Assembly: GCA_002104905.1 (NCBI GenBank)
Contig: MCFE01000663.1
Location: forward strand, 1 to 48,739
Reading direction: 5' to 3'
Origin: Basidiobolus meristosporus CBS 931.73
Taxonomy: Eukaryota > Fungi > Basidiobolomycota
DNA: 48,739 nt
The notes under the pieces were generated by a model. The model was not told the origin of the DNA, searched no databases, and saw only the letters and a program-made list of their open reading frames with translations. Position 1 is the first letter of the stretch. Every line of letters starts with the position of its first letter. The position numbers were made by a program, and so were the translations under genes. Of the stretch, positions 1 through 48,739 are shown in pieces.

Positions 1-819
1 CAATCCAAGTGTGTTCAAGATATACTAAAGAAGTATCAAATGGAAGATGGCAAACCAGCAGCTACCCCAATGGAGGCACACCTTAACTTGGTCAAAACTC
101 AACCAAATCAAGAGAGCCTTGTGGCATCTGAAAGTCCTGACTTTCCTTATCAATCTATGGTTAGCATTCTGATGTATATCATGCTTGGAACATGTCCAGA
201 TATCTCATTTTCAGTGGGAGTTGTCAGCCAGCACAATCAGAACTATGTATCTGATCATATTGCAGCAGTTAAGTGGATTTTTAGATATCTAAAAGGAACT
301 GCTGATATCTGCTTAAGATACACTTATAAGGATTTAGAACTGGATCTTGTGGGATACTCTGATGCAGATTGGGGACAAAATTTGGAAGACAGAAGATCAA
401 CTACAGGATATGCCTTTCTTTACTGTCAAGGAGCCATTTCATGGAATTCAAGAAAGCAACCAACCGTAGCACTTTCCACCACAGAGGCAGAGTATATGGC
501 AGCCTGTGAAGCTACAAAAGAAGCAATGTGGTTAAGAAAGCTTTTTACAGATTTAGGCCTATGTCAAAAAACACCTATTACTTTATTTCAAGATAATCAA
601 GGATGTATACAATTAGGTAGAAATCCAACTTTTCATGCCAGAACTAGGCACATAGATATTAGACATCATTTCATATGTGAAGCTATAGAGAATAACTTAG
701 TTAGCTTAGTTTACTGTCCTACAGATGAAATGATTGCAGACATATTTACCAAACCATTAGCTTGAGACAAGTTTGAATATCTTAGGTCAAAATTAGGACT
801 AGTCAGTATGAACATTTAG
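1..819 (+). pseudogene. copia pol (RT/RNase H) fragment with a premature stop
   Basis: TGA at 763-765 where the full-length copy has AGA; the family stop TAG is at 817-819. Confidence 0.9.
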
Positions 820-830
820 CTGAGTGGGAG

Positions 831-1162
831 TGTTGTAAAAGTTTGTAATTCCACCTAAATATTCACCTAACTTAGTCACTTAGATCATTGCCCTCAAATC
901 CTAGAGAATACTGACCAAATTCCTTGTTGGGATTTACTTAGAATATTTACCCAGAACATGAAAATTAGATAATTTGACCAAACAGCCCCAAACTTAGCAC
1001 ATATGTTCTTGGGACTTTTTGTAACCTATTCTATGTGTTTGTAATGCCAAGAACAGGTAAAAGTATAAATACTACTTTCACATTCAATAAATCATTAAGT
1101 GAAAACCACATAATCTACTTGTCCTCCAAATCACTTCCAATATCTCCAAGACTCTTACAACA
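831..1162 (+). repeat. copia 3' LTR, 332 bp subfamily with a ~17 bp internal deletion
   Basis: TGTTGTAA/TTACAACA inverted ends; aligns to the 349 bp LTR at 39994-40342 but lacks TCACCAAAATACCAGGT. Confidence 0.95.
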
Positions 1163-1490
1163 GTAAGAAGTTTGCAATTCCATCTAAAAACTCACATAAC
1201 TTAGTCACTTAGATTGTTACCTTCAAATCCTAGAGAATACTGACTAAAATCCTTGTTGGGATTTACTTCAAACATTTACCTGGAACATGAGAATTCTCAA
1301 AGTTGTCCAAACAGCCCCAAACTTTGCACACATGTTCTTGCAATCTTCCTTAACCTACTCTACATGTTTGTTATGCTGAGATCATGTGAAAGTATTAATG
1401 CTACTTTTACATTCAATAAATCATTAAGTGAAAACACATAATCTACCTGTTCTCCCAATCACTTCCAATATCTCCAAGACTCTTATAACA
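1163..1490 (+). repeat. Older copia LTR directly abutting the previous LTR and missing its first ~4 bp
   Basis: GTAAGAAGTTTGCAATTCC...CTCTTATAACA aligns along the family LTR and shares the same internal deletion as 831-1162. Confidence 0.9.
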
Positions 1491-2358
1491 TGTACAGGGT
1501 TTCAGGGTTTTTGAGTATCACTGAGATTTCTGTTGTTAGTGATGTTTGATATTTTGGTATATCATTGAAGGTCAACACCAACACAGAATTTGGACAAGAT
1601 ATTCTAGACCATGATAGAATTGACAAAAATGGAGGGCTTGGGCTTGTTTATGAAAATTAAAACAATTGACATATCATTTTTGGGAGGTTGCAGTTCCAAT
1701 AGATGTATTTCACCAACAAATATGGTGACTCTATTGACCAAGTCTTCATTAAATCTGCTGGGGAGATGCTTGCAGTTGGGAGTTCTTCTATCAGGTAAGC
1801 CATCTTCCCTGCTAAGCACAACTGTAAGTTGCCTTCTGATGTAAAGCATTCCCTGCACTTTTGGCTCTGGTTAAGTGATATCCAACTAACTAAATCTTAT
1901 GTAAATTATTGACAGTCAGGTAATAAGCCAAGTGCAGTCTAACATCCTATGAGTAGTTTGGGTGTAGCTAGATATTTGCAATACTAGAGAGTAACAGTTT
2001 GGGGCTTTTAGCCTCCGGTAAGAATCTTGACAACAATAGATGTGATCGGGAAAACTGGTGGATCAAGTTGTTTTCATTAAAATGATTGGATGGATGTAAA
2101 GTAGTATTCAAGCTGTAACATGGTCTTGTCAAAATAAACACCCACAATATACTTAGGAAGGCCCTAGAAGCATGCATGCAAGGTTTAGGGACCTTGCGCA
2201 ACTTGACAGATTTTCATGCTCTGGGTACCAGAGATTCTGGTAGAATATTCAGAGTACAGCGCAAGAAGGAATTTGGCCAAGATACTCCAAGATTCATAGA
2301 CTACGATCAAAGTGACCAAGTCAATGGAATATTTAGGTGTATAGTTGGGATTGCGGCA
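1491..2358 (-). mobile_element. Ancient degenerate copia 5' end (5' LTR ~2014-2358, decayed PBS ~2002-2013, gag remnant)
   Basis: The reverse complement aligns patchily over a whole LTR length. GGCTAAAAGCCCC sits where the PBS GGTTATGAGCCCC should be. Minus-strand peptides RAKSAGNA and DLVNRVTIFVGEI resemble RAKTAKNA and NLINRITLLVDEM of the intact gag. Confidence 0.75.
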
Positions 2359-2707
2359 AGGTATGCACCAAGGCATCAGTTTCACCAGGGAGCATGGCCC
2401 TTGCTCGAAATACCTAGGAAGCACCCAAACGTATGAATCCAGTATAGTGAGCCCAATGAGACGAAACTAGCTTCTCTATGCTGCGTATGGAGAATTCACC
2501 CCTCGGAATTGGTTAGTAGCCTCCAGCACAAGATAGCTAGATCCAGATAAAAGAGGGTCACTGAGTCCCGCATGATTAGTGGCTTATGCACTGATGATTA
2601 ATCCATCCATTCCCAACGCAACACCTTATGTAAGCGTGATTCAACCGCAGCCGTGAACGATCATCTTACCGGGTTGAGCGACCACGGGGGTCACATGATC
2701 CGAGGGT

Positions 2708-2812
2708 CGAATTTTCTGGCAAAAACTGGCACCTTCCAACCTGCGGACAGGTGGCATTCAGAAGCCAAAATAGGCGGGCGAAAATGGGTTCCTCAACGTT
2801 CCATTTTGTTCG
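2708..2812. promoter_or_regulatory. Candidate heat shock elements upstream of the Sis1 gene
   Basis: GAAttTTCtgGcA at 2709-2721, plus three GTTC units at exact 10 bp spacing (2788, 2798, 2808), matching a step-type HSE. Yeast SIS1 is an Hsf1 target. Confidence 0.45.
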
Positions 2813-2973
2813 GTGAAGTTTTGAGAGCGAGACTCGGGACTCGGGACTATTGGCTGTCGAGGGGGGGGGTACTTCAACCGAAGCCAGGAGAAGCCCAGTT
2901 CTTATCTATCTCCTCCACCTCCCTCTCCTGGTTTTCCAACCGCGCGTATTTCCACCGTCTCCGACACTCAGCA

Positions 2974-4123
2974 ATGGCGAAAGATTATTACGGCATATTA
3001 GGGGTCTCCAAATCGGACAACGACGAGACCATCAAGAAAGCCTACAGAAAACAAGGTACGTGGCACTAGTCCCTTTACTTGAGGTCGTCTAGGATATAGA
3101 CTGATATGTCTTTGTTTGCCAGCTTTGAAGTGGCATCCTGATAGAAACCCGGACCAAAAAGAGCTAGCCGACAAGAAGTTCAAGGAATTGGCTGAAGCGT
3201 ATGAAGTTTTAAGTGATAAGAACAAGCGAGCCATCTACGACCAGTATGGTGAAGATGGGTTGAAGGGTGGCTTTGGTGGGGGTGGTGGCAGTGAAGGTGG
3301 TTTCCCTGGTGGCTTTCCCGGGGGCTTTCAGAGCGCATTTGGGAACATGCCCGGCGGAGCCAGCTTTTCTTTTGGCGGCCCTGGGGGCTCGGGTGGCTTC
3401 CGACCATTTACTCCAAGCAACGCTGAAGATATATTCAAGCAATTCTTTGGGATGAATGGTATGGGTGGCATGGGCGGCATGGGCGCCAACTTTATGGATA
3501 CGGATAACGACGCTGGTTTTGGAGGGTTTGGTGGGGCCGGAGCTCGACCTGGCTTTCAACGCTCGGCCACCAAACCAGTGATCCAACGCTCACTTCCGGC
3601 CTCCTTGGAGGATCTCTATAAGGGAGCCACTAAGCGTCTCAAGGTGACCAAGCGCCTGTATGACGCTGCCTCGGGGTTGTATACCCCTACCGAGAAGATT
3701 CTGACCGTGAACATCAAGCCGGGATGGAAGGCGGGAACGAAGATTCGCTTTTCCAACGAGGGAGATGAACTCCCTACAGGGGGGGCTCAGGATATAGAGT
3801 TTATTTTGGAAGAGAAGCCCCATCCGACATTCAAGCGGGAGAGTGAGCACCTTGTCATGAACCTGGACATCGATATTGTCGAGGCCCTCACCGGATTCAC
3901 CAAGACAGTTCAGAGCTTGGATGGCCGCACGATCGCCATCACCAACCGCACACCGGTCACTTCCCCCGGCCAAGAGCTGAGAATCTCCGGGGAAGGCATG
4001 CCCATATCGAAGCAGCCCGGGCGCAAGGGCGATCTCGTTGTCCGGGTCAATGTGCGGTTCCCAGCAGCTTTGACCACCTCGCAGAAGGAGGCCATTAGAC
4101 GTACATTCGGCAACGGCTACTAG
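2974..4123 (+). CDS. SIS1: Type II Hsp40/DnaJ co-chaperone, Sis1-like, 360 aa; exons 2974-3055 and 3123-4123
   Basis: J domain [11 protein letters not shown]...ALKWHPDRN with HPD, G/F- and G/M-rich linker, C-terminal [10 protein letters not shown] and GEGMP motifs, no zinc finger. GT-AG intron 3056-3122 restores the frame. Confidence 0.95.
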
Positions 4124-4484
4124 AGGGCATCGGCATTCGAATAGAAATACCCGGAATTGAGTGACAGCATCCCACGACAGCCAACCCCACCACAATCCCC
4201 TTTCACGCTGTATACTAATCAACCCCACCATCCACCTTTGTAATATTTGAAAACGACAGCCAAGGCGCGAACATAATCTTAATAAACCGTATGAACGTAT
4301 GAAATGCATCTGACCTCATCTCCAGCCCAACAGCAAATATATCCATCCCTGACAACCCGTAACTAAGCCGTGCTGTGCCAAGAAACCCTGCCAATCAGCC
4401 GATCAATCATGAAGGCTTAGAGCCCCAGGCTCATAAATAGCCGAGGCATCCGCACAGCACTTGGAGAATCTGACAAGAACCGAT

Positions 4485-5353
4485 ATGGAGCAAACACCAG
4501 CCACTGTTCATCACAGAAGCCACCATGGCGATGATGCCAGCAACCTTTCCAATCCCAAGTCTTCTTATTTCCAGGATACAGGCGGGGTTTATTACCAACC
4601 CAGCACCAGCACCAGCACCAGCCAGCTGAATATGCCACACCAGGAGCCCTATGTGATTGAGAAGGGGAAGGATGCCAAGCAGGTGCGAAGATCCAGCCGC
4701 CTTTGCTGCTGCTGCCAAACACGAGCACAGCGCATAGGGTGCGGTGTCTTCTGGCTGCTTTTCCTGATAGGTCTTGCTATCGCCGCCTACTTCTGCTGGC
4801 CTAGAGGGATGCCCCAGGTAAGCTTCCAAAGGGCCACGCTGATCACCCCCATGGCGCAGATCACTCAGAACGCCATCCCTGCCCTCACTACCGGCGGGAG
4901 CGGGTCCCTCGGAATCGACATCGACCTTATCCTGATGGTGCACAACCCAAACCTTATCAGTATCAAGTTGAGCAACATCACAGCCACGGTAAGTAGGCCC
5001 AGAAATTGGTCAGAGTAACAGAGAAATTAACGAACCACCATCCACAGGGATACTATCAAATCAACGGGGTCACCGTTGACATCGGTAAAGGAGCCCTCAA
5101 CCAAAGTGTCACCTTCCCGGCCAAGGGAGACCTGACCTTCCCGCTGCCCTTCCATCTTCTCTACACGGCCAGCGACCCGAACAGCCAGGCGGCCTTGAAG
5201 GACCTGGTAACCAGGTGTGGTATTCTGGGTGGCCCTCGACAGCCGTTGAGTATGAGCTATGTGGCCCAATTGGATATTGCGCTGATTTCTTGGTTGGGTA
5301 TCAAGCCGACGATATCCAACAACATCTCGTTTGACTGCCCTCTCACCCCTTGA
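4485..5353 (+). CDS. Single-pass membrane protein with CCCC cluster and LEA_2-like beta domain, ~269 aa; exons 4485-4988 and 5048-5353
   Basis: Hydrophobic segment GVFWLLFLIGLAIAAYFCWPR followed by the HNPNLISIKLSNITATGYY pattern typical of LEA_2 domains. In-frame GTAAGT...CAG intron 4989-5047. An upstream exon cannot be excluded. Confidence 0.75.
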
Positions 5354-5674
5354 CCTTCGAAATAGACCCCGAATGACTCACACTGAGTCACCCAACCCGA
5401 ATCGGTCGTGATGTGACTTAGAATGCACACAGATAGCATACATTTACCATTGTTAGTATCAGCAAATAAATCGACACTAAATCGCAGATGATCCGATTTT
5501 CTTAAATAACCCACCGAGGAAGGCGGTTTTTTTTCACCATCCACCACCCACCTCCGGCCAGACTGAAATCAGGCTGGATGCTTCACGAACCGGTGCCATT
5601 CCTGCTCGATACAAAGATACCGTTTGAACCACACAAGGGAAAGGTCTTACTCCCTTATTGCTTGAACACCGACC

Positions 5675-7378
5675 ATGTCTCCCTTGGGCAGTCCTAAGTT
5701 CTTGCTCTTCCTTACGTTGACCCTCTTTGCTGGACAAGTGGTTTTGGGCTGTGTTACTACTTCTCTTGCGCTGGTTGCGGAGTCGTTTTATATTTTGAGT
5801 GTATCTATTTGTTTATATGTTACCTTGTACTCTAATAAGGTATTTTCATCTCCTCTACACCTTCCGTGGAAGCTGTACTAATCCCCTCCTCTTCCAAAGC
5901 TTGCCAAGCAACTCCCTCACTCGTCCCACTTCACCTACGGGTGGAAACGGGTGGAGCTATTAGGAACCCTTGTAAACGGGGTATTGCTGCTGGCCCTTAA
6001 TTTCGGCCTCTTCCTTGATGCACTTCGGCGTTGCTTTGAGATACCAGGTAAAGCCAGTTTAGTCGAGCATCGCCCACTTCCAAGCAATTAACCTGGTGGA
6101 CGCCTCAACTAGAGATAGAATTGCCGGGGCTGATCTTTGCTGCCGGTCTCGCCAGCCTAATTATTAACCTACTGGAACTCGTCGTCTCTCGAGGTAAAGC
6201 TATTCGTCGACTTTTATAGCTCTAGGGATAACTCAGCGAACGTCTTTTTTTACCGGGGTCGTTTAGAGAGCACCCTGATCCACCTTTACAATGTGGTCCG
6301 AGAGAACTCGAAGTATCTGGAGGCCTCGTCCGCACCCTTCGCCCCGCACCACGAAACCGGCGCCGGGTTCTGTTCGGCTTTAGAAACGGGTGGATGCTCT
6401 TACGATGAAACGGCGCAGTTGTTTTTGCCCCAGTTTCACTCATCAGATGAGCCCCTCTCTCTAGCAAGTGGGGCCTGTATGAATTCCCAGCCGAACTGCC
6501 GAAAGGGCCAGTTTTACCACTTTGTCAGCGCTACTTTCGGAAGCACCGTGCTTTTGATCGCTTCGGGGATCGCTTGGGCCACCGGCACTAAATGGGGCTT
6601 TATTGCTGATACAGTGGGCGGGTATAGTATTTCAACTACTCCTGATATCTGGGTTACATGTGGACTTAATGGTGTTGCGATAGGTTGGTGATCGCCACGT
6701 TTCATTCCTCGACCTTTATCCCCCTAGTGCGGAAAGCTTCCTACGTATTCATGCAAGGCTCACCGAACGCCATCCCGTTCGATCTAATCCGTAGTGGCAT
6801 CAACAAGGTAAGCCATTTCCAAAGAAACCACCGCCACTGAACCATCATCAACTCACCCGAATCCCCCAAAGATCCCTGGGGTTTTGTCGGTTCAGGAGTT
6901 CCACCTGTGGCAGCTACAAGATGCCACCACGGCGGCATCCATTCGGGTGAAGGTGATCAACGCCACCTCGTACTCGATCGTTGAACGCAATGTCCAGGAA
7001 ATCCTCGAGCGCTACGGCATCCACAGCTTCACCATTGAACCGGAATTCGTGAATAGTTACCGAGACGTTTTGGCTCGCACCGCCAATCAAGAAAAGGTGG
7101 AGATCCCTCGACCAGCCTCTGTAGATGACCTCACAGTTCTTGGAATCAAGCAGTATCACTCGATGTCTGGAAACGATGGGTATGAACGACCGGCCGTGCG
7201 GATCCCCGCGCCCATGGTGAAGACCAAATTCGGTCGGGACTCCATCATCAACTACTACCAGCGCCAGCAACAACACAGACTTGATCAACCTCACCTTTAT
7301 CCGTACTACCACGACTATAGAAAGCTCACCATCGTTGGGTCACCCCAGCCTCAGCGTACCAATAGCTCCTTCTTCTAA
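5675..7378 (+). CDS. Cation diffusion facilitator (Zrc1/Cot1/ZnT1-like) with non-canonical metal-binding residues; exons 5675-5839, 5900-6047, 6113-6193, 6267-6621, 6684-6807, 6872-7378
   Basis: Spliced product contains FTYGWKRVELLGTLVNGV, IPLVRKASYVFMQGSP, IPGVLSVQEFHLW and YGIHSFTIEPEF. All introns are GT-AG. The acceptor at 6266 is the least certain. Confidence 0.85.
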
Positions 7379-7661
7379 TCATAGACATCGAGAAAAATCG
7401 TTAATCGTAACCAATAAAATGAATGATCAACAGCAGATTTATTTGGTTGACGTTGAATTTGGGATATCCAGCCCGTCATGAGAGGGGATTCATTTACAAT
7501 CAGCTCCATCTGGATCGGAGGGTCAAACCGATGTGTCGGCCTTACTTTCCTCCAAGAGAATTCCTGTTCAGGGAGATGAAAAGCCAGCTTTTCGAGGTAG
7601 TAATACATTGGAATGTTGCGAGTTCCAGGGGGAGGGGGAGGGGAGGGGGAGCCAGAGAAGA

Positions 7662-7973
7662 CTACACCATCACTGCACCTCTCGACACCACCGGTGGTGC
7701 GGACAGCTTCAGGTAGTGTTCCAATCGAGTGGATAACTCGACCACGTTGGGTTGGGCCCGTCTCTGGGCCTTCCCGGATGGGGTGGGATTGAAAGGACGG
7801 CGATATTCGTTCCGCAAGCAGAACTCCTTCGCCTCCTCGATGCTGCGCTGGGTGCGCAGACGGCGGGGACCGGATTCTTTCGTGTGGGCGCTGCCCGGGC
7901 GGGACGACCGCGAAGAGAGGAGCTCGTAGTAGCGGTGTGCGTCTTGCAGGAAGTTGCTGCTGATCTGGGACAT
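7662..7973 (-). CDS. Hypothetical protein (MSQISSNFLQDAHRYYELL...), ~103 aa; true structure uncertain
   Basis: ATG in good context and a GC-rich open frame. No family recognised, and an overlapping minus frame (7375-8112) is also open. Confidence 0.35.
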   Translation of the reverse strand: MSQISSNFLQDAHRYYELLSSRSSRPGSAHTKESGPRRLRTQRSIEEAKEFCLRNEYRRPFNPTPSGKAQRRAQPNVVELSTRLEHYLKLSAPPVVSRGAVMV

Positions 7974-8339
7974 GATAGGTTCGGATGAGAGGGAGCACGA
8001 GCAGTAACGGGAGCGGGTTGCGAATGGATAGTGGAGCAGAAAAAATCGGTTGCGCTGGCTCGGAGGGAGGTTGGAAGCCATTTATACCGGGCGTCGTATG
8101 CGGTGTGGGCAAGGGGCGTTGGGGAGCGGGTGCATTGGATCCGTCGGGTGGAGAGGGGATGCATATCTCATGGGTACCACCACCCCTTCAGTCATCCCTT
8201 GGGTGAGACCAGGCAGGGAATTGAGCGAGTCACACGAGCGGAAATTGTTTTCATTCCATCAGCGTACCACCATTTAATTCTTCCCAAATCCGGCGGATCA
8301 AAACAATCCGCATCGAACCAAAGCACACCCTACCACATC

Positions 8340-8850
8340 CCATCTCCATCTCCATCCCCATTCCATTCCCATTCCCATCGTCATTCCCAGACAGGGCCCA
8401 CTTAGACGACCATTTATGCGTAGTCATTCAGACCCAGATTTATCATCGTATCTCGAGTCACATTCACACTCACACTCACACTCGCATCCGTATTCATTTT
8501 GGTATTCCTATTTGCATTCATATATGCGCATGTGCCTCTCCAAATACGGTCCCTGGGACCAAGCGGGTTTTAAAAATCAAAATTTACCGGTACCATTTAT
8601 TGAACACGAACACGAACCCGAACCCGAACCCGTCACGAAACTCCACCGTTCTCTACACAAAAAACATGGATGCACCCCACCCCCCTTCCCCTTTTCTCTC
8701 ACCCTCTGTCCCCACAAGATTGATCTAGATCCACCCTACAAGTGGGATCCGAATGTCGTGGCGTGCCAAGGTATGGGTGGAAAGGTGGGTGAGGGATGGA
8801 ATGGGAGGGGAGGGGAAAGAAAAGGGAAGGGAAAGGGAAAGGGAAAGGAG
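8340..8850. repeat. Cluster of degenerate simple repeats (CATTCC, CACACT, GAACCC/GAACAC, GGGAAA)
   Basis: Short tandem hexamer-like runs visible downstream of the BAR gene stop. Confidence 0.7.
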
Positions 8851-8896
8851 GATTGGGATTTGGTGAAGGCGAGCTTATTCGAAAGGGATCCGGGGC

Positions 8897-10266
8897 TTAT
8901 TCGTCCCGGCTGCTTCGGAAGGCGGTCTCCTGGGCCATCTGGATGTCGCTGATCTCTGGCGCCACGTCCGACAGCAGCTCGTACGCATCCTTGAAGAAGG
9001 TCAACTGGGCGGCCACGAAGTCGGCGAGGTTACGAAGTGGCTCCGGCTAGAATAGAGAGGGGGGGAAGGGTTCATTAACCATGGGTACGGTACGTGGGGA
9101 CCATCCAGGTAGGGGGACGTTCACTTACACTCTCCACCACCGCTTTCATGAGTTCCATTGCCTCCTCCACCGCGGCGACGAAGTGGTCCTCCGCCTGCTC
9201 TACTTCGCTTCGGAGCTATCCGAGTGACGTTCCCCTGGGTTAGTTCTGGTTGCAGAAGGCTCGGGCCAATCCTGAGAGTTCCTTACCTGGTTGATCTTGT
9301 CCGGCTTGGCGGTTTTAAGGGAGGCTTTGCAAGCGTCCAGCTTGACTCTAGCAGTTTGAACCTGACGGCGAGCGTTCTATGTGGAAGAGGTTTAGATCGG
9401 TGGGGGAAGGGGGTGAGCGTCAACTTGTGGAGGAACGTACCAAGGCAAACTGGATGGTAGAGTTGACGGTGGTGTTGAAGGGTTCGTAGAATTTCGTGGT
9501 GATCTGAGAATCCTGTGGAGCAGACGGGTTAGTACCTTCAGCAGACGGTAGGTCACCCGCAGACAAGGAATTACCATGACTCTTCTGGCGTCACCGATCT
9601 TCTCCTGGATGGTGGCATACTTGAACAAGGCTGAGCCTGAAGAGGGTCAGGCGAAGACGGGCTCGTTAGCTCCATTGCGGTCGGTTAGTTGGGAAAGGGT
9701 ACCTACCAAGTGGTTCCTGGATGCCGATCTCCTCAGCTCCCTCAGCAGCAACACGAGACAAACCATGGGCCAAGGTCTTTGGGGGTTGGTCTTCCTCACT
9801 GACCTGAGGGGTGGGTTCGCCGGTTCTCATACTGTTGACTCGCTGAACGACGTTGCGCGAGAAGCCCACCACGGAATCTTGCAACTGGGTGGGAAGATCG
9901 TAGCCATCTGTGCCGTAAACTTTGGTGATCTTGAGGAGGTTCAGGTGTAGATTACGGATAGCATCCACCCTCTACGGAAGCCATAAAACTAGTTAGCTGG
10001 GTTGGGAGCAGATCGTCCGAAGACAAGCAATAGAGTGGAGACCTTTTCCAACTCGAGATACTCGGCTGGGAGCTGGGTGACTTCGGCATTGCCAAGTTTC
10101 TCTTGGGCCATCTAAAACAGCACGGTTAAGAAGGAGGGCTATGTTGGGGGAGGAGGGGGTTTGCCTCGGGTTTGCCTGAACATACTTGTTTAGCTTGGCC
10201 TAAGCTTTGGGACACTTTGGCGGCCCATGGGTTGACCTTTTGTTTGAAAGTGAGTAGAGAATCCAT
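8897..10266 (-). CDS. GVP36: BAR-domain protein, Gvp36-like; 8 exons
   Basis: Spliced product MDSLLTFKQKVNPW...AKQMAQEKLGNAEVTQLPAEYLELEKRVDAI...PPKTLAHGLSRVA...ARVKLDACKA...EQAEDHFVAAVEEA...NLADFVAAQLTFF. Canonical introns; stop TAA at 8899-8897. Confidence 0.85.
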
Positions 10267-11061
10267 GGTTTCTTGAGGTATAAGAGTTGGTCGTAAAGAC
10301 TCCGGAAGTCGTACGAAAATGCCAGTCAATGTTATTTGTAATTGAAGAAATATCTGCCTCTTGGCGACCAATCACCACCTCGCCCATACGGATACAAGAA
10401 TCCGAGGTTCCCATTGGTGGTCGTGGGTTTATCAACCGGCTGATTGGATACTATCAGCGAAGATGGGCTCATGTCGACCAAAACATGATATTCATTTGGG
10501 AAACTCTTTGGGAAACTCTTGGATCGAGTGGTTCGGGACGTTTATTTGCTGTTCCGTATGCGCTGGACCGCTTAGCCTTGTGGAACCATCAAAAAGCTTA
10601 TTATACAGTGAGCCGTTGTTGCATAGATGCTGGGGGCTTTGATGATGATGCTCGTGTTGCCAGAAATGCTGTTGCCTCAGCAAAAGTCTCGGTGTACGTC
10701 GGAGAGAGTTTGACAATTACTGCACTGATTACCATATCTATGTGGGTTCCTTCATAGCAAGGCTGCTCGCTCACGGCTGTGGTATCTGGGGCATCCACTA
10801 AAGACAGCACCAGCAGAAACTATTCCCTCAAAAATACAAGTGGCTACCTCGAAGCCGCCCGAGCACGTACACTCCAATTCCTTTTTAACCACCGTCCCAT
10901 CACCTCGACGGCACAGAACACAACCGACATCATTTCCCCAGGTAGCGGGATGGATACTAACCGAAAAGCCCCAACCAGTGGTAGAAAGTTTGTAGATGGG
11001 ATCGGAAGCGAGTCAACTTCAGCTGTGATTTATTGAACGATTCGCATTCCTTCCCCCCAAC

Positions 11062-11320
11062 TTAACGGGGGCAGCCACTCCTGCACTTGAGCTCGGCACT
11101 GTAGCACTTCTGGCTGCAAAGACGATCCTGGGCTTGGCAACCGACTATGCAGCTTCGGTAGGTTCTCTCGCAAAGGGTCACGCATGGGGCTAGAGAATCG
11201 TTAGTGAGCATCAAGTCATAGCCAACAGCAATCATGGTACAGTAGAGACTTACCAGCAGGCATAGCACTGACAACTCCGAGGGAGAGTGCGGTGGCGACG
11301 AGAGCGAGAATGAACTTCAT
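11062..11320 (-). CDS. Small secreted cysteine-rich peptide, 64 aa, 8 Cys in (CX3CX6)3CX3C; exons 11320-11254 and 11189-11062
   Basis: Exon 1 encodes signal peptide MKFILALVATALSLGVVSA. A 64 bp GTAAGT...CTAAC...TAG intron joins in frame to APCVTLCERTYRSCIVGCQAQDRLCSQKCYSAELKCRSGCPR. TATAAAT at 11372-11366. Confidence 0.88.
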
Positions 11321-12092
11321 GGCTGGTTGAGTCGAGTTTGCCTTCCCAATGTCGGCAACGTCCTCATTTATACCCCAGCGAAGGGTGGCCCTTCCTGAGC
11401 TGTGTACCATAGGTAATCTCCACCACCATGCATTATTGGTTGTACTACCATGAAGTATTATTCAGGCATCGTCACTACTCGATCCGACTTGAATTTTTTC
11501 AGCATTGTCACTAGGGTGGCATGGCCTGCATTCCAACAAGAATTGGATCATTCCGTGCATCAACCGAGCGCTTATGTGGTTGAAGTTTATGCATCCTTCG
11601 TGGCACCGTTGGAGGGGAGCGGAAAGGACCAAGCCAAACCGAGATCCGTTAGGCGACATTCGCTCCGACATTGCGATTCCCACGTAATACTTCGCCAACG
11701 CCAAGTAAGGTTAATAGAATAGGAGCAGTAGCGGAGTAGCATACGAAGGCCGGCGCATGCATTCCCTACTAGCTTGTTAATCAAACGCAGCAATATTTCC
11801 GCTTTGTGGTCCACAAATAATCCTCACTCTACGACGTTCCGTATTCAGTAGGAACCGTGAATATACAAGAGCCATAACCGAGCCTGAATAAAATATCGGT
11901 CATGGCAACAGCGCTGTTTGCATCGATGACAAGGGGGAATATCAACCATGGTTTGGAAGTTTAGGATCCTAGCATGGATGTCCCGAAGTACGGTATCAAT
12001 GTCAAGCATGTGGGGATGAAGTTCGAGGGAAATGCTTAAATGATGGATTTATTGGATATTGACGGCCAGAATGGGCCAGGAGTCTATCCTAC

Positions 12093-12253
12093 TTAACAGT
12101 TGCGCTTGCATCTGATCTCGGCACCATAGCACTTCTGGTCATGATAGTTGCAGGCATTGGTACATCTCTGGTAAGCGTTCTCGCAGAGGGTTACGCATGG
12201 AACTAGAGAGTCGCTAGTGAACATCAAGCCATTGCCAACGGCAATCATGGTAC
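12093..12253 (-). pseudogene. Paralog of the cysteine-rich peptide lacking promoter TATA, signal-peptide exon and 5' splice site
   Basis: Exon-2 homolog VPCVTLCENAYQRCTNACNYHDQKCYGAEIRCKRNC (12202-12093, 7 Cys). Relative to copy 1, the equivalent of 11241-11395 is deleted at junction 12253/12254. Confidence 0.8.
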
Positions 12254-13049
12254 TGAGCTGTGTGCCATAGGTAATCTCCACCACCGTGGATTATTGGTTG
12301 TGTCACAAATAAGCACTAATCAAGCATTTCCACCACCAGACCCACCACAGGTTTTTTTCGGACCCGAATTGGAGCATTAAATGCATCCTTCGTGTCACTC
12401 ACCATCTTTGGCATCGTTGGAGGGTTCCGTATAGCAACATTCGCCCCGATGTTGCGATCCCGTAGCAACACTTCGCCAACACCAACCAAGGCTACTGAAA
12501 CGAGATACAGCAACGGAGTAGCATACGAAAGTCAGCGCACGCGTTACCTCCTCATACACGTCGATGGCCGCGGTCGTCCGAGTGTTGCCTGAATCCCGAC
12601 TGTGAATTGAACAACATCACTGGTTGAGGGGCTGGCCGAGATCAACTCTACCGTTAGTGAGGGAATTTCCGAGAAATTACCCGGAATCCAGTACGTATCG
12701 CTGGCCAACTCGGGATTGTCGACGATGGGTGCGTGGAATCCCGGGAGAATCCATACCAATTAGACACCAACGAGCACGGCTGAGGAAGCGCTGTGTTGTA
12801 AGGTTGATGATGCTTTGGCATCGCAGCGAATACGGGAAGGAAGAGTTGGATTGAGGATCAGCCAATGATCCACGGAGGGCAATGGTACCATTGCTCGACG
12901 GGGGTTGGGTGGGTACGATCCCTACCGCCAATAGTGCACCTTACAAGGCAATATCCAACGACGGTTGCTCTCGTGAATCAACGGCAGGGGATTTCGTAGT
13001 GCATAAAACGCACCAACCGGCTAGCCAAATCAAAGGCTAAAGCCCCGCC

Positions 13050-14177
13050 ATGTCGAAAGACCTCTTTAGCATCCCGATCTTCTTTATTCTCTTTCGAGAG
13101 ACCACCGAGGCGGCAATCATCGTCTCGGTCCTCCTATCTTTCCTTGCCCAGGTCTACCACGACAATCTCCCACTCTACGCACGACTGAGAAAGCAAGTGT
13201 GGATCGGAACCCTGCTGGGGCTCTTGATAAGCCTTTGCATCGGTGGGGCGTTCATCGCCGTGTGGTACACTCTTGCCTCGGACCTCTGGGGGAAGAGCGA
13301 GAAGCTGTGGGAGGGGTGCTTCTCCCTAGTCGCGGTGGTTATGATCACGGTCATGGGACTGGCGATGTTGAGAACGCAACAGATGCAAGAGAAGTGGAAA
13401 GTCAAACTCTCCGATGCCATGAACAACAACACCACCAAAGGAATCCGGGCCAAGTCCCGCCGATACGCTTTGCTGCTACTCCCACTCATCACCGTTTTGA
13501 GGGAAGGGCTGGAGGGAGTGGTCTTCATTGGCGGCATCTCCATCAGTGAGCCCGCCAGCTCTATCCCGATAGCGGCGATCTGTGGGATACTATGCGGCTG
13601 CTTCGTTGGCTGGCTCCTCTTCAGGTAAGTGCGGCTCGGATCACATGGACGTTAACCTGGCATTGATCTCCACTTGATAGGGGAGGGAATCTCATGAAGT
13701 TCCGGTGGTTCTTCGTGGCCTCAACCTGCATCTTGTTCCTGGTCGCGGCAGGGCTCTTCTCCAGAGCCATCGGGTTTTTTGAGGGCCATGTGTGGGCCAA
13801 CCGAACGAACGCGTCCAACGTATCTGAAGACGACTCTGGGGGCATCACCTTCGATGTCCGCACAAACGTCTGGTAGGTTCCGCAGAGTAGCATTGAACAC
13901 CTTCATGGACTTAAATGTGCTTAGGTACCTTACCTGCTGCAACCCCGAGAATCCCAACGAAGGCGGTTGGCAAATCTTCAACGCAATCCTTGGCTGGAAC
14001 AACGTCGCATCCTTGGGCACCATCCTGGGTTACATATTGTACTGGTTGGCTATTGCTGGATACCTTGTGCTTCATAAATTGCGCAACCAACCTGTGCAAC
14101 CAGTCAAGGAAACCCGGTTAGAATCCAAAGCCACCCATACCTCCGTTGAACTTGGCAACGATTGGGCTGGCTCATAA
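13050..14177 (+). CDS. FTR1: High-affinity iron permease; exons 13050-13624, 13681-13872, 13925-14177
   Basis: MSKDLFSIPIFFILFRETTEAAII start, two RExxE motifs (RETTE, REGLE) and FNAILGWNN. Both introns restore the frame. Confidence 0.96.
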
Positions 14178-14293
14178 TCTACGGGTAGATATAGCGATGG
14201 ATCGTGGATCTATTTCATCTTGTGGTTTATTCTTCAGTAAAGTGTATATTAACTTGGTATTGTACATGCAAAAGCGTGAGGTGGGGTGGGTGG

Positions 14294-17287
<2,994 letters not shown>

Positions 17288-18008
17288 AGCGATCGGACAC
17301 GTGGTGTATAGATATGTAAATAGAAATAAGTTCAAAGTATGAGTTAACTACTAGAACAAAGTAGGAAAGAAAAGCAGTTGACAGAAAATCCACAACTAAA
17401 AACGTAACGAACTATCCTCTTTCAACAAAAAAGAAAAAGAAAAAACAAAGCTCAAAATAGAGTGGTTAACGACTTTAGAGAGTTTGGAATCCTGGTTCGG
17501 TTTGGTATTCGAATCGAAGCAACTTTCACGTCGAAATATTTTTTTGGCTAGTTGGTAACTTTAATGGTTAGATAAAGTTGCGTAGATAAGAACTAACAAA
17601 TGTCAAGTACGAGACGGATTCGAAGCTGCTCCCAATCTGTATGTCAGAAAGAAAGCGTAACAACCGTAGGAGTCATTTGAATACAAAAAAAATCGAATTC
17701 ATCTATTCCTCATGATTTGCCAAGAATTTTACTAATTTTCATGGCGAATGTGAGGTAATTAGGAAACGATCTCTAAACCCCATTTACTCATTCCTCTAAT
17801 CAGCCTAGCCAATATGAATAAATATTCCTTGACTGCATAGACAGCAAATTGCCGCAATAATGTATATTAACAATGACCCAACATGCGGCTGGTATACTAG
17901 GCAAGAGCTATGATTGGACATGGTATACACAACGGGTAACTTGGACAGAGCTACTATAAATTTTCCATCCTACTTTTCGCACTGTGTAACTACCTTCCTT
18001 TACTCAAC

Positions 18009-18374
18009 ATGTTAAGCTCATTGAGATTCACTTTCCTGCTAGTCTTTGGCATCGCCCTAACTTATAGCCTCGCAACTGCACGAGAGTGCTCCACTCCCAA
18101 GCTCGAGCTTCAAGGCCCCAGTTTCTTTGGATTCCAGAATAAGCACACGCTGAAGTCGTACATCGTTTTCTTCAAGCCCGACACCAACCTGGATATTGTG
18201 CGTGAGGCGGAGGAAGATGTAGAATGCTCTGGCGGAACAATCACCCACAGATATCGGGTAGGCGTGATTGGGTTTGCTGCGCAAGTTCCCTCGAACGTTG
18301 TCACCACCTTTTCTACTTCGCCACATGTTCAAATAGTTGAAGAAGATCAAGAAATCCACACGTACAATGAGTAG
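18009..18374 (+). CDS. Stand-alone secreted peptidase inhibitor I9 (subtilisin propeptide-like), 121 aa
   Basis: Signal peptide, then SYIVFFK...GGTITHRY..V.GFAAQV...HVQIVEEDQEIHT. Stop follows immediately with no S8 catalytic domain. TATAAAT about 55 bp upstream. Confidence 0.85.
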   Translation: MLSSLRFTFLLVFGIALTYSLATARECSTPKLELQGPSFFGFQNKHTLKSYIVFFKPDTNLDIVREAEEDVECSGGTITHRYRVGVIGFAAQVPSNVVTTFSTSPHVQIVEEDQEIHTYNE

Positions 18375-19677
18375 CCATGTAAAATCCACAGTAAACATAC
18401 AGATGTATTCCATCATAAACAACCGATTAAAACCCATTGATACATCCAAGTCACCGTTGCATACACTTGATAAGTATATGGCCAAGTATGTGACTGGTTT
18501 ATTTGGGGGGACTAGGATCATGGAACAATATCCAAGTAGCAACAAACAAAGCCCAAACAATCAATGCATTAACAGGTCAGCAGGAGCCCAAGTCCTGCAC
18601 TCGTCTGGCTGGAATGAAGTAGGATTTGAGGTAACAGACAATGTCCCATCAAAACCGGCATTATGAGACTTGTTCAAATTACATACATCATAGCCTTCAC
18701 AGGTGAATAGCAATCAGCCAGCAGAGCCAGTAATGTGAGGAGAAGTTAATCAGGTTGCATCACAGTTGAGCAGAAGTTGGGTTATTCTGAAGCGGACGCG
18801 CTTCATGGGTCAACTGACAGTGGTCAGCATCTACATACAATTCCAGTGGTACGACCAATCTTATCCGTCGCCACATATCATTGGCCAGCAATGGGCTAGC
18901 TACAAGGCCCACACTATCAATGTACATACAAGTATAAATTGACTGCGGCCAGCTGATGGAAATGCCTACCCTCGCGGGCTTACAATTTTCCCATTCAATT
19001 CGAGAGTACGCGAGAGAAGGCTTGCTTTCTGAGGGGCGCATGCTATGATTGACTGCATGTATGATTGATTGAGTGATGGGGTGGCAATAGAGATACATAA
19101 CAATATATACACACACAATCAAACACCCCTCACTCATATATTTAAGTTAGCGTGAAAGGAGCCCGTGGTGGCAGTCCAGTAAGCGAGTACGTATGCACCT
19201 GGATTCCAATCAGCTGACTGAGGCCCCTTTCACTTAGGCCATGGCTCAGGTGAATGGGTGAATGGGTGAATAGCTGAATATGTGGCATAGATTACAATGG
19301 CAGAATGAGCCATAATTACATTATATGGGGTGCGGTCAATGATGATAGGATAGCTGGATAGCACTGAAGATTTAGATGAGAACTACAGCTAATGAGGCCC
19401 AATGGCAATCTGAGAATCCAGTTGTTGTGAACCCAGATTTTTTTTGGCGAAAGGGAATGCGTGTGTGAGTGAATGGATTTGTTCATCTAGCCCTAGTAAA
19501 ATTCTTCACTAGTACCCTGCCATTCACCAATTTCCCCGAATGCTAAGGTATTTTTAACGTGCGGGATCCCCTCATATCATAGCTTAGCCTTTCAATTTCT
19601 CTCATCCTAGCCTTATTCTCCCAAGCTTGATATTCACCCTAGATTACTTCGATTTGTCATATATCATAATATAAGCC

Positions 19678-20231
19678 ATGCCCAAGACTGCCAAGCCTCG
19701 TGAAGAAAAAGTCTCCAAGCGCGCCGCCAAGACAGAGGTCGCCGAAAAGAAGACCCGCAAGAAGAGAACCAAGAAGGACCCCAACGCCCCCAAACGCGCT
19801 CTTTCCGCTTTCATGTTCTTCTCCCAGGAATGGCGTGAGAAGGTCAAGACCGAAAACCCCGACGTCTCGTTCGGTTTGTAGACTGTGGCTGAGCCTTCGA
19901 CGCGTGCGTGTATGCTAACGCTCTTTGTTTCCTCCAGGCCAAATCGGAAAAATCCTAGGCGAGAAGTGGAACAAGATGGACGAGGACGAGAAGAAGGTAA
20001 CCGTCTTCGTCACATGATCAGTCATTTCATTCACTCCTAAGCCTAACCACCCTCCCCGCAGCCCTTTGCCACCAAAGCCGAGCAAGACAAAAAGAGATAT
20101 GAAGTCGCGAAAGCAGCGTATGAGGTAAACATTGACAGGGAAATTCTACGCGATTATTGGATCTAATCCATGTTTACCCCAAATAGAAAAATGGCTCTGG
20201 CAACAGCGAGGAGGATGAAGAATCCGAGTAA
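19678..20231 (+). CDS. NHP6: Single HMG-box chromatin protein, 120 aa; exons 19678-19873, 19938-19996, 20062-20124, 20187-20231
   Basis: [48 protein letters not shown]...KKRYE with an acidic tail. Confidence 0.95.
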
Positions 20232-20504
20232 ATTGTAACAAGCGCACCATATACATTAATTCCACATCACTCGCCCAATCAATCCTAATAATCCCTCGTT
20301 ATTGTTATGGCTTCATGTTAAGAACAATTTGCTGTTGATATAGTTTTTAAATCGGTACAACCTCTTCAAATGGTTTTCTAGAATTCAGTCGTGTTTGTTA
20401 GCTCTTGCTCCTTTGGTTTTTGATGATAAAATAAACGGTATTACATAGTACAAAACGATGGTAAGGTGCTTATGAACAGTATTAAGTGCAAGTGTGTAAG
20501 TGTG

Positions 20505-23334
20505 TTACAAGATTACATGATGGTAGCTAGTATTGATGTTGGTGAACGTGTTGTGTTCGGAATTCTGATGCTCCATGAAGCGGTCGTTCTTGAGATTCAG
20601 TCGATCCAGAATGGTGTGGTAGATGAACTTGTAGGACCAGAGGTTTCCCTTGCGCCGGGTGATGTCTACTATGTAGAGTTTGCCTAGTTCCTTGAGTTTG
20701 CATATCTCCATCACGAAGTAGATTTCCTCGCCCGAGTCCACCGTCTCGTCGCCATAGATCGGCTCGATTGGTGGGGGCCCGTCAAAGTTGATTGGGTATG
20801 CTGGCTCCTGGCTTCCGATTTTGAGGAGCCTGGTAAATGCGCTTACGGTTCTTCGGCGAGATGAGTGTGCGGTGGAGCAGGTAGAGTGTGTCTCGTTGGA
20901 TATCACGGAATTCCGAGACTTGAGAGAGCTGGTGCAGGTCCTTTTCCTGCGGACACACTTCAATTTCCACTCGTACTCTTTCTTGATCTCGATCCCAAGC
21001 TCCTCCAAGAGCATTTTGATCTCTTGCATCAGCTCGACTGGGGATTTCGAAGTAACTGCATTGTCATCAATGGCTCCCGAATGGTACCGCAGTCTGAATT
21101 CATGGGAGACCCGTGAGTTGTTTCTTCTAGGGTGCGCCATATGTGATTCGAATGCTTGTTGCTGTCTGCCCAACGATTTCTTACGGAACCAATCCATGAC
21201 TTTGCGTGCTGCATTGGAGCTTACTGCTTGCTGAGATGACGATTGGGGATTAGGATGCATTACTGCGATGTCCGATTTGGCCAATCCTGAGGGGACAGGC
21301 TCAGGCTCAAAGCTACAATTCTTGACCATCGTTTCATAAGGCAGATTAATGGAGGGGGGATCGATAGACATTTGCGCCCCAGGTTGTGAAAAGTGAATGG
21401 TTGTAGGTCTGACGCGGCTGCATCCCTTTGGCTTCCGAGTTGGGCTTGATGGATATGCGAATGCCATTTCGACCGTCATCGGGTCATTCATTTCATCTTC
21501 ATCGGCCTCAATGATATCATTGAGGTGGTTCTCTTGAGGCTGCGGGCCAAGTAGGTTGGGTGTACGCGATTGATCATACTCAACCTGGATGGTGTGACGC
21601 TTGGGTGGTCGTGCAGTCTCTGCGAATGTGGGGGAGTCGGGCTCTGCATTGGCTTGCTCTGCCCCTTCACTACCACCCTTGTTCTTGCTCTTGCTCTTAC
21701 TCTTGCCCTCCTCGAAGATGTGTGCGTACGGTGCGAGCCAGTTGTGCTCCATGATCGTCTTCATGTCACACCGCTGTGTTGGGTCCGGTACGAGCATTCG
21801 TCGGAGCAGGTCCCGGGCGTCCGGGCTCACATAGTCGGGGAACACCAATGGCGTGGAGAGGATGTACTTGTACAGCAGGTTGATGTTGTCTCCATCCGGA
21901 TTCTCTGGGTCGTCGTCGAATGGGAGATACCCGCACAGCATCGCGTACAGAATCACACCGCACGACCAGATGTCCACTGCGGTTCCAACATACATCCCCT
22001 CGCTGACCACCAGCTCGGGGGCTGCATAGCATGGCGATCCACACGAGGTGGCCATCAGGTCGTTCGTCGGGCTCGAGAACTGGTTCGCAAACCCAAAATC
22101 GGTGATGATGATGTTCCGGTTTCGGTCGAGCAAGAGGTTTTCCTAGATCATCAGAGTCCACGTGTTAGCCTGCTATTCTTTCCATTTTGCTCGCCTCCTT
22201 CCCCCCCCGCCAATCTCTCATCTTTCTACTTCTGCCAAACGCCCCCTTCCTTTCTCTCCTCTTCCCCCCCCCTCTCGTCTCATCAACTTACCAGCTTCAG
22301 GTCCCGGTGAACAACGTTCTTCTCATGCATATAGCTCACCCCTAGAAATGTCACAGACTTGGTTTAGTTCCACTGCATCCATTGGCCTTGGCTCTTCACC
22401 TCCATCGCCATCTCCACCACTCTTCTCCCCTCTCGCTCCCCCTCTTGCTCTCTACTTACCGCTAATCAGCTGTGCGAACAATCTGCATGCCTCTCGCTCC
22501 TTCAGATATCTGTGTGCAAGAATGTGATCGAACAGCTCGCCACCTAGCCAATCACATGGCAATGTCAGCAAAATCGTCAATCACCACAATAATGATGCGT
22601 GTCAGTTCCACCGCAGCCCCATCCATTCCAGACACTCTTCGCTCACCGAAAGGTGTCCAGGTCCATGTGCATACACAGCACACAGACGCTCTTCTTTTCT
22701 CAAACCCATACACCTTGCTCACCGTTCTATGAGCACATGGGCTGCGGAGAGTGCTCAGGCAAGGGTGGGGCTGGGCAAACTTCGGAATAAACGGCAACAT
22801 ACCTGAAGCGTATTCGATGATGATTCCGATGTACTTGTCGGTTTCAATCACCTCGAATAGTCTGACGATGTTTGGATGGTCTAAGGACTAATAATTTGGG
22901 GGCAAAGAATACATTAACCACGGTTGGCGGTCCGAGAATATATACGAATGCTCTTACACTAAGTACGTTGACCTCCCGTTTGATTTTAATTAGTCGAGTC
23001 TCGGTGGCTACTAGTGCACGTTTTATAAGTTTGACGGCAACCTATTCACAGAGGGGTAAATAAAGTTTCCCGGAGAGGCGTTTCTTTCGAACCCTCGGCT
23101 CAAGCTTACCTCTTGCCCTGTCTCAGAGTGAATCCCCAACTTTACTTTGGCGAATTCACCCTCACCGAGTGTTCGTAATAATATGTATGGGCCAAATACA
23201 GGGCCAGAAACCCTTTGCTCTATGGCAAAAGTATCTGGAATGTCCAAGTTCATGGGCGAGTCGAATAGCATGCGACGGTTTTTCACTTCAATCGGGTCAG
23301 GAAAAACATCTGGTTGGGTGATGGGGGGAGACAT
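20505..23334 (-). CDS. KIN4: CAMKL Ser/Thr kinase, Kin4/Ppk1/KfsA-like, copy A, multi-exon, KA1-like C-terminus
   Basis: [67 protein letters not shown] and [24 protein letters not shown]. Confidence 0.9.
21566..22875. repeat. Near-identical direct repeat, partner at 25451-26761
   Basis: Side-by-side reading shows only about 3 substitutions and 2 homopolymer length differences, introns included. A further identical ~58 bp patch lies at 21484-21541 / 25369-25426. Confidence 0.95.
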
Positions 23335-23601
23335 GTAAATACAGGAATATTATAGGGTTTATCACAAAAAGTTAAGTTAGGATTCAAGGGATATCGTTAG
23401 AACGAAGGAATTAGAGGTTAAGGAAAGAAAGCTGTGATAAGTGTGGCCGAAAACTGAGACCTATATCGACATTTACCCGATTAATATTATTTCCAGAAAA
23501 AAAGGGCGGCTCAAGTACAAATGGGGTTTATGGGGACAAATGCATTTGAACCGAAGCTTCCAACCAGTCATAGCATGATTATTTGTGTTCTATCTACTCC
23601 A

Positions 23602-23628
23602 TCTCTCTCTCTCGCTCTCTCTCTCTCT
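23602..23628. repeat. Imperfect (CT)n microsatellite
   Basis: TCTCTCTCTCTCGCTCTCTCTCTCTCT upstream of kinase copy A. Confidence 0.8.
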
Positions 23629-24083
23629 ATCCAGACCATCTTTCCATAGGCCATGCTTGAATTCTACTTTCTCGCTCTCTCTACAGTCCGTTAGCGGCAC
23701 CAGTCCTTAGCAGTCAATCTCCGCTCCATTGTTTATGGCCTGGAACTACGTCATTGTCAGCCCCAAATGGCAATTCGAGATTGGGATCATGATAAGGTCA
23801 CGGCTCCTCACTTTGTCCTTCATTAAAAAGGTAACCATCTCGAACAACATAGAATAATAAATGGACATAAACCCAGATCGTTTCAGTGGAAACTTTATCT
23901 AAGAGATGCAAGATGGTGTATAGGTGGGGTGTATAGGTGGGGTATACAGTAAATTTGAACTCTGGGTGGATGTGTTAATCCTAAGAAATAAGGTGGCTTT
24001 AAGTCTGATTAGGCTGGCGTGGAAGGTATGAACAGAGCCATTCATGGGGTCGGTGTAGTCGGAACGGGTTAAAGGTGGGGAAC

Positions 24084-27000
24084 TCAAGCGGTTATGATGT
24101 GATGGTTCGAGGCGGGTGTATCACTTGGGAGCGGGGTATTTCCGTTGTTGAATTCGTTGCTGGACAGGTCCAACCGATCCAGAATGGTGTGGTACAGGAA
24201 CTTGTAGGACCAGAGATTTCCTTTACGACGACGGATGTCGACAATGTATAGGTTGCCAAAGTCTTTGACCCGGCATATTTCAATGACGAAGCTGATCTCA
24301 TCTCCAGGATCCACCGTTTCATCACCATAAATCGGCTCTGGCTGGATCGGTGGGGTGCCGTAAGAGCTGCTGCTAGGCACCATAAACTCGCTCGGATAGC
24401 TGTAGTCCTCATGGTGTGTTCCAAGCTTCAGCAATCGACTGAAGGCACTAACTGTGCGTCTTCTGGCCGCGTGAGACCCTGAGCTATAGCCAGAGGTTGG
24501 GGAGAAGGCGTATGTGTTGTTGGTGTAGCTGGTTTGTCCCGTCGTGTTGGTATTGGCTGTAGTTTGGGTGTCGGTTGATATATGCGATATGGTGGACTTC
24601 ATAGTAGCGACTGAACCATTGCGTGTCTTTCGTTTACGTCTAGTACATTTGAGTTTCAAGTCGGTTTCCTTCTTGATTTCGATTCCCATGGCAAAGAGCA
24701 CTTGCTTGATGTCTTGGAAAACTTCGATGGGTGCTCGGGATGTCACTGCGTTTTGATCAATAGCTCCGCTATGAATACGCAGCTTGTATTCTTGCGAAGC
24801 TCGGATATTGCTTCGGCGGCCTGGTGTTGGGAGTGAGTCATAATAGTGAGTGCCATGGGGCTTGCCCAATGACTTCTTGCGGAACCAATCCATGACCTTT
24901 CTGGCTGCATTGGAACTCATGGATTTTTGCTTGACCGAGGAGTCAGCATTGTCAAAGTTGCCAATCAGCGTTGATGGGAACGCACTTTTAACTACTTTAC
25001 GCTTTTCAGCCCTGGCAGTGAGCTCATCTAACTTGGGAGTGCTGATATCCAGAGCAGCGAGTGTTTGGGATGTGATCGTTGTCTTCTCCTCGTCATCGCA
25101 AGCCTCAGGATGCGACAACTCGTTAGCATTGGGATCAATAAATTGCCCCCGACTTTCCTCCCGAGTTAGTATAACCGAAGGTAAGTCGGTTTGCATTTGG
25201 GGAGTAGGCTGCGAAAAATGAATTGTGGTTGGACGAATACGGCCATGGCTTTTGGGTTTCCGCATGGAGCTGCTCGGTGTACCAGTGAGGGGGGTACCGC
25301 TAAGAGGGGTAGCAGCCTTAGAGGGTGCTTGTGAAGGCTTCCCTGATGCCGGTTCGGTAGGTACCGAATCATTCATTTCATCTTCATCGGCCTCAATGAT
25401 ATCATTGAGGTGGTTCTCTTGAGGCTCTGGGCTAGGTAGATTTGGAACGGGCGATTGATCATACTCAACCTGGATGGTGTGACGCTTGGGTGGTCGTGCA
25501 GTCTCTGCGAATGTGGGGGAGTCGGGCTCTGCATTGGCTTGCTCTGCCCCTTCACTACCACCCTTGTTCTTGCTCTTGCTCTTACTCTTGCCCTCCTCGA
25601 AGATGTGTGCGTACGGTGCGAGCCAGTTGTGCTCCATGATCGTCTTCATGTCACACCGCTGTGTTGGGTCCGGTACGAGCATTCGTCGGAGCAGGTCCCG
25701 GGCGTCCGGGCTCACATAGTCGGGGAACACCAATGGCGTGGAGAGGATGTACTTGTACAGCAGGTTGATGTTGTCTCCATCCGGATTCTCTGGGTCGTCG
25801 TCGAATGGGAGATACCCGCACAGCATCGCGTACAGAATCACACCGCACGACCAGATGTCCACTGCGGTTCCAACATACATCCCCTCGCTGACCACCAGCT
25901 CGGGGGCTGCATAGCATGGCGATCCACACGAGGTGGCCATCAGGTCGTTCGTCGGGCTCGAGAACTGGTTCGCAAACCCAAAATCGGTGATGATGATGTT
26001 CCGGTTTCGGTCGAGCAAGAGGTTTTCCTAGATCATCAGAGTCCACGTGTTAGCCTGCTATTCTTTCCATTTTGCTCGCCTCCTTCCCCCCCCCCGCCAA
26101 TCTCTCATCTTTCTACTTCTGCCAAACGCCCCTTCCTTTCTCTCCTCTTCCCCCCCCCTCTCGTCTCATCAACTTACCAGCTTCAGGTCCCGGTGAACAA
26201 CGTTCTTCTCATGCATATAGCTCACCCCTAGAAATGTCACAGACTTGGTTTAGTTCCACTGCATCCATTGGCCTTGGCTCTTCACCTCCATCGCCATCTC
26301 CACCACTCTTCTCCCCTCTCGCTCCCCCTCTTGCTCTCTACTTACCGCTAATCAGCTGTGCGAACAATCTGCATGCCTCTCGCTCCTTCAGATATCTGTG
26401 TGCAAGAATGTGATCGAACAGCTCGCCACCTAGCCAATCACATGGCAATGTCAACAAAATCGTCAATCACCACAATAATGATGCGTGTCAGTTCCACCGC
26501 AGCCCCATCCATTCCAGACACTCTTCGCTCACCGAAAGGTGTCCAGGTCCATGTGCATACACAGCACACAGACGCTCTTCTTTTCTCAAACCCATACACC
26601 TTGCTCACCGTTCTATGAACACATGAGCTGCGGAGAGTGCTCAGGCAAGGGTGGGGCTGGGCAAACTTCGGAATAAACGGCAACATACCTGAAGCGTATT
26701 CGATGATGATTCCGATGTACTTGTCGGTTTCAATCACCTCGAATAGTCTGACGATGTTTGGGTGGTCGAGCGACTAATTAAATTGGAAATACCAACGAAT
26801 TAGGAATATTTCATAATTTCTGATACTGAATTCGGGAATAGCATCATCAAATGAAGCGAATGGATAAAATGGGCAGTATTGGGGAAATCATAGGGGAAAT
26901 TTGAGTGGGTTACACTTACTCTAAGAACGGTTATCTCCCGTTTGATTTTGGCCATTCTACTCTCTGAGTCAACGTTGGCTTTCTTGATAAGCTTGATGGC

Positions 27001-27304
27001 CACCTATAGAAATTCAGGGAAAAATTAGCCAGGTCATTGTTGAAAATAGTGGAAGCCTACATACCTCTTGTCCGGATTGAGCATGAATCCCTAGCTTAAC
27101 TTTGGCGAATTCACCTTCACCCAGGGTTTGTAAAACCACGTATGGACCAAACATAGGACCAGGTCTGCGGTGATGCTTAAATTGGGACTGGCCTGGGAAG
27201 TTCATGGGTGCCATCATGGAAGCAGGGACCGACATATGTCTAGAGCGGACATCCCGACTCGAAGATACAGGCGCTTCGTTGTAATACATAGTGGGCGGTG
27301 ACAT
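24084..27304 (-). CDS. KIN4: CAMKL Ser/Thr kinase, Kin4/Ppk1/KfsA-like, copy B, multi-exon
   Basis: Same kinase motifs ([20 protein letters not shown] etc.) with a longer, diverged C-terminal region. Confidence 0.9.
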
Positions 27305-28547
27305 TAAGGCAGTGATGTGATGAAAAGTTCAGCACGTATAGGGCGGATATTAGTATTTCGGTTCAGGGAATCTGTTCACTGGAGTGAAGCCTTGTTGGAG
27401 ATAAATATAGCACTGTTGTCAACAAGAATACGATGGGTAAGTCGGCAAGAAAGGAGAGTGAATCTAATGGAGTGGTAAAGAATAGTAGCTTTGGGTCTCT
27501 ATGTGTGCACGAAACAAAACTGGGATAAAAGAAGATATATAACTGGATATGCGAGGCTTTAATAGGATTGTTGCTTGCCCCAAGAAACTGCAATAATGTA
27601 AGAGAATTAAAGCAGCAAAGCAGTGAGAATCTAAGATTATTATGTGTATTAGCTAGGGGAACGACAAAGGGAGGAGAAGAACAGAGAAACAGGAGCAAGA
27701 CCCACAAAATATAGGTTACCTCAACAGCTGCACAATAAGCCAAAAGCTGAAATCCAAATATAGGGACTAGGAGAGGCAATTGGCGAATAAGAGATCATTT
27801 GATTGAATTCCAATAAATTATATAACTGGTTATGCACTAAATTAGGGGGCCTATGCTTTGAGATGTGTTCGGAGTTCAGAAGGCTATAATCATATTGTGA
27901 CATTTCGCCTAGTAGCCATCCGCCGAGGCTTTCCTCTGCATCCTTCTACATCATTTGTTGCCTCAGACACATGGTTCTCCACTAAACAGCATATTCTCTA
28001 CATTCTACTAACAATCAGCAAATGCAGCCTGCACAAGTGGCAAACAAAGGAAATATGGCGAACTGAAGATAATGTTCAACAAATGATGAGCACTAATGAT
28101 CCTTTCCATTGTCATCTTATCAAAGGACTGGGTTTTCCTATCTTTGGCAATTGACATGATTTCATTTCTAATAACAAGAGTGTTACGGATTACCTGCTAA
28201 CGACTTGAATTTAGTCTAGGTAAGCTGATTAAGTGATGGTTCATTGATTGGTTGTATAATATTAAATCAATTATATCGTTGCAGGATATTTGCTCCTGAA
28301 TCAATATTCATTAAAGCAATCCCGCTCACATTGAAACCACACCCATGTAACCTACCACATTGAAACCACACTCAGCTCTGATCATTGTAGTATGTAACCT
28401 ATCTGGCCCCAACCCCAGCCTTCTGAACTGCTCCGTTTGAAAGCTAAAATTTCAATTTAATGTAAATATTGGTAGTTGCATAAAAGTTTGCATAAACACG
28501 CCAAATTCCCACGGTACCATCTCATTTAGAGTCATGGTTAGTAAGGC

Positions 28548-29444
28548 ATGGATTATATATACCAAACTATGGATCGAATAAACTACACCGCCATGACACT
28601 TGCACAGATTAGTTTACGTAGATATAGCAACCCCGCTGAACTATTGGCCGATGGGAATTCGTTTTTGACTGAGGCGCCCTATTCTAACAGCTACATCCTC
28701 GGTTCACTCACAGGCCGGCAAACCGAGCTGAAATACTCGGCGATCATATTCGACTCCAACGATGCTCCTATATTGATGGCTGCTAATCTAGAAGCTACGA
28801 TAGTCTCCCTCTCGCAATCATCCCGTTGTACTAAGGAGGTGTTGGAGTTGCTTGTTGCTGATATGAAGGAACAAAAGCTCGAAGTCACAGAGGTCCGCGG
28901 GCCAGTGGATATTACCACCAGCTTCAGTCAGACTTTCAGTGACAAATACGGAAAAGAAGTGAGTCCCAAGGAGCGCTTTCGAATCTACAAATGCACGGAG
29001 GTGATTCCTACTGATATACCAGTGAATGGAGTCCGAAGATTAGCACAAGCTGATGATCTAATATTGGTCACCCAGTGGCTGAAGGAATTTTTCATAGATT
29101 GTGAGCTAGGATGCGGTATTCAGTCAGACAGCTTAGCCAAATCATACATCGACAGTAAATCGTTCCAGCTTTGGGTGAACCTAGTCGGTGAAGTCGTTTC
29201 GATGGCAGCAACAAACAGAGCTAACGAATTTTCCATCAATGTGTGCTTTGTCTACACGCCAAAGGAATATCGAGGAAACGGCTATGCTTATCAGTTGGTG
29301 AAGGGAATGGCCCAAGAATTGCTGCAAACCTATCCAGCGGTTGTCCTTAATGCCTTCACCAAGAATTTGACTAGCCAAGGGGTTTACAAGAGGATAGGGT
29401 TTGCCATGGAATCTGAATATACAACATATATATTTTCGCGGTAG
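28548..29444 (+). CDS. Intronless GNAT acetyltransferase of bacterial type (COG3393-like), 298 aa
   Basis: C-terminal FVYTPKEYRGNGYA (acetyl-CoA motif A) and NLTSQGVYKRIGF. N-terminal domain LRRYSNPAELL...NSYILG and RLAQADD..LVTQWL resemble bacterial two-domain GNATs. Confidence 0.85.
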   Translation: MDYIYQTMDRINYTAMTLAQISLRRYSNPAELLADGNSFLTEAPYSNSYILGSLTGRQTELKYSAIIFDSNDAPILMAANLEATIVSLSQSSRCTKEVLELLVADMKEQKLEVTEVRGPVDITTSFSQTFSDKYGKEVSPKERFRIYKCTEVIPTDIPVNGVRRLAQADDLILVTQWLKEFFIDCELGCGIQSDSLAKSYIDSKSFQLWVNLVGEVVSMAATNRANEFSINVCFVYTPKEYRGNGYAYQLVKGMAQELLQTYPAVVLNAFTKNLTSQGVYKRIGFAMESEYTTYIFSR

Positions 29445-30585
29445 ACTTTCGGTGGAAATGAAATAAACAGCTAAGCGGACGAGTTTGACACTAAAGATTT
29501 ACCGTCACTGCGTGCTTTTGGACTTATCTTTCAATTTAGGCAAGATTGCCGCGTAACATATGGATTGAGAAAATAGTCAAGTGCGTTGGGGTCTACTACT
29601 TTAATAGAAAAAGTGCTCTAAACCCAGCAAGAGAGCGACAATAGGAAATACATGGCTCGATATCCGCCAAGCACTACCACAATCGAAAGAGTACTGCCAT
29701 ATTGAAGCATATCTGCCGAATAAGTATCGGAGATGTTTGCATGGACGGCTTCAGGAACCCTCGCAATATCTCCGGATTTATCGAGTGGCCCCTGTGGTGT
29801 CCGGAACTTTGCTAATATCCAAATGGAGCATTCATTGAGCTGATGTGTGGTAGAAATGTTGAACTTGCATGTGCTCGAGGCAACTGCAGCTTCTACCTGC
29901 ACACATTCTGTTAGACCATATAAAGTGCTCACCACAAATACGGTCATCAGTTGGCTTATTCGAGTGGAGGATCCTCTAAAACAATGAGCTGCCATGCAGG
30001 CACTCTCATTCACATAGTCCCACCCCTCAAGAGGCCTGACTCAAAATTCCGCCACTCAGTCCTACTCTGGGCACCGATACCTGGCAGGTACTTGCAAAAA
30101 ATATCACCCAAAAACGAGATGTTTTGAGATCGATGATTCCGTTAGGGAGAGACAGATGCCACAGGATGACATCATTGAGCAGCCCATTTATTGTCAGGGC
30201 CGCTGTTGTTATCAGGCGTAACAAGATCTCTTACGATTGATGCCTGGCCCATGTAGCAAAGCTTCCTTTAGGGTGGCAGCTACTGTTCTGGAGAGCCTGA
30301 CCGCGAATAAGTAATACCGTTAAGTAGTTTACCAATTGCAAAAGGCACCAGAATATGTACGATTTGATACAAATGGATCCCAGCCGTCGTTGGAATATTC
30401 CATATCAAAATGATTTTCAAAACGATTTCCCAGGCCGTAGCCCAAAATGCGAACAATGCTCAGAAAAGTATATATATCCCGATTTTCGTTGCTCTTTTGG
30501 ATTCGATTTTCTCTTTGCCATAAACGTATATAACAGATTTGCTCTCCAACATTACCACCTCTTCCCCTTAACGCAACCACGCGCA

Positions 30586-31336
30586 ATGGATTTCTACAAG
30601 ATACTTAATCCTACCAATGCATTCTCCTCTTCATTTGAAGCGCCCACAACTGCCCCGGAGACCTCTGACAAAAAGGTGTTCGTGTGCTATCTGAAGAATT
30701 GCGGAAAAACGTTCACAAGAAAGTCGGATCTTTCCCGACACCAGAGGATACATACTGGGGAAAGACCGTACAAATGCAGTTGGGAGGGATGCGGTAAAGG
30801 TTTCATTCAGCGATCCGCCTTGACCGTCCACTATAGAACACATACTGGCGAGAGGCCACACGTATGCGATTATCCAAGCTGCACTCGATCCTTTAGCGAT
30901 GTAAGTTTTTGAAATATCCATCTCTATGGATTGTGGGTATTAACTCGTTGACTACAGTCCTCCTCACTCGCGAGACACAAGAGAAGCCACACTGGGAGAA
31001 AGCCTCACATATGTGCCTACCCTGGATGCGAAAAAAAATTCACGCGTAAAACCACGTTGCGTCGTCATCAGCTCGCCAACAATCACTCTAGATCTCAGTT
31101 GAACCCTATGTATGTAGTACTTAAGCCTTCTATGGGATAGTAGTATATTAACAGTATCCCTTTCGCTTAGAACATTTTTCTCAAAAGCTGACTCTTACTC
31201 TACCGGGTCTCAATCTAGCTCTGTCTCCATCCCATCGCCTCCAAACACTCCACAAGATATATCATGCGCTTTTAGTGCACCACACCAGTATGTAAATTCA
31301 TTCCCGCTGCAACTTTCCTGGTCATCTAGATCGTAG
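30586..31336 (+). CDS. C2H2 zinc-finger transcription factor, 4 fingers; exons 30586-30900, 30958-31109, 31171-31336
   Basis: [33 protein letters not shown] with repeated TGERP/TGRKP linkers. GT-AG introns restore fingers 3-4. The last exon is less certain. Confidence 0.85.
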
Positions 31337-33472
31337 ATATACTGGCCTGCCGTTACCGAGAGCCGCGCTACGTATTCCTGCCTTTTCCTCTCACATCATA
31401 GTGCGAGGATGGGCGCAGTTTTGAAATCATCATGTTTGGCACTTTAATGACTTTTGCCGTCAATGTACTCTGGGACTTCCAGTTAGACGTGGCTGAGAAA
31501 CGATTTTCCACTGTGGTTACCGTTGACCATGTGTTGATATTGAAACGATGCTGCTTCAGGTCATCGATAATTCTTTCCAGCTTTTTACTGTAAATATTTA
31601 CACAAATCAATGTTAAATAAACTCTACAGCATCCAGAAGTGGATGTACAGCTTCCAAAGACCGATAGATAGCACAAGAACATCAACTGCTCTAAGAACGA
31701 GAACATATAGCCTTCTTGGGTAAATATAGTCCCTGAGTGGTCCTAAAGCTCTAATCTTACGTCATCCCCACCCTATATACCCGATCAGCTTGACCACGGA
31801 GTTGTAAGTAATTAAAGCGGCAGGGTTGATTGAAAATGTCAGTATCGTTAACTAAATATAGACTATCTCCGACTCTTCGGAATTTTGAATGATTTCCTTC
31901 TTCATGTTGATGATGTCATGAGTGGATTTGCCCAATCTTCCCACCAATCAACGCCCTCCAGATCAAGGTTTTTCACTCATCACACCATAAACACAGTTAC
32001 CCTAATCGATCGAACTATTCCTAGAAATTGTGGCAATAGGGACCGAGTATTTGGATATCTAAACTGGAGGATTTGTTATATATGTGTACCAAATATATAC
32101 GGGAGGGGATTGTCGAGATACCATATTCCGAATGGGATTAGAGTTTGAAACAAAATTGTTTCGAGAGAGTTCGAGACTGTAATTCATGTCTCAAAGAGCC
32201 GCTTATAATAGGAAATACCTTTATGCAAACCCGGTACTAATTTATCGGCTATATAGAAAGGGAATGGTGTGTGGACGACGATAGGGCTCGACGTAGATAA
32301 TCTACTGATAGCAAGTTCCATACTTGAGACCAAGCTTTGATAATAATCAGGGGTAGTTAAATTAGGATGTTTATCAATGATTTTCAGACGATCGGGTGCT
32401 GAATATAAGCTGGCGTGTAGAGTACGGGAAGGAAGGGCTAACGCACTGAAAGGGCTTGCTGTTTCATTCTGAGGGTGTATTTGTGATTAGTACTTTTCGA
32501 TCTGGTTGGACGAATATAGAGGCTTTACCAAACCAGGATGGTAGCCCTATAAGGCTAGCAATTGATCTTACCAACTAGTGTCTAGAGTGGTAGATACGAA
32601 TAGTCCATATCACACACGACAGAATTTTAGTCTGCTGGCCTAGGAGTATAGGCTACAAACATACCCTTGAACCAAGAGGAGTCAGTATCATCCAAATGGA
32701 GATTCGTATTGCCTGATCATCATTTGCTTACTGCCGGTAAGTTTCAACCAATCGTATCATCCCTACATAGAGTGGTATTCTCGTATACCGTAAGTTTTGT
32801 CTAGAACATCAATTGCATATGAATGCCTTGGCTTAATGAGCTACATCGAGAGAGAAGCGATTGTGCGGGTAAATATTTAGTCAATGTTGCATGTACAGTT
32901 TAGCACATTTATTAGGGGGATTACCCTGAGGATAGAGCAATGCATAGGCATCTCAGTGTCAATGATGAATAGCACATATCAGAATATGCGCGTCTTTTTG
33001 TGCAGATGCCATTTATTGCAGTCTATGTTTGTCTTCCCACTACCTCCTTCATCATGGTATCAGTCTATATTATAACATGATTAACAAGTACGAAATATAA
33101 TTGACAGTTTTGGCCTAATGGAGTAAAGATAGCCGGGTATTATATTCCAAGAGAGCTAGCACCTCATCTTGAATGTGGCTGGTTAGCAATTGAAGTTGGT
33201 AGAGGATTCACAATAGACGGGGGTAGAAAATATCCCTTGAAGCTGCATTCACTAACTATGCTCTAATTCAAGAGCCAGGCAAATATTTTAATGTCTTGTG
33301 GCTGTGTAGCAATTACTCTGGATAACAAGTAGGACATTATTTATTAGAAGGAACGACTTTCAAAACAGCGGGCTCTACTTATTGCCCCAAATAGGTTGGC
33401 TGAATGCTCGTGTATCATACCAACTTATGTAAAGACCTCGGGATAACATAAGCAAGGAATACTTTACTGACC

Positions 33473-34349
33473 ATGAAAATCCGGATTTTCGCTGCTGCAT
33501 CTTTCGTCGTTACCGCCGTTGTGAATTCCCTCTTCCTTCTCCATCAGGGCGATTTAAAGTAGGTACCGTGGAGCTAGAGTTGATGGGTCACAACAGAACC
33601 AATCTGTAGCTCTTAGCTAGTGGGAGTTTGCCCATAGTTTTATTTTCTCCAGGTGCTTCTATGCTGCCTCATTATCCGACATTGCAAACCGTGGTTATCT
33701 AATAGTAGCTGTCGATCATCCATTTTACGCAGAAATTGCACAGTTTCTCAGTAGGAAGGTTTTGCAGCCTGGTGTCTCCAGCACATTTTGAGAAGGCAAT
33801 GATTGTCCGCACCACGACATCAACCTTATACTTGACCAGTTGAAGAGCCCCGAAGTTAGCGAGCATATACTTGACTTAGATAAGAGGTTGAGTACTCATG
33901 TTTGGTCATTCCCTTGGAGGCGCAGCTTCAGTGGACGTTATGATGAATGATAAGCTTGTTATTGCAGGAGCCAATCTTGATGGACATTTCTGTGGGCCAG
34001 TAATCGAGTAGGGGTTAGATCCCCCCTTTATAATGTCAGAAAACTCACAGGTTGAGGTTCCTGAAGATACTTGGGTTAGTTATGGCCAAAGCTTCATTTA
34101 TATCGTCATGGGCTTCAGCTTGCCAATTCTGGGCATCTGATCTTTTCGGACCTGCCAGTCCCGGCTGCAGTGTTCAACATTACTGATTCCACTCTAGTGG
34201 CCAATATCGGAACCATTAATGGGGCTTGAGCTGTAGAGGTCCAACGTACATACATCACTGTGGATCCGGATTTCATCTTCTATCATAAGCGAGTCCCCAT
34301 TTTAGAGCGTCCAGAAAGTAGATATCCCGAGATTACTTTTAACCGTTGA
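33473..34349 (+). pseudogene. Decayed secreted alpha/beta hydrolase of the PAF-acetylhydrolase-like family
   Basis: Fragments across frames: LPSPSGRFKVGT, PIVLFSPG, RGYLIVAVDHP, FGHSLGGAA (nucleophile elbow, 33904), GANLDG, GHLIFSDLP, GTINGA*AVEVQRTYIT and RYPEITF. Several stops, frameshifts and a deletion. Confidence 0.85.
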
Positions 34350-34639
34350 ATAAATCCCATTGAATTCGTATCAGAAGCTAGCTTATGCCGGTAGCATCAA
34401 GGACCATTGGCGGATTCACCTCGAACAGCTTGTTATATAATATTGCCAGGATGAACAGCCTCTGATACGAGTATATGTAAATGTGTTAACGGTTGTGCAT
34501 GAAAATAACAATCAATAATGTAAAAATAGGAAATTTCCGCTGAGTAGAACACCTGTCTTCTTTGACCAATCAACTAAGATCAAATGATTAGTTTAGAAAT
34601 GACACTTGGTCCATGCATCATTTATACCATATTCAATTC

Positions 34640-35382
34640 CGATTCACCTGTGAAGATCGGTTGTTGTATAGACAGATAAGGCTTCAGGAAGCCAATTGAA
34701 TTCTATAACTTCACTAATGATATATGGCACTGATTCAGTAGAGTACAGCCGTGTCTCAGCTCCTTTTGTATGTTCAATGGTTTCGTTGAATGACGTTTTC
34801 ACATCATATATTTAGGAATCCTTTCTTCGCTTATGGTAATCATTCTCTCAACTAGGCAACTCGACTAGACCAAAAAATCTTTCAATAAAGTATATCAGTC
34901 CAAAAATGGTTTGAATCTCGTCAAATTGCTTCTTTTAAGATTGAGGGACTTTAGCCATGGAAATCCTTTGCAACCACAGTTGGTCGGGTTCCACAGCCAG
35001 GGAGCAAATAACCCTGAGTATATAGAACCATGGTACATGATCGTGCTATTTGGGCTAGTACCATCCAATATGTTACAGTATATCTAATCCTTTTTTGGAG
35101 GCATATCACTGGTACTTTGTTTTCCCATGAGTCGGTTTGTGATTAATATGGCTAACGGCAGAAAACTCCTCTGTCAACCGGCGATGTGTGCAGGAAGTAT
35201 CCGAAATTATCGCAAAAGGCCGAGATGGCTGGAATATTCTTAACATCTTCCCAACGGTATACTAAGGGCTCCATGACATAAAAGGATGGATAATCGAATA
35301 GCCAATCCACTTTTGGCATGCTGTTACTCATTGGATGTCGAGATAAAGTTTGTCGAGTAATACAATCAACTTTATTTCTCAT
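34640..35382 (-). pseudogene. Possible decayed coding sequence of unknown family
   Basis: ORF 35152-35382 followed, after a frameshift, by a long frame with only scattered stops (HDHVPWFYILRVICSLAVEPDQLWLQRI...SFNETIEHTKGAETRLY). No family recognised. Confidence 0.3.
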
Positions 35383-35745
35383 CAGTGGTATTTAACCGAA
35401 CGACGAGTCTTAGCGCCCCAAATGGATAAATATGGATTAGCAAGTGGTGGTAAACCAACAAGTGATAAAAAAAAAACGGCAAGTAATTGCGAACCCTAAT
35501 GTGATAAACAAGATAGCGTGAGCCACACAGTGGTGAACATGATTGACCAAGAACTCACAACCCTGACTAAACTATTAAACGGCAAACATATAGTGATTTG
35601 GCAGCTGCCCAAGAGTATCAGAAGCGCTCCACTCCTATTCCGCATAATCATTGATCCCGGATAAGTCTTGATCCGAAGAGTCAAGGCAATTGCTTACTAA
35701 ACGACCAATAACAAATGGCATCAAGCTGTAGTTCGAGGCTTCCAA

Positions 35746-36975
35746 ATGGTGTGGGATATAAATATACAGCGTTGGCCTAATCAACCATATAGCACTCCTG
35801 TATCTAATACAAATTGCAAAATGAAAGGTCCTTTCTCGGAGCTCTCGCATCCACGCGAGATAATTAGGAACTTCATCCCAGGATGGTTTACGGTGAACAT
35901 GGGAACAGGGATCACTGGCATTGTAATTGCCAATTTCCCATTCCCCTTTCATGGCATGGTGACCATCGGGTCGATATTCTTCCTGGCGAACGTATGCATG
36001 TTCTGTCTGTTTACAATTCTATTCGTAGCAAGAATCGTGATGTTCCCAGAAACCATTCCTCCGTTGCTTAGGCACAGTCAGAGCTTTATGCTGAGTACTA
36101 TTCCTATGGGGCTAACTACAATAACCAACCACATCATTCTAGTGGTGGTTCCAACTCATTCCTGGGGCTTAGAGCTGGCTTACGTTCTCTGGTGGATTGA
36201 ATTTGTCTTCACTGTTCTCTGTGTGTTTTGCATTCCATTCTGTATGATGAGATTACAGCAACTTAAAATAGAGACGGCAAATGCTGGTTGGCTCTTACCA
36301 ATACTTCCTGCCGTGGTCACCGGAGCTTCGGGATGCTACCTATCGCGCTTTTTGGAGAGTGAGGGTCACAGAGCCCCCATGATCCTAACTTTGGGTAGTC
36401 TCACTTTGGGCTGTGGGCTTTCTTTGGCTTTCCCACTGATTGGGATATACTTCTACAGGCTGATAGCTTATGACTTCCCTCCAGAAGATGTTATCATGAC
36501 TTCTTTCCTGCCTGTTGGTCCATTGGGCCAAGGGACGTACGGAATCATTGAGATGGGTTTGGCGTGCCAGAAGGTGATAGGAGATAAGTATGCTCCTGGA
36601 TTTGGGGACAGTGCCTTTACTACATGCTTAATCATGGCGTACTTCATGTGGGCCTATGGGCTCTGGTACATGGCCTATGGCATAACTTCAATTCTCGTGA
36701 GGTCGCGATCGAAAATCCCATTCAATATGGGATGGTGGGGTCTCACATTCCCCATTGGTGTATACACAGCAGGAACCCTCAACATTGCCGTAGTAACCAA
36801 ATCTAGATTCTTCTTGGGGATCACGTCCTTGCTAGTATGCAGTCTGGTACTAGTTTGGTTCTTCGTGGCATACCACACAATATGCAGAATCTACACCGGC
36901 CGGGTATTTAGGGCTCCTTGTCTTCAAAGTCCACCGAAACCTTCCGATACCGAGATGCAATTGTGTACACAATAA
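35746..36975 (+). CDS. SSU1: SLAC1/TDT-family anion transporter (Ssu1 sulfite efflux / Mae1-like), intronless; start may be ATG 35821
   Basis: RNFIPGWFTVNMGTGI, STIPMGLTTI, WLLPILPAVV, SFLPVGPLGQG and FNMGWWGLTFPIGVY, with about 10 hydrophobic segments. Confidence 0.88.
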   Translation: MVWDINIQRWPNQPYSTPVSNTNCKMKGPFSELSHPREIIRNFIPGWFTVNMGTGITGIVIANFPFPFHGMVTIGSIFFLANVCMFCLFTILFVARIVMFPETIPPLLRHSQSFMLSTIPMGLTTITNHIILVVVPTHSWGLELAYVLWWIEFVFTVLCVFCIPFCMMRLQQLKIETANAGWLLPILPAVVTGASGCYLSRFLESEGHRAPMILTLGSLTLGCGLSLAFPLIGIYFYRLIAYDFPPEDVIMTSFLPVGPLGQGTYGIIEMGLACQKVIGDKYAPGFGDSAFTTCLIMAYFMWAYGLWYMAYGITSILVRSRSKIPFNMGWWGLTFPIGVYTAGTLNIAVVTKSRFFLGITSLLVCSLVLVWFFVAYHTICRIYTGRVFRAPCLQSPPKPSDTEMQLCTQ

Positions 36976-37896
36976 GCGTTTCCTAACTTGTTGTCTCTTG
37001 TAAATTCCATCATTAGAGTGTATAATTTTATACGAGTTTGTTGTTTAAAGTATTCCATACATATATATAAATAGATATAGAGCCACTCTTCTTGAGAAAG
37101 CTTGCGGCGAGGAGTATTCCATAATAAATGGTGTTAATTCTGAAGGCTAGAAAGGATGGCGCCGAAGTATAGGCTACGGGACCTACCAGACTGGGAGATA
37201 ACAGCAGCAGGCCAGCAATATGCGGAAGTAAAGATTTTGAGGTTTGTACAGAGAGCAAAGGGCTAGGCTTTTAGATACTCTATTGTGAATATTATGTTGT
37301 GCTTACAAATAAAAAGAGAAAAGTGCAACAAGTAGTTATACTAGGACTTCTGACAGTATAAACATTGCTGGTTATTTGATGCCTCATCAATACTATAAGG
37401 GCACTCTGGCTACTCAGTCTCTATGTTGTATGCGGCAACTTAGGCCTAACCGCTGAGATTATAGCTGACAGCCTCATGATAAGTGCTTTTTGAGGGTGAA
37501 ACTGAAACAGTACATCAGTATCTTTAAAATCAAAGCACTCCTCAGCATGTGTGTAGCAATAGTAGCTATTGCATCTTGGACACGTAAAACCCAAGCAAAA
37601 AGCACTCATTCTCCATCTGATTGCTTGAGGTACAAAAAAGCAATTGTTGATATAGAAAGAATCATCTGCACAACTATTGGGATAACAACTTGTAGCTATG
37701 ATCAGTCTGATTCTGTCCCTTGATGTTGAAACTCTTGAAATATTGTTAAGCTTTCTAAGAGTCATGACTACAGAAAGTGGACTTGTGTAAACTCTTTATC
37801 ATTCAAGTATTCTTAGTAGTCTTTTGAATGTTGTATATCTTAATAAATCAGAGAGCCTGTTATGACAGGCATTTTGTCAGTCATAATGCTTCCCAC

Positions 37897-38244
37897 TGTT
37901 GTAAGAGTCCTGGAGATATTGAAGGTGATTGGGAGAACAAGTAGATTATGTGGTATTCACTCAATGATTTATTGTATGTCAAGTAGTGTTTATACTTTTA
38001 CATGGTCTTGGCACAGCAAAAACATGGAATATACTCTAGAAGGCCCCAAGAACATGTGTGCAAAGTTTGGGGCTATTTAGATAATTTTGAGAATTTGAAT
38101 ATTTTGGGTACCAGATGATTTGGTGACAATAGTCCAGGTAAATCCCAACAGGAAATTTGGTCAGCATTCACTAAGGTTTATAGGTAATGCTAAAAGTGAC
38201 TAAGTTAGATGAATGTGTAGGTGGAATTACAAATTTTTACAACA
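37897..38244 (-). repeat. Degenerate copia solo LTR with a probable 5 bp TSD
   Basis: TGTTGTAAGAG...TTTTTACAACA, 348 bp, aligns to the family LTR. Flanks are CCCAC (37892-37896) and CTCAC (38245-38249). Confidence 0.88.
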
Positions 38245-39197
38245 CTCACTAAGTTTTGCAGTGGATTAGCTACAGATGCTTGGGTATAATGATTGCCAAA
38301 TGTGATACCTAATGTTTCATAAAAATTGCAAACTACTTCAATTCTACATATACTACAAATTAGTCTTTTATACCCCATATTGTGATACATTAAAGCATTC
38401 ACAACCCAGCCAAGTGCTTGTTGCTGTATAAGCTCAAGCTTCAGAAATGGCAACTTATAAAGTGATATATTAATGATGGGGGCAGCATACCCCCATCTTG
38501 ACTGAATATAATCCCTAAATATATGCAACTTCACTAGACAATCCCATCCTGAGCAGTGATGCTGAAGTACTGAGAGTGTAAGTTTTGCCTTAGATGCACA
38601 GCAATCAGTATACAGAGGCCAGTCTACTCCTTTGAAGGTATCAGGTGGGCCTAGATCCCTATGAAAAATAATTTGGTCTTGCATGTGGATCTGATCCAGA
38701 TCTGTGTCAAGATTCTATCAGGAGACTGCTTTAATACCAGCAGTTTGGAATTAATGACCATCTACACAATCTTATGACTGGATCACAACAACATTTTGCT
38801 AATTTTGCAGCCAAATAAAGTTGAAAAATATAATAGTGTTTGTATGGTGTTTTGCTGAGGGTGACACAGCATTGTTGTGGTCTAAGGGCACTTTACAGCT
38901 ACTTAAGTGGATCTAACTGCCCAGTACATCCAATTGCCTTATATGGCAGAAAAATTGATGATGTTTTGATGGCCTCTTTGCAAACCTCTGATGGCATTAT
39001 TACGGCAGTATGGCAGCCTACAGCTAGTTCTATATAATGCTACCATACCAATTTACCAAGTGGTATTTCCTTTTTCCACCTCCCCTTGCACAATTCATAT
39101 ATTCCACTGTAGAATCACCCCTCTTTATTTGCCTACCCACTACTACCTTGGGTATTCCACATATAGTTTAAGTCAAAAAATTCTATGGCCTCCTGCC

Positions 39198-39386
39198 TGT
39201 TGTAGAAGTCTTGAAGATATTGGAAGCGTGTTTTTTACTTTACAATCTATTGAATGTAAAGTGGTATTTATACTTTTACATTATCTTTGCATAATAAACT
39301 CATAGAATAGGTTAAGGAGGGTCCTAAGGGCATGTGTGCCAAGTTTGGGGCTGCTTGAACAATTTAGAGAATTTTCATGTTCTGGG
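39198..39386 (-). repeat. Partial copia LTR interrupted by the plus-strand LTR at 39387
   Basis: TGTTGTAGAAGTCTTGAAGATATTGGAAG...TTTTCATGTTCTGGG aligns to the LTR reverse complement and stops abruptly. Confidence 0.85.
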
Positions 39387-40342
39387 TGTTGTAATTATTA
39401 AGCTGTCACCAGAATACTGATGCTAGTTTAGTCACATAGATCTTATTTTTTGATTAGCATTCTGTCCTGACCAGATTTCTTGTTGGGATTTAGTTAGAAT
39501 ATTTTCACCAAATTATCAGGTACCAAGATTATGATCCTTCTCAAAGTTGTCCAAAAGCCCCCAAACTTTGCACACATATTCTTGGGACCTTCCTTAGCAA
39601 AGTCTACATGTTTGTTTGCTCTACTTCATCAAAAGTATAAACCATACTTTTGATCAATAAATCTATAAGTTAATAACATGTATATCCTCTAGTTCTCCAC
39701 ATCACTTCCAATACTCCTCAGAATATTGCAACAGGTTATGAGCCACAAGCTTATTGCTCTCTTGGCGTCTATTAGCCTTGGATCATTTTCTGCTAATCTG
39801 GAGAAAGACTTTCCGCACTATTGCCCTGCCAAAGTTAATGATGACTGCTGCTGCTACAAGGACTATGTTCATGAAGATATTGCTGTGGAGAAGAAGGCTG
39901 TGCCTTCCAAAGACTCATTCAGTAACTACTCAAGCTGGCTATGGAGGAGAATCTATCAAGTTCACAGGTAAATATGTCAAGAAATGTAGTATGTGTTGTA
40001 AAAATTCGTAATTCCACCTAAATATTCACCTAACTTAGCCACTTAGATCATCACCTTCAAATCCTAGAGAATACTGACCAAATTCCTTGTTGGGATTTAC
40101 TTAGAATATTTTCACCAAAATACCAGGTACCCAGAACATGAAAATTCTCAAAGTTGTCCAAACAGCCCCAAACTTTGCACACATGTTCTTGGGACCTTCC
40201 TTAACCTATCCTATGTGTTTGTAATGCCAAGACCATGTAAAAGTATAAATACTACTTTTACATTCAATAAATCATTAAGTGAAAACCACATAATCTACTT
40301 GTTCTCCAAATCACTTCCAATATCTCCAAGACTCTTACAACA

Positions 40343-40354
40343 GGTTATGAGCCC
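40343..40354 (+). other. Primer binding site complementary to the anticodon stem-loop of initiator tRNA-Met (half-tRNA priming)
   Basis: GGTTATGAGCCC directly follows the LTR and is the reverse complement of GGGCUCAUAACC, as in yeast tRNAiMet and the Ty5 PBS. Confidence 0.9.
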
Positions 40355-43300
40355 CGGGCTGTCACTCTCTGCAATGTCTACTACTGCTATTACTGGAATT
40401 TTTCCCTCTGCTGAAAAGTTGGATGGCTCTAACTACCAAGTGTGGAAGGTGAAGATGAAGATGCTGCTACAAGAAAGAGGCCTTTGGGATATTGTCATGG
40501 GAGAAGAATGCCCTCCTAAAAACGTGAGAGAGGAAGCCTTAAAGTAACAGAAGAAAGAACAAAGTGCCTTTAACTGCATTTGCCTTAATGTCAAGGACAA
40601 ATTGCTAATTCAATGCTCAAGAGCAAAAACGGCAAAGAATGCCTGGAAGGCATTAGAAGACACCTAACAGTCATGTTCAGCTGCCAAGAAAATGTATCTG
40701 AGAAGAAAATTCTTTACTACAAAGATGCTGCCAGGAGAAGAAATGAAAAATCTAATTAACAGAATTACCCTGCTGGTAGATGAGATGGAATCTGTGGGCG
40801 TACCAACTACTGATGAGGATGTGATAGTTACCATCCTGAATAGCCTGACAGACAAGTTTCAGGGCCTTGTATCAGCCCTAGAGTCCAGAACTGAAGATTT
40901 GACCTTAAATTACGTATATGGAAGGCTCCTGGATGAAGAATTAAGAAAATCAAGTGCAAATAAGAAGGAAGAAGAAAATGCTTTAATAAGCAATGATAAC
41001 CAACAAAGGAGGTATCCAAGACCCTACAAAGGCAACAGCAACCTATTTTGCAACTACTGCAAAAGGAAAGGACACACATCAGACCGGTGTCTCAAAAAGA
41101 GAGATTATCAGCAAAAGAAGCCCAAATATGGAAATGCTGCAACAACTGAAGATAGACTATTCATATCTGCACTAAATATGACCACAAACAAGGGTTCTCA
41201 GATGTGGTATATTGACTCTGGAGCTTCTCAACACTTTACACACCAAAAAGAACTTTTTACCCAATATCAAGAAATTCCAATTAAGAAGGTTTTCATGAGT
41301 GACAATAGAACACTTGATGCAGTGGGAGAAGGAACTATCCAAGTAAACCTTAGAAGCAGTGAAGGAAGCCATACACTGACCTTTAAAGAAGTACTCTATG
41401 TACCAGAAATAGCCAAAAACCTACTCTCTGTAAGCAAGGCCACAGCAGAAGGACTCAGTTTCAGTTTTGACAATTCTGGATGCAGGATCACTGATCAAAA
41501 TGGTGCTCATATTGCTTCAGGCATCAGAGATCAGAATCTATACAAGTTGACTTATATTCCATCATATCTGGAAGCCAATATAAGTAACTTAAATGAAGAA
41601 ACACCAATGCTTTGGCACAGGAGATTTGGACACATCAATTTTGATTATTTGCGTAAAATGATCAAAGATCAGCTAATTTCTGGAGTGAAAATTGATCCCC
41701 CAGCTAATTTGAAGCACTGTGAAGCCTGCATATATGGGAAACAAGCCAGACAACCGTTCAAGAGCTCTGGGTTAATCAAAACTAAGAAAAAATTAGATCT
41801 AATTCACTCAGATCTGTGTGGACCTATGCAAAATTTATCCTTAGGCGGGATGTAGTATTTAATCACTTTTATTGATGATTATACAAGATACACATGGGTC
41901 TACTTCATGGAGAGAAAGGAAGAAGCTCTGTCTAAGCTCAGGGAGTTTAAAGCCATGGTGGAGAGAGAAACTGGTGAAAAAATCAAGAAAATACACTCTG
42001 ACAATGGTGGAGAATATACCTCAAAACTCTTCATCCACTTCTGCAAAATTCATGGGATAAAGCATGAGACTACTGTACCATACCCCCCACAGCAAAATGG
42101 AGTAGCAGAACAAGCTAACAGATCAATAATTGATATGGCAAGATCTATGATCCATGATCAAAAATTATCCTATGATTTTTGGGCGGAATCAGTTGCCACT
42201 GCTGTATACCTTAAAAATAGGAGTTATAACAGAATACTTCGTGATTCTACTCCATTTGAAGCATGGTATGGATACAGACCAGGTGCAGAACATCTAAGAA
42301 TATTTGGGTGTACAGAATATGCCAAAAAACTGGCCGGAAATCAGTCAAAATTTGAGCCAAAAAGTGCAAAATGCATATTTTTGGGCTACTGCAATGAGGG
42401 TAAGGCATACAGACTCTACAATACCAAAGCAAAGAAGCTTATCAAGTCCAGGGATGTGTTGTTTGATGAAAATTCAAAATTATTACAAAAAATGACATCA
42501 GATGATGACGAAAATTTGATCTCAAGTTCACCAATTGTCAGGATTGAATCAGAGCAAAACAATGAAGATTTTTTCACTCCAGAGGACTCTACAACCGTGG
42601 TTCAGCCAGAATCAGTGCCCAGGAATATCCCAGAAGTGATCATTCCAGTATCAAATGCCCGGAGATCAAATCGGACAAGAAATAGCCCAAATTACTATAT
42701 CAATGAGGGTACAAACTTAGCCTATGCCTATTCAGTCCATATTGATGAACCCCAGACTGTAAAAGAGGCCCTAAATAGCCCTCAGACAAAGTTTTGGAGA
42801 TCTGCAATGACTGAGGAATATCAGGCCCTGATGGAAAATCAAACTTGGGACTTAGTCAAATTACCAATCAGCCAAAAATCAATTGGATGCAGATGGGTCT
42901 TCAAGACAAAATACAAGGCTGATGGCACAGTTGAAAGATACAAAGCAAGACTTGTAGCCAAAGGACACTCTCAAACAAAAGGACTTGACTATACTGAGAC
43001 CTTTGCACCGGTAGCCAAGTTTAATTCCATCAGATTAATATTGGCTATTGCAGCCAAATATAAGTTTTTTATTCATCAAATGGATGTAAAAGCTGCATTT
43101 TTGAATGGAGAACTTGATGAGGATGTGTATATGGACCAGCCTGATGGGTTTGTTGACCAAAATAACCCCCATTTGGTCTGCAAGCTCAAAAAGTCACTAT
43201 ATGGTCTCAAACAATCACCAAGAGCCTGGAATTGCAAGATAGATTCTTATTTGCAATCCTTGAGTTTCAAAAGAAGTAATGCTGACTATAGTATATACTA

Positions 43301-44318
43301 TAAGCCAGATAGAGCAAATCCAGTTCTATTAGCTCTATATGTGGATGATCTTATTATAGCCGCCAATAACCTAGAAACATTGGAAGAGACTAAATCCAGC
43401 CTATCTAAGGAGTTCAAGATGTCTGATTTAGGAGAACTTAGTTACTACTTAGGGATTAAGTTCTCCATAGACATAAGTACCCAGACTATTACCCTAAGCC
43501 AATCCAAGTATATTCAAGATATACTAAAGAAGTACAAAATGGAAGATTGTAAACTGGCAGCTACCCCAATGGAGACAAACCTTAACTTGGTCAAAACTCA
43601 ACCAAATCAAGAGAGCTTGGTGCCATCTGAAAGCCCTGACTTTCCTTATCATTCTATGGTCGGCAGTCTGATGTATATCATGCTTGGAACACGTCCAGAT
43701 ATCTCATACTCAGTGGGAGTTGTCAGCCAACATAATCAGAACTATGGATCTGATCATATTGCAGCAGTTAAGCGGATTTTTAGATACCTAAAAGGAACTG
43801 CTGATATCTGCTTAAGATACACTTATAAGGACTCAGAACAAGATCTTGTGGGATACTCTGATGCAGATTGGGGACAAAATTTGGAAGACAGAAGATCCAC
43901 CACAGGATACACCTTTCTTTACTGTAAAGAAGCAATTTCATGGAATTCAAGAAAGCAACCAACCGTAGCACTTTCTACTACAGAGGCAGAGTATATGGCA
44001 GCCTGTGAAGCTACAAAAGAAGCAATGTGGTTAAGAAAACTCTTTACAGATTTAGGCCTATGTCAAAAAACACCTATTACTTTATTTCAAGATAATCAAT
44101 GATGTATGCAATTAGGTAGAAATCCAACTTTTCATGCTAGAGCCAAGCACATAGATATTAGACATCATTTCATACGTGAAGCTATAGAGAATAACTTAGT
44201 TAGCTTAGTTTACTGTCCTACAGATGAAATGATTGCAGACATATTTACCAAACCATTAGCTAGAGACAAGTTTGAATATCTTAGGTCAAAATTAGGACTA
44301 GTCAGTATGAACATTTAG
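40347..44318 (+). pseudogene. copia gag-pol, single frame of 1324 codons with four in-frame stops (40545, 40665, 41853, 44100)
   Basis: KLDGSNYQVW, CNYCKRKGHTSDRC knuckle, WYIDSGASQH protease, LWHRRFGH/CEAC, IHSDNGGEY, YKARLVAKG, QMDVKAAFLNG, LYGLKQSPRAW, LYVDDL and RNase H motifs all in one frame. Confidence 0.95.
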
Positions 44319-45130
44319 CTGAGTGGGAGTGTTGTAAAGATTCGTAATTCCACCTAAATATTCACCTAACTTAGCCACTTAGATCATCACCTTCAAATCC
44401 TAGAGAATACTGACCAAATTCCTTGTTGGGATTTACTTAGAATATTTTCACCAAAATACCAGGTACCCAGAACATGAAAATTCTCAAAGTTGTCCAAACA
44501 GCCCCAAACTTTGCACACATGTTCTTGGGACCTTCCTTAACCTATCCTATGTGTTTGTAATGCCAAGACCATGTAAAAGTATAAATACTACTTTTACATT
44601 CAATAAATCATTAAGTGAAAACCACATAATCTACTTGTTCTCCAAATCACTTCCAATATCTCCAAGACTCTTACAACAGTATGTTGGTGCTCTACCAATA
44701 ATGAATAAAATTGTGTAACTCCAGCAATTGAGGGTCCAGATCTATAATGAAATATATTGCTATATGTATTCATATGACCTCAAATGACTGTTGGCAAGCT
44801 TTTGAATAGTATATTCTCCTGAATTGCCAAAAAAAATAGATCATTGAATGATTGCTGGAGGAGGATTTTACCAAATCTGTTGCTGCTCAAAATAAGACTG
44901 AGAATGCAAATACTGGAGCTGTTAACCGCCATTTTGAACTACCATTAATGGGAAAAGATCTCAGGAACTAGCTCCCTGAGTTGTAAGGATCCTGATGATA
45001 TACAATACATGTATATCCACCTGAAGTACTGATATGTACTACATAATCCAATGGAAGAATGGAATAATTGTATCAAGTGTTTTGATACTGAAACTAATGT
45101 ACCAGGAGCCAAATATAGAGCTGTTGGACA

Positions 45131-45484
45131 TAGGGTTAGGGGGGAGGAAAGTCACCAAGTGGTGAAAGCTGTATTTACTTATAACAACTATTTAAAGAAG
45201 CCAAATTAATCTGAAGTTATTCCTGGAAAGCTAGGTCTGAGAGATATCTTCCTGGTAAGCCAGGCCTGAGAGTTGAGAAGCTGAGTGGTACTCTATTTCC
45301 CAGTTAGCTAGGTCTGAGAGAGGTTTCCTGGAAAGCCAGGCCTGAGAAGTGTGAATCTGAGTATATCTGAGGTCAGTTGTACTGGTTTGTGGTAGCTGAA
45401 TTGCGGCCGTAATGGCCAGTAGACTGGGGGGATGGAGGGGAATATCTGGGCAATCACTGGCCAAATTTACTATGTAAATCTTAA
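45131..45484 (-). mobile_element. Short telomere-associated element sharing the LINE 3' tail (non-autonomous partner or 5'-truncated relative)
   Basis: Begins TAGGGTTAGGGGGGAGGAAAGTCACCAAGTGGTGAAAG, homologous over about 60 nt to 46291-46350. The body is unrelated to the RT ORF end and holds a 2 x ~77 bp repeat (45220-45372). Confidence 0.7.
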
Positions 45485-45501
45485 GGTTAGGGGGGAGGAA
45501 A
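45485..45501 (-). mobile_element. Third 3'-tail stub of the telomeric element, interrupted by a copia LTR
   Basis: GGTTAGGGGGGAGGAAA is identical to 45134-45150 and is followed immediately by TGTTGTAAGAG. Confidence 0.75.
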
Positions 45502-46267
45502 TGTTGTAAGAGTCTTGGAGATATTGGAAGTGATTAGGAGAACAAGTAGATTATGTGGTTTTCACTTAATGATTTATTGAATGTAAAAGTAGTATTTATA
45601 CCTTTACCTGGTCTTGCATTACAAACACGCAGAATAGGTTAAGGAAGGTCCCAAAAACATGTGTGCAAAGTTTGGGGCTGTTTAGACAACTTTGAGAATT
45701 TTCATGTTCTGGGTACCTGGTATTTTAGTGAAAATATTCTAAGTAAATCCCAACAAGGAATTTGGTCAGTATTCTCTAGGATTTAAAGGTGATGATCTAA
45801 GTGGCTAAGTTAGGTGAATATTTAGGTGGAATTACGAATTTTTACAACACTCCCACTCAGCTAAATGTTCATACTGACTAGTCCTAGTTTTGACCTAAGA
45901 TATTCAAACTTGTCTCTAGCTAATGGTTTGGTAAATATGTCTGCAATCATTTCATCTGTAGGACAGTAAACTAAGCTAACTAAGTTATTCTCTATAGCTT
46001 CACGTATGAAATGATGTCTAATATCTATGTGCTTGGTTCTAGCATGAAAAGTTAGATTTCTACCTAATTGTATACATCATTGATTATCTTGAAATAAAGT
46101 AATAAGCGTTTTTTGACATAGGCCTTAATCTGTAAAAAGCTTTCTTAGCCACATTGCTTCTTTTGTAGCTTCACAGGCTGCCATATACTCTGCCTCTGTA
46201 GTAGAAAGTGCTACGGTTGGTTGCTTTCTTGAATTCCATGAAATTGCTTCTTTACAGTAAAGAAAGG
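45502..46267 (-). mobile_element. Truncated copia (3' LTR 45502-45849, PPT 45850-45858, RNase H fragment) broken at a telomeric repeat tract
   Basis: Reverse complement of 43912-44678 at high identity. Copia sequence ends at ...AGAAAGG and switches to GGTTAGGG. Confidence 0.95.
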
Positions 46268-46299
46268 GGTTAGGGTTAGGGTTAGGGTTTTAGGGGGGG
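46268..46299 (+). repeat. Short interstitial telomeric tract: GG(TTAGGG)3 TTTTAGGGGGGG
   Basis: Read directly between the broken copia and the LINE 3' tail. Confidence 0.95.
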
Positions 46300-48554
46300 A
46301 GACAGTCACCAACAGGTGAAATCTTTATTTCAGTTGAAACAAAGAAGTCAGCGCTACTGTTGTAGCTTTGATACAAGAGTGTGTAGCTGAGGGGAATTTG
46401 TAGGTAAGTTAATAAGAAGTGATGATAGTTCATCAGTGCTCAAGACACTGTTCAGTGGGAAGGGGGGTAGCAAGAGAGGTAAGAATGACTTGTGAACAAC
46501 ATTAATGAGGGGAATGTGATAAGGATTGATATTCATCATAAAGGGAGTGTGCTGCTGCAGATATTGCTGCCAAAGGTCTGTCAAGTACTTCAGGTAAGCC
46601 AGCTTGGGTTTTTCTGACTGCAGAATATAGTGAGCAAACTTCTTGACTTCAGGATCTCCAAGTATAGTTCTCCAGCAGGAGCCAGGTGTTGTGTGGTGTG
46701 TTCTCTTCCAGGCCTTAATCAGTGGGTTGTTGCAGTTGTGAAGTCTGAGGTATAATCTGGTTCTAAGGTAGAGAAGTCTGATCTTATAGGGCATAAACCC
46801 AAAAGCACCAAGAATAGCATGTCTGTAGGGGCATTCAGGCAAATGAGGCACCAAGGAGGTAATGCACCATACTGCAAACTTGTCAAGCTTAGTGCAGTCT
46901 CTAGAAGTAAGAGAGAGAAGTGGTAAGCCAAATTCCAGGACAGGGAAAACAAACTGCTTGAGTAGAAGGAGGCAGCTTGGAGCTGAAGTTGTAGGAGGAG
47001 TAACAGCCAGTAGCTTGTGGAGTGCCTGTCTTGCCAGGATAATTCTCTTCTTCAGGTGTGCTCCAGAGTCTAGTCCAGTAGGAAGGAAAGGAAAGCCAAG
47101 ATATGTAGCAGAAACCTGAGCAGGTAGAGTGGAGTTCTCCAAGTTGATGGGAGAGCCCAAAGGTACTGTCTTTGCAATGGAAAGCTGGAGATTATTCTTC
47201 TGCAGATACTGGTGGATGGTCTGGGAGTCTTGTTGCACATTGGAGGAGGATATTCTGATGTCATCAGCAAAGAGAGTAACCAGGCAGTCAGCTGAGAGTC
47301 TTGGGAAATCATTCAGGAAGATGGCAAACAGTATAGGACCAAGCACAGAGCCTTGAACCACTCCATTAGGAACTGAGAACACAGCTGATTGCTCACTTGG
47401 GTGCAGAATTCTTGCTTGTGGATCCAGAAACAGAGACCTGACAAGGAGGGTGAGAGAGGTACTGGAGAAGCATTGCAACTTGGACCAAAGCAGATTTCTG
47501 TCAACTGTATCAAAGGCCTTAGAAATATCAAACAGAACAGAGGGATACTTGCACTGGAGAGAGTGATCTTGGCTAAGTATGACTGCATATTCCAAGGAGA
47601 GGCCAGGAACAAAGCCAAACTGTGCAGGATGAAACTTGAGGGAGTCAGAGTAGAGCTCCTGAGCAAGCAGAAGCTCAAACACCTTTCTGCAGGTGGGCAG
47701 CAGAGATATTGGCCTGTAGGAGCTAGGATCCAGGTGCTTTCCTTTACCCTTGTACAGTGGCAGAACATTTGCAAAGGACCATTCCTCAGGAGTAGAAAGC
47801 TGGGCTGAGCATTGCTGAAACAGTGGAAGCAGAAGTGCAGACATGGCCTTGGTACTAGTCTTCAGAAGCTCATAGGAGATTGTGTCCACACCTGGAGCAG
47901 TAGAGTTGGGAAGCCTCTTGAGCACATTATGGATTCTCCTTTGATCAAGTGCAAGTGGGATAGGCAGAGTCTTGAAGTCAGGATGAAAGCCAGGAGCTGA
48001 GTACTGCTTTGTAGAGAAGAAGATGTTAGCCAGCTGTTCTGTTGAAGGTAACTTCCTGGAAGAGGGCCTCATTGCCCTGTAGAGTCTTGATACTGTTCTT
48101 GTTATAGAGTTGGAAGATTGCAGAGGCAAAGAACTCATAATATGATCCCAGAGCTGAGTATGCAGAGTGTGGTGAATTGCCTTGGAGTGGTGTATTGCTG
48201 TCAGGAGGAGTTTCTCTGTTTTTGGGTTAGGGAAACTCAGGTAGCTTTGTTGCAGGGCTGAAACAATGGATTCCCATTTTCTTGAGGTAACAGCAGTAGT
48301 CTTGCATGGCAGTGAGAGGGAGGCAGACACCAGAATCAGATGCTTCACAAAGAGCCAGGCATAGTTGAGATCATCTGGCAGAGAAAGTAGCAAACTGGCA
48401 AGCTTCAAGTAGTTCCCAAAGTCTTTCTTCTGATTCTTGGTAGCGTTGTGGGTGAGCACAGTAAGTTTTGGCAGCTTCTTCTTCACAACTGGTTGCATAG
48501 AAAGGGACCAGGCTGGGTGGTCAGAGGCTCTCAAGGATCCTAACTCAGCTCCAC
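46293..48554 (-). mobile_element. Telomere-associated non-LTR (LINE-type) retroelement, 5' end capped by the telomere, 3' end oligo-C plus telomeric repeats instead of poly(A)
   Basis: RT ORF, ~55 nt 3' UTR with AATAAA and a TCACC/GGTGA hairpin, then CCCCCCC-TAAAA-(CCCTAA)3 on the sense strand. Confidence 0.92.
46354..48534 (-). CDS. Non-LTR reverse transcriptase, 726 uninterrupted codons, 5'-incomplete (no ATG at the start, no complete endonuclease)
   Basis: APGVDTI, WSFANVLPLYKGKG, YRPISLL, QFGF, DISKAFDTV, GVVQGSVLGPILF, FADD, YLG and thumb LKQFVFPVLEFG. Begins at ASDHPAW, like the last motif of an APE endonuclease. No CCHC/REL or RNase H seen. Confidence 0.93.
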   Translation of the reverse strand: MRASDHPAWSLSMQPVVKKKLPKLTVLTHNATKNQKKDFGNYLKLASLLLSLPDDLNYAWLFVKHLILVSASLSLPCKTTAVTSRKWESIVSALQQSYLSFPNPKTEKLLLTAIHHSKAIHHTLHTQLWDHIMSSLPLQSSNSITRTVSRLYRAMRPSSRKLPSTEQLANIFFSTKQYSAPGFHPDFKTLPIPLALDQRRIHNVLKRLPNSTAPGVDTISYELLKTSTKAMSALLLPLFQQCSAQLSTPEEWSFANVLPLYKGKGKHLDPSSYRPISLLPTCRKVFELLLAQELYSDSLKFHPAQFGFVPGLSLEYAVILSQDHSLQCKYPSVLFDISKAFDTVDRNLLWSKLQCFSSTSLTLLVRSLFLDPQARILHPSEQSAVFSVPNGVVQGSVLGPILFAIFLNDFPRLSADCLVTLFADDIRISSSNVQQDSQTIHQYLQKNNLQLSIAKTVPLGSPINLENSTLPAQVSATYLGFPFLPTGLDSGAHLKKRIILARQALHKLLAVTPPTTSAPSCLLLLKQFVFPVLEFGLPLLSLTSRDCTKLDKFAVWCITSLVPHLPECPYRHAILGAFGFMPYKIRLLYLRTRLYLRLHNCNNPLIKAWKRTHHTTPGSCWRTILGDPEVKKFAHYILQSEKPKLAYLKYLTDLWQQYLQQHTPFMMNINPYHIPLINVVHKSFLPLLLPPFPLNSVLSTDELSSLLINLPTNSPQLHTLVSKLQQ

Positions 48555-48739
48555 TTAGGGTTAGGGTTAGGGTTAGGGTTAGGGTTAGGGTTAGGGTTAG
48601 GGTTAGGGTTAGGGTTAGGGTTAGGGTTAGGGTTAGGTTAGGGTTAGGGTTAGGGTTAGGGTTAGGGTTAGGGTTAGGGTTAGGGTTAGGGTTAGGGTTA
48701 GGGTTAGGGTTAGGGTTAGGGTTAGGGTTAGGGTTTAGG
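48555..48739 (+). repeat. Telomere (TTAGGG)n, G-strand running toward the chromosome end
   Basis: 13 perfect units, one TTAGG (48633-48637), 16 perfect units and a terminal TTTAGG; 185 bp to the window end. Confidence 0.99.

What the first reader, a model, noticed from the sequence alone, without database searches (positions are those of the whole stretch)
46268..48739. Telomere-capped LINE-type RT element attached to the chromosome end by its 3' end, with no poly(A)
Seen: an intact LINE-type RT ORF reads inward from the telomere. Its 3' end is joined to (TTAGGG)3 through a G7 run and its 5' end is capped directly by the terminal array. Established: this polarity matches Drosophila HeT-A/TART, Bombyx TRAS and the endonuclease-less Athena/Coprina Penelope-like elements. 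The fungal telomeric retroelements I know are either REL-endonuclease types (MoTeR, Cnl1) or Penelope-like (Coprina). This RT instead has the DISKAFDTV/QGSVLGP/PVLEFG signatures of APE-class LINEs and no C-terminal CCHC-REL. Inference: a possibly undescribed telomere-specific LINE lineage in an early-diverging fungus that extends chromosome ends alongside telomerase.
Basis: partly seen in the sequence, partly recalled or inferred. Interest (0 to 1): 0.92.

Follow-up and report, generated by a model that had tools for sequence, protein, structure and literature searches.

The report
Telomere-building LINE at a fungal chromosome end
The last 2.4 kb of this Basidiobolus contig is a cut-short copy of a young, very abundant jumping gene that is copied only onto chromosome tips, stacking head-to-tail under the normal TTAGGG cap much as in fruit-fly telomeres, which has not been described for a LINE of this type in fungi.

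Summary
At 46270-46299 a (TTAGGG)3-TTTTAG-G7 tract joins a broken Copia to the 3' end of a minus-strand LINE copy (46300-48553). A ~185-nt TTAGGG array caps its 5' end at the contig end. There is no poly(A).

One correction: the 726-aa ORF is not an intact gene. It is a 5'-truncated piece of ORF2.

The full element is 4558 nt:
- ORF1, 502 aa
- one in-frame TGA
- ORF2, 922 aa, with a divergent APE-fold nuclease and an RT
- a 3' module: AATAAA, hairpin, C-run, TAACCC

The genome is Basidiobolus (89.5 Mb). It holds well over 100 copies at 98-99% identity. In all 30 loci read they lie head-to-tail, 5' end outward, mixed with an ORF1-only family and a SINE-like family that share the 3' module. Sixty-five tails end in C4-12 plus 1-27 nt of telomeric sequence (median 5). 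Terminal arrays are 91-221 nt.

Best reading: reverse transcription primed from the G-strand 3' end of nearly bare chromosome ends, then capping by telomerase. Whether the conserved nuclease takes part is open.

TERT, a clade-level RT tree and a whole-genome table could not be done. The scan had already flagged these arrays on many other pieces of this genome.

The parts
45131..45481 (-). Older SINE-like element (family C), same orientation, with the same TTAGGGGGG tail junction at its left edge
   Evidence: blastn against a natural C copy: 91.7% over 351 nt. TTAG5+ motifs lie at 45136, 45487 and 46290.
45502..46269 (-). Reverse-oriented Copia fragment (LTR plus the pol C-terminus), broken at 46269/46270: a former chromosome break point
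   Evidence: 97% identical to the 3' part of the intact Copia at 39.2-44.7 kb. The translation matches the Copia pol C-terminus.
46270..46287 (+). (TTAGGG)3: short telomeric tract that healed the break. It is the primer side of the junction.
   Evidence: Sequence, regex. Together with the TTTTAG variant repeat that follows, it is among the longest internal tracts of the 65-68 junctions examined.
46288..46299 (+). TTTTAG variant repeat plus a G7 run, the complement of the element's 3'-terminal C-run
   Evidence: C-run lengths in family A tails range from 5 to 12, with a mode of 6-7.
46300..46353 (-). 3' UTR with the shared 3' module: AATAAA (46329..46324) and the hairpin TCACC-TGTT-GGTGA (46319..46306)
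   Evidence: The stem is unchanged (a few copies carry point substitutions) and the loops vary across families A, B and C and relatives from other samples.
46354..48534 (-). 5'-truncated ORF2 (726 of 922 aa): last nuclease motif (SDH), linker, RT, C-terminal domain
   Evidence: the ORF listing. RVT_1 E 1e-25. 98-99% aa identity to at least 61 other copies.
48555..48739 (+). Terminal (TTAGGG)n array (~30 repeats) capping the truncated 5' end, running to the contig end
   Evidence: Seven of 30 loci have equivalent terminal arrays of 91-221 nt on elements truncated at different points.

Best explanation
The stretch is the outermost, 5'-truncated copy of a telomere-specific APE-type LINE of Basidiobolus.

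Shown:
- The full element is 4558 nt: a 5' UTR, ORF1 (Zn-ribbon-like region, coiled coil, RRM-like domain), a single in-frame UGA, and ORF2 (divergent APE-fold nuclease plus RT).
- It ends in a 3' module of AAUAAA, a small hairpin, a C-run and UAACCC, with no poly(A).
- Copies, an ORF1-only family and a SINE-like family share this module and stack head-to-tail with their 5' ends toward the chromosome end.

Inferred:
- The RNA's C-run/CCCUAA tail pairs with the 3' end of the G-rich strand at a chromosome end that has lost nearly all its repeats.
- The RT extends that end (target-primed reverse transcription), so the element's antisense strand continues the G-strand.
- The new 5' end, often incomplete or eroded, is then capped with TTAGGG by telomerase.
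- In this window a break inside a Copia was first healed with about 3 repeats, then received the element, then a ~185-nt cap.
- ORF2 is probably made by readthrough of the UGA.
- The role of the conserved nuclease is unresolved.
For: - Junction and cap in the window.
- At least 62 ORF2 copies at 98-99% aa identity, mostly with open frames. At least 120 contigs carry ORF1.
- All contigs of known length above 20 kb have the copy within 11 kb of an end with the 5' end outward. Thirty of 32 plus-strand 3' ends lie in the first 14 kb of their contig.
- In 30 loci every element has the same orientation, and there is no reverse telomeric tract.
- Of 65 tails, C-runs are 4-12 long. The telomeric extension has median 5 nt, 59/65 are 9 nt or less, and the maximum is 27. 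Terminal arrays are 91-221 nt.
- Terminal caps sit on different truncation points: A positions 909, 1474, 1714, 1812, 1920 and 2302.
- Short-read contigs show 3' depth exceeding 5' depth and many joints back to 46300, bridged by G-run or TTAGGG letters.
- Relatives at 48-80% identity from 8 other samples keep the same tail, the arrays and the ORF1-UGA-ORF2 layout.
- APE fold: pLDDT 86, with the TRAS1 endonuclease as best PDB match.
Against: - The nuclease domain is conserved across six lineages with nearly all catalytic residues: N, Y, GDxN, D and SDH, with only E changed to D. That fits a nick-dependent mechanism better than a purely end-primed one.
- No RNA data exist, so the true RNA 3' end is unknown. 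The AAUAAA signal would predict a poly(A) tail that is never seen.
- Junctions are partly non-independent if arrays spread between ends by recombination.
- TERT was not verified.
- Contig lengths are known for only 16 contigs. Two plus-strand copies (C781, C613) lie far from the left end of their contigs.
Confidence: 0.75

Rival explanations
1. Nuclease-dependent, site-specific insertion, as for TRAS and SART. The APE domain nicks the G-strand inside double-stranded TTAGGG repeats, TPRT starts from that nick, and the distal repeats are rejoined to the 5' end.
For: The APE fold is present and conserved (42-76% identity across lineages) with most catalytic residues. The best structural match is the telomere-specific TRAS1 endonuclease. 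The orientation would be the same.
Against: Nicks at random positions in a 90-220-nt array should leave proximal tracts of up to about 200 nt. In fact 59/65 are 9 nt or less and none exceeds 27 nt. Many tails abut non-telomeric DNA after only 1-3 nt, which is too little for a repeat-recognising nuclease. The catalytic Glu is Asp, and the PTYWP loop is deleted in all lineages.
Confidence: 0.25
2. The arrays, including this copy, are spread mainly by recombination between chromosome ends (break-induced replication, unequal exchange). Retrotransposition is rare or extinct.
For: Several junction types recur, for example the A tail followed by a full SINE head in L019, L026, L029 and L030. Near-identity of copies could also reflect homogenisation.
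Against: Most junctions are unique, with different 5' truncation points and element orders. ORF1 and ORF2 are open in most copies. The window's junction to a broken Copia is a one-off. Long-term purifying selection is seen across lineages.
Confidence: 0.12
3. Assembly artefact: a repeat collapsed or chimerically joined to telomeric reads.
For: The contig ends in repeats, and many contigs of this assembly break inside the element.
Against: The same junction architecture occurs on dozens of contigs. It also occurs in Logan's own contigs of the 2016 runs (X1-X4), an assembly made separately from this one, and in unrelated metagenomic contigs of relatives.
Confidence: 0.02

Closest known systems
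Drosophila HeT-A / TART / TAHRE telomeric arrays (Jockey clade)
   Same: Head-to-tail terminal arrays with the 3' end toward the centromere. Variable 5' truncation. An RT-encoding element plus a Gag/ORF1-only partner. Addition to broken or receding ends (abstracts).
   Different: Here the junctions carry a C-run plus TAACCC instead of oligo(A). Canonical TTAGGG caps coexist with the elements. A SINE-like third partner shares the tail. The host is a fungus. RT identity to any arthropod LINE is 37% or less.
Bombyx / Tribolium / aphid TRAS and SART (R1 clade)
   Same: APE-type LINEs specific for telomeric repeats that coexist with telomerase-type repeats. The TRAS1 endonuclease is the best structural match of the nuclease domain.
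   Different: Here there is no poly(A), internal tracts are 27 nt or less, and no C-terminal CCHC is present.
Endonuclease-deficient Penelope-like elements (Athena, Coprina)
   Same: Restricted to chromosome termini (abstract).
   Different: Those have a TERT-like PLE RT and no nuclease. This element has a LINE RVT_1 RT (best PDB match L1 ORF2p), an APE-fold domain and an ORF1.
MoTeR / FoTeR / Cnl1 (CRE clade, fungi)
   Same: Fungal non-LTR elements confined to telomeres, with 3' ends followed by TAACCC repeats and no poly(A).
   Different: Those group with the CRE clade, carry a REL endonuclease and have 3-7 repeats at the 3' end. This element has an N-terminal APE-fold domain, two ORFs, and mostly 1.5 repeats or fewer.
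Endonuclease-independent L1 retrotransposition at dysfunctional telomeres
   Same: A LINE RT using an uncapped chromosome end as primer (reference listed).
   Different: That is an accidental side reaction of a dispersed element with poly(A). Here it appears to be the element's normal, specialised mode, with a telomere-complementary tail.

Membership tests
APE-type non-LTR (LINE) retrotransposon | LINE-type reverse transcriptase domain | tested here: met
   RVT_1 E 1e-25. Best solved relative by sequence is L1 ORF2p, E 6e-13.
APE-type non-LTR (LINE) retrotransposon | APE/EEP-fold endonuclease N-terminal to the RT | tested here: met
   Model pLDDT 86. Foldseek hits: TRAS1 EN E 1.7e-10, L1 EN, APE1. 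The Pfam Exo_endo_phos_2 match is below cutoff, E 3e-4. The catalytic Glu is replaced by Asp in all lineages.
APE-type non-LTR (LINE) retrotransposon | ORF1 upstream, no LTRs, frequent 5' truncation | tested here: met
   ORF1 of 502 aa. Variable 5' ends in 30 loci. Depth gradient with 3' above 5'.
APE-type non-LTR (LINE) retrotransposon | Target-site duplications | not testable with these tools
   Terminal additions and repeat flanks leave nothing to duplicate. None was seen.
TRAS/SART (R1 clade) | Poly(A) tail and insertion at a fixed site within long telomeric arrays | tested here: not met
   No A-runs. Telomeric tracts proximal to the elements are 1-27 nt, median 5.
TRAS/SART (R1 clade) | RT groups within the R1 clade | not tested
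   No named reference sequences were available. The nearest non-family hits are unnamed arthropod and Mucorales LINEs at 30-37% identity.
HeT-A/TART/TAHRE | Head-to-tail terminal arrays, 3' end proximal, with a Gag-only partner | tested here: met
   The family B ORF is homologous to the ORF1 C-terminus (36% identity, E 2e-22).
HeT-A/TART/TAHRE | Oligo(A) junctions and no telomerase repeats | tested here: not met
   Junctions are C-run plus TAACCC. TTAGGG arrays of 91-221 nt cap the ends.
MoTeR/FoTeR/Cnl1 (CRE clade) | Restriction-enzyme-like endonuclease C-terminal to the RT | tested here: not met
   No such domain in Pfam at E 0.01. Only two invariant Cys lie in the C-terminal 230 aa.
EN(-) Penelope-like elements (Athena/Coprina) | PLE/TERT-like RT without an endonuclease | tested here: not met
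   A LINE RT plus an APE-fold domain.
EN(-) Penelope-like elements (Athena/Coprina) | 3' tail complementary to the telomeric G-strand, and truncated copies capped by repeats | tested here: met

The most novel reading that the evidence does not exclude
Basidiobolus maintains or rescues its very numerous chromosome ends with a three-part retroelement system: an autonomous APE-LINE, an ORF1-only element and a SINE, all sharing one 3' RNA tag. The system acts as a back-up telomerase on ends that have lost their TTAGGG repeats. The ancestral APE nuclease has been repurposed (Glu changed to Asp, a loop deleted) and ORF2 is made by UGA readthrough. This would be an independent fungal convergence on the Drosophila solution, caught while telomerase is still active.
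Probability: 0.45. Interest if true: 0.85.

Novelty: new variant of a known kind. Interest (0 to 1): 0.77.

Why it matters
Telomere-specific retrotransposons are central to ideas about how telomerase and retroelements relate, but the known cases are few:
- insects (R1 and Jockey clades)
- rotifer and basidiomycete Penelope-like elements
- CRE-clade elements in ascomycetes and Cryptococcus

An APE-type LINE lineage with a telomere-complementary tail would be a new, independent origin. It builds Drosophila-like arrays on very many ends of an early-diverging fungus while TTAGGG caps persist.

It would also offer a tractable system for three questions. Do such elements compete with telomerase or back it up? 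What does a conserved but altered nuclease do at a natural DNA end? How does one 3' RNA tag recruit an RT to several partner RNAs?

It also explains why this assembly fragments at contig ends.

Tried and rejected
- **Whole-genome table and TERT.** I did not try to get round this. So there is no TERT search and no contig-length table beyond 16 contigs.
- **Nuclease domain by sequence against PDB.** 0 hits at E 10. The fold search was needed instead.
- **ORF1 against Pfam.** Only sub-threshold Zn-ribbon and coiled-coil hits. The fold search of its C-terminal domain gave RRM-like matches at Z 6-7.7, which is weak.
- **SINE head.** ARAGORN and Rfam found no tRNA on the copy tested. Only box-A-like and box-B-like strings are visible.
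- **Named-clade RT phylogeny.** Not done, because no named reference sequences can be obtained. The names of the nearest hits were uninformative.
- **RNA evidence.** No RNA run holds the element. Contig-type runs cannot show RNA ends.
- **Literature.** Six searches found no description of telomeric LINEs in Basidiobolus. The Gladyshev and Arkhipova 2007 paper is not held.
- **'Endonuclease-less LINE' reading.** Rejected, because the window's copy is simply truncated and full copies keep the domain.
- **Handling of sequence.** Natural copies served as references.
Full report
**The observation**

One search shows the junction on the + strand. A sequence that is the reverse complement of a Copia pol C-terminus ends at 46269. 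It is followed by (TTAGGG)3 at 46270-46287, then TTTTAG, then G7 at 46293-46299, then AGACAGTCACC. From there a minus-strand ORF runs 48534..46354 (726 aa). It matches RVT_1 at E 1e-25. At 48555 a TTAGGG array begins and runs to the contig end at 48739. There is no A-run at the element's 3' end. One point needs correcting: the ORF is open but it is not an intact gene.

**What the full element is**

A search of the window's own genome (89.5 Mb, 1366 contigs) found 62 scored ORF2 copies out of 1628 candidates. They are 98-99% identical in protein. Most have no stop codon and sit in an open frame of 922 aa.

I extended one natural copy on contig C573. This gives a 4558-nt element with these parts:
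- a 5' UTR of about 225 nt
- ORF1 of 502 aa
- a single in-frame TGA
- ORF2 of 922 aa
- a 54-nt 3' UTR

The window's copy corresponds to element positions 2302-4558. It begins at the last nuclease motif (SDH).

ORF2 has RVT_1 and a sub-threshold Exo_endo_phos_2 match. An AlphaFold model of residues 1-250 has pLDDT 86. Its best PDB match is the TRAS1 endonuclease domain (E 1.7e-10, TM 0.70), followed by the L1 endonuclease and APE1.

I aligned the domain to canonical LINE nucleases and across six lineages. The following residues are conserved: N8, Y93, G-D126-x-N128, D171 and S200-D201-H202. The catalytic Glu is Asp (LIDV) in every lineage, and the PTYWP loop is deleted. Domain identity across lineages is 42-76%, against 59-85% for the RT. 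The domain is therefore under constraint.

ORF1 has no Pfam family. It consists of a CxxC..CxC region, a coiled coil, and a C-terminal domain whose model resembles an RRM (Z 6-7.7, weak).

The ORF1-ORF2 boundary is GCC-TGA-CTN in frame, both in this genome and in six relatives. ORF2 has no in-frame ATG in its first 140 or so codons. Stop-codon readthrough is the likely way ORF2 is expressed.

**Where the copies are**

Contig lengths became known for 16 contigs. On every one longer than 20 kb the copy lies within 11 kb of an end with its 5' end pointing outward.

Of the 32 plus-strand matches to the 3' end, 30 lie in the first 14 kb of their contig. ORF1 matches occur on about 120 contigs.

In the 30 loci fetched, every element is in one orientation. 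These include the LINE (family A), a roughly 0.95-kb ORF1-only family (B) and a roughly 0.53-kb SINE-like family (C). No reverse telomeric tract occurs.

Seven of these loci, including the window's own, end in (CCCTAA)n arrays of 91-221 nt. In six the array sits on a family A copy truncated at a different position: 909, 1474, 1714, 1812, 1920 and 2302. In the seventh (L007) it caps a different element.

The family B ORF is homologous to the ORF1 C-terminus (36% identity, E 2e-22).

**The junctions**

All 65-68 element 3' ends examined read AATAAAGATT, then a hairpin (TCACC, loop, GGTGA), then a short pyrimidine stretch, then a C-run of 4-12, then TAACCC. No poly(A) occurs.

In-register telomeric sequence after the C-run has a median of 5 nt. 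It is 9 nt or less in 59 of 65 tails and never exceeds 27 nt. It is followed directly by the next element or by unique DNA.

The hairpin stem is essentially invariant (a few copies carry point substitutions), while the loop differs between families and between relatives.

Logan's contigs of the 2016 runs (X1-X4), probably the source sample, give separate support. Depth rises about 3.5-fold from the 5' to the 3' end of the stretch. Many joints go from variable internal positions back to 46300. They are bridged by letters such as AGGGGGG, TAGGGGGG or AGGGTTAGGGTAGGGGG.

**Relatives**

Only five close relatives turned up among 5.8 billion proteins (48-80% identity). About five cluster representatives exist among 1.84 billion. 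The next hits are generic LINE RTs at 37% identity or less, from arthropods and a Mucorales fungus.

The relatives' contigs come from eight samples. They carry the same tail, the same head-to-tail joins and the same ORF1-TGA-ORF2 layout.

The host is Basidiobolus. A window gene has 67-79% identical relatives, probably paralogues, in B. meristosporus CBS 931.73, and a 75% identical one in B. ranarum.

**Mechanism**

Orientation and tail imply that the G-strand 3' end primed cDNA synthesis on an RNA ending in C-run/CCCUAA. That step is inferred, not observed.

Two variants fit this. In one the primer is a nuclease nick inside the telomere. In the other it is the natural end.

The contrast between internal tracts (27 nt or less) and terminal arrays (91-221 nt) argues that additions happen on ends that have lost almost all repeats. 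This favours end-priming on worn or broken ends. The window's own history fits: a broken Copia, then 3 repeats, then the element, then the cap.

The conserved nuclease argues that the enzyme still does something. I leave that open, at about 0.25 for a nick-dependent route. Recombination surely also moves arrays, but it cannot explain the many unique truncation points.

Capping of different non-telomeric 5' ends by regular TTAGGG arrays implies telomerase activity. TERT itself was not checked.

**Comparison with known systems and novelty**

- The system works like Drosophila HeT-A/TART: terminal arrays with a Gag-only partner.
- It also works like the endonuclease-deficient Penelope-like elements Athena and Coprina: a telomere-complementary tail, with truncated copies capped by repeats.
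- It belongs to none of these families. It has no poly(A), it has a LINE RT with an APE fold, and telomerase repeats are present.
- It is not a MoTeR/FoTeR/Cnl1-type element, since it has no REL domain.
- It differs from TRAS/SART, which insert in long arrays and carry poly(A).

No paper in the library describes it. I rate it a new variant of a known kind.

The scan has already noted these arrays on many other pieces of this genome. This window adds a clean example of the proximal boundary and of the terminal cap.

**Limits**

- There is no TERT check, no whole-genome table and no named-clade phylogeny.
- There are no RNA data.
- The junctions are not all independent events.

Noticed in passing
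window 46354-48534; full element on C573 (L012 plus L037): The 4558-nt element has only 7 CpG (observed/expected 0.03), all in the UTRs. The window's gene region has 0.74 and the neighbouring Copia 0.15. The ORFs are nevertheless intact in most copies.
   Followed up: partly
L012:4267-4269 and the same site in L031, L032, L033, L038, L039, L040, L043: ORF1 and ORF2 are in the same frame, separated by one TGA in the conserved context GCC-TGA-CTN. ORF2 has no early ATG. Programmed stop-codon readthrough is likely, which is unusual for a LINE.
   Followed up: partly
L016:11-712 (-), L010:4389-5084 (-), L037 about 1722-2423 (-): An element of roughly 0.95 kb encodes only an ORF1-like protein (36% identical to the ORF1 C-terminus). 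It carries the same 3' module. Some copies are open and some are frameshifted. It is a HeT-A-like partner.
   Followed up: partly
window 45131-45481; L037 821-1351 (-): A SINE-like element of roughly 0.53 kb with box-A-like and box-B-like strings (GGTTCAAATCC) and an internal CCCTAACCCT. It has the same 3' module. ARAGORN and Rfam do not call a tRNA.
   Followed up: partly
contigs C901 (195,199 nt) and C1034 (over 266 kb): Both contigs have outward-facing element copies at both ends. They may be complete chromosomes of only about 0.2-0.27 Mb. Many contigs of 160-195 kb end in these arrays, which hints at a very large number of small chromosomes.
   Followed up: no
window 1-765 and 39200-44700: The contig's left end starts inside a Copia pol fragment that is 94% identical to the intact Copia further right. 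The assembly therefore breaks in repeats at both ends.
   Followed up: no
window 20505-22133 and 24084-26018 (-): Two tandem paralogous ORFs carrying a protein-kinase C-lobe plus a KA1 domain.
   Followed up: no
L006, L011, L015, L021, L029 proximal parts: Element copies lying centromere-proximal to the young copy are often much more diverged (93%, 82% or 67% identity). This is consistent with older layers lying deeper in the array, but the loci were chosen through the young copies.
   Followed up: no
runs X5 (2022) and X6 (2015): Two runs of other labelled organisms hold a few 150-260-nt pieces that are about 99% identical to the element, at depth 2-3. This may be trace Basidiobolus DNA or a close strain.
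   Followed up: no
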